Below, one piece after another: positions 1-64,000 of a DNA stretch of 64,000 bases. Below the pieces are notes generated by a model. It was not told where the DNA came from. It did not search any database and saw nothing but the letters and a program-made list of their open reading frames with translations. The DNA lies in IMG/VR virus record IMGVR_UViG_3300031857_022279. One strand, written 5' to 3'. Origin of the DNA: a virus. Every line of letters begins with the position of its first letter. Within the stretch, counting starts at the first letter, position 1. The translations under genes were made by a program, and so were the position numbers.

Positions 1-1009
1 CTTTATCTGAGTCAGATTCGTAACTTACAAACGTCAAGTCATCAATTTGTGGTCTATCAAATCTTCTACATACTACTAGTCTATTATTTGGATAAACACC
101 AAAATCTCTACAGTATGCGAAATCTGCCCATCTTAATTTTAGCGCTGGGTATGATTCTAACTTTTCAATTATGTTATTTGTGCTTATATCATATACTGTG
201 TCATTATGTAGATCAGCAGCTGATTTATTAAAATCTAATGGATTGTCTGATAGTCTGTTTCCAGACTGTCCATCACCATTTCCTGACTTTTTCCCTTGAT
301 CTATTAAGAAATTTCTTGTCGAAAAAAGTGGATTGTTATCTCTACCATTTTTATAGTCATATCCTTTAGAGTTTATTAGACCTAGAGGTGATGATGTATA
401 GTAGGCATTTAGTTCTATTGCTTTTTCTTCAGGTCTTTGAACATTTGGATTCTCTAAAGCTCCAGTCTGAGTCGGATCAACTGCGCTATTTAATCCAACA
501 CCTTGTTGTAAAGGAGCAAGAGTTGGTTGAGTTGTTGGCAATAGTCCTGCATCTCTTGAGGCAATTCCAGCAATTGGTTCAGTTGGTGGAATAGCCTCAA
601 CAGGTTCTATTATACCACCTTCTTCATCTTCTGTAGGTGCGTTCGATGGAGTTGGATCTTCACCTTCTTGGTTTGGGTCTGAATCTCTCGGGTATAGATC
701 TCCTTCTCTATACGTTTGACCATCTATTTTATAACCTATTGTCTGACCCTGTTCTCTTGCTTTTGAAATTGCTGCTTGAGTAAGTTCTCCACCACTCACA
801 GGGAATCCAGTTGATATTTCCCTAGTGGTTCCATCTGGGTCAACTTTAAATCCCATACTACTTAATAAGAATGCCGCACTGTCTACTTTTGCACCCTCAT
901 TTAGAACCTCTACATTTAAAAAATCATCACCTGACCCGTTCGCTGCAATGTTGATAGTTATTCCTATAACACGGCTATCAACTTGATAATCAAATTTAAC
1001 TTGAGCCAT
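1..1009 (-). CDS. Large protein, N-terminal 336 codons, runs off the window start; possibly structural (absent from ORF track)
   Basis: Open frame from ATG at 1009 (MAQVKFDYQVDSRVIG...LRWADFAYCRDFGVYPNNRLVVCRRF...) to base 1 with no stop; preceded by AATATATA motif at 1033-1040 on the minus strand. The structural role is a guess. Confidence 0.85.
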   Translation of the reverse strand, partial: MAQVKFDYQVDSRVIGITINIAANGSGDDFLNVEVLNEGAKVDSAAFLLSSMGFKVDPDGTTREISTGFPVSGGELTQAAISKAREQGQTIGYKIDGQTYREGDLYPRDSDPNQEGEDPTPSNAPTEDEEGGIIEPVEAIPPTEPIAGIASRDAGLLPTTQPTLAPLQQGVGLNSAVDPTQTGALENPNVQRPEEKAIELNAYYTSSPLGLINSKGYDYKNGRDNNPLFSTRNFLIDQGKKSGNGDGQSGNRLSDNPLDFNKSAADLHNDTVYDISTNNIIEKLESYPALKLRWADFAYCRDFGVYPNNRLVVCRRFDRPQIDDLTFVSYESDSDK

Positions 1010-1065
1010 TCTTTAACAAAATATAATTTTTTTATATATTAACAAGAGTAAAATCTCTTACCTCA

Positions 1066-1482
1066 TCAATAATCTCTAATAATTTGGCTATTTGAAAATT
1101 TAGATAAATTTGAAAGAACGTCTTCTATAACATCTTGATTTTTTCTAAATTCGTTATAAAAGATTAAAACATTAAAGTCATTGGTACCAAGTATCTTCTT
1201 TAAGTTTAAGAGCTTCTCGATAGAAAACTCGTTGTCAAAGTCTGGTATGTAATAGATATCTTTTTTACGATCAATTGCCTGTTGAATTTTATTGAAAATT
1301 AAAATTTTTAAATAAGTTCTATCATCTTTGAAGTTGACCTCTTCTTCTTCCATTATTTTTTTAATATCAATAATGTACTTATTCTTAATTTTATTAACCT
1401 TTATAAACTTGTCGAATTTTTTTCGCACCTTACAGTAGACACAAAAAAAACTCATTTTATCTTGATTTTCTGAACTTGTCAT
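1066..1482 (-). CDS. Hypothetical protein (probable start MSFFCVYCK)
   Basis: ORF track; divergent from 1612; no recognisable family. Confidence 0.6.
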   Translation of the reverse strand: MTSSENQDKMSFFCVYCKVRKKFDKFIKVNKIKNKYIIDIKKIMEEEEVNFKDDRTYLKILIFNKIQQAIDRKKDIYYIPDFDNEFSIEKLLNLKKILGTNDFNVLIFYNEFRKNQDVIEDVLSNLSKFSNSQIIRDY

Positions 1483-1599
1483 TACATATTGACCTTACTT
1501 TTTAGTGGGTTAATAACACTTAAATTTTCAATATTTTTGTCTTGATATATATTCCCTCAACTTACCTCTCTACATTATGTTTATTGAGATAGAATTTTT

Positions 1600-1607
1600 A
1601 ATATATA
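1600..1607 (+). promoter_or_regulatory. AATATATA putative late-promoter motif (representative copy)
   Basis: Same octamer at 3353, 16143, 18092, 22985, 25977 and 39893 (+) and at 1033 and 7286 (-), each 4-35 nt before a start codon. Confidence 0.55.
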
Positions 1608-1611
1608 ATTT

Positions 1612-2991
1612 ATGAGGAAATATTCAGAAAAATTCCTAGACAAATACAGCTTTTTGAAAAATGCTATCATAGGACTTGAATTTGAGTTTTATATGAAAGA
1701 CCTCTCTTTCTATAAGACAATGGAAATGTTAAATAAAGAATTAGACCCTGTGAAGGTTCATGGATTTAGACAGTACCACTCTAATTTTACACCAGATAAA
1801 AACAATTTTAAATTTGAACCAGACCTTTCAGGTGGTTCTAACATGGTTGAATTAGTTACTGGTCCACTTGAATATACTGACGCTAAATATTATCTAATAA
1901 AAATATTAAATTTTATTCAAAATTATGGATATACTAATGATAGATCTTCAATACATTTTAATTTATCTTTCTCTGACTCTGATAAGAATCTAAATGATTT
2001 GAACATCTTAAAACTTATTTTGAATGTAGATGAAGAAGAAATCTATAGGTTTTTTCCATCTAGAAAGAATAATATTTACGCAAAATCTATCAAGAATATT
2101 ATACCATATAAAGAGTATGACTTTTTTAATATTCCTATTGATGCTGTAAAAAACAATCTGATTCTTCCTGATAACAAATATTTCGGTATTAACTTTCTAC
2201 ATATAAATAATGACAAAGAATCTCAAAGGTTAGAGTATAGATATTTAGGTGGTAAAGATTATCACTTAAATACTGGAAATATCCTATACTTTCTTGATAG
2301 ATTTATACTTGATACCTATAACTCTATTGATGTCGGTTTTGATCACAGTGATTCTGAAAAACTTGAATCATATCTTGAGAGTAATATCTCTAAATTTAAA
2401 AGCTTTTCGAAATACGATAACTTCCTTGTTGAATATCCTTCTATACAAATTCAAATTGATCAAAATCATATGTATGAACTTGTGAGTTCATATTTTTCAA
2501 AAATATTTGATAGACTGTATGACCTAATAGAATGTACAGATGATTTAAAAGATTGTATTATAAACTATATAACATCAACTCAAAAGATAGAAGTTGTTGA
2601 TGCTAAAGTGAAGTCACTTCTAAGTATAAGTAATTTTGAGTTCGTTAACTGCACAATTATGGATGGCATTTATGAAAACTGTAATTTCTATGGATGTGAA
2701 ATAAATGAGTCACAGATTTCTACTTCGAGAATTGACTCAAGTGATGTGAATAGATCAAAGGTTTTAAGCTGTAGAGTTGATAACACAAATCTCACTGACT
2801 GTTTCTTTATGAACGGGTTCTTAAATGGAGATATGAAAGGTGGTATTTATCGTAGTGGTGAACTTGGCCCATACGCTTCTATTTCACCAGAAACTAAGTT
2901 AGTCGGAACTGAAGATAATTTCTTTAATACTAAATTTGATTCTGAAAAGACTGGTGACCATAAAGGTGACATAAAAGCATTTAAGAAATGA
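1612..2991 (+). CDS. Putative amidoligase (COOH-NH2 ligase type 2, glutamine-synthetase-like fold) with C-terminal beta-helix-like repeats
   Basis: GLEFE...FEPDLS...VELVTGPL...SSIHFNLS...YFGINF...RLEYRYLGG motif series; C-terminal xxxFxNC pentapeptide-like periodicity. Confidence 0.75.
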   Translation: MRKYSEKFLDKYSFLKNAIIGLEFEFYMKDLSFYKTMEMLNKELDPVKVHGFRQYHSNFTPDKNNFKFEPDLSGGSNMVELVTGPLEYTDAKYYLIKILNFIQNYGYTNDRSSIHFNLSFSDSDKNLNDLNILKLILNVDEEEIYRFFPSRKNNIYAKSIKNIIPYKEYDFFNIPIDAVKNNLILPDNKYFGINFLHINNDKESQRLEYRYLGGKDYHLNTGNILYFLDRFILDTYNSIDVGFDHSDSEKLESYLESNISKFKSFSKYDNFLVEYPSIQIQIDQNHMYELVSSYFSKIFDRLYDLIECTDDLKDCIINYITSTQKIEVVDAKVKSLLSISNFEFVNCTIMDGIYENCNFYGCEINESQISTSRIDSSDVNRSKVLSCRVDNTNLTDCFFMNGFLNGDMKGGIYRSGELGPYASISPETKLVGTEDNFFNTKFDSEKTGDHKGDIKAFKK

Positions 2992-3368
2992 AATATCTAA
3001 AATATTTTGAAAATAATCCTGGAATATTCAATATTGAAATAGAGGATATTCAAGAGATATTCAGTGACTTCATAGACGATTTTCAAGTTACAGTGGTCTT
3101 TGGAAAAAAACTACATCAGTTCAATATTGTTGATACTAAAATTACTGACCAAGATATAAAGTTGGGATTCAAGTATTACTCACAAGTTAGACTAATACCT
3201 CTCGTTAAAAAAACTCCATATGAACTATCTGGATACATTAACTCTGATGAATTTCTAGAAAGACAGTCTGAAGTTGTATCTAAATTAGACTATTATGATT
3301 TAGAATTACATAAGGTTTTCATAGAGAGCACTCCTAGTTCAATATTATTTTTAATATATAGTAAATAA
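2988..3368 (+). CDS. Hypothetical protein with MKYLKYFE N-terminal motif
   Basis: ORF overlapping the upstream stop (ATGA); N-terminal motif shared with many ORFs here. Confidence 0.75.
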   Translation: MKYLKYFENNPGIFNIEIEDIQEIFSDFIDDFQVTVVFGKKLHQFNIVDTKITDQDIKLGFKYYSQVRLIPLVKKTPYELSGYINSDEFLERQSEVVSKLDYYDLELHKVFIESTPSSILFLIYSK

Positions 3369-3384
3369 AACAAAAACTAAAGAT

Positions 3385-5244
3385 ATGAAGAAATTTCAAT
3401 CATTTGTAAATGAAGAAGTCGGTATAAGAAATATTAAGAAGATAATAGGACCTATGAAAACCGCTGAAATTTATTTCCACAAAGACCTAGATGGTGTGAC
3501 GTCAGCACTTGCTATGAAATATTTCTTAGAAACTTACTATCAGGTTAAAATAGTAGATGCCCACCAAATTCAATATGGTGGAATGGAGTTCGCTATTAAA
3601 AATCACAAAGAAGGTAATCTTTGCGTGTTAGTTGATTTTGCTCACGGAAAACCAATGTTTCATATACAATCTGACCATCATGATAGTCAAATTGGAGCTG
3701 AAGATACAAAGGGAACTTATTTTAAACCAGCTAGGTCAAATGTAGAGATTATATCCTCAGAAATTTCTTACTCAGATGCTTTTACTCCTGGAGATATTGA
3801 ACTTATTAAAACAGTAGATTCTGCTGATTTTTTCAGACAAGGAATAACTACACAAGATGTTAGAAATTCTATTTTCCAAATAAAAACCGAAGATTCTGGA
3901 CAGAAAAATAGATTTATGATGGGATTTGTAGTTAATAGACTTCTTTTAGCCTACAAAAATAAAAGAATCTCTGTTAGAAGTATGGATGGAAAAAGAGACC
4001 ACATTAATAAAAACATATTAGAATGCATGGTCTTAGATTGTAATCCTTCACTTATTTCGATGTTCACTAATTTAAAACATTATATAAACACCGCTCGTGT
4101 TTCTGATAAGTCTGGTGTGTTAGCAAAACCAGAAGAGTTGACTAAGAATATTGACAACTATATTCAAAAGATGAGAGATTATAGATTTATAGAAGATCCA
4201 GATACCGGTGAAGTCACTGAATATGATCCTCAAAGTAGAAAACATCAGTTTTTAATGAGCCAAAAAGGAGCTAAAGTTGGAAAAGGTGTACACTACGATG
4301 ATAAAGATAAAATTATAATTCAATATGGTGGTGGGTCGATGATCAAGCCAGGGTCTTATGATAGGTATGTTCCTTTTAATAATTTCCCAGAAGCTAATTT
4401 TATCTGTATGGTTTGGCCACTAGGTCTGATACAAGTTAGTTGTAATCCGTTCAAAGAGAAAAAATTAAAAGATATAGATCTTGGTAAAATTGCAAAAGAG
4501 GTTTTATCTACACACGAACCTGTATTGAGTAAAATTCTTATTTCTCTAGATTGTTTAAAGAAAGAATTTGAAACTTCACAAGATTGGAAGAAAATGCAAA
4601 AAGAAGAAGGTCCGGATTATCAAGGTGTAGGATTTAGATATACAGACCTTTTAGCATTTTATGGTGATAACTCAAAGGGTGGTAATTGTATAGTAGAAAA
4701 GGTAGATAGTTCTTATGAAAAAGTATCAGATGAAAGACTAGTAGATGTTAAAGATTCTATGAATTCAGTTTATGATAAATTATCTCAAGATGATTTTTCA
4801 AATCTGCAAAGCTTTTATATTTCTGTTTTTGACTTGATCAAAAGAAATTCAGGTGGTCACCCATCAATTACTAATCTTCAAGGATGGGGATTTTTAAAAT
4901 ACAACAGTGAGGCTATGAAAATAGCTTACGGTGCCGAAAAGTATACTGACGTAATGAAAAAGGTGGCTCGTGAGTTTGTTGATAATTTAAAAGATAAAAT
5001 AGACCTATATGAACAAGGTAAGTCTATTGAATATTCGACAAAGGACATTGAGTTTACAGGTCAAGACATAAATGAAAATTATGAATTTGAGATATTACAC
5101 AGTGATGGTAAAACATCTAAAGTGAGTAAAGATGAATTTGTAAATGCTGGATTTGGCAAAGCAATGAGACCTGAGAGGTTATCTATAGATGATAAAAATA
5201 AAAAAATTATTGCTAAATTTGAAAGTTTTAAAAATAAAAAGTAA
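3385..5244 (+). CDS. DHH-superfamily phosphoesterase
   Basis: YFHKDLDGVTSA (DxD), LVDFAHG, SDHHD (DHH) motifs and a late SGGH motif; N-terminal MKKFQSFVNEE. Confidence 0.75.
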   Translation: MKKFQSFVNEEVGIRNIKKIIGPMKTAEIYFHKDLDGVTSALAMKYFLETYYQVKIVDAHQIQYGGMEFAIKNHKEGNLCVLVDFAHGKPMFHIQSDHHDSQIGAEDTKGTYFKPARSNVEIISSEISYSDAFTPGDIELIKTVDSADFFRQGITTQDVRNSIFQIKTEDSGQKNRFMMGFVVNRLLLAYKNKRISVRSMDGKRDHINKNILECMVLDCNPSLISMFTNLKHYINTARVSDKSGVLAKPEELTKNIDNYIQKMRDYRFIEDPDTGEVTEYDPQSRKHQFLMSQKGAKVGKGVHYDDKDKIIIQYGGGSMIKPGSYDRYVPFNNFPEANFICMVWPLGLIQVSCNPFKEKKLKDIDLGKIAKEVLSTHEPVLSKILISLDCLKKEFETSQDWKKMQKEEGPDYQGVGFRYTDLLAFYGDNSKGGNCIVEKVDSSYEKVSDERLVDVKDSMNSVYDKLSQDDFSNLQSFYISVFDLIKRNSGGHPSITNLQGWGFLKYNSEAMKIAYGAEKYTDVMKKVAREFVDNLKDKIDLYEQGKSIEYSTKDIEFTGQDINENYEFEILHSDGKTSKVSKDEFVNAGFGKAMRPERLSIDDKNKKIIAKFESFKNKK

Positions 5245-5254
5245 ATATTTTTCA

Positions 5255-5262
5255 TATATTTG
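5255..5262 (+). promoter_or_regulatory. Bacteroidota housekeeping promoter -7 element TAnnTTTG
   Basis: TATATTTG 5 nt before ATG at 5268. Confidence 0.5.
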
Positions 5263-5267
5263 CAATT

Positions 5268-6104
5268 ATGATTATAACTCTCGAAACAATAAAGCATAAT
5301 TTACAAGTTTTAGAAGAAGTAAAAAAGGAATTTCCACTTCTACAAGATTATATAGATGGGAAAGTTTTTCCAGAAACGGTAAACAATATAGGTCTTGACC
5401 AAATTGTTAGTTTCATAAATTTCATTAAGGAAAATGAAAAAAATGGAATTCAATTAGTCAATGAATCAAAAATTACCTATCGAGAAGTCAAGAAAAAAGT
5501 AGCTGAAATGAGCTACAATCAAAAATCTAAAGGAATCTTCTTAAAGAAAAAAGAAGAAGATTTCATAAAAGTATTTCAAGACCTCAAAGTGAATCGAAGA
5601 TACACAAGATCAAATAATCAGTCTTATTGTCCGGGCTTAGAAAAAACAGAGGCTCTTATACTCAATTATTTTGCTCAGAATTCAATATCAGTAGACTCCT
5701 CATTTTTTAGAAATAGTTTCTATTTTACAAAAATACAAAAACCTCAGTATTTCTCTCGTGAACTTAGAATGACTCGAGATCTTATTGATCAATTTATTAA
5801 TTTTGCAAAAACACAAGACTTTGATTTTAGAAAATGTAATATAAAGTCTTTAATTAGTGAGATTAATAGTAGATTAAGACCTATGATGAAAATTGATTCT
5901 GAATTAATTGTTAGGTCTATACGTGAGCAGAAAAACTTTACTTTAGATAATATTTATAAAGTAATCGAAAGTAGGGTAAATTATTACGGATTCGTAGAAA
6001 TAAAAGTTGAAGATGATAAGGGTGTTATCTCTTATGTACCCTATTCAAATTTTGAAGAAGTATCAAGACAAAGAGATGAACTCTTTAAAGAATTAGGTTT
6101 ATAG
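5268..6104 (+). CDS. Hypothetical protein
   Basis: 278-aa ORF; no recognisable family. Confidence 0.75.
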   Translation: MIITLETIKHNLQVLEEVKKEFPLLQDYIDGKVFPETVNNIGLDQIVSFINFIKENEKNGIQLVNESKITYREVKKKVAEMSYNQKSKGIFLKKKEEDFIKVFQDLKVNRRYTRSNNQSYCPGLEKTEALILNYFAQNSISVDSSFFRNSFYFTKIQKPQYFSRELRMTRDLIDQFINFAKTQDFDFRKCNIKSLISEINSRLRPMMKIDSELIVRSIREQKNFTLDNIYKVIESRVNYYGFVEIKVEDDKGVISYVPYSNFEEVSRQRDELFKELGL

Positions 6105-6105
6105 A

Positions 6106-6714
6106 ATGCCAGGAACTACAGAAATATTAGGAGCTCTTAAACTCTATCCATCAAAATTAAAATCAATTTATTGTTTTGGCAGCAGAGTATATGGTACGCA
6201 CAATGAGAAATCAGATTGGGATTACGTCATTATCGCAAACACACCAGACACAAATAAAGAGATAAATTATTGGAGTTTAGTTAGTAAAACAACTCTGAAT
6301 ATGCATATTATGACCTCTGATCATTTCTTACAACACCTAAATGAATATCGATCTTTTGCTATTGAGTGTTTTTTCGCACCTCAAGAATTTAGATTATTCG
6401 AGTCTGTTAGATTTAACTGGACACCAAAGAGAAGATCACTTGTTCACTCTTTTACACATATATCAAATATGGCATGGGATTCTAGTATAAAAAAATTTGA
6501 AGAAAACTATTACTCATCAATTAAATGTGTTTTTCACAGTATAAGAGTGCCACTTTTCGCAAAACAAATTCTACAACACGGTACAATAGTTGACTTTAAA
6601 GAAGCGAACTATATCTATGAAAAACTACAATCTAAGAATTGGACTCTTGATGAATTAGATAGTGAGTTTAGTAAAATAAGACAAGAATCTATTGAGAATC
6701 TTAGAAAACCTTAA
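6106..6714 (+). CDS. Pol-beta-superfamily nucleotidyltransferase
   Basis: IYCFGSRVYG...SDWDY (GS...DxD signature) followed by a helical C-terminal domain. Confidence 0.8.
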   Translation: MPGTTEILGALKLYPSKLKSIYCFGSRVYGTHNEKSDWDYVIIANTPDTNKEINYWSLVSKTTLNMHIMTSDHFLQHLNEYRSFAIECFFAPQEFRLFESVRFNWTPKRRSLVHSFTHISNMAWDSSIKKFEENYYSSIKCVFHSIRVPLFAKQILQHGTIVDFKEANYIYEKLQSKNWTLDELDSEFSKIRQESIENLRKP

Positions 6715-7280
6715 AAATTCTCTGTTAATTCTTCTACTCTTTTCTTATACTTTTCTGCCATTTTAGAAATCAACTCATGATTATATTCAGTGTCGGCCAA
6801 AAGTGACTCACATGCTTTCAATCTTAAAAATGCATTACCGACAGTGTTTATTTTATCTGCTGACTTTTCAGTTTGTTCAATCAACAAATCAGCATCTTCA
6901 CTATACTTTGAATAAAGAGACTTTACGATCTTTTTATGTCTGTATAAACCCTCTGGTTGAGAATTTATAGACTCAATTTTTTCGTCTAAAACTTTCCAGT
7001 CAGTAATCTTAGATTTAAGTGATTCTAATAATTTTACCTTTTCTTTATTTGACTTTGAATCTAATAGGTCCATAAGTGCCTCGACAAATAACTCTTTACC
7101 TGCAACTTTCATTGTACCAGCTACATGATATCTAGTAATTGGTCCATACATCTGAACTCTTAAAAGATCATCTAAGAGTGACATAACTTTAGATTTGAAG
7201 ATATCACTTTCAGTTATTTTCTTTTCAATTTTTGGCTCTTCTGCCACTTTTTGTCCGGTAATATTTGAGAATTTTTTCAT
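6711..7280 (-). CDS. Hypothetical protein
   Basis: 189-aa ORF; AATATATA motif 5 nt upstream of ATG. Confidence 0.75.
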   Translation of the reverse strand: MKKFSNITGQKVAEEPKIEKKITESDIFKSKVMSLLDDLLRVQMYGPITRYHVAGTMKVAGKELFVEALMDLLDSKSNKEKVKLLESLKSKITDWKVLDEKIESINSQPEGLYRHKKIVKSLYSKYSEDADLLIEQTEKSADKINTVGNAFLRLKACESLLADTEYNHELISKMAEKYKKRVEELTENF

Positions 7281-7326
7281 ACACTTATATATTAATTAGA
7301 AAAGTTCAGTATTCATTGTATACAAA

Positions 7327-7352
7327 AAAAGTCAGATGTTACTCTGACTTTT
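7327..7352 (-). terminator. Rho-independent terminator after the Hc1-like gene
   Basis: AAAAGTCAGA-tgttac-TCTGACTTTT inverted repeat with A/T tracts. Confidence 0.7.
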
Positions 7353-7374
7353 CTAGTTATTTTTTATTCATTAA

Positions 7375-7590
7375 TTAAAGAGTTTGTCTATATGTCTGAA
7401 CATCATCTCTGATTTCTTGAGACTTCTTTTTAATCTCTTGCATAAACTTTCTAACTCTAGTAGCGGCTGTTTTGTTACCTTTTACGAAGAATTTTTCAAA
7501 CTCTTCTTTTAAAAGATACTTTTTGCCGTCAATTTCAACTTCTTCTGTCAATAACTTTAACAGTTGATCATACTTGTCTGTGTACTCCAT
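7375..7590 (-). CDS. Histone H1-like Hc1-family protein (Bacteroidota type)
   Basis: EFEKFFVKGNKTAATRVRKFMQEIKKKSQEIRDDV matches the family pattern KF..KGNK.A.TR.RK.MQ..K...QE.R..V. Confidence 0.75.
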   Translation of the reverse strand: MEYTDKYDQLLKLLTEEVEIDGKKYLLKEEFEKFFVKGNKTAATRVRKFMQEIKKKSQEIRDDVQTYRQTL

Positions 7591-7671
7591 AGTTTTATTT
7601 TATTTTTTCCTTTAAACCAACCTAACTAAATAGTTGTCGATTTCATGTATATATTAAAATAAAAAAATCAC

Positions 7672-7989
7672 TTATTGAGTTTTGCCAAAAATTCTCTCCT
7701 TTACAGAGAGTTTTCTAGGTTTTTTCAGTTCAAGTATTTCTGATTCCAACAGTCTTCTTTGATCTTCGGAGCTTTGAACTTTCAAGGTTAAATTATCAAC
7801 AGAAGATTGTAAATTTTTTATTAACGGTTCAGAGTTAGTTTTATATAGTTGATGTTTACCATGAAGAATTTTATAAAAATTTCTGAATTTCATAATCAAG
7901 TATTTATAGTCATCTGGTCTGAAATTCTCAATCAAGTCAGATGTCATTAAAAATTCTAATATTTCCTCATCGGTCAACTCTGATATCAT
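7672..7989 (-). CDS. Hypothetical coiled-coil protein
   Basis: 105-aa ORF in tandem with the AAA gene. Confidence 0.7.
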   Translation of the reverse strand: MISELTDEEILEFLMTSDLIENFRPDDYKYLIMKFRNFYKILHGKHQLYKTNSEPLIKNLQSSVDNLTLKVQSSEDQRRLLESEILELKKPRKLSVKERIFGKTQ

Positions 7990-7990
7990 A

Positions 7991-9052
7991 TTAAACTAAT
8001 CCAATATTATTTTTTTCAGTATTTAAGTTGTTTTTGAAAACATCAACAAGCCTTGTATTCTTCTTTATCTTTTTATTAAATCCAAGTTCTTTTGAGAGTT
8101 CAGTCGCTACTTCCGAGTCTAGCTCTTCTATATTTATGACATCTACTAAGTTATTAGAGTCTAAAAGACATTCATCAATTTCATCTTCATTATCAACATT
8201 AAATATTAAGAGAACTTGTAATTCAAGTTGTTCTGAAACTATACTGTCTACTAACTGTAGTATGTTACTACTGAAGTAGTTGTTTTTTCCATAAATTGGG
8301 TTATAAAGAAACTCACAATCATCTACAATTAGAAAACACTTACTATATTTTTTTAAGAAAGACCTAAACTCTGAACTATTTATTGATGAATCTACCATGT
8401 TGGTAGGCACATAGATAACAAGTCTATCAACTTTTGATGAGATATATTTCGATAGATTTGTCTTTCCAACACCTTTATCACCATAAATTATTGATAATCC
8501 TTTGTTAGTATTTTTGATTTCTTTGATTAGTTTCTTAACCTTTTTAATTGACTTGTGATTGTAGAGTGACTCTAGAGAGTATGTTGACTTTTCAAATAGT
8601 AGTGGTGAGAGTTCTAGACTACCACCAACTGATTCCAAGACGTTTATTTTATCTATTGTATCATCTTCATAATCAACAATACAGATTGATAATTCGTTAA
8701 TAATTTTATTTACTGTTTCTTTTTGACTCTCAGATTTGAAGTAAAAACACAAATCGTTTATTAAGAAGTTTTCAGTAAACATATTCATTTTTACAAAACT
8801 AATGAAAATGAATTCTTCAACTTGAAGTAAGACTCTTTGGTTATGAACATAGTCATCTCCACTTGGGAGTAGCTCGGTCAGAGTGTTATCTTTACCCCAC
8901 TTTTCTTGGATATTTTTAGATACTACCTCTTCAAAATCTTTTCCGATAAATGTGTCATGAATGATTAACCTATTTGGTCTTTCTTTCCATTTATCAAAAA
9001 TTATTAAAAAATCATTATTGGTTGATTCTTCGCTAGTGATATTTATGTTCAT
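7991..9052 (-). CDS. AAA+ ATPase
   Basis: Walker A GDKGVGKT, Walker B FLIVDDCE. Confidence 0.8.
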   Translation of the reverse strand: MNINITSEESTNNDFLIIFDKWKERPNRLIIHDTFIGKDFEEVVSKNIQEKWGKDNTLTELLPSGDDYVHNQRVLLQVEEFIFISFVKMNMFTENFLINDLCFYFKSESQKETVNKIINELSICIVDYEDDTIDKINVLESVGGSLELSPLLFEKSTYSLESLYNHKSIKKVKKLIKEIKNTNKGLSIIYGDKGVGKTNLSKYISSKVDRLVIYVPTNMVDSSINSSEFRSFLKKYSKCFLIVDDCEFLYNPIYGKNNYFSSNILQLVDSIVSEQLELQVLLIFNVDNEDEIDECLLDSNNLVDVINIEELDSEVATELSKELGFNKKIKKNTRLVDVFKNNLNTEKNNIGLV

Positions 9053-9305
9053 TGTCGGTTTTTTACTTTAAAGATTTTATATATAATTAAAATAAGACGA
9101 AGGCCTTGAAAAACAAAGGAATTGACTCAATTTTAGTTATCAATAATTTTCTTTCTGTTTGTAAACTGAAGAAGCCTAATTGTCTTTTAACAAGACTTAC
9201 ACAGTCATATCTAAAAGTCAAAGTTAATAGACTTCTTCAATCTTATCAAACAGAATCGGTCTTACCAAAAAGAAGAGTTAGATTTTCACTTTTTGGTATT
9301 GTTTT

Positions 9306-9524
9306 TTAAATCTGTGGTCCAGAAAGATCAATCTGTGGTCCTTCGGTCATCGTTGGATTTACAGGTGGTAAGTTATCGTACAATCCTTTTTGCTTTTCTT
9401 GTTCGATAAGTTTCATAATCATTTCTCTTTGCATTTTTTCATTCTTTCTCTTCATTTCAGCAACTTTCTTGTTACGTGATGCCACTTTCTTTTTGTGGTC
9501 TTTTCTGTTTCTTGACTTTGGCAT
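9306..9524 (-). CDS. Small basic hypothetical protein
   Basis: MPKSRNRKDHKKKV...; K/R-rich N-terminus. Confidence 0.7.
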   Translation of the reverse strand: MPKSRNRKDHKKKVASRNKKVAEMKRKNEKMQREMIMKLIEQEKQKGLYDNLPPVNPTMTEGPQIDLSGPQI

Positions 9525-9555
9525 AATTTGTATATTTTGAAGTTATATTATTTTT

Positions 9556-12500
9556 TTATTCAAGTGTTTCGAAATTTAAAAAATCAAAATCAAGACCTTT
9601 ATTCTGATCTATCAATTTCTGAACTTCGTCTCTATCTAAATCTCTTCTGATTGTACCATCTGGAAGTTTCACTTCATAAATAAAATCATATGAGTCACCA
9701 GTTGGTGCATTAGCTCCTCCAGTGCCTTTTAGTAGATCCTCGGTTGTTGCTGTAGGACTCACTACACTTAGATTACTATCTGAATACAAACCATTTAGTA
9801 GATCTCTTAGATCTTTTGGTTCAACATTTTCAGGTATTTTGTTACATAGTTTAATAAGTGGTGGAGGAATAACTGCGGTTATTCCCAAAATAGACCAAAT
9901 CAACATTATAAATGAATTTATGATTCTTTCAATTAAACAAAGTATTACTGTAAATAGTCTAAATGGTTTAAGACATAGATCTCTATATTGTTTGGCCGTA
10001 TATACTGGTAACTTTACCCAGAATGACACACTCAAAAACTCGTTCAAATCAGCAATTACATAATCATCTGGTATTAGATACTCAGAAGTAAATGGACCGG
10101 TACCTCTTATAGGGTTTTTAACATTTACTGCTATACACCACTCTATTATTTTTTCTGGGTTAAATTTGATGCCCGCAATTTCAAGAAGACCTTTCGGTGT
10201 AAAGAATGTCATGATCCATTTAAAAGATAAAAATTCAGCAATTAATGCCGGGAACTTGACTGGATTTACCAATTTTTTGAAGAAATCCATTATCCACTGA
10301 ATTATACTAAATATTACTTTTAATGGAAAAGTAACTAAGCCTAGAATTAATTTTAAAAGTGGCTGAGAAAGTAAGTTGAATTGATTTTTAAGTGCCTTTA
10401 TTTTATCAAGTAGTGATTTCTTTAGAGCACTATTATCATTTTCATCTAGTGAATTATAAGCCTCTTGATATTTTTCTATAGCAAGTTGATAGTTGTCAAG
10501 TGGATTTCTTGCATTTTCATTGAAATCTATTTCAGATCCTTGATTTATAAGTTCATCACCTTCTCTAATTAACTTATCGACTGATTGATTAATGTAGATG
10601 TATTCATAATCTATACCTTCTATTTTTCTACCAGTAGAATAAGTAATGCTTACTTCTTCATAATATTCTCTTTTTCCATTTTTAGAGACTACTTTATTTT
10701 TGGTAACCTCATCTGGTTTTGTGATATCTAAATACCTCAAAACTTTTTCATCAATTTCAGCTTGATTTTTACCATCTGTTATCTCTTTATCTTGACCTTC
10801 GAGTCCATTTTTGATATTATCTGGATTGTTTTTATCTTGTTGAAATTGTTTGAGTAGAGAATCTAAGTTTCCAGATGGTAAATTTGATGAGAAAATAGGC
10901 CTTATTGGAACACCACCATTGAACGCTTTAGATATATTTAATTCTAGTCCGAATAAAAGACTGAAAAATCCAATCAGACCGGGTCCATCTATTAAGAACT
11001 TAAATTCAGCTTCTCTATTAACATGAATATAATTTGCTAATTTTGTTCTTTTAACATATTTTTTCATTTCATCAACAAGATCTCTCTTTTCTTTCTGAAG
11101 ATCAGTGAAACTTTGATTCGCTTCTTTTTCACCTTTTCTTATCTTGTCTTTTATTTTGTCAACTCTTTGTTTAAAATTAACAATATCGGTCATTATCTTC
11201 GTGACATCTGGATTAAAAATCAGAAGCTTATCTTCAAGTTTTGATTTAATTATTTCAGTAACAAAAGAAGCCGGATTTTTAATCAACTTAATTAACTTAG
11301 TAATAGCTGGAAATAATTTTGCGCCTAAATCTACTATTAATTCAATCATTATTTTTGCAATTCCTAGAGCATCTCTTATTTTATAATATCCGCCTCCGCC
11401 GCCACCTGAACCGCCACCACTACCTTTTGAACCAGCACCTCCAACTCCACCAGTATCAGGACCAGTTTCTATATTTTTATTTTTTCTTATGCCTTCAATT
11501 ATATAATAGACATCAACATCAAGCTCTGTGACCTGTTGTCTTCTTAAATACCCGAAACTCTGTGGATTGTCAGGTTCAACTATTTGAACTCCATTATCAT
11601 CTAAAACCGGAGCACCGTTTGGTTGAGTACAAGGACCACCTTGATAACCACTACCATATCTACCCGAGGACATAGAAACATTAGCAAGTCCTAATTCTTT
11701 TAATCTTTCATTCAATATATTTTGACCACCGTAATCATCAACTAACACAGTTTTATATTTTCTGTCACCATCAAATACTGAAATTTGAAATTTAGTTAAA
11801 TCAACAGTTGTCAAATTTATACCGTAATTGCTAGTCGAAGTACTATCATCGATTCTGTTTATCTCTGAACTTGATAAATTGCCCGTTCTTATTTCAATTA
11901 TGTTAGATTTGAAAAGTGGTGGTAATAATTTTGTATTAAATTGACTATACTGTCCAGTTCCAACAGTTGTGTTTCCACCTAGATTTTCGTTAAAGAAAAC
12001 AATTTTATCAATAAGACCCGAAACCAGTCTTAGTTTCCACTTAATACCACCACCAATATCAAATGTCTCATACGGTCCCTCTTCTTCATTAGTTTGTGTT
12101 GATGGTCTAACACCTCTTGTGTAAGTTTTAATCTGAGTTTTTGCCTGTTCAAATTTTGCAACTGCCTCATCAAGTATAGATATAAATTCAGGTGTATATA
12201 CCGAGTAGCTAGCTGGTACGAATAAGGTTGAAAAATCAATAGTGTTGATAAGTTCGAGAGATTCTCTCAATAAATTTGGTTCAGAAGCGTATTGAGTGTA
12301 ATAATAATAATCCACTTCTTGATATTGTATATCATTATTAGCGATCTCTTCAAGTTTAAACGCCAAATCATAATCGTACTCTACTTTAGATGGGTAATCG
12401 TATGTAATTGATGTATCATCTGCGTATCTAAGAAAAATAATTGATCTAAGTTTTACACCGGTGTTATTTAATTCATCATTTGTAAATAACTTTTCTCTCA

Positions 12501-14658
12501 AATCTGGATAATCATATATTTCTTGAAGTAAAGATCTTGTGCTCCAGTTTTTACCAGGGTATTGTGTCTCTTCGTTATAAAAGTTAGTATCTACAAAATA
12601 TTCCTCACGGTCTCTGTACTCTTTATTAATAACACTTCTCAAAGAAGGTGGTACAGATGTTTTGTCAAAATATAACTTTAAGTTAAAATCTTCTGTAGAG
12701 TTGGTTTTCTCACCAGTCAAGTTGTCTATTTTTACTTGCCAGTTGTTAAGTTCATAAGATTCGATGTTACTTAATTCCTCAACTACATCTCCTCTTGTTA
12801 TTGTCATCGAAAAATTAGTTCTGACAAACTCACTATTTTGACTTGCCTTCTCAAAGACCAATATTTGCAATTTACTTTTTATAAACTCTTTGATTTCTGA
12901 ATTTCTCTTTATAATTTCGTTTGCTCTTGTCTCTCCAGTGCTAGCATCAACTACTTGCTCTGTTCTTTTATAATCGAGCTGTAAAACTGGATCAACTTTA
13001 ATTATTTTTAAGTCATAGTCTAACTCTGGATTTATCCAAACTACTTTTCCACTCAGATTAAACCTCATTGGTTTAAATAGTTTTTTTAGACCAAGAGGTA
13101 TAGTTTCTTCAGGTGGATTTGTGTTATAGAATTTACTCCAATCTGCTGAGTCTATATTTTTATAGTAAGCAGTTTGTAATTCTCCAAATCTAGAAAAATT
13201 TTGAATTTCTTCCACTATCTTGTCATTCGGATATTTTTCTGATAAATAACCTTCAACATCTCTTCTAATTTGAGGCCTCTCGTCGGCTGGTATTTTCTGA
13301 GCCTCTAATTGTTGCTCTGTTATGTAGTCGTAATATCCTCTGTAATCATTTACATCGGTTTGTTGTGTTACAATAATCGGATCGTCTTTTTTAAATTTTA
13401 ATACTTGATTTTCTTCTTTATCAAAGTCAATTACATCTCCATATGTTTTTTGTGTCCATCCACCACCTTCTGGCTGATTTGTACTTATAACATCGCTGTT
13501 TGACCATTTTTTCCAAATGTAAACATTCGTTGTGGGTGACTTCCAACCATACGTATTAGGGTAATCTATCGCCTTTCCGAAGAGCCATTTTTCATTTTTA
13601 ATCCAAGGAGCTTTTTCAAAAATTGAGTCTTTCAACTCAAGATTCAATCCATTTGGCGATAAACCCCAATATTTTATCTTATCATTTGGGTTTATCTCAA
13701 CACCATTTTTATTATAAATTCCTAATATTATTCTATCCGGTAAATTTTGTAAGCTTTGTTCTTCTTCATCAACAACTGGTGTTGTGACCTCATCTGGGTC
13801 TAAATCACTAGGCAGATCGATATACTGATAATTATAGTTTACTTCTGGTATGAATCTACCAGTAGAATAAATTGTAGAGATAGTAGCGTATACGAAATTT
13901 GGTAGATCACTACCATTTGTATTTCCACTAGCATCACCCGAAGTTTGACTTTGAGTCTTAGGATTAGGTACTTTAGTATATACTCCATTTTTGTCTATAC
14001 TTACACCATTTCCTCTATTCATTTCAGTAGACATTTTATCAAGTCTTCCTAGTAAATCTTTACCATTTTGATAACCAAGTGCTTGTGGTGTACCGTAAGG
14101 TGTCAGTAGTCTAGTAGCTGGTCCATTTCCTTTTGGTTTTCTAGATTTGAAAACAGGGGCAAGTATTGGTTGAGTTGCCGCTCCTACAAGTGGCATTATT
14201 CTTGCTATGATATCTTCAATTTTTGCTATATTTTTTATAACAAACTGAGCTATCTCAAAATAAGGCTTTTGTGTCTCAAACATAGAAGAAAAGATTGCCT
14301 TTTCTATTGCAAAAAAACCAAGTGCATCATTATACATACCTGTTTTCTCTGCCTCACTACCATAGTTTTTTTCAAATTGTTCTCTAACTTTTGGATCTTT
14401 TATTTTCGCCAAATTCTGAGCCTTTGTGATATTGACCATAGCTGCTGCAATTCCTATCTCAGCCTTTGCGAACTTTTTTATGTATTCAATGTCTGGTATA
14501 AGCACCGCAGTCACAGAATTTGGATATCCATTCTTTTTAGCTATTGGTCCAATAGTCGGTATGTCGTATAGTCTTGGACCAGGAATACCCAGTGAAACAT
14601 TGTATTTGAGAAAACTGGGTGACGGATAAATTGGAAAAATCGGTAAAACCTGAGGCAT
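9556..14658 (-). CDS. 1700-aa protein, probably virion/baseplate-associated
   Basis: Long uninterrupted ORF near baseplate genes; internally repeated YSTG....Y.Y.YI segment; Gly-rich linker; hydrophobic helical termini. Function inferred from context only. Confidence 0.6.
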   Translation of the reverse strand: MPQVLPIFPIYPSPSFLKYNVSLGIPGPRLYDIPTIGPIAKKNGYPNSVTAVLIPDIEYIKKFAKAEIGIAAAMVNITKAQNLAKIKDPKVREQFEKNYGSEAEKTGMYNDALGFFAIEKAIFSSMFETQKPYFEIAQFVIKNIAKIEDIIARIMPLVGAATQPILAPVFKSRKPKGNGPATRLLTPYGTPQALGYQNGKDLLGRLDKMSTEMNRGNGVSIDKNGVYTKVPNPKTQSQTSGDASGNTNGSDLPNFVYATISTIYSTGRFIPEVNYNYQYIDLPSDLDPDEVTTPVVDEEEQSLQNLPDRIILGIYNKNGVEINPNDKIKYWGLSPNGLNLELKDSIFEKAPWIKNEKWLFGKAIDYPNTYGWKSPTTNVYIWKKWSNSDVISTNQPEGGGWTQKTYGDVIDFDKEENQVLKFKKDDPIIVTQQTDVNDYRGYYDYITEQQLEAQKIPADERPQIRRDVEGYLSEKYPNDKIVEEIQNFSRFGELQTAYYKNIDSADWSKFYNTNPPEETIPLGLKKLFKPMRFNLSGKVVWINPELDYDLKIIKVDPVLQLDYKRTEQVVDASTGETRANEIIKRNSEIKEFIKSKLQILVFEKASQNSEFVRTNFSMTITRGDVVEELSNIESYELNNWQVKIDNLTGEKTNSTEDFNLKLYFDKTSVPPSLRSVINKEYRDREEYFVDTNFYNEETQYPGKNWSTRSLLQEIYDYPDLREKLFTNDELNNTGVKLRSIIFLRYADDTSITYDYPSKVEYDYDLAFKLEEIANNDIQYQEVDYYYYTQYASEPNLLRESLELINTIDFSTLFVPASYSVYTPEFISILDEAVAKFEQAKTQIKTYTRGVRPSTQTNEEEGPYETFDIGGGIKWKLRLVSGLIDKIVFFNENLGGNTTVGTGQYSQFNTKLLPPLFKSNIIEIRTGNLSSSEINRIDDSTSTSNYGINLTTVDLTKFQISVFDGDRKYKTVLVDDYGGQNILNERLKELGLANVSMSSGRYGSGYQGGPCTQPNGAPVLDDNGVQIVEPDNPQSFGYLRRQQVTELDVDVYYIIEGIRKNKNIETGPDTGGVGGAGSKGSGGGSGGGGGGYYKIRDALGIAKIMIELIVDLGAKLFPAITKLIKLIKNPASFVTEIIKSKLEDKLLIFNPDVTKIMTDIVNFKQRVDKIKDKIRKGEKEANQSFTDLQKEKRDLVDEMKKYVKRTKLANYIHVNREAEFKFLIDGPGLIGFFSLLFGLELNISKAFNGGVPIRPIFSSNLPSGNLDSLLKQFQQDKNNPDNIKNGLEGQDKEITDGKNQAEIDEKVLRYLDITKPDEVTKNKVVSKNGKREYYEEVSITYSTGRKIEGIDYEYIYINQSVDKLIREGDELINQGSEIDFNENARNPLDNYQLAIEKYQEAYNSLDENDNSALKKSLLDKIKALKNQFNLLSQPLLKLILGLVTFPLKVIFSIIQWIMDFFKKLVNPVKFPALIAEFLSFKWIMTFFTPKGLLEIAGIKFNPEKIIEWCIAVNVKNPIRGTGPFTSEYLIPDDYVIADLNEFLSVSFWVKLPVYTAKQYRDLCLKPFRLFTVILCLIERIINSFIMLIWSILGITAVIPPPLIKLCNKIPENVEPKDLRDLLNGLYSDSNLSVVSPTATTEDLLKGTGGANAPTGDSYDFIYEVKLPDGTIRRDLDRDEVQKLIDQNKGLDFDFLNFETLE

Positions 14659-14706
14659 ACTAAACTAAGTTAAATTTGATTTATATATAAAAAACTTAGT
14701 TTTTTC

Positions 14707-16086
14707 TCAAATTTCCTCGTCTATCTTTGAAACTAAATAATTAAAGTTTGCCGGTAGATCAAATTTGTACTTAGCATTTAACTTACCTGAGAATTCTCCT
14801 CCTGAAAAACCAATGATAACGTCTAAGTCAGCAAGATGATCTTCGTCAAAAAATATTTTTACTTTGAATTTAAACATATTATTCTCTTCATCTTCTGACA
14901 CTTGAAACTTAACATGATAATCAAATTGAACATCTAATCTATCATAATTTTTTCTAAAAAAATCTCTATTTGGAACTTGTATGAAATTCTCGCCTTTGCT
15001 AGATAAATAATAAATTGGTCTTTCTAAACAACCCATTTTACTAACAAATGCTTTCACTAATTTCATTTTTACAGTGCCTTCTGCTCTTTTTAAACCGCTT
15101 TCTAATTTTGTAATCTCATCTGATTTGTCTTTTTTAAGTGATGTTGTAAAGAGATGTTCTAAAATTCTAGAGTTTAATACCGTGATTTTGACTTCGTACC
15201 ACTCTTTTTCAACTCTTTCTAGATCCATGAAATATTCTTTTCTATTTTTCCAAATATCATTCATAAGATCTGAAAATTTAAGAATATTTTTTTCAAATTC
15301 TTTAATATACTCACCAAGGTATTTAAATCTAGGATCTCTGTGTCTAATATCGAAATATTCAAAGTATCCAATTGAATCTATTCTTTTAGTATCAATGAAC
15401 TTTTCGATATGAGCTTGTATATTTTTATTTGAGTTTTCATAAATTATTTTTACCCATTCTTGAGTTAGTTTATCCCATTTTCCAATATTATCTTCTTTGA
15501 AAAGATTATCTAAGTCTTCTCCGATCAGGTCTTCAGCAAACGAGTTAAAACTTGCAGATTTTTGTAGAGTAAGATTTTTATTTAAATAGAAAGAATATTG
15601 ATCTCCAATTTTAGTTTCAATAACTATATCTTCTCCGTTCTCTTCATCTTTATTTGGACCAATCCAATAAATTTTAGAAATCATTTCTGACTCTAGTTTT
15701 TTCTCAGGTAATAGTTTATCAATAATGTTTCTGGCTAAATTTCTTGATGATATTAATTGATCCCAATCTTTATCTATATTAAATTCAACTTCATCAAATA
15801 GTCCATTTATTTTTGATACCTCATCATCACTAACACACTTACTGTCTACAAATTTTCCAAGATCAAGTCTGTTTTTTGATAAAAGTAGGTTTTTCAAATC
15901 TGTCAAAAATACTTGGGAGTTTTCTGAGTATCTCGCTTTCAAACCTCTATCTAAAATATTATCTAAAAACTCGTTATTGAGAAGTGTCATAGAAGTACAT
16001 ATTTCTATTATGAGGTTTTTTGGTGTGTAATATGTTTTATTATTCTGTTTCGACTCGAATAAAAATTGACTTTTTATGAATTTCAT
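14707..16086 (-). CDS. Hypothetical protein (N-terminal MKFIKSQFLFES motif)
   Basis: 459-aa ORF; no confident family. Confidence 0.75.
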   Translation of the reverse strand: MKFIKSQFLFESKQNNKTYYTPKNLIIEICTSMTLLNNEFLDNILDRGLKARYSENSQVFLTDLKNLLLSKNRLDLGKFVDSKCVSDDEVSKINGLFDEVEFNIDKDWDQLISSRNLARNIIDKLLPEKKLESEMISKIYWIGPNKDEENGEDIVIETKIGDQYSFYLNKNLTLQKSASFNSFAEDLIGEDLDNLFKEDNIGKWDKLTQEWVKIIYENSNKNIQAHIEKFIDTKRIDSIGYFEYFDIRHRDPRFKYLGEYIKEFEKNILKFSDLMNDIWKNRKEYFMDLERVEKEWYEVKITVLNSRILEHLFTTSLKKDKSDEITKLESGLKRAEGTVKMKLVKAFVSKMGCLERPIYYLSSKGENFIQVPNRDFFRKNYDRLDVQFDYHVKFQVSEDEENNMFKFKVKIFFDEDHLADLDVIIGFSGGEFSGKLNAKYKFDLPANFNYLVSKIDEEI

Positions 16087-16155
16087 ATTTTTGACGTAAT
16101 CTTTTGTTTATATATTAATTTGATAGAGATTAATTAAATAAAAATATATATCAAC

Positions 16156-18069
16156 ATGGCAGATAGTTTAAGTAATTTCATCGATCGTGCAGGTGGTGCA
16201 TCTTCTGGAGCAATACAGGGTAAAGTAAACGACCTACTTGGTTTAGCAAAATCAAAAATACCAGGGGCTGATAAACATTCAGGAAACCAAGTTGGACCAG
16301 GTGAAGGTGGCACACAAATACAAAGAACTAATTTCTATACACCATCGACTAATCCTAATGAAAATGGACCCGGTCAGATAAGTCCTATCGGACCTGGATT
16401 AAAAGATGAAAAAGGAGCCGGATATCCTTGGGGATTCACTCCTATTACCTATTACAGAACTACTAAAGATGGTGTGGCTATTGAAGACCCAAGAGGTGTT
16501 GAAAAAATATCTGGTGTGAACCTTGAACCTGGTTCAAATGTAAAAAATGGTGTTCTTAATCCAAGCACACAGTACTCAAAAACGGAAAAAGCTCGTGAAA
16601 ACTTATCCAAGTTTGATGATGGACAGACATTAGATTTTAAATATGGACTAAGTGATTTTGAATACTCATCAAACTGGCCTGGCGACTCACTTCCAGATCA
16701 AGCTAACTTAATACAAGCAAATAATCCTGATGTCTATTTTGATGGTAGTAATCAAAAGAAAAGATCCTGGCAGCCTGGTCATCAAAATCCAGTTCAACCA
16801 GCAGAAGGAACTCCATTTGAAAACGAGGATCCAGTTTACTATGGATTTGAGATGGAAATAGACTCTTTGAATTCACCTTTAATAAATGGACTTGCTAAAA
16901 CATTTCTACAAATTTATGGTTCAAATTATGAGGCACTTGGTTCTAGAATAGAAATATTAGATTCATTTGTCTATGAACTATCTCGTTTCTTTACTTTTAA
17001 TTCTGATATGCCTTTGGAGGGATTAGAAAGTATATTCTCAACAAGAATTCCAAAGAAGCACTATTTGAAAAAAATTGAAGGATTAGACAAACTCATAGAG
17101 GCGAATCCTGTCTCTGGACAAAATGCCTTTGTGAAATATAAAACCGATACAATAAAGCTATCTTTCTACGAAGATACCAATTTAAGTACAGGTACTCTTG
17201 CCTCACTTTATAAACTTCTATATTGGGACAGATTAAATGGAAAAAATATTATACCTGAGAATCTATTAAGATTTGATTGTAGAATAGTTATATCAGAGGC
17301 AAGAAACATAGCTAGAATACGAAGAGCTTTAGGTTCACCTGAACCAAACCTACAAGTTGTTAGAGAAAATGTCTCAAGATACGTTTATAATCTTTATGAA
17401 TGTCAGTTCAATTTTCCAAAATTAACTCACCCTTCAAGTATCGATTTAGGTCAAACACCAGCATATTCTGGAGAATGGGATATTGAAATGTCATTTAAGT
17501 TCTCTGGTATGAAGTTCGAGAGATTTGTTTTTGAAGACGGACGAGCACAAAAAGGAGCATATAAATCACTTAACAATCTATCTAGAGATCCAATGGCAAT
17601 TTCGTCAATTGATGCAACAGAAGCCGATATAAGCGGTGGTGGAATATTGCCAAAAATATCAGATACAACATTTATAATATTAGAAGATATTATTGATGGT
17701 TATAATAATTTTGACTCACCAGATCTAGCGCCCGTAACAGGTCCAAATACACCTATAGACACACTAGGTGAAGCTAAAGATAATGACTTAAAAAGTAGGT
17801 TTAAAGACGCGGTTAAAGTAGCTGGAAAGAATTTATTATCAAATCTGAAGACAGCCGCTCTGAGTGAAGCTCAAAGACAAATAAATAATAAGTTTAGACT
17901 ACTCAATAATACGATAGATAATGTTCGTAACAAATTTGGAGTTGGTCGAATGAGCCCACCAACTAATGTATATGAAGGAGCACAACCAGGTACATTCTTC
18001 TTTGATGTTAAAAATTCTCTAAGGCAGTTTGCGGGTGAGACTCTCACTGGTACGATATTCGGTCAATAA
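16156..18069 (+). CDS. Putative tail-tube-fold / baseplate protein
   Basis: Immediately upstream of the gp5-like gene; IKLSFYED...LYKLLYWD...PENLLRFDCRI...YNLYECQF pattern resembles tube-fold proteins; low-complexity G/P N-terminus. Confidence 0.45.
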   Translation: MADSLSNFIDRAGGASSGAIQGKVNDLLGLAKSKIPGADKHSGNQVGPGEGGTQIQRTNFYTPSTNPNENGPGQISPIGPGLKDEKGAGYPWGFTPITYYRTTKDGVAIEDPRGVEKISGVNLEPGSNVKNGVLNPSTQYSKTEKARENLSKFDDGQTLDFKYGLSDFEYSSNWPGDSLPDQANLIQANNPDVYFDGSNQKKRSWQPGHQNPVQPAEGTPFENEDPVYYGFEMEIDSLNSPLINGLAKTFLQIYGSNYEALGSRIEILDSFVYELSRFFTFNSDMPLEGLESIFSTRIPKKHYLKKIEGLDKLIEANPVSGQNAFVKYKTDTIKLSFYEDTNLSTGTLASLYKLLYWDRLNGKNIIPENLLRFDCRIVISEARNIARIRRALGSPEPNLQVVRENVSRYVYNLYECQFNFPKLTHPSSIDLGQTPAYSGEWDIEMSFKFSGMKFERFVFEDGRAQKGAYKSLNNLSRDPMAISSIDATEADISGGGILPKISDTTFIILEDIIDGYNNFDSPDLAPVTGPNTPIDTLGEAKDNDLKSRFKDAVKVAGKNLLSNLKTAALSEAQRQINNKFRLLNNTIDNVRNKFGVGRMSPPTNVYEGAQPGTFFFDVKNSLRQFAGETLTGTIFGQ

Positions 18070-18106
18070 TTTCTGGGAATTAAGTTTTAACAATATATAT
18101 GTTAAG

Positions 18107-20197
18107 ATGTTCGTTGATAAAAGTCGCACCTATATTGGTATAGTTGAAAATAATGAGGACCCAAAAAAACTTGGAAGATGCCGAGTTAGAGTCATTGATA
18201 TCTTTGATGATATTCCAGTCGATGACATACCTTGGGCATCACCATGGAAAGACCTAAATGGAAATGCCTTTAACCTACCAGAAAAAGGAAAAGTTGTAAC
18301 TGTAATTTTTGACTCTGGTAACATCTATAAACCAGAATATATCTACGCGGATCACTTCAATGTAAATTTAGAAAAAAAACTATCAACACTTTCTGGCACT
18401 AACTATACTTCGATGAAGGCTTTGATATTCGATCACAAAACACAAATTTATGTAAATGATGAAGAGGGTCTCAAATTAGACCATAAATTTAATATGTTGA
18501 ATATTACTAAAGACTCAATAGATATAAATTTAAAAGATAACTTCGCTAAGGTAAATATTGGTTCGGCAATTTCTAATCAACAGGCAATTTTAGGAAATCA
18601 TTTTTTAGATTGGTTTGATGAGTTTATTCAAAATTTACTTGGAGCAAATGGTGGTCCATTTCTAGGAAATCTAGGAGCTCCAGTAGTTGCTAATCCTGAG
18701 TTTATCGATGTATGTCAAAAATATATTGCACTCAAAGTTCCAAAGTTTTTGTCTCATCACGTTAATATAGTAGATAATGAGTATGTGGAGAAACTAGATA
18801 GAGTAAATGATCCAAAACTAGGTGACAACTATAAGTCGACCTCAAAAAATACAACTATGGGTCAAGCTGAGAAAGTGGATTATACTCCGGTTGAAGGTAA
18901 TTCATCTGATACACCTGCTGATATTCAAACACCAAATAGTAGTGGTGATGGTGGTAGTGGTACATCAGATGCTGGTTCTAAAGATCCAGGACCTATCGAG
19001 CCAACTGGTAATCTTGATGTAGACAGAATTATCGAAACTATGCAAAAACTTGGATATACAGTTTTTGAAAGACCATATGAGTGTAATATAGTAGGTATAA
19101 GAATGAGAACAGAAGGAATGAAATATTCTAACGCACATGAAGATCAATTATGGCTTTTCTATAAAGACGAGTCTTATAAATGGCAGGTATATTGGTATAA
19201 GATCAGTACTATGCCTGGTTACTTCAAAGCCAAAGAAGCGTTAGTTTGGAGTGATAAAAAACTGGTGAAGAAATTGAAAACACCTAATTATGCACTTAAA
19301 AAAGGTGAATCTTGGACGGGTAATACCCCAAACGGAGAATCTATAGATTGTAAAGCTACCTCGATATATCAAGGAAGAGGAGGTATGGGAATATTACGGG
19401 AAGCTCAATATTTGAATGTGTACTCTATTGGTGTGCACTCAGGAGCAACAGCCATGGTGACTAAAGGTCGAAAACAAAAAGCTTATAGAGATAAAGAGAC
19501 AGGAGACACAATAAAATACACAAAAGACTGGGATTCGAATAAAGCATATGACGCAGGTATGTACATTCACAAAGGCTACCCAGGTGGTGTAAGTAATTGG
19601 TCTGAAGGTTGTCAGGTTTTCGCCGATGGAAAATCTTTAAATGATTTTTTTGATAAGTGTAGACAACATGAGAAAAGGTATGGTAATAATTTCACCTATA
19701 CGCTCATAAACAAAAAAGATCTTGTATCTGAGGCAGTCGGTAATTCAGGTGGTAGTCGTCCATTTTCCGGAGCTCCATCGCAAGGTGGAGGATCGTCACA
19801 AGCAACTAATCAAGTAGCTAGTCCGGAATCTCAGGCATCTTACAATGAGTATCGTAAGATAGTTGAAGAAATAAAAATAATTTACAAACTAGCTGATAAG
19901 ACTTATACTGATAATGGTAATCCTCTGTTTGAAGACTTAAAAGGCACGTTTGGTGATGATACCACAAAGGCTAATGAGAGAATTCGTGAGTTACTTGGAT
20001 TAAAAAGTTCAGGATCATTCTGGTATAACAAGCTACCTTTAAATAAACTCATAGCTGATCACGTAGCTCTTTTCCAAAATCAATTATCTCTGCTCGCAAC
20101 ATCAACTACTAACAAAAATAACTCATTTGATTTTAATTTACCCGCTGTTCAAGTCGGAGGTCAGTCATTGAAGATTAATATTAATACAGACTTTTAA
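18107..20197 (+). CDS. Baseplate hub/central spike gp5-like protein with a YkuD/L,D-transpeptidase-like domain
   Basis: YIGIVENNEDPKKLGRCRVRV...PWASP is the gp5/VgrG OB-fold N-terminus; later GMYIHKG...NWSEGCQVF His/Cys motif. ORF track starts at 18029, but ATG 18107 follows an AATATATA motif. Confidence 0.75.
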   Translation: MFVDKSRTYIGIVENNEDPKKLGRCRVRVIDIFDDIPVDDIPWASPWKDLNGNAFNLPEKGKVVTVIFDSGNIYKPEYIYADHFNVNLEKKLSTLSGTNYTSMKALIFDHKTQIYVNDEEGLKLDHKFNMLNITKDSIDINLKDNFAKVNIGSAISNQQAILGNHFLDWFDEFIQNLLGANGGPFLGNLGAPVVANPEFIDVCQKYIALKVPKFLSHHVNIVDNEYVEKLDRVNDPKLGDNYKSTSKNTTMGQAEKVDYTPVEGNSSDTPADIQTPNSSGDGGSGTSDAGSKDPGPIEPTGNLDVDRIIETMQKLGYTVFERPYECNIVGIRMRTEGMKYSNAHEDQLWLFYKDESYKWQVYWYKISTMPGYFKAKEALVWSDKKLVKKLKTPNYALKKGESWTGNTPNGESIDCKATSIYQGRGGMGILREAQYLNVYSIGVHSGATAMVTKGRKQKAYRDKETGDTIKYTKDWDSNKAYDAGMYIHKGYPGGVSNWSEGCQVFADGKSLNDFFDKCRQHEKRYGNNFTYTLINKKDLVSEAVGNSGGSRPFSGAPSQGGGSSQATNQVASPESQASYNEYRKIVEEIKIIYKLADKTYTDNGNPLFEDLKGTFGDDTTKANERIRELLGLKSSGSFWYNKLPLNKLIADHVALFQNQLSLLATSTTNKNNSFDFNLPAVQVGGQSLKININTDF

Positions 20198-21777
20198 AGA
20201 TTTATTTTAGTTATAGTATAGGGATATTTTCTCTTGACATAAAACTTTTCTCTTTCTTTGAAATGTCTATAAAGAATATTCTTCGGATCTTCTAAAGTGA
20301 AAACATCTACCAAGTCAAAGATCAATGCAGTCTTTTTATCCTCGTGAAGTCTTAGTGCCCTTCCGATGGATTGTATTATAATTTGTTCTGATTTAAATGA
20401 GTCCGCAAATACAACATTAAATATTGCATTAATAGACACACCTGTTGAGAGTGTACCATAGGATGCCACTAATACCTTAGTATTTGACGAGGTTTCCTCC
20501 ATGAATTTTTTAATCTCTTCTCTTTCCCTATTTCTGACTTCACCATCTATGTAATAAAAGTCTTTATCAACTGTTTCATTTTTCAACTTATTGAATATTT
20601 TTTGACCATATTCTATACTGTGAAAAAGAATTAATGTGTTTTTATCACACTTATCTATAACTTTTTTAATAAAATTTAATCTTCTATCAGAGTCATGTAT
20701 AAAACTTTTCTCTAATTCCAAAGCTTCCTTACCCATTCCACCTCTTTTAATTATCTCTAGCCTTTCTCCATAATCTAAATCTTGATGATTCATCATAACT
20801 ACTTTTATATTCATAGGAGTTATGATTCCTTTTTCCTTTAACTCATTTGCAGTCACCTCTGTTATTTTAGGACCAAGGACAGATTGTATAGTAAGTATCT
20901 CACAAGATTCATCCGGTGGGAAAGTACCAGATACTCCAAATCTTGAATAGGCATGTCCAAATGTTTTACCAAGTATTCCAGTTATAGTTTTAGCTTTTGC
21001 TCCGTGTGCTTCATCACAAGCTACAGTATGAAATTGTTGAAAAAAATCTTTTGGCCACTTTTCTAAAGATTGATATGTACCAATATATATGTTTGCGTTT
21101 TCAGTTCCAGAATACTTTCTTGGTCTATCAGACATTACTTCTTCGATTCTAACATCACAACCTTTTTCATTTACCTCTTTATTTAAAAGTCTATTAACAC
21201 CAGTATTATATTCAATTATATTATCATAGAATTGAGTAACAAGTGTTATAGATGGTACAATTAAAAGAAATTTAGCATCTTCTTTTAAATTCTTTAAAGT
21301 GTAAAATATAACTATAGATATGATCAATGATTTACCGCCAGAAGTTGCAACTTCGGCCATACAATACCTGTTTTTAAGTATTTTATAAGCTGATTCTATC
21401 TGGTGGTCATAGGGTATAAACTGAACCCATTCACCTTGTTTGTTTCTCACTTTATGATCTTTGAAAAACTCTTTACAAAATTCTTGTACTTTTTCTAAAG
21501 TAACATCTCTATTAACTGGAAAATCCTCTTTATTTTCAATTACAAACGGAACATCTATTTCTTTGCAACCTTTATAGCATTCTTTCCATAATCCGAGTGC
21601 TATTCTACCGTTTTTGAAATAAGAATTTTGACCATTCCACACTCCCATTTTGAAAGCGGGCATAAAGCGATAACCTTTGACATGTCTTGTTAACCAAATA
21701 TTTATTTGGTGATATTCAATTCTTGTAGCAGCGGATATTACTAGTTCTTCAGACTCTTTTTCATACCGAAACTTCAT
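20194..21777 (-). CDS. uvsW: UvsW-like SF2 DNA helicase
   Basis: PYDHQ, ATSGGKS, DEAH, GTLSTGVSI, QSIGRALR motifs in T4 UvsW spacing. Confidence 0.9.
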   Translation of the reverse strand: MKFRYEKESEELVISAATRIEYHQINIWLTRHVKGYRFMPAFKMGVWNGQNSYFKNGRIALGLWKECYKGCKEIDVPFVIENKEDFPVNRDVTLEKVQEFCKEFFKDHKVRNKQGEWVQFIPYDHQIESAYKILKNRYCMAEVATSGGKSLIISIVIFYTLKNLKEDAKFLLIVPSITLVTQFYDNIIEYNTGVNRLLNKEVNEKGCDVRIEEVMSDRPRKYSGTENANIYIGTYQSLEKWPKDFFQQFHTVACDEAHGAKAKTITGILGKTFGHAYSRFGVSGTFPPDESCEILTIQSVLGPKITEVTANELKEKGIITPMNIKVVMMNHQDLDYGERLEIIKRGGMGKEALELEKSFIHDSDRRLNFIKKVIDKCDKNTLILFHSIEYGQKIFNKLKNETVDKDFYYIDGEVRNREREEIKKFMEETSSNTKVLVASYGTLSTGVSINAIFNVVFADSFKSEQIIIQSIGRALRLHEDKKTALIFDLVDVFTLEDPKNILYRHFKEREKFYVKRKYPYTITKINL

Positions 21778-21870
21778 ACTTAGTATATATCTATAATTCG
21801 TTTAAGTTTTTTTGAGGTTTTTTACAGAGGAGGGAAAAAAAAACTTATATATACAAAAAAAAGTAAATTT

Positions 21871-22183
21871 TATGAGTTTTTTTAAATTTTTAAGAAATCT
21901 TTTTGGTAGTTCAACTGAAACAACTGTAGAATCAACTCCTACTAAAGTAGAAGAGCCAGTTGTAGAAAAAGTTGTTGTTACAAAAGCGGAACCAGTTCCT
22001 ACGAAAGTGGTTGAGCCGGTGGCTAAAAAGACTGAAGAGTCAGCGAAAACAGCTAAAGAAATAAAAGCTAAGGTTAAAAGACCAGCTAATAATCAAAGGC
22101 CAAATAATCCTGGTAACACTTCGTCTAAACCACGACCGAAAAGAAAAAGACCAGCTCCTAAGAAACCAACACAAGGAGAATAA
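21871..22183 (+). CDS. Hypothetical low-complexity protein (T/E/P-rich middle, basic tail)
   Basis: ORF track starts 21812; ATG of MSFFKFLRNLFG follows the ATATATA motif, and my start coordinate is approximate. Confidence 0.6.
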
Positions 22184-22186
22184 AAT

Positions 22187-22217
22187 TAAAAACCTCTGAA
22201 TTCTCAGAGGTTTTTTT
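22187..22217. terminator. Bidirectional terminator between convergent genes
   Basis: AAAACCTCTGA-attc-TCAGAGGTTTTTTT. Confidence 0.75.
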
Positions 22218-22239
22218 ATTTTAAATAAGTACACCTTTT

Positions 22240-22905
22240 CTAAGGTCTCTTAATCAGAATGTCATCAATCATTCCATATTTTTTAGCCTCAATTGCACTC
22301 AACCAGTAATCTCGATCACCATCTTTTTCAACTTTAGAATAAGTTTGACCAGATTTTTCTGAAATTATTTCATACAATTCCTTTTTCAGAAGATTGATTT
22401 CCTTAGCGTCAATTTCAATGTCAGATGCTTGTGAGTATCCACCAAATCCCATCATCGGTTGGTGTATCATTGTTCTGCTCCGTTTAAGTGCTTTTCTCTT
22501 ACCTTTGTTTCCACAACAAAGTATAATAGCTGCCATAGAAGCTGCCAAACCGGTATTTATTGTAACTATTTCTGGCTTGATATACTCCATTATATCAAGT
22601 AGTCCTAATCCATCGTAAACTGAACCACCAGGTGAGTTTATATAAATTGTGATATCTTCTTTTGAATCTAGACTTTCTAAATAGAGCAGATTCGCCTTTA
22701 TTAATTCACAAATATTAGTTTCAATATCTCCACTTAATATTATTATTCTATCTCTAAGTAGTCTATTGAAAACGTCATTTGGGAACATAGGACCAACTTC
22801 GTCGAAAAATTGATTTGCTCGATTTGCCTGATAATGGCTGATAAACTGTTCAGACACCTTTTTACTTTTGAGATATTTCTGAAAATCTTGAGATAAATTA
22901 TTCAT
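22240..22905 (-). CDS. clpP: ATP-dependent Clp protease proteolytic subunit
   Basis: INSPGGSVYDG, GLAASMAA (Ser), MIHQP (His), DRDYWLSA (Asp): catalytic triad intact. Confidence 0.93.
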   Translation of the reverse strand: MNNLSQDFQKYLKSKKVSEQFISHYQANRANQFFDEVGPMFPNDVFNRLLRDRIIILSGDIETNICELIKANLLYLESLDSKEDITIYINSPGGSVYDGLGLLDIMEYIKPEIVTINTGLAASMAAIILCCGNKGKRKALKRSRTMIHQPMMGFGGYSQASDIEIDAKEINLLKKELYEIISEKSGQTYSKVEKDGDRDYWLSAIEAKKYGMIDDILIKRP

Positions 22906-22999
22906 AGTAGTTTATTGACTTTGTAATTTTATATCTTTTGTAGAGTAAGATGTTTATAAGTAAGTAAAATAAGCTTTAGATTTTAATATATAAAAAAAA

Positions 23000-23347
23000 A
23001 TGTTCAATAAAATGAAAACTACAATTGAAATAAATGGTCATGAAATTGTGATCGAAGAAAATGATGGCCTTATTACGGTAAGTGCTCTTAAAGAAGGTGA
23101 AGTCATCGAAGAATTTGAATTGACTTCTGAGCCAAAAGGCGAAATGGAAGAAGGCCAAGAAGAAGATACTATGAAAGATTTCGAAGATTTCGAAGAAGAG
23201 GAAGAAGAAAAGGAAGAGTTAGGTGAAATGGGAGAAGAAGAGGAAGAGGATTCTGAAGAGGAAGAAGAGGAAAAAGAAGAGGAAGAGGAAGAACAAAATG
23301 AAAGTAAGCTTGAGTCTTTCCAGTCTTTTTTGAAAAAAAGAAAATAA
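23000..23347 (+). CDS. Highly acidic (Glu-rich) protein
   Basis: Poly-E tract; C-terminal ESKLESFQSFLKKRK; AATATATA at 22985-22992. Confidence 0.8.
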   Translation: MFNKMKTTIEINGHEIVIEENDGLITVSALKEGEVIEEFELTSEPKGEMEEGQEEDTMKDFEDFEEEEEEKEELGEMGEEEEEDSEEEEEEKEEEEEEQNESKLESFQSFLKKRK

Positions 23348-23350
23348 TAA

Positions 23351-24475
23351 ATGATAAAAAGATTTGAATCTTTCATCGAAGAATCTAAAGATAAAAACTA
23401 TCTTTTATATTATGCCTTCGACTGGGATGATAATATTTTAAATATGCCAACTGTTATTCATCTTGAAAAAAGAGATGGTGACAACTGGACGCCTGTGGAT
23501 GTATCAACTGCTGAATTTGCTGAAGTTAGAGGAGACAAGGAAAATTATAGATTACTAAATAATAACCCGGATGATGCTTTTTCTAATTTTAGAGATACTG
23601 GACCAAAAGGAGGTACTATCTTTTTAGAAGATGTTGAAAAAGCAGTTGATAGTCAAAGATTCGGTCCAGCATGGGAAGATTTCATTGAGTGTTTATCTAA
23701 TGGTGCTCTTTTTTCAATAATTACAGCAAGAGGACATGAAGGCAAGACACTTAGAAGCGGTGTTGAATGGATACTAGATAGTATGCTATCTGAATCTCAA
23801 CTTTTCAGTCTTTATAATAATCTTATTAGATTTCACTATTTATTTGACGAGTTAGGAGAGGATTTCCCAAGACTATTAAAGGGCAAACCATCAGAAAATA
23901 GTTTGATTAAGTCTTATTTAGATGCTTGTCATTTTGTCGGTGTTTCTGCTCCTTCAAGAGGTGGAACACCTGATAATCCAGAAAAAGCAAAAGAGGATGC
24001 TCTTTTAGAGTTTATCGATCAGATTGATTCAGATATTGATAAGTTGGAAATGTTAACTGGTGAAGAATGGGTAGCATCAGTTGGTTTTTCTGATGATGAT
24101 ATTAAAAATGTCAAACACGTTGAAGAGCTTTTTGACAATTTGCACAATGAAAGATTTCAAAATATTTACAAAGTCGTTGTTAAAGGAACAAAAGATCCTC
24201 TTAACATAACTAAAAAAGTTAAATTTTTCGAAACTGATACTGCTAAAAATGAAGCAACTCATTCAACTCAAGCCCCTGGTATGGCAAGCTCAGTAATGTC
24301 TTTTACTCAATATAACAATATGGCTTCAAGACTTTTTCCAAGTAACGTAAAAGATAACGATCCTGTTGCAAACACTCACAGATTGGCAACAGATTATTTA
24401 AGTAAACAATCCAAAGAGTGGACAAAGGATTTAAATGTCACACAGAGGAAAAAAAATAAAAAAAAAGAAAAATGA
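23351..24475 (+). CDS. HAD-superfamily phosphatase-like protein
   Basis: YAFDWDDN (motif I DxD), SIITARGH (motif II), GFSDDDIKN (motif IV). Confidence 0.7.
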   Translation: MIKRFESFIEESKDKNYLLYYAFDWDDNILNMPTVIHLEKRDGDNWTPVDVSTAEFAEVRGDKENYRLLNNNPDDAFSNFRDTGPKGGTIFLEDVEKAVDSQRFGPAWEDFIECLSNGALFSIITARGHEGKTLRSGVEWILDSMLSESQLFSLYNNLIRFHYLFDELGEDFPRLLKGKPSENSLIKSYLDACHFVGVSAPSRGGTPDNPEKAKEDALLEFIDQIDSDIDKLEMLTGEEWVASVGFSDDDIKNVKHVEELFDNLHNERFQNIYKVVVKGTKDPLNITKKVKFFETDTAKNEATHSTQAPGMASSVMSFTQYNNMASRLFPSNVKDNDPVANTHRLATDYLSKQSKEWTKDLNVTQRKKNKKKEK

Positions 24476-25167
24476 AATTCTTAAAAACTTTTGAAACACA
24501 TGAGAGTGGTATGTCAAGAGAAGAGATGTGTGACATGCTTTGTAAATGTGGTTATGCACAAGAAGAACTTGATGGATGTTCTAATTATGAACTACAAATG
24601 ATGTGTAAGAATGCACAAGAGGCAGAGAACACGTCTAATGAGACTAATGAATCCAAAGGTGAAAAATGGATTCAAGATGCGATTAAAAGACCTGGTGCGC
24701 TTCGTAAGAAGATGAAAAAAGAAGAAGGTGAGAAAATTACAAAGTCTGAAATTGAGGACGAACTTTCTCAATTGAAAAAGAAGGACGAAGATCCTAGTAA
24801 GCCAGGAGTTCAAGGACTTAGCAAAAAAGACTTGACAAAATTCAGACAACTAAATTTGGCTAAGACACTTAAAGGATTAAAAGAGCATCAAGAGCAAGAG
24901 AACTACATGTTTTTTGCCAATGTAGAAAACATTTGTAAGTTCTGTCAAGAAATTTTAGCAATGGATAAACATGAAGTAGATAAAATTTTATCTGATGGGC
25001 ACGGATGGGCCACAGACCATATTGCAACATCTAAAGATGATGTTGAAGAAGTGGTAAACTTTCTAAGAACACATAAAATTGAAAAATCTGAAGATTCAGA
25101 AATTCATTCAGCAGATGGTAAACTAGTGAAAAAATTCACAGACTTTCCCGGTTCACACAACCTTTAA
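24472..25167 (+). CDS. Hypothetical multi-module phage protein
   Basis: MKFLKTFETHES N-terminus; WIQDAIKRPGALRKK module; NYMFF...GHGWATDHIATSKDD module. Confidence 0.75.
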   Translation: MKFLKTFETHESGMSREEMCDMLCKCGYAQEELDGCSNYELQMMCKNAQEAENTSNETNESKGEKWIQDAIKRPGALRKKMKKEEGEKITKSEIEDELSQLKKKDEDPSKPGVQGLSKKDLTKFRQLNLAKTLKGLKEHQEQENYMFFANVENICKFCQEILAMDKHEVDKILSDGHGWATDHIATSKDDVEEVVNFLRTHKIEKSEDSEIHSADGKLVKKFTDFPGSHNL

Positions 25168-25174
25168 AAATAAA

Positions 25175-25200
25175 AAAACCCACTCAAATGAGTGGGTTTT
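25175..25200. terminator. Bidirectional terminator
   Basis: AAAACCCACTC-aaat-GAGTGGGTTTT between convergent genes. Confidence 0.75.
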
Positions 25201-25204
25201 CAGT

Positions 25205-25969
25205 TTATACATTTTTGAATGTATTGATATCTAAACAAACAAATTCACATTCATTGTGATAGAATCTATAATTTCTATGAAAGTGGCCATAATAGAAACC
25301 TTTTAATTTGTTATTATTCATAATTTCGGTTATCAATTTAGTCATATTTCCTCTTTCATTTCTTAAATCATCTAAAAGTAAATCATCATTCATAGCATAT
25401 TTATAAACAAGATTATTAAATGTCAATGGTTCAACAAAATCTGGACTTGTGTGACAAATCATTCTATCGATATCTCTCAAACCTTTAACAAGTTCAAAAT
25501 CAAATTTAACAATTTCATCTTCCCAGTATTTACCACCATACATTTTATTGTAGTTACGATCAATACTCACAGCGCCACCAATAAAAAGTATATTCTCAAA
25601 ATCAATATTTAAAACTGTGTAGTCAGGAATAAAGAAAATATTAGTTAATTGTTCTTTATACTTGTCATATTTATCACTTTGAAACCATTCTGGATCATCG
25701 TGATTCCCCCTGATTATATAAAGATCACTTTCACGACTCTCAAGCTCACTATTAAGTATTAAGAGTTTTTTTAGTTCAATTTCAGGGTCGTTATATCCAA
25801 TACCAAAATCTCCTACTTGAATATAAGATACTTGGTTTCTCTCTTTAAAGTCAAAATCATTAACTTTCTGAAGATGCCTCAAAATAACACTCCAATCACC
25901 GTGAACATCTCCCAGTAGATACTTTTCTTTATATGTTACATAATTTTTCACTAATCTAAATATAATCAA
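25205..25969 (-). CDS. Calcineurin-like metallophosphoesterase
   Basis: GDVHG, QVGDFG, RGNHD, HTSP, GHFH motifs. Confidence 0.88.
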   Translation of the reverse strand: MIIFRLVKNYVTYKEKYLLGDVHGDWSVILRHLQKVNDFDFKERNQVSYIQVGDFGIGYNDPEIELKKLLILNSELESRESDLYIIRGNHDDPEWFQSDKYDKYKEQLTNIFFIPDYTVLNIDFENILFIGGAVSIDRNYNKMYGGKYWEDEIVKFDFELVKGLRDIDRMICHTSPDFVEPLTFNNLVYKYAMNDDLLLDDLRNERGNMTKLITEIMNNNKLKGFYYGHFHRNYRFYHNECEFVCLDINTFKNV

Positions 25970-25990
25970 TATTATTAATATATACTTCAG

Positions 25991-27871
25991 ATGATACAGA
26001 GTTTTTTAGAATATATTTTTGAATCCAAAGATATGTCTTCAATTAAATTGTACTATTCAAAACAATTTAGAGATATTTTATTGGCAATTGAATCTACATC
26101 TAAAGACGGCGAAGTTAGAAGACTCGCCTCTTCAATAAGACATAGTGAAAACTCAACTTCTATTTCTTCAGATATTACCTTAATAGATTTAACTGATAAA
26201 AATGATATGGTATCGTTTATTCAATATAATCGAATTAAAAGAAAGTGGGATGATAAAAGTAAAGATTCCATGTTTAGTGATATCTGGAAAGACGATATCG
26301 AAGATTGGATTCAAAATATATCACAGAGTGAAACAGACAGTCTTTGGAAAGAACAACGAGGTGAAGTAAAAATAGGAAAATTCACAAAGAAATTACACAA
26401 AGACAACGGTTTAATTATATCTGACTCTATAGTCGAGAAGTTTGTTAATGATTTTAAAGCCACTTATGATTTTGATAAAAATCTGGATCAGAAAATGGAA
26501 TTAGTATCTGGAGAAGGTATAAAAAAATGGTATTTATCAGATAACTATGTCTCAAAAAGTGGCCAACTTGGAAACTCATGTATGAGATATGAAAAATGTC
26601 AAAAATATTTTGACATATATGTAAAAAACTCAGAGGTTTGTAGTTTATTAGTAATGTATTCAGATTCTACTAAAACTAAAATATCGGGAAGAGCTTTAGT
26701 TTGGAAAGATACCAATGGAGACATTGTTCTAGATAGAGTCTATACATCTAAAGACTCTGATGTTATGGTATTTTTAAAATATGCTGAATCAAAAGGATGG
26801 ACTCAGGTCTCTTACAAAACTAGAACAATCCAACTAAAGAAAGATCTACTTTATGACTTCTATCCTTATATAGATAATTTCTATATTTTTAATCATGAAA
26901 AATTCTACTTAACCAATAATGAAAGCAATTGGCCAAGTGAAGGATACTGGAAATTACAAAATACTGATGGAACATATACCTCAGATGAAGGTGTCTGGTC
27001 AGAATATCATCAAGAGTATATAGAGAGAGATAGTGCAATTTGGTGTGAAGGAGTGGGTGACTATGTGCACAGTGATGAGGCAATATATCTAGAATATAGA
27101 GATATGTATGCTAGTCCTGTTGAAAGTACGGTATATTCAAATTGGTCTGATCAAACTTACTATTTAGATGACGCCGTTCACTCTGAGGTAATGAACGACT
27201 ACTTACTCACTGATGAGGTCAAAGTAATTTTTATAAATTACCATGGTGATGAAGACTATATTCCAAAAGATTTCCCAAAAGAAGCATTAGTTACTGTTGA
27301 ATATGAAGATGGTAGTAAAGTACAAACTTTAGATAGATTTGTAATTAAGGACCCACTTACAGGTAAACTTCACTTTAGAGATGAGCAAATTGATGGTGTT
27401 AAAATTGATAGAGTCATATTGAATAATCTCAGTAATGTAGATGTTGATATAGATAAGATTAAAAGTTATTTAATCAATACAGACTTCGTAATAGATGATA
27501 AAAAAATAATGTACATCAGATCTTTATATAATGTTTACGCAAAGTTTTCAATAATGAATAACGATATTACAAGAGCTGTAATTAAATATCTACTTTTTGC
27601 CTATCCAAATAAAGAAAATCAAAGAAATGGTCTTCCGAGACTTAGTGGTATAGGTAGTAAATCAGAACAATACTTGAGATTCAAAAATATGATTCTTAAT
27701 TTTGACACTGAACTTCTTAAAATTTTGACTAATGATAAATCTGAAGTTTTAGAAGGCGGATCTTATGACTCAGTATTCGCGCTTACCAAGATATCTTACT
27801 CATTTGTTTCTGAAGTATTTCAAGATCCGGAAATTTATAAAATGTGGTACAAGTGGAAAATGAGTAGTTAA
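25991..27871 (+). CDS. Hypothetical protein, paralog of 39932..41221, with degenerate Zn-ribbon-like repeats
   Basis: Shared DLTDKND.VSFI, R.E.K.G.F, LGNSCM.YE.CQ.YF.IY..N..VCSLLV, GRALVW, DR.Y, YPY.D motifs. Confidence 0.75.
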   Translation: MIQSFLEYIFESKDMSSIKLYYSKQFRDILLAIESTSKDGEVRRLASSIRHSENSTSISSDITLIDLTDKNDMVSFIQYNRIKRKWDDKSKDSMFSDIWKDDIEDWIQNISQSETDSLWKEQRGEVKIGKFTKKLHKDNGLIISDSIVEKFVNDFKATYDFDKNLDQKMELVSGEGIKKWYLSDNYVSKSGQLGNSCMRYEKCQKYFDIYVKNSEVCSLLVMYSDSTKTKISGRALVWKDTNGDIVLDRVYTSKDSDVMVFLKYAESKGWTQVSYKTRTIQLKKDLLYDFYPYIDNFYIFNHEKFYLTNNESNWPSEGYWKLQNTDGTYTSDEGVWSEYHQEYIERDSAIWCEGVGDYVHSDEAIYLEYRDMYASPVESTVYSNWSDQTYYLDDAVHSEVMNDYLLTDEVKVIFINYHGDEDYIPKDFPKEALVTVEYEDGSKVQTLDRFVIKDPLTGKLHFRDEQIDGVKIDRVILNNLSNVDVDIDKIKSYLINTDFVIDDKKIMYIRSLYNVYAKFSIMNNDITRAVIKYLLFAYPNKENQRNGLPRLSGIGSKSEQYLRFKNMILNFDTELLKILTNDKSEVLEGGSYDSVFALTKISYSFVSEVFQDPEIYKMWYKWKMSS

Positions 27872-27916
27872 ACTTTATCTAAAAACAAATACGATAAAAG
27901 ATATATCATGTTGTAG

Positions 27917-29104
27917 ATGGATAAAATCTATATCAAATCTTTAATTCAGAATGTTTTAAATAAAGAATTCTCTAATCCAAATAAGAGGAGAATAGATGAG
28001 TATGCTGATAGATTAAACTATTCTTGTCCATACTGCGGTGATTCATCTAAAAGTGTTCATAAGAAAAGAGGTAATTTATACTTTAATAAACTCTTTTATA
28101 TCTGTTTTAACTGTGATAAAAAGACTACTTTTGATAAATTCGCAAAAGACTTTAATGAGGTTTTAGATCCTCAGAAAAAACTTGAAATTATAGAATATCT
28201 AGATTCCGTTATTGATTATTCAGACTATGACACTGATTTTGGAGATTTCCAACTCGATGATCTTTATGATATTAGTCAACTTGAAGAATTATTCAATGTT
28301 AAAGATATAACTCCAATATTTGACTTTAAACCAATCGATGAAAGATCAGGAGTTTATAAGTATCTACTAGGTAGAGGAATTGTTAAACCACTTCAGAAAG
28401 ATATTTACCAGGCAAAATTCTCAAAAGGTGATGAAGGATACGAACACGTTATCATACTTTTAAATAAAAGAGGTGATAAAGTCTTAGGACTACAGGTAAG
28501 AAACTTAAAAGAAGGCCGAAGAAGATTCTTTGTAATATACAACTGGGAGTCAATTCATAAGTGGATTTGGGGAGAAGAAAAAGAAGTAGATATTCAAAAA
28601 TCAATTATCTATAATAAGTTATCTTATTACTTTAATATTTTAAATATTAATTTTGAAGAAAAGATAACTATTTTTGAAGGTTATATCGATTCATTATTCT
28701 ATCCGAATTCTGTTGGTGTTGTTGGGGTTAATACCGATTTAAGGTTTTTAGAAAATAACAACTTAGATATTCAATATTTCTTTGATAATGATACGGCAGG
28801 TTATAATAAGTCAGAAGAAAAGATAAGGGAAGGTGGTAAAGTTTTTCTATGGAAAAAACTCTTTGAAGACATTGTTTCAAAGAAAAAGACTGATGATCCT
28901 CATAAATTACTTTACAGAATATCTAAAGTAAAGGACTTAAATAAACTTAATGAATTAGTTCCCTTTGCTTACAAAAAACTCGAACTCGGCAATTTCTTTT
29001 CAGAAGATTTATTTGATTTAAAATATCTACCAAAGAATACTATAAGAAAAAAAACCAAACCTGAAAAAGATTATTTAAGAGAGTTTCGTCAAAATGACTT
29101 CTAA
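27917..29104 (+). CDS. DNA primase (T4 gp61-like)
   Basis: Zn finger CPYCGDS...CFNC; TOPRIM IFEGYIDSLF, FFDND, KDLN. Confidence 0.85.
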   Translation: MDKIYIKSLIQNVLNKEFSNPNKRRIDEYADRLNYSCPYCGDSSKSVHKKRGNLYFNKLFYICFNCDKKTTFDKFAKDFNEVLDPQKKLEIIEYLDSVIDYSDYDTDFGDFQLDDLYDISQLEELFNVKDITPIFDFKPIDERSGVYKYLLGRGIVKPLQKDIYQAKFSKGDEGYEHVIILLNKRGDKVLGLQVRNLKEGRRRFFVIYNWESIHKWIWGEEKEVDIQKSIIYNKLSYYFNILNINFEEKITIFEGYIDSLFYPNSVGVVGVNTDLRFLENNNLDIQYFFDNDTAGYNKSEEKIREGGKVFLWKKLFEDIVSKKKTDDPHKLLYRISKVKDLNKLNELVPFAYKKLELGNFFSEDLFDLKYLPKNTIRKKTKPEKDYLREFRQNDF

Positions 29105-29565
29105 AAATACTTTGTAGTATTATTTGGATTTTTAATTTTTAAATAGTCGTAAAAGTTTAAATTCCCTCTTTCATTGTTACAATCGAAACAACAAACTATT
29201 AAATTGACCTGTGAGTTGTTGCCTCCTTCAGAAATGGGTATTATGTGATCTGTAGTTGCATTTGACTCATTCAATTTACAACCACAATAAATGCATTTTG
29301 CCTTTTTATTTTCCTGTAAAAACTCTTTTGCGAAACCACTTGTTCTTCTTTTAACATTCTTGCCGTTCCACTTTAGGCCAACCACAACAATATTCTCTAG
29401 AAACTTATATTTTTTTCTATAGATTTTACAAGGTACATAATTTTTATTAGACCAAATAGCGAGCTTAACTAATAGACCCCATCTTTTCCACACCTTTTTA
29501 TCAACTGAAATAAAATGTTGATGCTCTGCTTCTCTTATAAATTTGATAACTTCTACTATATTCAT
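29101..29565 (-). CDS. HNH endonuclease
   Basis: CIYCG...TDHIIPISEGG.N...NLIVCCFDCNNERG. Confidence 0.88.
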   Translation of the reverse strand: MNIVEVIKFIREAEHQHFISVDKKVWKRWGLLVKLAIWSNKNYVPCKIYRKKYKFLENIVVVGLKWNGKNVKRRTSGFAKEFLQENKKAKCIYCGCKLNESNATTDHIIPISEGGNNSQVNLIVCCFDCNNERGNLNFYDYLKIKNPNNTTKYF

Positions 29566-29610
29566 AACTAATTAAAGTTATCTCCCTCTCAAGTTATATA
29601 TCTAAAACAA

Positions 29611-29637
29611 GATACCCCCTAAAATTTAGGGGGTATC
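29611..29637 (-). terminator. Hairpin after the T9SS beta-propeller gene
   Basis: GATACCCCCTA-aaatt-TAGGGGGTATC. Confidence 0.6.
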
Positions 29638-29660
29638 CATTTTCTAGCTAAGACAACCGA

Positions 29661-31616
29661 TTACTCTTTTATAATCTGCTGTTTTTGAACACCAGTCTCT
29701 GTAGTGACAACAATCATATAAACACCAGATGAAAGTTCTGAAAGGTCTAAATTATAATTATTAGAATTAAATTGATAATTTAAAATTCTTGTTCCAATTG
29801 TATTATATACAGATACATCCCTAACATCATTTTTAAAGTTATCTGTAATATAAATTAAACCTTCACTTGGATTTGGGTAAATTACCAACTCTTGTTCTTC
29901 TTTTTCCAAAGATTCTTCAGTCTTATTATTAGGTTGAGAAGATTGAAGACTTCTCAATTCAACTTGAGTATACTCTGGTCTATTTCTAACGCTTTCTTTA
30001 TAGATAATATAAGTAGTAGTTGACTTGTTACCACACTCCGTAACAGTTCTAACTAATTTATACCACTTCTGAGTATAGAGTTCGCTATCACTAAAACCAT
30101 GAGTGTTTTCGGTTCTAATTAAATTCCAGTTGAAAGGAACATCTTCACTTAAATAAAGTTCCCATTTTTCACATCCTACTGTATTTGTTATGTTCACAGT
30201 TGTAAGTGAATATTTATCTTGTGAAGTCTGTTCAATACAATAGTCAAAATTTGGATCAATTGTATTTTTAAAACCATGAAGTTTTGCCATGAAGTTCTGC
30301 TTTCTAAGAATAGTATTAGGAGTCAATTGTATCCAACTTACAAAAGAACCACCAACAAATATTTCCCAGTTATCATTGCCATCATCTGTTGCATTAACAG
30401 CTAAACTACTACCAGTTCCTTGTCCATAGTTTCCTTCGAATCCATTAACATTAGTGCCTCCAAGACCTGCTCCAATATTGATAGTTTTAAACTCTTCATT
30501 TATCTGACCATCAGTTGTGAAAGCAGTAATCTTTGGAGTCCAAGTTGGTTGATAAACTTGTTGAGAAGTTGAACTAGCAAAGTTACCAGTTGCAATTAAA
30601 TTACAATTATAAAAACAAATATCCATAATTCTACCTGGACAACCTGGATTAAAAATAGGATCCACAGACCAGTTACCACCTAGAATGTTATATCTAACTA
30701 AATTTCTAAATCCAGAAACACCAGAGGCGGTGCTAATAGAACCGCTGAAATAAGATACTAAATCTCCTTCTATACCATCACATTCAGATCCATTAACAAA
30801 TATTATATCACTAATTGACATAGAGTTAGATAAATCTGTTATACCTGGAACTGGCTTAATTGTCATTTGCTCGTCAAGTTTAAAAATACCTACGTAGTTA
30901 TGACCTCCTAATTCAAAATTAAATGATCCACCACAAACTAATTCTTTTGTACCGGGTATCTTTGTTATTTTTGAAATAAGACCAGTAGGAGTTGGTAACT
31001 GAACAGTCTGTAAAACTTGACCAGTGTTTGGGTCACAACATACAATAGTCTGTGTGTAACTACTCGGTGTGCCAGTTTGAAATGAATAGTATAATTTATT
31101 GTTTTCAAAGTCGTGATAGATCGCAGAGCAAATACTAATCCAAGAAGTATAAGGACAAACGAAGTCTGTATCTCTAGTACCATCTGCGTTAACTTTATTT
31201 AAAAACCTAACACCCTGATTAACACCCCAGTTGAAACTGTTTCTTCCTGATATAAAAAACTCACCAGTTGGCTCACCACTTTCATTCTTCTCAGTCTCCA
31301 TACAAACTGTCGCAAACTGACCAGGCCAAGTTGCCATTTGATTATTAAAAAAAGATTGATCCTCATTTCCTGAGAAATCATATTTTCTAATTTTTGGGTA
31401 ACCAGGTTCTGTCTGGTATGCATAATAAACTGAATTACCAACAACCTCGACCCCTTGTGTCTTAAAGTTTCCGTTTGTTGAAAATGGAACTCCACCATTA
31501 TTAGGTAGAAAAGTGGTGTCTATACTACCTGCTAATTGACCAAAAGAGGAAATTCCAAGGCAAAGAGCTAAAGTCGTCATTACAAGTCGACTTAATTGAC
31601 ACTTAAAATTTTTCAT
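29661..31616 (-). CDS. Secreted beta-propeller (delta-60-like repeats) with T9SS C-terminal sorting domain
   Basis: Signal peptide ending SFG|Q; GSIDTTF / DGTRDTDF repeats; C-terminal IYPNPSEG...YNTIG...LDLSELSSGVYMI...QQIIKE. Confidence 0.85.
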   Translation of the reverse strand: MKNFKCQLSRLVMTTLALCLGISSFGQLAGSIDTTFLPNNGGVPFSTNGNFKTQGVEVVGNSVYYAYQTEPGYPKIRKYDFSGNEDQSFFNNQMATWPGQFATVCMETEKNESGEPTGEFFISGRNSFNWGVNQGVRFLNKVNADGTRDTDFVCPYTSWISICSAIYHDFENNKLYYSFQTGTPSSYTQTIVCCDPNTGQVLQTVQLPTPTGLISKITKIPGTKELVCGGSFNFELGGHNYVGIFKLDEQMTIKPVPGITDLSNSMSISDIIFVNGSECDGIEGDLVSYFSGSISTASGVSGFRNLVRYNILGGNWSVDPIFNPGCPGRIMDICFYNCNLIATGNFASSTSQQVYQPTWTPKITAFTTDGQINEEFKTINIGAGLGGTNVNGFEGNYGQGTGSSLAVNATDDGNDNWEIFVGGSFVSWIQLTPNTILRKQNFMAKLHGFKNTIDPNFDYCIEQTSQDKYSLTTVNITNTVGCEKWELYLSEDVPFNWNLIRTENTHGFSDSELYTQKWYKLVRTVTECGNKSTTTYIIYKESVRNRPEYTQVELRSLQSSQPNNKTEESLEKEEQELVIYPNPSEGLIYITDNFKNDVRDVSVYNTIGTRILNYQFNSNNYNLDLSELSSGVYMIVVTTETGVQKQQIIKE

Positions 31617-31757
31617 AACATATTTTTATTTTTTGTAAGCTGGTTCTACGTTTGGTAGAAATTTGCTTTTCATAGATTATATATGTTATTAAAAAAATGA
31701 ATTATATCTATTTGTCTAAAACCTTTGCAAAATAAGGGTTTCAGAGAAAATAAAAAT

Positions 31758-31785
31758 AAAAAACTCGCTAAATTAGCGAGTTTTT
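31758..31785 (-). terminator. Terminator
   Basis: AAAAACTCGCTA-aat-TAGCGAGTTTTT. Confidence 0.7.
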
Positions 31786-31809
31786 ATAAAATTAAGATAA
31801 ATTTTTATT

Positions 31810-32190
31810 TTATTCTCCAGTTAAATAGTCAAAAGCGTCTTCTACTGAATCAAACTTCTTATTATCAATGTGAAATTTTTCATCTTCTGAATAGAAATTA
31901 ACTTTCTTTCCATCAAAATTAATTTCGTTATTTGCAACTTCGGTACCTAACTTACTAGCTAATTCTTTCATTTTTAAAGTACCATGATAGTGTGAACCTT
32001 CTTCCTCTTCTTCCTCTTCAACATTCATACTTACTACTTCTTTAGGTTCTTCTTTTTCGATTTCTGTGTTTTCAACTTCTGTATTTTCAATCTCTTCTTC
32101 TGGCGCGTCTAGAATTTCCTGTGATTCAATTTCATTTGCAAATGGTGTTAACTCTTCATTTACAAATTGATTATATTTTTTTAATTTCAT
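31810..32190 (-). CDS. Acidic hypothetical protein (MKLKKYNQFVNEE N-terminus)
   Basis: ORF track; shared N-terminal motif; E-rich. Confidence 0.75.
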   Translation of the reverse strand: MKLKKYNQFVNEELTPFANEIESQEILDAPEEEIENTEVENTEIEKEEPKEVVSMNVEEEEEEEGSHYHGTLKMKELASKLGTEVANNEINFDGKKVNFYSEDEKFHIDNKKFDSVEDAFDYLTGE

Positions 32191-32215
32191 AGTTAAAAAT
32201 AATTTTAAGTATATA

Positions 32216-32701
32216 TTAATCTATAGATTTATATTTCTCTTCAATTTCTTGGATAATATAGTCTATAAATCCATCTAGTTCATATTCTAGACCATTACAA
32301 AATTCAAATATATCATATCCATCTTTATTGAAGAAGTCCGGCGAAACAGTTCCGTTTTCAAACTTGACTATTTTACCCTCTAGTATTCCAACAACTTTCT
32401 TACCATTTTCTAGCTCTAAATCTGGAACATAGAAAGTTCCAATAAAATGCTGCTCATCTCCATAATCTTCCCATTCTTTAAACTCAAACTTAAAATACCC
32501 ATTATCATCTTCAAATATTTGTTCAGTTTCAATCTTCCCAATCTCATCATGAACCTGTTTTTCTGTATTAGTACTCCAAGATTGTAAAAACCTCTTTTCT
32601 AAATCGGTTAGCGATCCTTCACCATATTTCAGTATTTTTGCCAAAATATCATTGAGTCTATCTTGCTCTGAATAGGATTCAAATCTAATTAAATGTTTCA
32701 T
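32216..32701 (-). CDS. Hypothetical protein (MKHLIRFES N-terminus; DUF6576-like helix hairpin)
   Basis: RLNDILAKILKYGEGSLTDLEKRFL resembles the ID.ILDKI...G..SLT..EK.FL pattern. Confidence 0.65.
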   Translation of the reverse strand: MKHLIRFESYSEQDRLNDILAKILKYGEGSLTDLEKRFLQSWSTNTEKQVHDEIGKIETEQIFEDDNGYFKFEFKEWEDYGDEQHFIGTFYVPDLELENGKKVVGILEGKIVKFENGTVSPDFFNKDGYDIFEFCNGLEYELDGFIDYIIQEIEEKYKSID

Positions 32702-32752
32702 AATGTTATATATAAAACTTCTGAACCTGTATTTTACTATACTCTGAAAATA

Positions 32753-33082
32753 TTACCAGATTTGACTTTTAGAGAATTTATCTTTAATAATATCCACTAA
32801 AATCACATTTTGTTCGCCTCTTGATTGATAAATAAGAACATAGTCATTTTCAATATTTTCTATTATTTTGTAGAAATCTCTTTCTCCTTTGTCTGAACAA
32901 ATTTGATCTATCTTTAGATTACGTGAATACCTCAAATACTCCATTTTAATAGACTCGACTAGAACAACCATATAACCAGAGGTTCCGTCTTTTGGATGAT
33001 TTAAAATTGACTCTAGATCAAATCCTGACCAAAATTTTACCAAAGTATCAGAGACTTTAAATTGTTCCAAAAAAGTCATCAT
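32753..33082 (-). CDS. Hypothetical protein
   Basis: ORF track; tandem arrangement. Confidence 0.6.
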   Translation of the reverse strand: MMTFLEQFKVSDTLVKFWSGFDLESILNHPKDGTSGYMVVLVESIKMEYLRYSRNLKIDQICSDKGERDFYKIIENIENDYVLIYQSRGEQNVILVDIIKDKFSKSQIW

Positions 33083-33293
33083 CCTCTAAAATATCACCTA
33101 GTTTTTCGTCTCTAATCTCTTTAACCATAAGATCATCTATTCTCTCTTTAAATTCTAGACTATTATTATATCTTTCAGTAAATTCGATAAAACTAGACTC
33201 AGACATTTTAAGAAGCCTTTTATGTGACTGAGATACCGATTTTAAATCAATCCAACTCTCATAAAATTTATACATCTTATGTTCTTTAAACAT
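33057..33293 (-). CDS. Hypothetical protein
   Basis: ORF track; AATATATA upstream. Confidence 0.6.
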   Translation of the reverse strand: MFKEHKMYKFYESWIDLKSVSQSHKRLLKMSESSFIEFTERYNNSLEFKERIDDLMVKEIRDEKLGDILEDDDFFGTI

Positions 33294-33309
33294 AAGTTAT
33301 ATATTAGAG

Positions 33310-34775
33310 TTACTTCATTCCGGAAAATATATCTAAAACCACACTAAGTCTTTTTGTAATCTCAGGAAGACCAAGTGGATCTATAATAGAATTAATTGGA
33401 GATAAAATTGACTTCATAAACTGCTCGTCATAATCAATTTCTGGTGCAAATTCTATAGGATAGGAACCCCTAATAAAAGCAAACATATCATTTGTCTTTT
33501 TATTCTTACAATAATAGTATTTGATCTTAGTTCCTGACTTAATGAATTCGTACTTTGATTGTAATAACTTATTCTGATTTAAAAGATAGTTATGATAAGC
33601 TGCAGATTTAACAGCAAAGTGGGCACCACTAACAAATTCCAATCTATCTTTATCTTCTAAAACTTTGGTTTCATAATTAGAACAAGATGACTGCATCGAA
33701 ATATCATCGATATCTGCAAGTTCAAATTCTTTTCTAAGATTTTTAACTAATTTTAGTAGGTCTTTGATATTAAAGTCATCTGGATGGGCAAAAAGATATT
33801 TTACAATTTCAACAATCTTTTCACGGGCAAATGCCGGTGTAGAAGAACGAACAAGCTCAACACCTTTAGGAAAGATATAAGTTAGTCTATCATAAGGAAT
33901 ACCATCTTCATATACAATATGCTGAATGTACTTCTTTTTTGCTATATTAATAATTGATTCTGATATCCTTTCTAACTCAAAATCTTCTCTGTTTTTTACT
34001 CCATAACTACCAGCATATTCATCAAGACATTTTTTGAAATAATCTCCATACCTAAGTGCGTCTATACCATGTATGAAATCTAATTCATTATCCCAATTCC
34101 ACTGTATTTCTATATCCTTAATTAAATCCTGAATATCTTTTGAATTAAATGACCGGTCTTTAACAAAATACCCATCGATAATAATTAATTCCGGATTAGT
34201 ATTAGTTATAAAATCTTTAAAATCATTTACGTTCTTAAAGTGACCAATACAATTACTATTAGTAATTTTAGATTCTTGTCTTTTTTCTAGAAATACAAAC
34301 CTCTGATTTAAAGAATTCATCTTTGACAGTGGAAGATTCCTCCATTCACAATGTTGAATTGCTGGTTCAAAAGATACAAATAATGAATCCGTATCTGCAT
34401 AGATTGATACTTCATCACCGTCTTTTTTGGATAAAGAAGTGACATTCTTCACTCCAAGTTTAGAATGTAGTTCAAAATCTAGATGCCATTGTTCATACCA
34501 ATACTTTTCATTTACAGCATTCATAGTTTTAGTCAAGTCTCTGCCTTGCGCTGTTATAGTACCGGCGACGTGTTGATTAAACAGTATGAAATATTGCGTA
34601 GCAAATGCTCCGTAACTTCCATTTAATATTAATTTTAAAGCATTTTCCCCTCTGTCAAAAAACAGAGGGGTTATCGAGCCAACTGAAGAGCGTTGTAATA
34701 ATCAGATTCTCTCTTCAGTTGGTTGGCTTTAATTTTTAGTGACTCGATTTTTTTTAATTTATCTTCTCTCGTCAT
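33310..34775 (-). CDS. Family B DNA polymerase, C-terminal subunit (gp43B-like), interrupted by a 38-nt insert
   Basis: Segment 1 (34775-34677) is MTREDKLKK...YYNALQLA; segment 2 (34638-33310) is LKLILNGSYG...TAQGRD...IYADTDS...KKKY...KGVELVRSSTP. Joined, they give PolB motif B (Q...K...N..YG) and motif C (DTDS), about 475 aa. No exonuclease domain or motif A. Confidence 0.88.
34639..34679 (-). other. Candidate translational-bypass element: GCT-[CGA TAA CCCCTCTGT TTTTTG ACAGAGGGG AAAAT]-GCT
   Basis: Matched GCT codons at 34679-34677 and 34641-34639; stop at 34673-34671; perfect 9-bp stem 34670-34662 / 34655-34647; removing 38 nt restores the conserved motif. Confidence 0.75.
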
Positions 34776-34860
34776 TTAATTTTTTATATTTTTTTTAAAT
34801 AATTTCCAAAGAAACTTATTGAAAAGTTATAGTGTTAAAAACAAGTTAGTTTAATAACTT

Positions 34861-35634
34861 TTAATCCTCCACACTAAAATCCTGTTCAAATGAAATCATA
34901 AGGTGACTCTCTTCGTCTTTCGTTAAAATAAAAGTTTCAAAAACGAAAAAGTGTACATGGTCACCACTATCATTGATAGAAGGTAGAAAAGTTTTGTTAA
35001 ACATTAGATGTCTATCAGTAACATCTACTTTGTCTACTTCAAATTCCCACGTTGATGTTTCAGAAAGAATAACCTTTTGACTATCTACGTTAAGATGAAC
35101 TACTTTACCGTCTGAGTTTATAGAGCAAAGTTTTTTAATATCTTGGAATTCACTACTTTCAACTTTAAAAGACCATTTAGACAATTTTGTATCGACTCTT
35201 TTAGATAAAACCGCTTTTGTTATATCTCTTATTTCTGAATTTTCACCACCTTGTATTGCAATTTTTAACTTACCATTTTTAATTTGTAAAAATCTTGCTA
35301 GAGATTGATCATCATCAGTTCTGTAATCAACAGTGACTGCAATTTTTTCAGATTTCTTTATAAATTGTAGATTCTTAACAAATTTCTTAGACCCTGAAAT
35401 TATTATATCAATAGTTTCATCAATATCCTCTTTAGTAGTTAAGTATTCGTTGGTATTAATGATGTAGCTTTTAAAGGCCAGTAGAATAGTTTCACCAACA
35501 ATAGAATACATTAAAATATTTTCTGAATCTATTTTTAACTTTAAGGTGTCACTTATTTTTGACAAATCTTCGAGCTTGTGAAGAAAATCTTCAAATTTAT
35601 CTCCGTTGATCGTGAAGTTAAGTTTCTTTGTCAT
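34861..35634 (-). CDS. Putative DNA sliding clamp (gp45/PCNA-like)
   Basis: 257 aa, alternating helix/strand two-domain pattern, directly upstream of polB; family assignment by size, pattern and context. Confidence 0.55.
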   Translation of the reverse strand: MTKKLNFTINGDKFEDFLHKLEDLSKISDTLKLKIDSENILMYSIVGETILLAFKSYIINTNEYLTTKEDIDETIDIIISGSKKFVKNLQFIKKSEKIAVTVDYRTDDDQSLARFLQIKNGKLKIAIQGGENSEIRDITKAVLSKRVDTKLSKWSFKVESSEFQDIKKLCSINSDGKVVHLNVDSQKVILSETSTWEFEVDKVDVTDRHLMFNKTFLPSINDSGDHVHFFVFETFILTKDEESHLMISFEQDFSVED

Positions 35635-35674
35635 TTTAATTCTGATTTATAATATCTAATATATACAATAAATT

Positions 35675-36469
35675 TTGTTTTGTTTTATGACCGATAATGA
35701 AATGACCGGCAAAAGAATTAAAGTTCAAAGTATGAATGATCCTTACGTTAACTTAAAAGAGGACGATTTAGGAACAGTTGTTGGAACTGATGAACTTGGA
35801 AATTTAATTGTAGATTGGGACAAAGGTATTACTTTAAAAATAACACCAGAGATTGATGAGTTTGAAATAGTTGAAGAGTCAAGAAAACTACATAAATTTT
35901 TTGAGTTCAAAGTAGAAGATAATATTAATGTTGATTTCATTTCTGCTAAAATGTACGAGTTAAGTGATTTAGTCTCTGAATATTCCGGAATCTCATTTGA
36001 GTATCACATACATTCTGAAAAAGAAAATTCAAATGAAATGGGTATTTTAGAAGTTTCATTGAGTTCAACTGAAACAGATATTAAAATATCTTGGATTTTA
36101 GACTTAGATAAACCTAATTTAAAAGTTGAAGAGTCTACTTCAGATACAACTGAAGAAGTTTATAGTTCACACCTTGAAAATATTGAAGAGGGATTAGACA
36201 TTATAGAGCATCATGTTCATAATATTTTTGAGATATCAGAGAGAAAAAAGGCACAAAGATATAAAGGTAGAAAAATTCCTGGAAAGTATCTCGCTGGTCC
36301 TCATCCAAGTAAGATGAAGAAGGAAATAGATAGATTCGTGGGAAAAAAAGAATACAAAAAAGATTGGGATGCCGACTACAAGTCTGGAAAAGGTGGTGAG
36401 GGAGAAAGAGTTAAGACTAAAAAATCTGCGGCTACAAAAGCTTACCAAAAAATGTTTGGTGATAAATAA
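35675..36469 (+). CDS. Hypothetical modular protein (SH3-like DUF4314-type N-terminus, basic C-terminal module)
   Basis: GKRIKVQSMNDPY..L...DLGTVVG.DELG.L.VDWD.G..L; C-terminal IPGKYL...KTKKSAATKAYQKMFG. Confidence 0.65.
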   Translation: MFCFMTDNEMTGKRIKVQSMNDPYVNLKEDDLGTVVGTDELGNLIVDWDKGITLKITPEIDEFEIVEESRKLHKFFEFKVEDNINVDFISAKMYELSDLVSEYSGISFEYHIHSEKENSNEMGILEVSLSSTETDIKISWILDLDKPNLKVEESTSDTTEEVYSSHLENIEEGLDIIEHHVHNIFEISERKKAQRYKGRKIPGKYLAGPHPSKMKKEIDRFVGKKEYKKDWDADYKSGKGGEGERVKTKKSAATKAYQKMFGDK

Positions 36470-36480
36470 AATATAATAAT

Positions 36481-37041
36481 ATGGAAATTAAGAAATTTGG
36501 AAAACCTGAGAAACCTGTCATCGAAGACAAGGTTGAGAAAAATGGTTCAGTCGTAGTACCAAAAAAACTAAACGAACAAACAGTATCTCAATTGACTGAC
36601 AGACTAAAAGATGAGTACACTGCTCACTTCTATTACAGATCTGCGGCTAACTGGTGTCGTAATATGAATTACAAAAAAGCTGCTGCGTTTTTTGAAAACG
36701 AAGCGAATACTGAGTTAGAACATGCAACTGGATTACAAGAATATATGGATGACTTCAATGTTCAGCCTGAAATACCACAAACTGAGACTGATTTTAAATT
36801 CTCTACATTAGTTGATATTATCAACGGTGCATATGATATGGAATTGAATCTATTGAACGCATATAACAAAAGCTCTTCAGAATTATTCACTAGTGATTTA
36901 ACAACATTTGATTTTTTACAAAGTTATAGAACAGGTCAAAAAGAAGCTGTTATTGAGTATTCTGACTTACTAAATGCATTGGTGTTAGTAGATCACAATG
37001 ATAAATTCCAAGTTCTTTACTTTGAACAAACTTACTTTTAA
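36481..37041 (+). CDS. Ferritin-like protein (non-heme ferritin type)
   Basis: DEYTAHFYY...W...AAAFF..EA..ELEHA..L.EY...Q.E ferroxidase-centre residues. Confidence 0.85.
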   Translation: MEIKKFGKPEKPVIEDKVEKNGSVVVPKKLNEQTVSQLTDRLKDEYTAHFYYRSAANWCRNMNYKKAAAFFENEANTELEHATGLQEYMDDFNVQPEIPQTETDFKFSTLVDIINGAYDMELNLLNAYNKSSSELFTSDLTTFDFLQSYRTGQKEAVIEYSDLLNALVLVDHNDKFQVLYFEQTYF

Positions 37042-37044
37042 ACT

Positions 37045-37437
37045 ATGAAATACCTACTAAACTACGAAGATTTAATTGAAGATTTCTCTAAATATCTTGA
37101 AGAAGAAGATATGAACCTTAAAAATGATTTCAATGAGATAGTTGAAGAACTTGACGAGTACGATGAATTATATGACATATCTGAGAGTAACTCAGGTGTG
37201 ACTGCTTCTCTTAGAAAGAAGTCAAAAGCCTCTGGTATTCCTATGGGAATTTTGAGAAAAGTATTTGCTCGTGGAATGCAGGCATGGAATGCGGGACACA
37301 GACCAGGTGTTGCTCAACATCAATGGGCTTTTGGAAGAGTCAATAGTTTTATAACCGGAGCGGGTGGTGCTAGAAAATCAGATTCCGATTTGTGGTCAAA
37401 GGCTAAAGCCGCTAAAGCTAGAAAAAAGAAAAAATAA
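37045..37437 (+). CDS. DUF5824-like phage protein
   Basis: KSGIP.GILRKVF.RG..AW..GHRPG..Q.QWAFGRVNSFI.G pattern. Confidence 0.65.
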   Translation: MKYLLNYEDLIEDFSKYLEEEDMNLKNDFNEIVEELDEYDELYDISESNSGVTASLRKKSKASGIPMGILRKVFARGMQAWNAGHRPGVAQHQWAFGRVNSFITGAGGARKSDSDLWSKAKAAKARKKKK

Positions 37438-37439
37438 AT

Positions 37440-37706
37440 ATGAAATACTTAAAAAGATTTAATGAAAATTTAGATAATAATTCTGATAAAATCCATATAC
37501 CTGAAGAGTATTCAGGAGTTAGAATGGAAATTGGAGAATTTGCTTCACCTAATGATATTATTGTTGCTTATAATACTACAGTTGAAGAAGGAACACCTCT
37601 TGTTAGTTATTCTGATGGTACATTCTATAATGAGGACGATATGGATATTCCAGTTGATGTTGTTCTTGACGAATTGAACTATGCAATTACAGGTGGTGAA
37701 GAATAA
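37440..37706 (+). CDS. Hypothetical protein (MKYLKRFNE N-terminus)
   Basis: ORF track; shared motif. Confidence 0.75.
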   Translation: MKYLKRFNENLDNNSDKIHIPEEYSGVRMEIGEFASPNDIIVAYNTTVEEGTPLVSYSDGTFYNEDDMDIPVDVVLDELNYAITGGEE

Positions 37707-37726
37707 TTAAAATTTAAAAATATGTA

Positions 37727-37750
37727 AAAAGACCCCTACGGGTCTTTTTT
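37727..37750. terminator. Bidirectional terminator
   Basis: AAAAGACCC-ctac-GGGTCTTTTTT between convergent genes. Confidence 0.7.
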
Positions 37751-38478
37751 TATCCTAAAAGTTCATCTAATCTTTCGCCTCTAGAAGGTGTGATTTGAGA
37801 AGAAGATGCCAATTCTTGATTTCCGAATTCTATTACTTGTTGATTGAATGATATTATTTTAGATAATCTATAAAGTAATAATTCATCTTCAATTTTATAC
37901 CTCTTTTCTAAGCTTTCAAATTGATCAGTATTCCTTCGTAGGTAAAGAATAGAGTCTATGATATAGTCACTTTTATCCCAATCAAGAGAAACTATCTGAC
38001 CAGTCGAATACTTCATATTACAGATTTCGTTTCCTTCTTCATCAAACGCCCAGTAATTTGAAATTATTTCAATTACATCTTTTAGAGTTTGAACAAAGTG
38101 GATACATGGAAGCACCGGAACATAATTAAAGTTGTATTTATAATTAATGTAATCTATTTTTTTTATTTGATGAATATTTTTTTCTTGTAGTTGTTTAAGA
38201 GTTGAAATCTCTTTGCGAAGATTCATTTCTGACCTTTTACTACAATTTTGATTGCTGTGTTTTACAGTAAATCCCTCTTCTAGGAAATTATTAAGTAAAA
38301 TTTCAAATCTGGATTCGTGATTTTTAGCAATAGAAAAAGAGAATCTATAGTTGATTTTCAAGGAACTAGGATTATCAATATTGTATAATTGACCTGAAAC
38401 TAAAGAATTAGAATAGGAAGAGTCTTTTATTTTTTCTTCCCAAAAAAGAATCTCACTTTTAGATAGAAACCTGCTCAT
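37750..38478 (-). CDS. Hypothetical protein
   Basis: 242-aa ORF. Confidence 0.7.
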   Translation of the reverse strand: MSRFLSKSEILFWEEKIKDSSYSNSLVSGQLYNIDNPSSLKINYRFSFSIAKNHESRFEILLNNFLEEGFTVKHSNQNCSKRSEMNLRKEISTLKQLQEKNIHQIKKIDYINYKYNFNYVPVLPCIHFVQTLKDVIEIISNYWAFDEEGNEICNMKYSTGQIVSLDWDKSDYIIDSILYLRRNTDQFESLEKRYKIEDELLLYRLSKIISFNQQVIEFGNQELASSSQITPSRGERLDELLG

Positions 38479-39571
38479 CGACTTTTATTTTATCAAAGTA
38501 ATTAACAAAAGTTTCGTGTGGTACCGCAACCGAAATTCTTGATAACTCTGGATTTACAGTTCTATTCAAAGAGAATTTGGTAAGAGGCACCGATGATATC
38601 TGATTGACGAGTAAGATGTCAAAGTCAATTTTTATAATTGCAAAGGGACCAGTTGGTGTTGATGGATATTCATCAAATAAAAATCCTCTCTCTTTTAAGT
38701 AACTAATATTCTTTTTAATACTGTCTTGAGTTTTTAATTTATAATTATCTAATGCCAATTTACCATCATCTGTTGTAAGTAGTCTAGTTATTATTTGCTG
38801 AGGTATTGTTGAAATGGAATTATACTTATATAAAGAACGAATCTTCATTGAGTTATACAATTCTTGATTTTTTGTTGCGATATATCCGACTCTGAGTCCT
38901 GATAAACCCATTGATTTAGAAAAAGATGAAATCACAATTACATTATCGTAAAATAATTCATGAATAGGATCATCAATATCATTGAAAAGAAAGTAATATG
39001 GTAGGTCTAAAATAACTGTAATATTTTTTTCTTTTGAATAGTCTAAGAATTTTTTTAAGTCATAGAAATATGGTGACCATCCAGTTGGATTTGACGGAAA
39101 ACATAACATAACTACTCCTGATGGTCCAAGTATCGGATCCAAAGCTTTGAAGTTGCCAATATTAAAATCATCAAACTCTTGAATATTTTTATTATGAATT
39201 TTAAGAATTTTATTCCAAGATCCCCAGTGATATTTCGGAACCCAGAAGTTTTCTTCTGAAAGTGAATTAATAACTAAATCAAGTGTTGCCATTCCACCGG
39301 GAACAGTCATTACCCAGTGATCTTTCAAGTGAAATTTATCTTTAATTGCTTCTACTAATTTAGTATCACCATCATTACCACCATATTGCTGAACAGATTT
39401 TTGATTATAGTCAAAGTCATTCATGAACGAATTTAAATCGATTAAATCTACATCCATTACTCCTCTGTGTAGTTTCAAGTAAGGTTTTCTAGTTTTCTTT
39501 TCTAGATTTTGACATCTTTCACCTATTTCAACAATTGACGAGTAAGTAACTGGGGAATGATTAATTTTCAT
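38459..39571 (-). CDS. PLP-dependent class I/II aminotransferase
   Basis: PSNPTG, ILDLPY, SSFSKSMGLSGLRVGY (PLP lysine). Confidence 0.88.
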   Translation of the reverse strand: MKINHSPVTYSSIVEIGERCQNLEKKTRKPYLKLHRGVMDVDLIDLNSFMNDFDYNQKSVQQYGGNDGDTKLVEAIKDKFHLKDHWVMTVPGGMATLDLVINSLSEENFWVPKYHWGSWNKILKIHNKNIQEFDDFNIGNFKALDPILGPSGVVMLCFPSNPTGWSPYFYDLKKFLDYSKEKNITVILDLPYYFLFNDIDDPIHELFYDNVIVISSFSKSMGLSGLRVGYIATKNQELYNSMKIRSLYKYNSISTIPQQIITRLLTTDDGKLALDNYKLKTQDSIKKNISYLKERGFLFDEYPSTPTGPFAIIKIDFDILLVNQISSVPLTKFSLNRTVNPELSRISVAVPHETFVNYFDKIKVDEQVSI

Positions 39572-39885
39572 AATACTTCATTTAAAATTTTTCTGAATTC
39601 GTTTTCAATTTCACGAATTTTTCTTCTAGTAGACTTTATATCAAATTGCATTCGATAGAAGTTTACCTTATCTTCATCATCTTCATTGAGCAGAGATACT
39701 TTAAATTCAACATTTTTTTCTAACGACGTGATTTTATCTTTTAGAATCTCTTTAGTTAATTTAATGGGTCCTAATTCAGAATTTACTATAAATTCTCCTG
39801 ATTCATCGAACTCTACTTCACTATCTCTAGTAAGTACAGTTTTATCTAAAATAGTTAGATCTTGTGTAAGTTTATATTTAGCCAT
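39568..39885 (-). CDS. Hypothetical protein
   Basis: 105-aa ORF, 4-nt overlap with the aminotransferase start. Confidence 0.7.
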   Translation of the reverse strand: MAKYKLTQDLTILDKTVLTRDSEVEFDESGEFIVNSELGPIKLTKEILKDKITSLEKNVEFKVSLLNEDDEDKVNFYRMQFDIKSTRRKIREIENEFRKILNEVL

Positions 39886-39931
39886 AGGATTTAATATATA
39901 GAATGTAGTTGAAAATAACTTTAAAGTTTAA

Positions 39932-41221
39932 ATGATAAAAAAGTATAACGATTTTATTCTTGAATCTAAAATTCCAAGTCTTATACTTGAAGGTGAATTT
40001 TCTGGTTCAATTAATTTCATTGAAAGATTAAGAAAAATATCCAAGACTAGTAAAGTAGCTGGTGAACTTCATAGACTTTTTGGATTTGAATTAGAGGTGG
40101 ATAAAGATCTATCACAAAACTATATTGATGTGACTGATAAGGATGACACTGTTACTTTCATTTCCGACCAGAGAGTTTCGAGACTTCCACTAGATAGTTC
40201 ACCATATATGTCATCTAGTAGAAGTGAAATAAAAGTCGGAAGATTTGCAAGAGCTATTCTCACTGACCCTGAAATAAAAAAACAAATAGGGTTCACTGCG
40301 ACATTTACAGATAAGGATTTTGAAGATTTTGTAAACTTATATAAGGCTGGTAATACTCAAGTTAAAAACGAGTTTAAGCTAGTCAATAGTTCTAAAATTT
40401 CAAGATATTATTACGAAGATACTTACGCTTATCAAAAAGGCGATCTCGGTAACTCTTGTATGAAATATGAGAGTTGCCAAGACTATTTCGGAATATATGA
40501 AGAAAATAGTGATGTTTGTAGTCTTTTAGTTTATCTTGATTCTGCTGGTTATGTACTTGGAAGAGCACTTGTTTGGAGTGTTTCAAAATCCCCTTGTAGT
40601 GCTAAAAAATTTATGGACAGAATTTATACAGCAAGTGATAGTGATAGATATAAGTTTATAGAGTGGGCAAATGAAAATGATTGTATGTACAAGTACAAAA
40701 ATAGTTCTGACGAGACAGAAGGACTTTTTTTTAAATATAAAGGTGAAATTTTTCTTGGTGAGGTAGTTGTAAATTTGAAAAAAGTTAATTTTGATGAATA
40801 TCCATACGTAGATACTTTAAGATATCTAAACAAAAAAGACAAGACTCTTAGTAATGTCGGTTCAAAAAAAGTTAAAATTCTCAATGATACTGGAGGAGGA
40901 TGGGATCATTGTTGGCATTGTGATGAATCTGGAGTTGATGAAGGAGAATGTCAGGTATGTGATGGTGGTGGAACAGTCAATTGTAAAAAATGCGGAGGTA
41001 CTGGAACTCATGAGGATAAAAAGTGTAAAAAATGTGATGGTGAGGGATGGAGAGATTGTAAAGAATGTGACGGTAGTGGTAGTGTAAAGATACCTTGTCC
41101 TGAATGCGCTGGATCGTACAGATCATCTCTTGAATCTGGTAGTTTTCCTTCAGAGTTAAAAGATTTAGTTAAATCAGAACTAGAGAGAATGAAACTCGAA
41201 AACTCTTATCGACCTAAATAG
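39932..41221 (+). CDS. Paralog of 25991..27871 with C-terminal DnaJ-like CxxCxGxG zinc-finger repeats
   Basis: LGNSCMKYE...GRALVW...DRIY; then CWHCDESG, CQVCDGGG, CKKCGGTG, CKKCDGEG, CKECDGSG, CPECAGS. Confidence 0.8.
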   Translation: MIKKYNDFILESKIPSLILEGEFSGSINFIERLRKISKTSKVAGELHRLFGFELEVDKDLSQNYIDVTDKDDTVTFISDQRVSRLPLDSSPYMSSSRSEIKVGRFARAILTDPEIKKQIGFTATFTDKDFEDFVNLYKAGNTQVKNEFKLVNSSKISRYYYEDTYAYQKGDLGNSCMKYESCQDYFGIYEENSDVCSLLVYLDSAGYVLGRALVWSVSKSPCSAKKFMDRIYTASDSDRYKFIEWANENDCMYKYKNSSDETEGLFFKYKGEIFLGEVVVNLKKVNFDEYPYVDTLRYLNKKDKTLSNVGSKKVKILNDTGGGWDHCWHCDESGVDEGECQVCDGGGTVNCKKCGGTGTHEDKKCKKCDGEGWRDCKECDGSGSVKIPCPECAGSYRSSLESGSFPSELKDLVKSELERMKLENSYRPK

Positions 41222-41697
41222 TTGAAAAGTTCGATTATATTCTTAATTGTAAACTGTAGACTTTCTAGATTCTTATTTGTTTGTCTTAAAAACTCAATAT
41301 AATTTTCAATTAATTCAACATTCCTTTGTTCTTCAGAGACGTGAGCTTCTATTAGAAGAGTTTTCTCTCCCATATTTGTTTTGATTCCAAAAGAAGTAGC
41401 ATACCACACAAACTTATCTTGTTTGATTCTTTTAAGTTTTACATCTTGCTTGCTTCTTTTATCCAGGAATACAGATATTTGTTCATTTAAAGATTGTCTG
41501 TAAGTAAGACAAAGTGACTGTGTATCAAGAATTTGTTGCGAAGTTTTTGCAGTTATTTCAAACTTTAACACTTCGAATAGTGGTGTAATTAACTTGGACC
41601 ACTCTTCTCTTTTAGTATTAAAAAAGTCTTCAAGGCGATCATTAGTATCTTTGAGTCTAGAAATTTTATCTAATTCTTCTTGAGAATAAATGTTCAA
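41206..41697 (-). CDS. Possible UvsY-like recombination mediator
   Basis: All-helical, 163 aa; C-terminal YIEFL...NL....F.IKN.IE resembles UvsY C-termini; uvsX and uvsW are present in the window. Confidence 0.4.
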   Translation of the reverse strand: MNIYSQEELDKISRLKDTNDRLEDFFNTKREEWSKLITPLFEVLKFEITAKTSQQILDTQSLCLTYRQSLNEQISVFLDKRSKQDVKLKRIKQDKFVWYATSFGIKTNMGEKTLLIEAHVSEEQRNVELIENYIEFLRQTNKNLESLQFTIKNIIELFNYLGR

Positions 41698-41774
41698 CTG
41701 TTAAAAAATTATTTTTTATTTATAGTAGGAAAAAGACAAGGAGTTAGATATATAAGTTAAAATTTAATAATTTT

Positions 41775-42194
41775 ATGGTTACATCGAGTCAATGTCAGAA
41801 AAAATATGGAACACCTTCTAAAGATAATAGTTGTATGACACTTTGGGATGTTCCTTCAGCTTTAGAGATTGGAGTTATCCCAAAAAAAATCTATATGAAT
41901 AAAGATATGGTTGATCCCCTTAAAAAGGCTTTCGGTAATCTTATTAGTCGTGGATTTGTTGAAGAATTGAAAACTTGGGATGGTTGTTTTAACATAAGAA
42001 AGAAAAGAGGTGGTACGACCATGAGCCTACATTCCTGGGCCATTGCAGTAGATGTTAACGCTTTTGAGAATGGTTTTGGAAAAGAACCAAAATTGAGTTC
42101 GGGATTTGTAAAATGTTTTACCGATGCCGGTTTTGATTGGGGAGGTACTTGGAAAAAGAAAGATGGTATGCACTTTCAATTATCAAAAATCTAA
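41775..42194 (+). CDS. M15-family zinc peptidase (candidate endolysin)
   Basis: GCFNIR...SLHSWAIAVDVN...WGG.W...DGMHFQ (SxHxxxxxxD, H). Confidence 0.85.
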   Translation: MVTSSQCQKKYGTPSKDNSCMTLWDVPSALEIGVIPKKIYMNKDMVDPLKKAFGNLISRGFVEELKTWDGCFNIRKKRGGTTMSLHSWAIAVDVNAFENGFGKEPKLSSGFVKCFTDAGFDWGGTWKKKDGMHFQLSKI

Positions 42195-42195
42195 A

Positions 42196-43347
42196 TTACT
42201 TGAGAACATTGACAACTTCAGTGAAGTATTTACACACATCTTCATTTTTTCCATCATAGTCGAATACACTCAAAACGTATCTCATAGCATTCAATCTGCC
42301 TATCTTCTTATCATTTGAGTTTATTATTACCCAAGGAACTCTTGAAGTAGATGTCTTGTTAAACATCTGATTTTTATATTTAGTGATGATGTCCCACTTA
42401 TCAATTACCTTAGCGTCATTTGGAGAAAATTTCCAATATTTTAAAGGCGAAGTTTGTCTAAGTTGAAATCTTAGTTCTTGTTTTTCTCTTGTGATTGAAA
42501 ACCATAACTTTATTACTGTTACTCCACTTTTATAAAGCTTATCTTCCCAAGAATTAACACCTTCCATAAAATCCATATATTGCTCTTCTGTGCAATAACC
42601 CATAGCTGGTTCAACAACCGCTCTATTGTACCAAGATCTATCGAAAAAAACTATCTCACCAGGTTTTGGCAAATATTTTTCATATCTTCCAAACCAGTTT
42701 TGTCTTTCTTCGTCTGTTGGTACACCAAGAGCCACAACTCTGTAGTATTTTGGATTTAAATATTCAGTGAATCTTTTAATTGTAGAACCTTTTCCTGCTG
42801 AATCTCTGCCTTCAAACACTATAGCAACTCTCTCTCCACTTTTAACAATCCACTCTTGTAGTTTTAACAATTCAACTTGAATATCATACTTTTCTTCTTC
42901 ATATTTTCTTTTTGTTAATATTGAAGATTCTCCTTCTATTTTATCAAATTTATCTTCTTCACTCTCAACTGGCTGACCTTCTTCGAATCTATTATCTAGA
43001 CTGTAGTAGTAATCTCTAAACTCTTCTTTTACTTTCCTTTTAGTGTTTCTCTTTTTAAGATCTAAAATTTGTGATATTTTTCTTAAAAATGAATCTATGT
43101 TAAATTGATCAACAACATCTTTTCCTAATTCGGAATTTAATTGTGACAATATTTGAGAAATGTTTATATTATCAAATTTTTTATACTCAATTTTATTTGT
43201 CTTTATATTATATTCTATATTATCAAGAATAGAAGATCTATACTCATCAAGATTTTTCTTAACTTTATCAATTAGATTTGAAAACTCTTCTTTAGATAAT
43301 TTACCTATATTAAGTTCTTCGTTTATAAAATTTATGAATTTCAACAT
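42196..43347 (-). CDS. ppk2: Polyphosphate kinase 2 with N-terminal extension
   Basis: FEGRDSAGKG (Walker A), LP..GEIVFFDRSWYNR (Walker B), R...PLKYWKFSPND. Confidence 0.93.
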   Translation of the reverse strand: MLKFINFINEELNIGKLSKEEFSNLIDKVKKNLDEYRSSILDNIEYNIKTNKIEYKKFDNINISQILSQLNSELGKDVVDQFNIDSFLRKISQILDLKKRNTKRKVKEEFRDYYYSLDNRFEEGQPVESEEDKFDKIEGESSILTKRKYEEEKYDIQVELLKLQEWIVKSGERVAIVFEGRDSAGKGSTIKRFTEYLNPKYYRVVALGVPTDEERQNWFGRYEKYLPKPGEIVFFDRSWYNRAVVEPAMGYCTEEQYMDFMEGVNSWEDKLYKSGVTVIKLWFSITREKQELRFQLRQTSPLKYWKFSPNDAKVIDKWDIITKYKNQMFNKTSTSRVPWVIINSNDKKIGRLNAMRYVLSVFDYDGKNEDVCKYFTEVVNVLK

Positions 43348-43376
43348 ATGCTATTTTATTTTAGACAATTTATATA

Positions 43377-44282
43377 TTAAATCTTCTTATCAAAAATATA
43401 CAAGTCATAAATAGCATTTCCTTTTACGGTTTTAATGCTTTTTAAAACTTGACCTGTTGTAGAGTCAAGGACTTTAAATACTCCTAAGTTAACTCCTTTA
43501 TCATCTAACACTTTGACAGTATTTCCAGGTTCACCTAACGCTCCTAAAATAGCCAAATATTTATTCCCATAAATACTTTTTAAGAAAGATATTCTTACAT
43601 TTTCAACATTCTTCAAATTGTTTACATAAGCATTATCAAGAGGGCTATTTAAATCCAATTTTGATGATGTGTCTTTTACTCTTATTGTAACAAACTTTCT
43701 CTCATCTTGACTAAGTGTAACTTCTTCTCTATTTTGAATGACGTTTTGTTTAACTAAATTTTGTTGGTTTCTTCTAATCGCATTAAAATCTGCTTTAACA
43801 ATTATCCCGCCTCTCATTCCTTTATCATTCATATTATACCCATTAGGTGGAAGTCTATAGAATGAACCAGTAAACGTCATAGATAAGATTCTATCACTTC
43901 TAAAAAGTCTCCAAATTTTATTTATATGTCTGTTTTTAGATACAGACCACCCATTAAGGTGCCACCCTCTTAAAAGTGGTTTACCTTTAGAAGAACGTCC
44001 GAGTACCATTGGATAAATAACACGTTCATGTCCTGCAAAATGCTTATCTTTCTCACCTTTGTAGTTTATCAAAAATATCATTCCATATTGAATGGCTTTA
44101 ATCATTAACTTTTCATCGTACTTTATTGGTTCATTAATTGGTACGTTTTGAAAGTCTTTAATATTTTTGAGTGAGAAACGAGGAATAAATTCCCTATCTT
44201 CTTTTAAATCATTATAGGATTCTTTTACAATAAATTCTACATTTTTAGTATTAAAGTAAGATTTTGATTGTGAAATATTCAT
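43377..44282 (-). CDS. WYL-like domain protein
   Basis: Y.GE...ERVIYPMVLG...LLRGWHL.G.S...WRLFRSDRI. Confidence 0.55.
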   Translation of the reverse strand: MNISQSKSYFNTKNVEFIVKESYNDLKEDREFIPRFSLKNIKDFQNVPINEPIKYDEKLMIKAIQYGMIFLINYKGEKDKHFAGHERVIYPMVLGRSSKGKPLLRGWHLNGWSVSKNRHINKIWRLFRSDRILSMTFTGSFYRLPPNGYNMNDKGMRGGIIVKADFNAIRRNQQNLVKQNVIQNREEVTLSQDERKFVTIRVKDTSSKLDLNSPLDNAYVNNLKNVENVRISFLKSIYGNKYLAILGALGEPGNTVKVLDDKGVNLGVFKVLDSTTGQVLKSIKTVKGNAIYDLYIFDKKI

Positions 44283-44297
44283 AGTCTATATATAAAA

Positions 44298-44330
44298 AAA
44301 CAAAACCCAACCTAAAGTTGGGTTTTGTTT
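44298..44330 (-). terminator. Terminator after the M43 protease gene
   Basis: AAACAAAACCCAAC-ctaaa-GTTGGGTTTTGTTT. Confidence 0.75.
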
Positions 44331-44345
44331 CAATATGTTTTATTT

Positions 44346-46265
44346 TTATTCTTTTACAAACTTAATTGTTTTAAATGATTCTCTATCAAAAACAGAAAGG
44401 ATGTAGTATCCTTTTTCACAATTTTGTAAGTTCATTTCTACAAAATTTTTCCCAACTTTCGCTTGGAAATTAGTTTTCTGAACAATCCTGCCAGTAGCAT
44501 CAGTAATAGTAATGTCATAATATGATTCATTTTTTGATTCGAAGTTTACATTAAGAAGTTCTTTTGCTGGGTTTGGGAACACAGAAATTGATTCTAATTT
44601 TTCTCTATCGATTGATACTATTTCAGAAGTACTTTCCGACTCTCTGAATGTTGCTGAACTTGTCGATGCTAATAAATTATAGCAAAGTGTGGAGTTAAAA
44701 GCTCCTGCATACCCAAAAACGTATACCTTGTAAGTTCCTACTGGGCCATTATTATAAATGATTAGTTCTGAAGTTGTGCCACTGTTTAAGGAAGATCCGA
44801 CTTGAACATTTGAAGGGTTGTAAAGTCTTACATCATAATCAGCTGGTAAATTACTAAGATTTATTTTTACATTTCTATTTGTTGTCGTTGTGGTGAATTT
44901 GAAATAGTCTTTATCAGTGCTGGTTGAAATTCTTGCAGTAATTGTTGTATTTACTGGTATAGTTTTAGCAGTGTTTAGACTATTATTCGACTCATAAGTA
45001 TCTGTACAACTAGTTGACTGAGAAAGAGTTGTAAAACTCGATTGAGTTGAGTAATTACTTGTTGTAGTTCCACAAACTGACTGAACTTGGAAATTATAAG
45101 TTGTGTTAGTGGTGAGACCTGTCAGTGAAACTGAAGTTGAAGTCGTGTTCACAGTAGTCCAAGTACTAGATGTGGAAAGCTTCCACTGTAGATTATAAGA
45201 ACTTACTCCCGCAATAGATGACCAAGATATAGTCGCAGTATTAGTTGTTACGATTGATGAAGAAACTCCCGAAGGAACTGAACAGGTTGTTGTATTCGGA
45301 GCAGAACATCCAAGAGATGTCAAAAGAGAAGATCTTGCGCCTCCAGATGTAAAAAGAGCTTGACTTCTTACCGCCTGACCATTTGAGAACATATACATAC
45401 ATGCGTCATCTGTATAATCCATAAAATTCATTGTCATTTCAACAGGAGATCCAGTACAAGTTGAAAGATGTGGATATGTTGGACACCCATAATTTGCAGT
45501 ATTATGAGTTGGTGTATCAGACACTAAGTCACTTCCACAGTTAGCATCTCCCCATATGTGTCTGAGATTTAACCAGTGACCCACTTCGTGTGTTGCTGTT
45601 CTTCCAAGTCCAAATGCTCCTCCAGAAGGATTTGAAACACTACCAACACAAGATGAAGTAAGTACAACTCCATCAGTTGCAACAGTTCCACCTGGAAATT
45701 GAGCGTATCCTAAAACACCACCACTAAGATTACAAACCCAAATGTTTAAATAACTTGAACTAGGCCAAGCATCAAGACCTCCTTGAGCAAAATACTTAAC
45801 AGTATTATTAGTTGAAAAGGATGTTGCTGTTGTTTGTCTTCTTTGAATTCCTGTTGTTGGATTTCCATTCGGATCTCTTGTCGCGAGACAAAATTGTATA
45901 TCCATGTTTCCTGTTGGTTGAAAGACAGAAGGAGTACTAGAATTATCACTGTTTAATTTAGAAAAATCTAAATTTAATTGACTTAACTGTGAGTTTATTT
46001 TAGAGTCACTTATATTTTGTGAAGTAGTATTGTAAACTATGTGAAAAACTACTGGTATTGTTACAATTGCTCTTGATGAGCCATCATAGTTTCTAATAAA
46101 ATCATTTGTAAATTGTTCAATCTGTTCTTGATTGATTTGATAGTTTGGATCAATCAATAATTGACTCTGATGATATTCATCTTGACCACAAATCCGTTGT
46201 GAATATGATTCACTAAATAAAAATAGTGAAACACCTAATAATAGAAAATTAATAAACTTTTTCAT
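44346..46265 (-). CDS. M43 (pappalysin/ulilysin-like) zinc metalloprotease with FN3, PPC-like and T9SS sorting domains
   Basis: Signal peptide MKKFINFLLLG...SYS|Q; RICG propeptide; GRTATHEVGHWLNLRHIWGD; NFMDYT Met-turn; FN3; C-terminal VFPNPAK...DATGR...GYYILSV...KFVKE. ORF track starts at 46313. Confidence 0.9.
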   Translation of the reverse strand: MKKFINFLLLGVSLFLFSESYSQRICGQDEYHQSQLLIDPNYQINQEQIEQFTNDFIRNYDGSSRAIVTIPVVFHIVYNTTSQNISDSKINSQLSQLNLDFSKLNSDNSSTPSVFQPTGNMDIQFCLATRDPNGNPTTGIQRRQTTATSFSTNNTVKYFAQGGLDAWPSSSYLNIWVCNLSGGVLGYAQFPGGTVATDGVVLTSSCVGSVSNPSGGAFGLGRTATHEVGHWLNLRHIWGDANCGSDLVSDTPTHNTANYGCPTYPHLSTCTGSPVEMTMNFMDYTDDACMYMFSNGQAVRSQALFTSGGARSSLLTSLGCSAPNTTTCSVPSGVSSSIVTTNTATISWSSIAGVSSYNLQWKLSTSSTWTTVNTTSTSVSLTGLTTNTTYNFQVQSVCGTTTSNYSTQSSFTTLSQSTSCTDTYESNNSLNTAKTIPVNTTITARISTSTDKDYFKFTTTTTNRNVKINLSNLPADYDVRLYNPSNVQVGSSLNSGTTSELIIYNNGPVGTYKVYVFGYAGAFNSTLCYNLLASTSSATFRESESTSEIVSIDREKLESISVFPNPAKELLNVNFESKNESYYDITITDATGRIVQKTNFQAKVGKNFVEMNLQNCEKGYYILSVFDRESFKTIKFVKE

Positions 46266-46312
46266 CGAATTTTTTATTTTTATATATCTTTTTTTGACTC
46301 TTTTAAAAAACA

Positions 46313-46342
46313 AAAAAGACCCAAATAAATTTGGGTCTTTTT
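46313..46342 (-). terminator. Terminator after the small lipoprotein gene
   Basis: AAAAAGACCCAAA-ta-aaTTTGGGTCTTTTT inverted repeat. Confidence 0.65.
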
Positions 46343-46365
46343 CTTCTTCAATTTTTATTTGTGAA

Positions 46366-46533
46366 TTAGTACTGCAAACTATCTACTGATACTGTATCTA
46401 CTTGAGACTCAGTACACAAAGAGTCAGTTGATACTGAAGTAGAGTCTTGTGAAGTAGTACTAGATTCTGAAGTTCCGCCACCACATGAAACTAAGAAAAT
46501 TGAAGTAAAAGCGATTAAAAAATATTTATTCAT
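46366..46533 (-). CDS. Small lipoprotein, 55 aa (absent from ORF track)
   Basis: MNKYFLIAFTSIFLVSCGGGTSESSTTSQDSTSVSTDSLCTESQVDTVSVDSLQY*: SPII signal with LVS|C lipobox and S/T/D-rich tail. Confidence 0.75.
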   Translation of the reverse strand: MNKYFLIAFTSIFLVSCGGGTSESSTTSQDSTSVSTDSLCTESQVDTVSVDSLQY

Positions 46534-46612
46534 TTGTTTGATTTTAATTACTTATAGTATAGTTTTATAAAGACAGAAAGTTTTATGAGTTACAAAAAAT
46601 TATATATAGACT

Positions 46613-47305
46613 ATGATAAAAACAAGCGAAGATGCTAATAAATATTACCAACTAGTTAATCAATATATCGATGAGTATGTTGAAACCTGGAATATTAAAC
46701 CAACAAATTTAAAATCTTACCTACTTGGAAATAAATCTAATTTACTAAAATTTTTAGAAAGAAGAGGATTGTCCGAAGTATCAAATATTGAAACTGTATT
46801 GTCGGATGTTATTGATGATAGAGTCTCAATGTTTAAAGACTCTGTAATGACTTTTGAAAATTTTAAGTTCCTAGAATCAAATGAATTTCAAATACTTGAT
46901 TTAAGAACTAGTTTATTCAAAGGAGTGCAAAAAGCTTCTATAGATCATGAAAAGATATTAGCTGACTTTTTCGACGTATCTCTATCACAAATTGATGTTA
47001 TTAACAGTGATGAGCATACTTTTTCAATTGACAATGATAAAATTTATGTATTTTCTAACTCTGAAAAATTAATATTAGAAGAAAATATATTGATTCATAT
47101 TTATAATAAACTTAAAGATCAAAAATTAGTTATTAATATTGGAAATCAATTAATTGAAATTTCTTCTGATGTTTATTTAAAGACATATGAAGATTTCAAA
47201 ACAAAAATGACTATTAAAGACGAGTTATCAAACTATATCGCAGCATGTCTTGGTGGAGAATTCAAAGAAGACAATGCAGGAAATTTGATAATCAATATCA
47301 TGTAA
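46613..47305 (+). CDS. Hypothetical protein
   Basis: 230-aa ORF; TATATATAgactATG upstream. Confidence 0.75.
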   Translation: MIKTSEDANKYYQLVNQYIDEYVETWNIKPTNLKSYLLGNKSNLLKFLERRGLSEVSNIETVLSDVIDDRVSMFKDSVMTFENFKFLESNEFQILDLRTSLFKGVQKASIDHEKILADFFDVSLSQIDVINSDEHTFSIDNDKIYVFSNSEKLILEENILIHIYNKLKDQKLVINIGNQLIEISSDVYLKTYEDFKTKMTIKDELSNYIAACLGGEFKEDNAGNLIINIM

Positions 47306-47338
47306 CATCATGATTCACTAAACTAATATTTCTCGCCT

Positions 47339-47605
47339 ATGAAATACCTTGAATGTTGGAGTGAATGGAATCCTAAACATTTGTTAATGTCTAAAGAATA
47401 TGTGGATTCTAATTTAGGACAATTGTTTCGTATGTTCCCTCAAGATTCTGAATTGTCTGATGAGGCTAAGTATGATTTTCTTGTCAAATTTTTCTCTGAA
47501 GATCCTGATAGAATAAACACTTATAGTGTTTATAGTGTGGGTAAACCTAATCAAATGAGTGTACCTTCTCTTATGAATATTGGAGGTGTTGTGAAATACC
47601 ACTGA
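47339..47605 (+). CDS. Hypothetical protein
   Basis: 88-aa ORF, MKYLE N-terminus. Confidence 0.6.
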   Translation: MKYLECWSEWNPKHLLMSKEYVDSNLGQLFRMFPQDSELSDEAKYDFLVKFFSEDPDRINTYSVYSVGKPNQMSVPSLMNIGGVVKYH

Positions 47606-47648
47606 TGATATTATCGAGAATCTCGATAAATAAAAAATAAATTGAACT

Positions 47649-47951
47649 ATGGACGTTTTCTCATTTTTTAACACCGTACTTGCACTTTCTGCTGCAGTTA
47701 TTGTTCTTAACGAATATGTTTCACGTTTCACTAAGGCTGATGGCCGTTGGTCTAGACTTCAATCTTGGGTAGTTGCTATTTTACTTGGTATCTTTGGTAC
47801 TTGGTTGAATTTAGGCATCTTCGCAGATATGGAATGGAAAGGTGGAATGCTTGTTGGTGTTATTTGTGGTCTAGTGGCTAATGGTATCTTTGATATCGAA
47901 ATGGTTAAGAGACTTCTTGAGACTCTCAGAGTTAGATCTTTGAAAGCTTAA
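47649..47951 (+). CDS. Holin-like membrane protein
   Basis: 100 aa, three hydrophobic segments, SWVVAI.LG...W...G...GLVANG.FD, basic C-terminus. Confidence 0.55.
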   Translation: MDVFSFFNTVLALSAAVIVLNEYVSRFTKADGRWSRLQSWVVAILLGIFGTWLNLGIFADMEWKGGMLVGVICGLVANGIFDIEMVKRLLETLRVRSLKA

Positions 47952-47969
47952 TTTTATTTTATTAATAAA

Positions 47970-47995
47970 AAAACCCAGTCAATTGACTGGGTTTT
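47970..47995. terminator. Bidirectional terminator
   Basis: AAAACCCAGTC-aatt-GACTGGGTTTT between convergent genes. Confidence 0.75.
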
Positions 47996-48010
47996 CTTTT
48001 GAGTTAATTT

Positions 48011-49234
48011 TTAGTTGAAGAAATCTCCTGCGTCGAAAGATTCACTGTCCGGTATTTCTTCGTCAGATTCGACTATTTGGTTGAATTGTTTTTCAACCTG
48101 CTCAATCTCTTCTAGAGATTTGAATCTGAAGTAGTCATTTACTATTGGTGCCATTTTTTCTAACACTTCTTGAGTGAAGATTTCGGGTGTGAATAACTGT
48201 TTAGTAGTAACAGATTTGTCTAGATGATTTATGTACCATCTATTACCGCCTGGTATGAATGTCATTTCTCCCGTTTTCTTGTCGACTTCCATCTTTCCTT
48301 GTGCTATTCCAATTTGTTCGAAATACTCGGCTCTACAGAATGCATCTAGACCAGTATATGGGTTCATTCCGTTTGCAAAAGAGATATCAAATCTAATTTT
48401 TTTCGGTTTAGCTAGTCGGTTTTTTTGTGTTTTGAAGAGAACCGTAATGCCTGATCCACCTAAGTCCATATCATCTTCTTCTCCTGTTTTCAATTTGGAT
48501 TTAGTCATAAATCCGATTACTGATGCTGAATATAGAAGTGATAAACCGCCTTTCATGACAGCTTGTGGAAAAAGGTCCATAGTCAAGTAAGTATGGTTAC
48601 ATACGATCATTGGTATATCTAGATAACCAAGGTCATTATTAATAGATCTAAACATAGAACCGATTGCTTTGGCTTTAGTCATGTCTTGTTTTATATCACC
48701 TTTCAAAAGATCAGCTTTCTCTTTATTGGATGCCATTTGACCTAATGAGTCTAATACTATCATTAATTTTGGCAACTCGAATCCAGCAAGTTTCTGTTCT
48801 TTTAATTCATCTATTAGTTGAGTTAGTGTAATGTTTATGTCTTCAACTTTATTAGATCTGACTAGTCTGAAATTTTCTAAGTCATTACTTACACCGAATT
48901 TGGGAAGATCTTCTAAGTCTACCGCCTGTTCTGTGTCGATGTAAATGACAGAATATCCTGCTTTCTGAGCGTTTTTAGCACAAGAGTATGCTAAGAATGA
49001 CTTTCCAGCTCCTGACTCTCCCGCGAATACACTAATTCTGTTTGTTGCTACACCTCCATTTAATAGTCGTCCAGACATTGCTGCGTCTACTATATAAACA
49101 CCTGTCGATATAAATTTCTTTTCTTTTATTTCTTTCTCAACTTGGATTGGAACTGTCTTCGAAATGTTATCTAAAATAGAACCAATCTTAGAGAACTCAA
49201 ACTTCTTGACTTCTTTTGCTTGTTGTTTTGCCAT
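48011..49234 (-). CDS. uvsX: RecA/UvsX-like recombinase
   Basis: ISTG...GESGAGKS (Walker A), YIDTEQA, IVLDSLG (Walker B), NHTY, GG...YSAS. Confidence 0.9.
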   Translation of the reverse strand: MAKQQAKEVKKFEFSKIGSILDNISKTVPIQVEKEIKEKKFISTGVYIVDAAMSGRLLNGGVATNRISVFAGESGAGKSFLAYSCAKNAQKAGYSVIYIDTEQAVDLEDLPKFGVSNDLENFRLVRSNKVEDINITLTQLIDELKEQKLAGFELPKLMIVLDSLGQMASNKEKADLLKGDIKQDMTKAKAIGSMFRSINNDLGYLDIPMIVCNHTYLTMDLFPQAVMKGGLSLLYSASVIGFMTKSKLKTGEEDDMDLGGSGITVLFKTQKNRLAKPKKIRFDISFANGMNPYTGLDAFCRAEYFEQIGIAQGKMEVDKKTGEMTFIPGGNRWYINHLDKSVTTKQLFTPEIFTQEVLEKMAPIVNDYFRFKSLEEIEQVEKQFNQIVESDEEIPDSESFDAGDFFN

Positions 49235-49248
49235 GATTAAAATATTTT

Positions 49249-49542
49249 TTATTTATACTTTATATCAGTGGACTCACTCAAAGTTACTAGAACTTTGTTT
49301 AAATTTTCTAAATTAAATTCTTGTAGTGGACTGCCTCCTTTTTTAAGGTAGTCGTTATAGAGATTTAAGTATTCATCATAGGTAACCATTACTCCAAAGA
49401 TATCTGAGTAAAGAACATCTACTAACCCAACCTTTTTCATAGGAGAATTATCCTGTTCTGGATAGTTTGGACCCATATGTTTTCCAACTAGTTCTGTTCC
49501 AGAAATAGCTTCAACAAATTTATTATATCTTTTAATTTTCAC
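49249..49542 (-). CDS. Hypothetical protein (MKIKRYNKFVEA N-terminus)
   Basis: ORF track; shared motif. Confidence 0.7.
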   Translation of the reverse strand: MKIKRYNKFVEAISGTELVGKHMGPNYPEQDNSPMKKVGLVDVLYSDIFGVMVTYDEYLNLYNDYLKKGGSPLQEFNLENLNKVLVTLSESTDIKYK

Positions 49543-49544
49543 TT

Positions 49545-50000
49545 TTATACTTTTAACTTTTCATAGAACTCATCAGATGATTCTAGAGAGTATATATCTT
49601 TTTTTAAGTTATAAATTATATTGTATAGAAAATTGTCTTTCATTTTAAAAGTAGATCCGTCTTTTAGATTTATAATTGAAACTTCATCTTCATCTAGGTT
49701 TTCTATTTTAACTATTTGCAGTCCTAATTTTCCATCTCTGTCTTTGAGATCACATATAATTTTCTTTTTGGAGTCTATGAGAGAGTTGATTTTTTCTACT
49801 GTCGTTAATCTAGACAGCATTGCAAAGCTTTTTAAATCATCGTCATTAATATCTTTATAAGTTTCAAGAAAACTCTTCTCTTTGCCATTTAGCCGCACTC
49901 TTTTAGTTATCTTATCTAGAATAAGATTTAACTCCATTTCTTTTAAACTTTCTGGAATTCTAAAATTTTGTAAAATTTTCTTGAATTTCATATCAGGCAT
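49545..50000 (-). CDS. Hypothetical protein
   Basis: LNLILDKI...L..KEKSFL helix-hairpin like that of 32216..32701. Confidence 0.65.
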   Translation of the reverse strand: MPDMKFKKILQNFRIPESLKEMELNLILDKITKRVRLNGKEKSFLETYKDINDDDLKSFAMLSRLTTVEKINSLIDSKKKIICDLKDRDGKLGLQIVKIENLDEDEVSIINLKDGSTFKMKDNFLYNIIYNLKKDIYSLESSDEFYEKLKV

Positions 50001-50079
50001 AGTTTTCAGTGGTTTTCATACTTATATATTAAGAAATAAACATATTATTTATATATACTCTGTAAATTAAAGTTATTTA

Positions 50080-53000
50080 ATGGATAGAGAGTTAATTGAA
50101 GGTTTAAGTAATTTATCTGCTTCTCTTGATAGAATTTATGAGGCATTAACCAGATCTGGTGATCCTAAATCTGCTACAGCTGCTGCCTTAAAAATGGGAA
50201 ATTTTGAGGAACAGATCAAGCAAATTACTATGAGTATAGTTCAGATAAAAGAAGATACTCAGAAAATCTTAAATCAGCAAGATACTATTCTTAAAATGTT
50301 GAGAGAAGGTAAAGATACACCTAATGAAACCAAAATTAAAAAAATCCCTTCTGAACCAACAACTCCTAAAATCGGAAGACAGAAATTAGAAGAGAATCAA
50401 GAAAATGTAAGAGATACTAAGAGTAAAGACACTACAGACACTTCATTTTCTAAGTTAAAAAAGTTTTTTACGGAGTTAACAACTACTAAAATTGCGAAAG
50501 AAAGACAAGAGAACACTAAAGACTCTTCGATTTCTAAATCGGAAAATATTCAATCCGAATTAACAACTACTAAAATTGCAAAGGAAAGACAAGAGGACAA
50601 CAAAGATTCTTCAATCTCTAAATCAGAAAAGATTCAATCCGAATTAACAACTACCAAAATTGCAAAAGAAAGACAAGAGGATACAAAGGTTCTAAAACTA
50701 GAAAAACAAAGTTCGTCCGAAGGTTTTTTAACTAGATTACATACTATATTAAAAAGAGAAAAAGAAGAATCAATAGAAGAAAGGAAGAGTAAGGCAGTGA
50801 CATCTGATCTAACCACTATGAAGATGTCTAAAGATATAGAAAAAGATAAAAGAACAGAATTCAAAGAAACTCCTGTTAAAACTAAAGGAGAGGTTAGTTT
50901 TTGGAATCGACTTTTTCCTAATAAATCAATTAATGAGAAGGTTAAAATTCTTTCTGACTATTTTACTAAAGGTATTATATCGAAAGATGATAAAAAGGTA
51001 AAGAAAACAGACACTGAACTTACGACAGTCAAGATACAAATTGAGAAACAATACGGTGGTAGGACGACCAAAGAAGATAAAACTGTTAAGGCATTTAGTA
51101 AAGAACCAACAACTGTGAAGGTTTCTAGGGATAGAAAAGAAGATAGTAAAGATTCAAAAGACTCAAAAATAAAAAAAGTCTCAGAAGAACCGACTACAAC
51201 AAAAGTAGCAAAAGAGAAAAGAGATGAAAGAAGAGAATCCAAAGAAGAGAAATCAAAAGGTGGCATGTTTGGAAGCATGGACACTAAGAAAATCAAAGAT
51301 GGAGTTTCTGCAATTTTACTTATCGCAGTTGGAATTGTAGCAATTGGTCTTGCTCTTAAACTAGTTGGTAAAGTAGATTTTGTGTCAGTAATGGCAATAG
51401 CACTTGCACTTCCATTAATCGCTATAGCATTTGCTAAAATAGCTTCAGTTTTCTCAGGTAAAGAGGTAACTGATGAGAGAGGTAGAAAGTCTAGAAGCGC
51501 AGCAATCGATATTAAACAACTACCCGCTATCATTTTAGGGTTAGTTGGGTTTTCTGCAGCTATCACCGCATCGTCATATATCTTGAGTAAAGTAAAACCA
51601 ATTGGATTAGCACAAGCCGTGACCGCAATTTTGATAGGTGGAGTTTTTTCCGCACTTTCATTTGGTCTACATAGACTTGTTGGAGCTTTTGGTAAGATGA
51701 GTTTATTAGGAGGTGTAAAAGCCGTTTTATTTATGCCAGTAGTTCTGGTTGCGGTATCAACTGCAATTGCACTATCTTCTTATGTACTTAGCGCTGTCAA
51801 ACCAATTGGTATTTTTCAGGCAGTCACTGCTATTTTGATTGCTGGTGTATTTTCAGTTCTAGGATATGGAATTGGAAAATTAATAAGAGCATTTAGAGGT
51901 ATAGATCCAGTAACTGCATTTATGGCCGCTAAAATGATGCCTATTGTATTACTTGCAGTAACTGCGACTATTGCTGCCGCCTCTTACCTACTTTCAGCGG
52001 TGAAACCAATAGGATTCTTTCAAGCACTGACCGCAATATTAATTGCTGGTGTATTCACAGTATTATCTTTTGGTATAGGTAAAATAATAGGTTCTTTTAG
52101 AAGAATAGATCCAGCGACAGCTCTTGCTGCTACGGCCATGATGCCTTTGATATTTATAGCTCTTTCATTCTCAATCATGATGTCTTCATATTTCTTAGGG
52201 AATGTTAAAGTAATTGGGCTATTTCAAGCACTTACTGCTATTGCAATATCTATAGTTTTTGTAGCACTTTCTTTTGGTCTTGCTAAGATTTTACCGGCAT
52301 TTAGACGGTTATCACCAGCTGACATAACAAAAGCAGCAATAGGAATGCCTATTATATTCACCGCACTTTCACTAGCAATAATGGTTTCTTCATACTTTAT
52401 TTCGGGTGTTAAGCCAATAGGATTTGCTCAGTTTTTAACAGCACTTGGAATTTCTATTTTATTTGTAGGGTTTGCATTTGCAACTAAATTTATAGTCAAA
52501 GGTCTTAAAGGAGTAACCACTGCTCAAGTAGTTAACGCCATGAAAATGCTACTAATAGTCGCAACTACAGTAGCGATTGCTAGTTTCATAGTTTCTGTTG
52601 CTCCTTCTGTACCATTTATGAAGACGTTACAATTCGGTCTTCTAGGAATAGGACTTGGAGCTACAACAGTTGTGATGGCCATTGCAATCAAGACAATTAA
52701 AAAAATTGGATTAGGATTAAAAGATATTTTGACTGGTGGTCTGATGATTTTAGCAATAGCAACAACTATCGCACTTTCTTCTGTGATTCTTAATATGGGT
52801 ACTTATGAAAAGTATCCAAGTTGGAAATGGGCACTTGGAGTAGGAGCATCTCTTGTTGGATTTGGACTAGCGGCTGTAGTTTTGGGTTCTATTGCATCTT
52901 CTGGAATTGGAGCTCTTGCAATTCTTGCAGGACTCGCTTCAATTCTTGCAATAGCTGGTACTATTGTATTGACAGATAAAATAATTTCAGCAGGTACTTA

Positions 53001-56000
53001 TCAAAAGTATCCAGGTGCAAAATGGATTCTTGGAGTCGGAGCTACTATGGTAGGATTCGGTCTCGCTGCAGTTACATTAGGCGGTATAATAGTCGGCACA
53101 CTTGGATTAGGAGGTCTCGCTATTGCTGCTGGACTAGTCGCAGTTATCGGTATTGCTGAAACGATTGTTAAAGTAGATAAGATTATTGCCAAGGGTAATT
53201 ATACGAAATCTCCTGGTGTGAGATGGATTCTCGGAGTTGGATCCTCGATGGTTGGATTCGGACTTGCCGCGGTAACACTAGGTGGAATAATAGTCGGTAC
53301 TTTAGGTTTAGGAGGATTGGCCATCAAAGCTGGACTTTCTGCAGTTGAATCAATTGCAAAAACTATAGTGAAGACTGACAAAATATTAAGTGCTGGTCAA
53401 TATACAAAGTACCCAGGTGCTGCTTGGGCTTTAACAGTTGGTTCAATTATTACAGCGTTTTCTACAGCAGTATTATTATTGGGTGCTGTTAGTTCAGGAG
53501 GAGGTCTCTTGCAAAAGTTGAGTCTTGGATTAGTAAAAAACCCATTAGAGTCAGGAATACAAGCAATAAAGAAAATAGCTCAAGCTATAGTAGATGTAGA
53601 TAAAAAGTTAGCTGAAGGTAGTTATACTAAAGGTCCGAATCCTACTTGGGCAAAAGGCATTTCCGCATCACTCTCTGCATTTTCACCAATTTACAGAATG
53701 TTATTAGCTGAAAAACTTATGAGTTTCATAGGTGGTGTCTCCGCTAAAGACTTTGCGCAAGCTATAAAAGTAATTTCTGGTGGAATAGTAGATTCCGCAA
53801 AACTCTTTGAAAGCGCAAAAGTTGCCTTTAAAAATGGACCACCAGTTACTTGGTCAAAAGGTGTAAGTGCTTCACTCGGTGCGTTCTCATCAATATACTC
53901 ACTACTCGTAAAAGATAAAATTATGAGTATTTTTGGATCAGGAATCTCACCGAAAGATTTTTCTCAAGCTATTAAGACAATTTCTGGTGGAATAGTAGAT
54001 GCCGCAAAATTATTTGGAAATGCTGCTGTAGCGTTTAAGAACGGGCCACCAGTTGAGTGGGCTAAGGGTATCAGTAAAGCACTTGGTGCTTTTTCATCTA
54101 TCTATTCACTTCTAGTTAAGGATAGAATAATGAGTATATTTGGTTCTGGTGTATCACCTAAAGACTTCTCGCAAGCGATTAAGACAATTTCTGGTGGTAT
54201 AGTAGATTCTGCAAAGTTATTTGACAAGGCGTCTGTTGCATTCAAGAATGGTCCACCAGTTGAATGGGCAAATGGAGTTAGTAAATCTTTAGGAGCATTC
54301 TCATCTATATACAAATTACTAGCAAGTAATTCTGGTTGGTGGAAAAGTGGTGTCGATCCAAAAATGTATGCACAAGCTATAGTTACAATTACGAATGGAA
54401 TTGTGACTGCGGCAAAGGCTTTCGGGTCGGCGTCAGTAGCATTTAAAAATGGTCCACCTGTTGAGTGGGCTGATGGGGTTGGTAAGTCACTCTCAGCGTT
54501 TCAGCCTATTTATGAACTATTATTAAAAAATTCTGGTTGGTGGAAGAGTGGTATAGATCCTAAAATGTATTCTCAAGCAATTGTGACTATAACTAGTGGT
54601 ATAGTCACTGCTGCAAAGGCATTTGGTTCCGCATCGGTGGCGTTTAAAAATGGTCCACCGGTTGAATGGGCCGATGGAGTTGGTAAGTCACTAGCTGCCT
54701 TTCAACCTATATATGAGTTATTACTTAAAAATACTGGATGGTGGAAAAGTAATATAGATCCAAAGAAATATGCACAAGCTATAGTCACTATAACTGGTGG
54801 TATAATCACCGCGGCTAAATCATTTAGTCAGGCTTCTGTTGCATTTAAAAATGGACCACCAGTCCAGTGGGCCGAAGGTGTTGGTAAGGCTCTTTCAGCA
54901 TTTCAACCGGTATATGAATTACTGGTTAGAAATTCAAGTTGGTGGAAAAGTTCAATAGATCCTAAGAAATACGCTGAAGCGATAGTAACGATTACTGGTG
55001 GAATTGTAACTGCTGGTAAAGCATTCGGAGCAGCGGCTGTTGCATTTAAAAATGGTCCACCAGTTCAGTGGGCTGAAGGTGTCGGTAAAGCACTTTCAGC
55101 GTTTCAACCAGTCTATGAGATGTTGGTAAGAAATGCTAGTTGGTGGAAAAGTTCAATAGATCCTAAGAAATATTCAGAGGCTATACGAACGATTAGTAGA
55201 GGAATTACTGATGCCGCAATAGTGCTGTCTACCGCATCTGTTGCATATAAATTTTATCCAACAGAACAGTGGGCTTCTGGTGTAAGTAGAGCACTTACTG
55301 CATTTCAACCAATTTATAAGATTTTACAGAAAGATTCTGGATGGCTCAGAAGTGGTATTTCTCCAAAGATGTATGCCGATGCTATAAAGACAATTACAAC
55401 TGGTATTCGAGACTCAGCGATGATTTTAGCACAAGCTTCGATTGCCTATAGAATGTTTCCAACAGTACAGTGGGCAAACGGTGTAAGTAGAGCTCTTAGT
55501 GTGTTCCAACCAATTTATAAAATTTTAGAAAAAGATTCTGGATGGTTGAGGTCTAATATATCACCAGAAAAGTACGCTAAAGCAATCAAAACAATAACTA
55601 CTGGTATTCGAGACTCAGCGATGATCTTGGCTTCAGCTTCTATTGCTTATAGAATGTTCCCAACAGTTCAGTGGGCAAACGGTGTGAGTAGAGCTCTTAG
55701 TACTTTTCAACCAATATATAAGATTCTACAAAAAGATTCGGGTTGGTTCAGAAGTAACATATCTCCAGAGAAATATGCAACAGCTATAAAAACTATTACA
55801 ACTGGAATAAGAGACTCGGCTGTGATTTTAGCCTCAGCTTCTCTTGCTTATAGAATGTTCCCAACAACACAGTGGGCAGACGGAGTTAGTAAGGCTTTAA
55901 GTACCTTTCATCCAATATACAAGATATTACAAAAAGATTCAGGTTGGTTTAGAAGTAATATATCACCTGATAAGTATGCCGCGGCTATTCGTACTATTAG

Positions 56001-58959
56001 TCAAGGTATAGTTGATTCTGCTTTAATATTAGCAAAAGCAAAGTCCGCTTATAAGTCTTTCCCAACCACAGAATGGGCAGATGGTGTTAGTAGAGCACTT
56101 TCAGCTTTTCAACCTATTTATACGATACTACAAAAAGATTCAGGATGGTTTAAAAGTGGAGTTTCAGTTGGTAAGTATAGTGAAGCTATAAAAACACTTA
56201 GTATGGGAATCGTAGATTCTGCGAACATACTTAGTAAGGGTTTGTATAAAATTTATCCAACAGTAAACTGGGTTATGGGAATATCAGGAGCTTTTGCAAT
56301 GATACCAGCACTGATTAAGAAAGTAAACAACATTGATTTCAAGGGACTTTCTAAAATTTGGATGATAAGTGATAGTATTTACAAACTCTCGATTGCATTC
56401 AAGGACGCTAAGTTTACAAGTTTTCCGAGTAAAAAATGGACAAGTGCTATTTCATCATCTTTTACTATGATGATTAATCTTCTAAAGAGTATTGATAAAA
56501 GTATATCTATCACTTCACTACTTAGTGGTATTTTGAAGTCTAAATCCTTAGTTAATTACATTCTAGATTTGGATAAGAAATTTAGCCTCGGTAAATTTAA
56601 CAAGTTTCCAAACTCAAATTGGGTTAAAGGGTCTACAAAGTCTATTAGTGAATTTGCGAAGTTACTCAGTGAACTTAATAAGTTGGTCTCTTTAGTAGGA
56701 TTAAAGACTGGTCAATTCAAAATTTCGAGTATTCTGAAGTCTGTTTTGGATGTTGATAATCAGATATCTAGAGGTAAATTTAACAGAGTAATAAGTCAGA
56801 AATGGTCAAGTTCATTGAGAGTTTCAATACTAGAATTTTCAAACTTGTTTAAAAATGTAGATAAATTGATATCAATAATTGACTTAAAACTTGGTCAAAC
56901 TAAAGTTACTAGTATCATTAAATCTATTCTACAAATCGACCTACAAATTTCTAAAGGCAAATTTAATAAATTTATTGATAATAAGTGGATCAAAGGCACA
57001 AAATCTTCAATTATAGAGTTCGGTGGATTATTCAAAACTATAGACAAATTAGTTTCAATAATTTCCTTAAAAATCGGCCAGACAAAGGTTACAAGTATCA
57101 TCAAGTCAATACTTCAAATCGATTCACAAGTTTCAAAGGGTAAATTTAATAAATTTATTGATAATAAGTGGATTAAAGGCACAAAACAGTCTGTTCTAGA
57201 GTTCGGAAAATTGTTTATTGATGTTAATAAGAATTTCTCTGTGACTTCTTTATTACTTGGTTTTAATAAAGTCAAAATGATTTTTGATAATATTATATGG
57301 ATTGATAATAAAATATCTAGAGCTAAATTTGAGAAATCACCACCAACAAAATGGCTTACAAATACTAGAGATTCAATAGTTTATTACGGTAAATTGGCGA
57401 TTGATTCTAATAAAATGTTCGGCACAGTGCCTCTAATAGCAGGTATCAAAAAGATTAAAACACTAGTAGATACAATTTTGTGGGTCGATAAGACTCTATC
57501 AAAGGGTAAATATAATAGAGTTCCAAGTTTAAAATGGCTAAACGAATCTAAAAATGCAATTTTTACATATGGTAAGATAGCAATCGATTCAAATAAGATC
57601 TTCCCTCTGATTTCACTTATAGCTGGTATTAAGAAGGTTAAAATGATATCAGAGGCTATACTATGGGTTGATAAAACACTATCTAAGGGAAGTTACACTA
57701 AAGTGCCAACGCAGAATTGGTTGACACGTTCAAAAAGCACGATTTTTCAATACGGGAATCTAGCTATAGAATCAAATAAAAGGTTTGGAACAATTGGATT
57801 ATTCTTAGGTCTGAAAAAAGTTAGAAATATTGCAGACACTTTAAAATATGTTTCGCTTGTAATTAGCGGTGGTAATTATACTAAGTTTCCAAGCTTAGAA
57901 TGGTCCAAGTCAGTTCCTGCGGCAATATCTGGCTTTATGAATCTACCGTTTAAGGGAATGTTTGGTCAATTTTTTGAAAGTATTTTCGGGGCTTCAGAAG
58001 ATAGTAAGAAATCACAATTAGGAAAAATTGTAGATTTGATGTTATATGTTGATAAGAGATTTCAATCGGGTAACTGGAAAAAGTTCCCAACTGTTGAGTG
58101 GGTTAAAGGTACAATTTTAGCTCTTCAGAAATTTAAAGATATAGTTTCTTTACTTAGTTTTGGTTCACTAAATACTAAGATAATGACTGCATTCGGTGGT
58201 AAGAATCCACTTGTAAGCGCAGTTTCTAACATTGAAAAACTGGCACAGTCTTTTGATAAACTAGGAAATTCTATGAAGAATTTCAGTCAATCAATAAAAA
58301 CTCTAGATACAGAAAAACTCGCAGCGATTAAGAGTCTTTCTTCAAATGTTATTTTAATGTCATTGATGAATCCAGAGCAATTTGACGCGATGTTATCTAA
58401 GTTAGAAGAAAGATCTGGAGTTTTTGCTGACCTTATGAAGGATGTGCAAGACAAGAAAGGTACTTCTGCTAAAACTACTGGTGCCCCTGGTACAGGTCAG
58501 AAAGTTGCAGGTGGTGGCGCAATGACTGATTTCAAGATGGTACCATCATCTACGGGAGCTAGAATGTCTGGTAAATCAGATGATGCTAAAATGCTTGAGA
58601 AACTCGATGCTATGACAAGTCTACTCGCTGATATATCTAGTGTTGTTGGTAGTAAAGGAGCTTTGAAAACATACCTTGGAAGTCTTAAAGAAGATGTTGA
58701 TATAGGTGATGGTGGGTTCTCACTTTTTAGTAGATCTGATAAAAGAACCAAAAACATATTGAAAAAAGTTGGTGTATCACCAGATGGTATAAATATCTAC
58801 TTATTCTCATATAAGTTTGATCCTACAGTAGTTTACCAAGGTGTAATTGCACAAGAGTTGCTTGGCACGAGATTTGAAAACTCAGTTGTACTTGATAAGT
58901 CTGGGTATTACGCAGTTGACTACTCAAAACTAGATGTTCAGTTTAAAAGAACAAATTGA
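50080..58959 (+). CDS. Tape-measure-like protein (2959 aa) with C-terminal peptidase S74 intramolecular chaperone domain
   Basis: Long helical A/G/I-rich body with Trp-anchored 60-70-aa repeats; C-terminus SDKRTKNI...GINIYLFSYK...YQGVIAQEL...GYYAVDYSKL. Confidence 0.75.
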   Translation: MDRELIEGLSNLSASLDRIYEALTRSGDPKSATAAALKMGNFEEQIKQITMSIVQIKEDTQKILNQQDTILKMLREGKDTPNETKIKKIPSEPTTPKIGRQKLEENQENVRDTKSKDTTDTSFSKLKKFFTELTTTKIAKERQENTKDSSISKSENIQSELTTTKIAKERQEDNKDSSISKSEKIQSELTTTKIAKERQEDTKVLKLEKQSSSEGFLTRLHTILKREKEESIEERKSKAVTSDLTTMKMSKDIEKDKRTEFKETPVKTKGEVSFWNRLFPNKSINEKVKILSDYFTKGIISKDDKKVKKTDTELTTVKIQIEKQYGGRTTKEDKTVKAFSKEPTTVKVSRDRKEDSKDSKDSKIKKVSEEPTTTKVAKEKRDERRESKEEKSKGGMFGSMDTKKIKDGVSAILLIAVGIVAIGLALKLVGKVDFVSVMAIALALPLIAIAFAKIASVFSGKEVTDERGRKSRSAAIDIKQLPAIILGLVGFSAAITASSYILSKVKPIGLAQAVTAILIGGVFSALSFGLHRLVGAFGKMSLLGGVKAVLFMPVVLVAVSTAIALSSYVLSAVKPIGIFQAVTAILIAGVFSVLGYGIGKLIRAFRGIDPVTAFMAAKMMPIVLLAVTATIAAASYLLSAVKPIGFFQALTAILIAGVFTVLSFGIGKIIGSFRRIDPATALAATAMMPLIFIALSFSIMMSSYFLGNVKVIGLFQALTAIAISIVFVALSFGLAKILPAFRRLSPADITKAAIGMPIIFTALSLAIMVSSYFISGVKPIGFAQFLTALGISILFVGFAFATKFIVKGLKGVTTAQVVNAMKMLLIVATTVAIASFIVSVAPSVPFMKTLQFGLLGIGLGATTVVMAIAIKTIKKIGLGLKDILTGGLMILAIATTIALSSVILNMGTYEKYPSWKWALGVGASLVGFGLAAVVLGSIASSGIGALAILAGLASILAIAGTIVLTDKIISAGTYQKYPGAKWILGVGATMVGFGLAAVTLGGIIVGTLGLGGLAIAAGLVAVIGIAETIVKVDKIIAKGNYTKSPGVRWILGVGSSMVGFGLAAVTLGGIIVGTLGLGGLAIKAGLSAVESIAKTIVKTDKILSAGQYTKYPGAAWALTVGSIITAFSTAVLLLGAVSSGGGLLQKLSLGLVKNPLESGIQAIKKIAQAIVDVDKKLAEGSYTKGPNPTWAKGISASLSAFSPIYRMLLAEKLMSFIGGVSAKDFAQAIKVISGGIVDSAKLFESAKVAFKNGPPVTWSKGVSASLGAFSSIYSLLVKDKIMSIFGSGISPKDFSQAIKTISGGIVDAAKLFGNAAVAFKNGPPVEWAKGISKALGAFSSIYSLLVKDRIMSIFGSGVSPKDFSQAIKTISGGIVDSAKLFDKASVAFKNGPPVEWANGVSKSLGAFSSIYKLLASNSGWWKSGVDPKMYAQAIVTITNGIVTAAKAFGSASVAFKNGPPVEWADGVGKSLSAFQPIYELLLKNSGWWKSGIDPKMYSQAIVTITSGIVTAAKAFGSASVAFKNGPPVEWADGVGKSLAAFQPIYELLLKNTGWWKSNIDPKKYAQAIVTITGGIITAAKSFSQASVAFKNGPPVQWAEGVGKALSAFQPVYELLVRNSSWWKSSIDPKKYAEAIVTITGGIVTAGKAFGAAAVAFKNGPPVQWAEGVGKALSAFQPVYEMLVRNASWWKSSIDPKKYSEAIRTISRGITDAAIVLSTASVAYKFYPTEQWASGVSRALTAFQPIYKILQKDSGWLRSGISPKMYADAIKTITTGIRDSAMILAQASIAYRMFPTVQWANGVSRALSVFQPIYKILEKDSGWLRSNISPEKYAKAIKTITTGIRDSAMILASASIAYRMFPTVQWANGVSRALSTFQPIYKILQKDSGWFRSNISPEKYATAIKTITTGIRDSAVILASASLAYRMFPTTQWADGVSKALSTFHPIYKILQKDSGWFRSNISPDKYAAAIRTISQGIVDSALILAKAKSAYKSFPTTEWADGVSRALSAFQPIYTILQKDSGWFKSGVSVGKYSEAIKTLSMGIVDSANILSKGLYKIYPTVNWVMGISGAFAMIPALIKKVNNIDFKGLSKIWMISDSIYKLSIAFKDAKFTSFPSKKWTSAISSSFTMMINLLKSIDKSISITSLLSGILKSKSLVNYILDLDKKFSLGKFNKFPNSNWVKGSTKSISEFAKLLSELNKLVSLVGLKTGQFKISSILKSVLDVDNQISRGKFNRVISQKWSSSLRVSILEFSNLFKNVDKLISIIDLKLGQTKVTSIIKSILQIDLQISKGKFNKFIDNKWIKGTKSSIIEFGGLFKTIDKLVSIISLKIGQTKVTSIIKSILQIDSQVSKGKFNKFIDNKWIKGTKQSVLEFGKLFIDVNKNFSVTSLLLGFNKVKMIFDNIIWIDNKISRAKFEKSPPTKWLTNTRDSIVYYGKLAIDSNKMFGTVPLIAGIKKIKTLVDTILWVDKTLSKGKYNRVPSLKWLNESKNAIFTYGKIAIDSNKIFPLISLIAGIKKVKMISEAILWVDKTLSKGSYTKVPTQNWLTRSKSTIFQYGNLAIESNKRFGTIGLFLGLKKVRNIADTLKYVSLVISGGNYTKFPSLEWSKSVPAAISGFMNLPFKGMFGQFFESIFGASEDSKKSQLGKIVDLMLYVDKRFQSGNWKKFPTVEWVKGTILALQKFKDIVSLLSFGSLNTKIMTAFGGKNPLVSAVSNIEKLAQSFDKLGNSMKNFSQSIKTLDTEKLAAIKSLSSNVILMSLMNPEQFDAMLSKLEERSGVFADLMKDVQDKKGTSAKTTGAPGTGQKVAGGGAMTDFKMVPSSTGARMSGKSDDAKMLEKLDAMTSLLADISSVVGSKGALKTYLGSLKEDVDIGDGGFSLFSRSDKRTKNILKKVGVSPDGINIYLFSYKFDPTVVYQGVIAQELLGTRFENSVVLDKSGYYAVDYSKLDVQFKRTN
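50473..50690 (+). repeat. Three 84-nt (28-aa) tandem coding repeats ELTTTKIAKERQE...
   Basis: Copies start at 50473, 50557 and 50641; degenerate PTTxKxxK copies nearby. Confidence 0.85.
53620..56280 (+). repeat. About 14 tandem ~201-nt (67-aa) coding repeats (xAFKNGPPVEWA.GV...AFQPIY..L....GWWKS...), grading into a YxxFPTxxW variant
   Basis: Visible at protein and DNA level; further ~60-aa KF.K.P...W repeats follow to about 58100. Confidence 0.85.
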
Positions 58960-59408
58960 TTAAATTTAATATAATTGCCATGAATATCTTTCAAAAAATT
59001 AAATTGTTTCGAGAGTATAAAAAAGTCATAAGAAATAATGAAGTCACTCTAGAACAAGACTACAATATTAGAATAGACAGAGCATCAAGACTTTATACCG
59101 TTCTTAATATTCCTCAAGAATTATATGGAGAGCCATATAATCTTAGAACTTCAGACATTGATACAATTTCACAAACATATATTAAAGAATATGTGTCAAG
59201 AGTATCTTCTTATCTTAATTCTGTAGGTTTAAACGAGTTGTATGACTTTTATGAAAATGTAAAAAAGGTTGATAAATACTCATACCTTATAGTTCTTGGA
59301 TTTAAACCACTAAACTCGGTTAAATATTATAATGTGGTCTATTTTAGACTGTTACCAATTTTAATTACATCTTCGATTATTACCTTATTATATTTCATTT
59401 TCCGATAA
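58956..59408 (+). CDS. Hypothetical protein with C-terminal TM helix
   Basis: ORF overlapping the TMP-like stop. Confidence 0.7.
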   Translation: MIKFNIIAMNIFQKIKLFREYKKVIRNNEVTLEQDYNIRIDRASRLYTVLNIPQELYGEPYNLRTSDIDTISQTYIKEYVSRVSSYLNSVGLNELYDFYENVKKVDKYSYLIVLGFKPLNSVKYYNVVYFRLLPILITSSIITLLYFIFR

Positions 59409-59452
59409 ACAAAGATCATAATATTTATTATAAATAAAAAAAATATTTATTT

Positions 59453-59878
59453 ATGGGTAAATTTTACGATGTATCACAAGATACTCAAGATACATTTTAC
59501 GAAGTTTTCAATAAAAAAACCTTCCCACTCGCTGTTAAGTTTCAGTTCTTAGGTTCTGAATCACAGAAAAATCTAATTAAAATATCTAAACTTCCTGACC
59601 AATATGGATTTCTTTTAGAAAAAGAACTTCTAGTATTAATCAATGAAGATTTGATGTCTGTATTTGATGATGAGTCAATTACAATCCTTATTGAACAGGA
59701 AATCGATAAGATTTCTATAGATACACAGTCTGGTAAAATTAAAATGATTAAGCCAGATTTAACAACATTTTCATCACTTATCTCAAAGTATGGGGTTGAT
59801 AAAGTAGCAAAGGCAAATCAAGTCGAAGATCTATATCACCAACAATTAAAAGATGGAAAAGAAGAATTTATTGCATAA
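59453..59878 (+). CDS. Hypothetical protein
   Basis: 141-aa ORF; weak resemblance to phage metallopeptidase-like folds but no HExxH. Confidence 0.7.
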   Translation: MGKFYDVSQDTQDTFYEVFNKKTFPLAVKFQFLGSESQKNLIKISKLPDQYGFLLEKELLVLINEDLMSVFDDESITILIEQEIDKISIDTQSGKIKMIKPDLTTFSSLISKYGVDKVAKANQVEDLYHQQLKDGKEEFIA

Positions 59879-59881
59879 AAC

Positions 59882-60118
59882 ATGGAAAATCTACAAACAG
59901 TATACTACACAGCTCTTAAAAAGAGATACGAGTCTCAAATAGCGGAAGCAGAGGCTAATCTTACTCTTTACTTTAGTTCTAAAAATCTAGCTGCTATCGG
60001 TGAGCACTCTGACCTACTTACAGAACATGATAGGTGGATAGAACAATTGGCAAATGCTAAAGACAAGTTGGAGACACTAGAGAATTTTATCTCTACTGGT
60101 CTAACTATAAATGGATAA
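59882..60118 (+). CDS. Small conserved-type phage protein (IGEHSD motif)
   Basis: Y...I.EA.ANL..Y......IGEHSD pattern. Confidence 0.7.
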   Translation: MENLQTVYYTALKKRYESQIAEAEANLTLYFSSKNLAAIGEHSDLLTEHDRWIEQLANAKDKLETLENFISTGLTING

Positions 60119-60137
60119 AAAAATAAAATAAGAAAAT

Positions 60138-60785
60138 ATGTCACAAACAAAATTAGAAGTTAACACGGTTAAACCAGACTTGTTTTTCACTAAAAAGGAA
60201 AACACCTTCAGAATCTTAGATACAGATACTGAATTTACATTGGATTCTTCAATTACCACCCTAGAAGAGTATATCAAAAACACCAATGGATTTGGTAAGA
60301 GTGAAGAACAAAAAGATATGGATTACGCTCACGCTCAATATCTATGGAAAGAGTATCAAACAGAGTTGAAAAATTGCAAACTAAATTTTCATCTCGATCA
60401 AAGTCAATATTCTCTTTTGACCGACCTTTTGATAAAGAAGCTTGAATATGATACAAATACTGTTTTCATTGCAATCGAATTAGTAGATTTACTCGGATCA
60501 ATTAAAGGTACTAAATTTCAAGGAGAAGAAGTAAAGTCTTTTAAAGTCACCGCTACAGAAATTACTTATATCTATCACCTTATTCAGAATTATAAAGTTA
60601 AGGGTCTATCAAAAGAAGCATTCACTTTTGCTGAAATTCTTAGACGGATTGGCGAAATTTCTAAAGTAGTTAGTTTCTATGATGCGAGAGCAAAGAACTT
60701 TACTGAAGAAATCGCTAAATGGGCTCTTAGTTTAGATGCAGATTCGGCGAGTCTAATTTATGAAGTGCCAGGAAAAACAGAATAG
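60138..60785 (+). CDS. Hypothetical protein
   Basis: 215-aa ORF. Confidence 0.75.
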   Translation: MSQTKLEVNTVKPDLFFTKKENTFRILDTDTEFTLDSSITTLEEYIKNTNGFGKSEEQKDMDYAHAQYLWKEYQTELKNCKLNFHLDQSQYSLLTDLLIKKLEYDTNTVFIAIELVDLLGSIKGTKFQGEEVKSFKVTATEITYIYHLIQNYKVKGLSKEAFTFAEILRRIGEISKVVSFYDARAKNFTEEIAKWALSLDADSASLIYEVPGKTE

Positions 60786-60811
60786 TATTAATTCTATTTT
60801 GACCATTAGAA

Positions 60812-61015
60812 TCACAAATTTCGATTTTTTAAAAATTCTTTAAAATTCAAAATTTGTGATTCTTTTATTTTATTAGGTAGCTTCTTAAAAGAGACATCTT
60901 TAGTCCACTCTTCATCAAAAACCCATTTCATATTTTTTGGCGCCTTCTTTTTAGATCCCCATTTTCTTCTCATTGCCCAAATAAATTTGAATTGTTGTTT
61001 TGACCTTGATGGCAT
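60812..61015 (-). CDS. Small basic protein (MPSRSKQQ...)
   Basis: MP..SK.Q N-terminus common in phage small proteins; C-terminal ESQILNFKEF. Confidence 0.7.
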   Translation of the reverse strand: MPSRSKQQFKFIWAMRRKWGSKKKAPKNMKWVFDEEWTKDVSFKKLPNKIKESQILNFKEFLKNRNL

Positions 61016-61020
61016 TATTT

Positions 61021-62112
61021 TTACTTATTTTCTAAGAATTTATAAAGCTTCTTTAAATATATATTCCTGTCATATTCAAAATTTGTCATAAGATGAACCA
61101 CGTAAGTAAAATAGAGAAGCTTATCTATTAGGTTAGTTTTATCCATCTCACCTCCTGGGTATCTAAATTCAATATAGTTAAATCTTTTTAGAGGTATTAA
61201 ATTAACCCCATAGTTTTTATAACCTTTTTCATTTAGAATTCGGATAAGTCTATCATTTAATATATTTTCTATATCGGAAATTTTTTCATCTTGCATTAAC
61301 TTTTTACATTCTTCAATTAGATTCTTTTCTTTAGTTAGTTCGGATATTAAAGAACCGCAAAATTTAGAATTTTTTCTCCATTCCATGTTTTTAAATACAA
61401 ATGGGTCATCACCTGTATCATTTAAAAACAAAAGTCCTTTTATTATATTGTAATTGGTTGATTCCTTGAGTCCAATATTAATATGTATTCCAGTATTTTC
61501 TGTAAATTTCCAATATTTTTGAATACTATATGAATCATAGAAATCTTGAATGAATCCGATTAAGTCATCAATTGAGTTGAAATATGTTAGATTTGAAAGT
61601 TCAATTCCTCTATTTAAAGTATTATCTAGTTCAAACTTTAATACACTTTTGTATTTTTTATAAAAATCTTTGAAATTACTTCTGAATTGATTCTCTAAAT
61701 AATTAAAATCATCAGAGTAGAAATAAGATAAAACTTGTGGCTTTATTAATTGAACTATTAATTTATTTTCGCCTTCATAAGATTCCTCTTCTAATATTTC
61801 ATCTACTAAATATTCATAATCTTCCCATTCGTATTTTATCTCGTTTAGTATTGTCTCTATAAATTCTTGGATTTTCTCGGTAATAGTAAATTCATCTATT
61901 CTAAGAAGATGTTTTATGACTGAATTTTTTATCTTCAAGACAATCTCATTAACATATTTTTCACTATAATCAATATCACCATCTGTTAAGTCTTCTGTCT
62001 CTAACTCAATTTCTATTGATGATGTGAAAAGATCTGATATTTCTTTTTTTCTAAATAAGTTCAGTTTACCACTTTTTACTTCATTTATAAAATCCGTGTA
62101 TTTGAAAATCAT
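61021..62112 (-). CDS. Second putative amidoligase
   Basis: IEIELET...FELDNTL..GIEL...NTGIHINIG...YGVNL...IEFRYPGG; N-terminal MIFKYTDFINE. Confidence 0.72.
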   Translation of the reverse strand: MIFKYTDFINEVKSGKLNLFRKKEISDLFTSSIEIELETEDLTDGDIDYSEKYVNEIVLKIKNSVIKHLLRIDEFTITEKIQEFIETILNEIKYEWEDYEYLVDEILEEESYEGENKLIVQLIKPQVLSYFYSDDFNYLENQFRSNFKDFYKKYKSVLKFELDNTLNRGIELSNLTYFNSIDDLIGFIQDFYDSYSIQKYWKFTENTGIHINIGLKESTNYNIIKGLLFLNDTGDDPFVFKNMEWRKNSKFCGSLISELTKEKNLIEECKKLMQDEKISDIENILNDRLIRILNEKGYKNYGVNLIPLKRFNYIEFRYPGGEMDKTNLIDKLLYFTYVVHLMTNFEYDRNIYLKKLYKFLENK

Positions 62113-62146
62113 ATAATATTTATTATTTTACAAAAGCCATATAATA

Positions 62147-62175
62147 AAAAAACGAGACTAGTGCCTCGTTTTTTT
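62147..62175 (-). terminator. Terminator
   Basis: AAAAAACGAG-actagtgc-CTCGTTTTTT. Confidence 0.6.
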
Positions 62176-62193
62176 AATAAAATATTATTCTTA

Positions 62194-62730
62194 TTAAGAA
62201 GGTAGTTCCTCAGTACCTTCTTCTTTAGATTCTTCTTCCTTTTCTTCAGTACTTTCTTCCTTTTCTTCCTCTTTTACTTCTTCGAAGTCATCGGAATTTT
62301 CTTCTGCCGGTGTTTCTGTTTCAACTTCAGTCTCAACTTTAACCTCAGGCTCAGCTTCAGCAACCGGCTCTTCTGTTGTTTCAGTAGATTCAACTGGTTC
62401 TTCCGTTGTTTCAGTTTCAGTTGGTGTAGCAGGTTGAGAGTCATCTTTTCCACCCATAAGAGCTTCAGCTGGAATTTTATCAACATTCAAGAAGTTCAAG
62501 TTTATGTACTTAACAATCTCTTCTGCAATATCAACATCTCCAAAAAACTGACGTAGATTTTTACCAGCTGTATCTTTGACTTTCTTTACATAAGAATTTA
62601 TTAAAGATTGTGGTATATCTACAAACGTTCTTACTTTATAGATATCATTTACTTGTAAAACAGATTCTTTTATAATTTCAGATTTTTTTCTATCTGTAGT
62701 GTATTTTTCAAATTTTCTTAGATGTTTCAT
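62194..62730 (-). CDS. Hypothetical protein with acidic E/T/P tail (MKHLRKFEKY N-terminus)
   Basis: ORF track; shared motif. Confidence 0.78.
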   Translation of the reverse strand: MKHLRKFEKYTTDRKKSEIIKESVLQVNDIYKVRTFVDIPQSLINSYVKKVKDTAGKNLRQFFGDVDIAEEIVKYINLNFLNVDKIPAEALMGGKDDSQPATPTETETTEEPVESTETTEEPVAEAEPEVKVETEVETETPAEENSDDFEEVKEEEKEESTEEKEEESKEEGTEELPS

Positions 62731-62772
62731 CCTTTTGATTAATTTTTTATATACTATATATTAGTTTTTTAA

Positions 62773-63270
62773 TTAGCTTTTTATTAAGAATATTGCAGTC
62801 ACTATAACTACCGCGGTATTAAGACCAACACTCACAAATTTGCCTAATTTTTGTCTAAATACTTCTTTTTTCAACTCCTTAATCTCTTCATCTTTTATTT
62901 TAATTATATCATCACAGAGATCTCCTCCGCCTTGGCATCTCTCTAAAGCCATTTTCAGATCTTTGATCTCATCATCTTTAGCCTTTCCCTGTGACTCTAG
63001 ATCTTTAACCTTGACTTCAAACAAAGCAATTTTTTCACCAAGAGCATTTATTACTTTCACATAATTAGCATCAATATTATCACAATCAATTTGAAGCTGC
63101 TTAAATAATCCAAGAAGTTCTAAGTCATTGTCAAGTTTTTGAGCTTGTTCGATAGAAATAACAATTCCAATTGTGTCACCATTTTCTACTAGGTAGTAAG
63201 GCGTATCCTTTGATTGAGAAAATGATATTGTGCTCATAAGAGTTAGTAATAAAATTAGTAAGTGTTTCAT
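62773..63270 (-). CDS. Exported coiled-coil protein with C-terminal TM (spanin-like candidate)
   Basis: Signal peptide SFS|Q; coiled coil; C-terminal hydrophobic helix; overlaps the upstream TM-coiled-coil gene. Confidence 0.55.
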   Translation of the reverse strand: MKHLLILLLTLMSTISFSQSKDTPYYLVENGDTIGIVISIEQAQKLDNDLELLGLFKQLQIDCDNIDANYVKVINALGEKIALFEVKVKDLESQGKAKDDEIKDLKMALERCQGGGDLCDDIIKIKDEEIKELKKEVFRQKLGKFVSVGLNTAVVIVTAIFLIKS

Positions 63271-63689
63271 TTTTTCGTTGTTTTTTCTTTTAGAGACTCA
63301 ATTAATAAATCTCCCTCTCTTTTAATCGGGTTTTTTGTAAGATTTTCTATTTTCTTTTCAGTCTCTTTCTTTTTGTCCTTTTGTACCTGTAGATCCCCTC
63401 TTAGTATCTGAATCTGTATGTCTTTTAAAGCAATAACTTTATTTATAGAATCTATTTTAAACTGATATTTAGCTGCTTCGATTGAATCTTGTTTAGCTTC
63501 AAGTTTATAAAATTCAACCTCTTGTTTAAGTTGTTCTCTTTTTTCTTCTAATTCCTCCGATCTTTGTTCTAAGTTTTTTATAAGTCTTTTGTGACCAGAA
63601 GAATCATAAAAATAAAAGAAAAGTAGAAATATAGCAATACCAGAAACTACAAGAATTAGCCAAGTTTTTGGATCAAAATTTATTTTCAT
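63267..63689 (-). CDS. N-terminal TM + coiled-coil protein (i-spanin-like candidate)
   Basis: WLILVVSGIAIFLLFFYFY followed by long heptads. Confidence 0.55.
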   Translation of the reverse strand: MKINFDPKTWLILVVSGIAIFLLFFYFYDSSGHKRLIKNLEQRSEELEEKREQLKQEVEFYKLEAKQDSIEAAKYQFKIDSINKVIALKDIQIQILRGDLQVQKDKKKETEKKIENLTKNPIKREGDLLIESLKEKTTKK

Positions 63690-63700
63690 TTCTTTTTATT

Positions 63701-63708
63701 TATATTTG
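63701..63708 (+). promoter_or_regulatory. Bacteroidota -7 element TAnnTTTG upstream of the terminal HAD gene
   Basis: TATATTTG about 45 nt before GTG 63754. Confidence 0.4.
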
Positions 63709-63753
63709 TATTTGTATATAATATATATCTAAAATTAAAACCTTTTAATTTCT

Positions 63754-64000
63754 GTGAAAAACCTTTCGATTTTCGATTTTGATAATACTCTTTGTTTCAC
63801 ACCTGAATCAAAAGAAGGTATGGAAATTTATAAAAATAAGACCGGTCAAGAGTGGCCTTATCCAGGTTGGTGGGGTAGAAAAGAATCACTTGATACTGAT
63901 ATTTTTGATATTCCTCTTAATAAAGTTGTTTATGATAAATATCTATCTTCTAAAGGAGATTATTTAGTACTTGCAACTGGTAGACTCTCAAAATTAACAA
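63754..64000 (+). CDS. HAD-superfamily (Swiss-Army-knife RNA-repair-like) protein, partial; absent from ORF track
   Basis: GTG start: (M)KNLSIFDFDNTLCFTP...WPYPGWWGRKESLD...LATGR; runs off the window end. Confidence 0.8.
   Translation, partial: MKNLSIFDFDNTLCFTPESKEGMEIYKNKTGQEWPYPGWWGRKESLDTDIFDIPLNKVVYDKYLSSKGDYLVLATGRLSKLT

Follow-up and report, generated by a model that had tools for sequence, protein, structure and literature searches.

On the minus strand of the 64,000-nt stretch analysed here (the window), the gene for the C-terminal half of a family B DNA polymerase (polB) is interrupted within motif B by a 38-nt insert. We assign a probability of roughly two in three to the reading in which this insert serves programmed translational bypass and is what remains of a mobile homing-endonuclease cassette. 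It is the match to the mobA/gene 60 cassette of phage T4 that makes translational bypass the best reading of the sequence. The source is a huge freshwater phage, and its presumed host is Bacteroidota-like.

The polymerase is of the split form, with motif B (KxxxNSxYG) and motif C (DTDS) both in the C-half, while the N-half (exonuclease domain and motif A) is a separate ORF that lies about 100–130 kb from the C-half in relatives and was not found within the 64-kb window. The layout proposed in the first-pass annotation, namely an ATG at 34775, 33 codons up to and including a GCT, CGA TAA, a stem and a second GCT, was recovered with every element at its coordinates (Table 1). The N-terminus encoded by exon 1 is common to the relatives, where it is continuous with motif B. 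Exon 2 is open in a different frame from exon 1, through to the stop at 33310, and matches Pfam DNA_pol_B (3.6e-17). Relatives that do not carry the 38 nt read QLALKLVLNGSYG uninterrupted and thereby fix the exact boundaries of the insertion; removal of the 38 nt from the window gene gives YYNALQLALKLILNGSYG, collinear with these relatives, so that joining at the two GCT codons does yield the seamless motif B that had been predicted. The first start codon 3′ of the insert is the TTG at 34536, and the ORF that it opens is devoid of motif B, again as previously claimed. Gene callers report the C-half as two ORFs, one of 34 aa and one truncated; therefore, such genes are misannotated in huge-phage genomes. 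No homing endonuclease gene is present between the upstream c0 gene and the polB C-half, nor elsewhere in the window.

Table 1. Features of the polB C-half locus and of its 38-nt insert (window positions).
Feature	Position	Strand	Description
Upstream gene, cluster c0	34861..35634	minus	Conserved, 257 aa, no family match
polB C-half exon 1	34677..34775	minus	ATG 34775 plus 32 codons (MTREDKLKKIESLKIKANQLKRESDYYNALQLA), ends with GCT 34679-34677 (presumed take-off)
5′ stem-loop	34679..34722	minus	12-bp perfect stem, CCAACTGAAGAG (34722-34711) / CTCTTCAGTTGG (34690-34679)
CGA (rare Arg codon) and TAA stop	34671..34676	minus	CGA 34676-34674, TAA 34673-34671; upstream frame, directly 5′ of the stem
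Putative take-off hairpin	34647..34670	minus	CCCCTCTGT(T) / (G)ACAGAGGGG, 9-10 bp, loop TTTTTG
A-rich 3′ gap tail	34642..34646	minus	AAAAT, separating G-run and landing codon
Presumed landing codon	34639..34641	minus	GCT, matches take-off GCT 34679-34677
polB C-half exon 2	33310..34641	minus	443 codons plus stop; ALKLILNGSYG (motif B), YADTDS (motif C), thumb domain

The GC-rich stem within the insert comprises 9 perfect base pairs, as originally noted, and RNAfold extends it to 10 bp with a U·G pair. It begins exactly 6 nt after the presumed take-off codon, while the 3′ arm of the stem-loop lying further upstream finishes on the first base of that codon. The whole region folds with -40.4 kcal/mol (z = -7.95), and none of 100 shuffles reproduces the hairpin pattern. 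The polB hairpin is the sole GC-rich hairpin of the window that lies inside a gene, the other eight being intergenic. An intrinsic terminator was considered and rejected, because, in contrast to the eight intergenic hairpins, this stem is not followed by a T-run on either strand.

Two features to which the first-pass annotation had attached a functional meaning stand as observations while their generality does not. The CGA that would occupy the A site after take-off is indeed rare in the genes of the window (1.4 per 1000 codons, compared with 25.5 for AGA); however, it is not conserved, and relatives mostly have one of the common sense codons TTT, GGA and AGA there, so that a hungry-codon trigger was rejected as a general rule. 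Likewise, the SD-like G-run of the window does end 5 nt ahead of the landing codon (median 7 nt across the family), but SD-like leaders precede only 2 of 40 window genes. Given that the phage genes make almost no use of SD sequences, an SD role of the G-run is uncertain and the SD-assisted landing of the T4 type may not apply.

The insert is real and stable, as confirmed by nine independently assembled contigs (ENA, JGI, NCBI and Logan), 98.9–100% identical to the window, that carry the identical insert; hence, it is not an assembly error of the window record. The exon 2 frame is under purifying selection, since synonymous codon differences exceed nonsynonymous ones in comparisons among insert-bearing strains (10:3, 13:4, 12:2 and 11:5) and no stops occur; in addition, this frame is intact in every insert-bearing relative. 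Two near-complete (98%) insert-bearing relatives, of 483 and 465 kb, each have one PolB N-half and one C-half, with no spare copy. A megablast search against phage records returned no near-identical record. Exact hairpin scans of IMG/VR and JGI metagenome contigs gave no match either; these scans were not exhaustive, since a protein look-up did find the hairpin in JGI, ENA, NCBI and Logan contigs.

Inserts at the same site that vary in sequence while keeping codons, stop and stem had been proposed as a check, and this is what the relatives display. A set of 60 related contigs yielded 29 distinct inserts (that of the window included) of 36–48 nt, located at six codon positions of motif B that all fall within 10 codons; these elements (n = 29) are not phylogenetically independent, and all counts below should be read accordingly. 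Their lengths fall in all three classes modulo 3. The layout is phased by codons of the upstream frame: the C-run begins on an upstream-frame codon boundary in 22 of the 29 elements, in 22/29 exactly 6 nt (two codons) separate the take-off codon from the start of the stem, and an upstream-frame stop lies between junction and stem in 23/29, usually as the second codon after take-off (the remaining 6 are without it). A stop in another frame occurs in this interval in only 2 elements.

Hairpins homologous to that of the window are present in all 29 elements (9–16 bp, ΔG from -17 to -31, CCCCC/GGGGG). Because their inner stems covary, contain G·U pairs and are often closed by GNRA or UUCG loops, the sequences indicate that the hairpin is a structure of the sense-strand RNA. 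As the MAFFT alignment of the inserts alone was not structure-consistent, stems were anchored by script, and RNAalifold was run on exon 1 plus insert. The 5′ stem-loop is found in all class A and A′ inserts (ΔG from -15 to -28); insert-less relatives do not form it (ΔG from -2 to -11.5), and its restriction to insert-bearing alleles is significant (Mann-Whitney p = 2e-6). Compensatory changes are seen in 4 of its 7 consensus pairs. Downstream of the hairpin, the gap tails consist of 58% A and 19% T, with a median length of 7 nt, and none of the 20 tails outside site D contains a cognate-like triplet.

Take-off and landing codons that match, as proposed for the window, hold there and, as synonymous pairs flanking the insert, at five of the six positions. 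All 11 class A elements have CTN for the two codons; insert-less genes have TTR at that Leu in 7 of 17 cases. The first codons of exon 2 in the family are GCT, GCA, CTA, GTA, GGT, TCA and GGA. The rule does not extend to site D, whose 9 distinct elements have no matched codons and weak 5′ structure, and no cognate landing codon was obtained for them under any register. At this site either the landing rules would be relaxed or another mechanism operates.

The distribution of the inserts points to mobility. Insert presence requires 22 state changes on the PolB tree, and a recombination breakpoint coincides exactly with the 3′ end of one insert. An HNH-like gene (cluster c2), transcribed divergently from the polB C-half, lies upstream in 20 of 40 insert-bearing loci and in 0 of 21 insert-less loci; an independent-pairs test of this linkage gave 4:0 (median p about 0.125). 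The c2 protein matches PHROG 3339 and 12131 (‘homing endonuclease’) at 1e-12 to 1e-18 and, in Pfam, DUF7487 only. The pattern PTIDHK..GF.N..NLC.TKR.INS.K is conserved, with most positions invariant. All top Foldseek matches are HNH domains, albeit weak (E = 0.1–0.4); with E values of up to 10 allowed, the C-terminal domain of c2 still matches no Pfam HNH family, nor did a PDB sequence search with c2 give anything useful. Some relatives carry split inteins with an intervening ORF in the same polymerase gene, and these ORFs proved to be unrelated to the endonuclease cluster. A dispersed repeat was also rejected: the hairpin is unique to polB in the 483-kb and 242-kb relatives and was found nowhere else in 64 loci. 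One extra hairpin match was located at a gene 3′ end, overlapping the stop between convergent genes, and is terminator-like.

From these elements the following sequence of events can be proposed. A cassette that combines the hairpin gap with a re-coded first exon and a homing endonuclease gene would invade the motif-B region of the polB C-half. The DNA insert would most likely destroy the target site of the cassette's own HNH-like endonuclease and thus confer immunity; the window phage would since have lost its endonuclease gene. During translation, a ribosome with a 33-residue nascent chain would stall with peptidyl-tRNA-Ala on GCT 34679-34677, because a very stable hairpin lies two codons downstream and an in-frame stop follows. 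The tRNA would then unpair and the ribosome slide across 35 nt, possibly helped as the 5′ stem-loop behind it and the hairpin fold again. Finally, the tRNA would re-pair at the second GCT (34641-34639) and decoding would restart at TTA AAA, leading to ...QLALKLILNGSYG. The joined product would contain the junction peptide ...ESDYYNALQLALK (...YYNALQLALK...).

The alternative that best withstands the data, although we regard it as improbable, is excision at the RNA level, in which the hairpin would be a micro-intron cut from the mRNA by a phage or host endonuclease and sealed by a ligase to give a continuous ORF. Such a process would account equally for every one of the six site classes, even for site D with neither matched codons nor a strong 5′ stem-loop, and it agrees with the RNA-like behaviour of the element (G·U pairs, GNRA loops). 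Moreover, introns and inteins are the classical mobile elements of conserved polymerase motifs, and split inteins do occur here in some relatives. On the other hand, the junctions have no conserved nucleotides, the spacing between stem and 3′ junction ranges from 4 to 17 nt, unlike what is expected of an enzyme measuring from the hairpin, and no bulge-helix-bulge geometry is evident by eye. With 36–48 nt the elements are far too small for group I or group II introns, and searches for Rfam families returned chance matches only, far below the gathering scores. Nor does splicing predict stops in the upstream frame, a stem in phase with the codons, duplication of a synonymous codon or the constraint to a same-tRNA codon (CTN).

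Very doubtful is termination followed by restart, whereby a 34-aa peptide would be released at the TAA and the remainder made separately, giving a polymerase of at least three pieces. The polymerase is already made in N- and C-halves encoded about 100 kb apart, and the A-rich tail resembles the leaders of the window phage's genes; however, neither the window nor most relatives offer an in-frame ATG, GTG or TTG at the landing codon or close to it, the motif-B helix would be severed right before the catalytic Lys, and both the matched codons and the 5′ stem-loop would be left unexplained. A -1 frameshift ahead of the stop, which would place about 12 extra residues (SITPLFFDRGEN) inside motif B, has still less to recommend it. 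The downstream frame is indeed open from 34701 across the insert in the window, as the first-pass annotation had pointed out. Nevertheless, no slippery heptamer is present, the added residues would disrupt the motif-B helix, and only about 6 of the 29 elements offer a path with a single shift: 10 have a landing-frame stop directly before the landing codon, and another count of 10/29 applies to elements whose length is divisible by 3 and which hold an in-frame stop. Lastly, a pseudogene created by insertion, or an assembly artefact, would fit a gene that is broken under standard reading rules, but is already contradicted by the nine identical assemblies, the selection on exon 2 and its intactness in all insert-bearing relatives, and the fact that the insert-bearing C-half is the only C-half in the two 98%-complete relatives.

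Only a handful of natural systems have been shown to bypass tens of nucleotides efficiently and in a programmed manner, mainly the T4 gene 60 family, the yeast mitochondrial byps and, lately, the phiHau3 terminase, and knowledge of the rules (nascent peptide, stem-loops, SD, matched codons) comes largely from T4. If translational bypass is the correct reading, the polB elements would constitute a natural mutagenesis series, with dozens of variants, several take-off positions and a probably SD-independent host, suitable for testing which of these features are general. The combination of a homing endonuclease with a bypass gap would, in addition, represent a recurrent evolutionary route into indispensable motifs.

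Several published cases bear a resemblance to the polB element. In the terminase gene of Streptomyces phage phiHau3, bypass occurs at a rare UUA, with RNA structure moving the landing codon close to the site of take-off (RNA Biol 2023, PMC10732093); for plaA of Prevotella loescheii a 29-nt hop was reported (cited in PMC5009743) and reportedly never followed up. In both, which come from a phage or from the Bacteroidota, hopping connects two frames, as proposed here; however, other genes are concerned, the phiHau3 trigger is a rare codon, and neither has an endonuclease cassette. Group I introns, inteins and ‘fractured genes’ are known from DNA polymerase motifs of phages and archaea (Dassa et al., 2009, PMC2677866). 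They share with the polB insert the habit of selfish elements of homing into the most conserved polymerase motifs, whereas the insert has only 38 nt, no ribozyme or intein coding capacity and no Rfam family match.

The byps of Magnusiomyces capitatus mitochondria are reportedly hairpin-forming inserts of 27–55 nt, with 81 copies in many genes. Short hairpin inserts, relaxed matching rules, an AU-rich 3′ part and no use of SD are common to byps and polB elements. In contrast, byps are dispersed and use unassigned codons rather than stops, while the polB element is confined to polB and carries a stop.

The closest parallel is T4 gene 60, whose 50-nt gap is bypassed by translating ribosomes and belongs to a cassette with the HNH homing endonuclease MobA. 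In both cases the host gene is an essential, already split replication gene; the gap starts with an in-frame stop and folds into a stable, covarying take-off stem-loop with tetraloops; 5–8 nt before the landing codon there is a G-rich run, and a 5′ stem-loop lies upstream; and the gap is linked to a free-standing HNH-like endonuclease gene, which some genomes, the window included, have lost while keeping the gap. The differences are also clear. The polB gap, of 36–48 nt with a long CCCCC/GGGGG stem, resides in motif B of a polymerase rather than in the gene for the topoisomerase II large subunit, with no sequence homology to the T4 cassette shown. Its stop is usually the second codon after take-off and not the first as in T4, its positions are six within 10 codons as compared to one position, plus or minus one codon, in the T4 type, and one of its classes (site D) is without matched codons. 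Furthermore, the linked endonuclease gene is divergent, about 100 kb separate the polB C-half from the N-half gene, the presumed host type (Bacteroidota-like, no SD use) is another, and for the polB element the hop is a prediction. The gene 60/MobA cassette family and its homologues have been described in Myoviridae topoisomerase genes, and exclusively there (Manning and Atkins, bioRxiv 10.1101/2022.08.31.505936); since the host gene here is polB, the polB element would work like the gene 60 family without being a member of it. On balance, we lean towards a second, evolutionarily independent natural bypass family, formed by an HNH cassette in motif B of huge-phage polymerases whose hosts initiate without SD, with about 30 variants, six take-off positions and one class that would land without a cognate codon.

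The 38-nt insert in the gene for the C-half of DNA polymerase B (polB-C) is real and was confirmed. The first-pass annotation had proposed a ribosome hop at this site, and all its factual statements proved correct against the window sequence, including that the -1 frame is open across the insert and that CGA is rare (1.4 per 1000 codons, compared with 25.5 for AGA). The ORF downstream of the insert (exon 2) matches Pfam DNA_pol_B (3.6e-17). The nearest public relatives, the "uncultured phage" genomes LR745206, LR756502, LR756504 and LR756501 (634-735 kb), have the same gene start and read uninterrupted through ...DYYNA(L/M)QLALKLVLNGSYG or a diverged version of it; the window thus has a net insertion of 38 nt right at the start of motif B. 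Looking up the 257-aa protein encoded beside polB-C in ENA, JGI, NCBI and Logan assemblies gave contigs from different samples, and the identical insert was found in 9/9 of those reaching the site (98.9-100% identity to the window). Among strains with this insert, exon 2 differs from the window mostly by synonymous changes (synonymous:nonsynonymous 10:3, 13:4, 12:2 and 11:5) and contains zero stops, which indicates that in phages carrying the insert the landing frame is translated and subject to selection. Exact-pattern scans for the hairpin in IMG/VR and among JGI metagenome contigs gave no match; since JGI contigs from the protein look-up do carry the hairpin, the scanned collections do not cover all JGI records.

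Features of the polB-C locus and of other genes in the window
Feature	Position	Strand	Remarks
Exon 1 start, ATG	34775	-	followed by 32 codons (MTREDKLKKIESLKIKANQLKRESDYYNALQLA)
5' stem-loop arms	34722-34711 and 34690-34679	-	
Presumed take-off codon, GCT	34679-34677	-	last codon of exon 1
CGA, then TAA	directly after take-off GCT	-	
Perfect stem CCCCTCTGT / ACAGAGGGG	34670-34647	-	6-nt loop; extra U.G pair in RNAfold
AAAAT	between stem and second GCT	-	
Second GCT (presumed landing codon)	34641-34639	-	
Exon 2, LKLILNGSYGAF...YADTDS	open as far as stop at 33310	-	-1 frame
Outer helix, UUAAAGC / GCUUUAA	34726-34732 with 34635-34641		RNAfold, 7 bp
T9SS-tailed protein	29661-31616	-	
T9SS-tailed protein	44346-46313	-	
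DUF4314-domain protein gene	35675-36469	+	divergent, beside the 257-aa gene
Ferritin-like gene	36481-37041		follows the DUF4314 gene

Scanning IMG/VR with exon 2 yielded 60 loci (55-77% identity), whose spliced peptide alignment shows 21 without interruption and 35 with inserts of 36-48 nt. The first-pass annotation had suggested looking in relatives for same-site inserts of varied sequence that keep stem, stop and matched codons: there are 29 distinct inserts, the window's included, all with a stem and most with a stop and matched codons. They occupy six codon positions in a ten-codon stretch of motif B: ahead of Ala (class A', that of the window), Leu (A), Val (B), Gly (C) or Ser (S), or between Tyr and Gly (D). 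All three modulo-3 length classes are represented, and the downstream ORF is intact in every case. The hairpin, present in all elements (9-16 bp, -17 to -31 kcal/mol), has conserved CCCCC/GGGGG outer pairs, covarying inner pairs, G.U pairs and, in many cases, GNRA or UUCG loops; the covariation, G.U pairs and loops are signatures of a structure acting as sense-strand RNA. In the window, whose GC content is 31%, zero occurrences of the hairpin pattern are expected from shuffled sequence. Nine GC-rich perfect hairpins occur there, the polB one being the sole in-gene case; several of the eight intergenic ones end in a T-run, resembling intrinsic terminators.

The elements are also organized with respect to the reading frame. 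In 22/29 elements the C-run begins in phase with the upstream frame, on a codon boundary, and in 22/29 it begins exactly 6 nt past the presumed take-off codon. Between junction and stem, 23 of the 29 have a stop in frame 0 and only 2 have one in another frame. Insert and exon 2 begin with synonymous codons at five of the six positions (GCT/GCT or GCA; CTT/CTA; GTT/GTA or GTT; GGT/GGT; TCT/TCA). The two codons of class A are both CTN in 11/11 distinct elements, while insert-less genes use TTA/TTG for the same Leu in 7/17; re-pairing by one and the same tRNA would call for such CTN/CTN matching. The 3' tails of the gap are 58% A (median 7 nt) and contain no cognate-like triplets. The elements of two related loci, L043:2944-2985 and L045:2960-3000, differ only by a single G within the G-run (42 nt vs 41 nt). 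Such a change of length would be lethal in coding sequence but harmless in a gap that is skipped; alternatively, it could be a homopolymer sequencing error.

Judged from these sequences, translational bypass is probably the best explanation of the 38-nt insert (we put it at roughly two in three), given its feature-by-feature match to the gene 60/MobA family. The main rival, excision of the insert from the RNA, appears unlikely: it would apply equally to every site class, but none of the frame-dependent features follows from it, the junctions are not conserved and the distance to the 3' junction is not fixed. Frameshifting through the element is a weak alternative, as a single-shift route exists in only about 6/29 elements and is thus not a general solution. 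Termination followed by restart, and a pseudogene or artefact, are likewise weak; the two 98%-complete insert-bearing genomes contain no spare polB copy. Some observations do run counter to bypass: the nine site-D elements lack a cognate landing codon and show only a weak 5' structure, the codon following the take-off codon is usually a common one, and the stop mostly comes second after take-off rather than first.

Folding of the 60 nt ending at the take-off codon revealed a second structure. In classes A and A' this region forms a 10-13-bp stem-loop (-15 to -28 kcal/mol) with a 3' arm ending at the take-off codon, whereas insert-less alleles give -2 to -11.5 kcal/mol (all 29 insert-bearing vs 16 insert-less alleles, Mann-Whitney p = 2e-6, the sequences not being independent). 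Both hairpins appear in the RNAalifold consensus, where 10/16 pairs show compensatory changes, and the 107-nt region of the window folds at -40.4 kcal/mol (z = -7.95). The 5' stem is made of synonymous codon choices, e.g., GCG AGC GAG CTG paired with CAG CTC GCT C, indicating that exon 1 co-evolved with the insert. RNAfold also places in the window an outer helix that encloses both hairpins and joins sequence upstream of the 5' stem-loop to the landing codon region; as the sequence is AT-rich, this pairing may be due to chance.

Insert state requires 22 changes on a PolB-C tree built after removal of the motif-B columns, 14 of these changes being presence/absence. Loci whose PolB-C proteins are identical or nearly so can differ in both the element and its site (L013, A', vs L024, D; L038, S, vs L048, A), and the insert-less L014 is almost identical to L021 and L022, both with D inserts. 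L021 equals L014 plus an upstream 860-nt ORF and a 39-nt insert. Locus L024 aligns to L013 (92% identity over 4.3 kb) starting exactly at the 3' end of its insert and is unalignable upstream.

An ORF of 255-389 aa (cluster c2, which includes the 860-nt ORF of L021) lies in divergent orientation 3-84 nt from the polB-C start in 20/40 insert-bearing and 0/21 insert-less loci (Fisher p = 2.8e-5; 4:0 in independent pairs, median p about 0.125). It hits Pfam DUF7487, matches PHROGs annotated as homing endonuclease and has a largely invariant DH...N...N pattern; the best Foldseek matches of its AlphaFold model (pLDDT 79) are HNH domains, although weak. By analogy, the insert might act at the DNA level, shielding the cassette-bearing allele from the cassette's own nuclease. 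In the insert-bearing L048 a GIY-YIG + NUMOD3 homing endonuclease gene (2020-2784) replaces c2, and such a gene occupies the same position in one insert-less lineage (L034-L036, about 2064-2825), which suggests competition among different nuclease families at this site. The window contains neither gene, and its conserved 257-aa neighbour abuts polB-C. Directly upstream of polB-C, many relatives with and without insert encode a phage IF3 (Pfam IF3_N + IF3_C; L017:2122-2661, L010, L024, L033, L050 and others), absent from that position in the window.

The two 98%-complete genomes each have one N-half (exonuclease domain and motif A) and one C-half, 100-130 kb apart; no N-half is encoded in the 64-kb window. 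Just one other CCCCC...GGGGG hairpin occurs in these genomes, terminator-like, at a gene 3' end between convergent genes. Split inteins (Intein_splicing N and C parts) further break the C-half in L047:1098-4077, L061:1153-3828 and L045:3115-4925. In L047 and L061 an ORF of 367-371 aa, of no known family and unrelated to the upstream HNH-like gene, separates the halves, as in the "fractured gene" arrangement (Dassa et al., 2009; PMC2677866); L045 has a short gap and no ORF.

The first-pass annotation had pointed to a Shine-Dalgarno-like sequence before the landing codon. SD-assisted landing is doubtful, because the genes of this phage generally have no such leaders (2/40). Two window proteins carry a type IX secretion (T9SS) C-terminal sorting domain; Pfam confirmed Por_Secre_tail in the one at 44346-46313, whose other domains are an M43 peptidase and an fn3 domain. 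These tails suggest a Bacteroidota-type host, with which the scarcity of SD leaders agrees.

Like the gene 60/MobA family (Manning and Atkins, bioRxiv 10.1101/2022.08.31.505936), the polB elements lie in an essential, already split gene, with the gap 33-42 codons into its downstream half. Also shared with that family are matched codons, a stop in frame, a take-off hairpin with covariation, a G-run located 5-8 nt ahead of the landing site, a tail rich in A and devoid of premature landing triplets, a 5' stem-loop (described upstream of the take-off site in T4 gene 60 as well) and linkage to a nuclease gene, here a putative HNH one. Manning and Atkins report cassettes in topoisomerase genes only and do not mention polymerases, and our literature search turned up no report of bypass in a phage polymerase. 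The window resembles those genomes of the gene 60 family in which the bypass was kept and the nuclease lost (bioRxiv 10.1101/2022.08.31.505936). In its proposed mode of action the polB element parallels the T4 gene 60 cassette, but it stands outside that family, as it resides in a different gene and no homology to the cassette was established.
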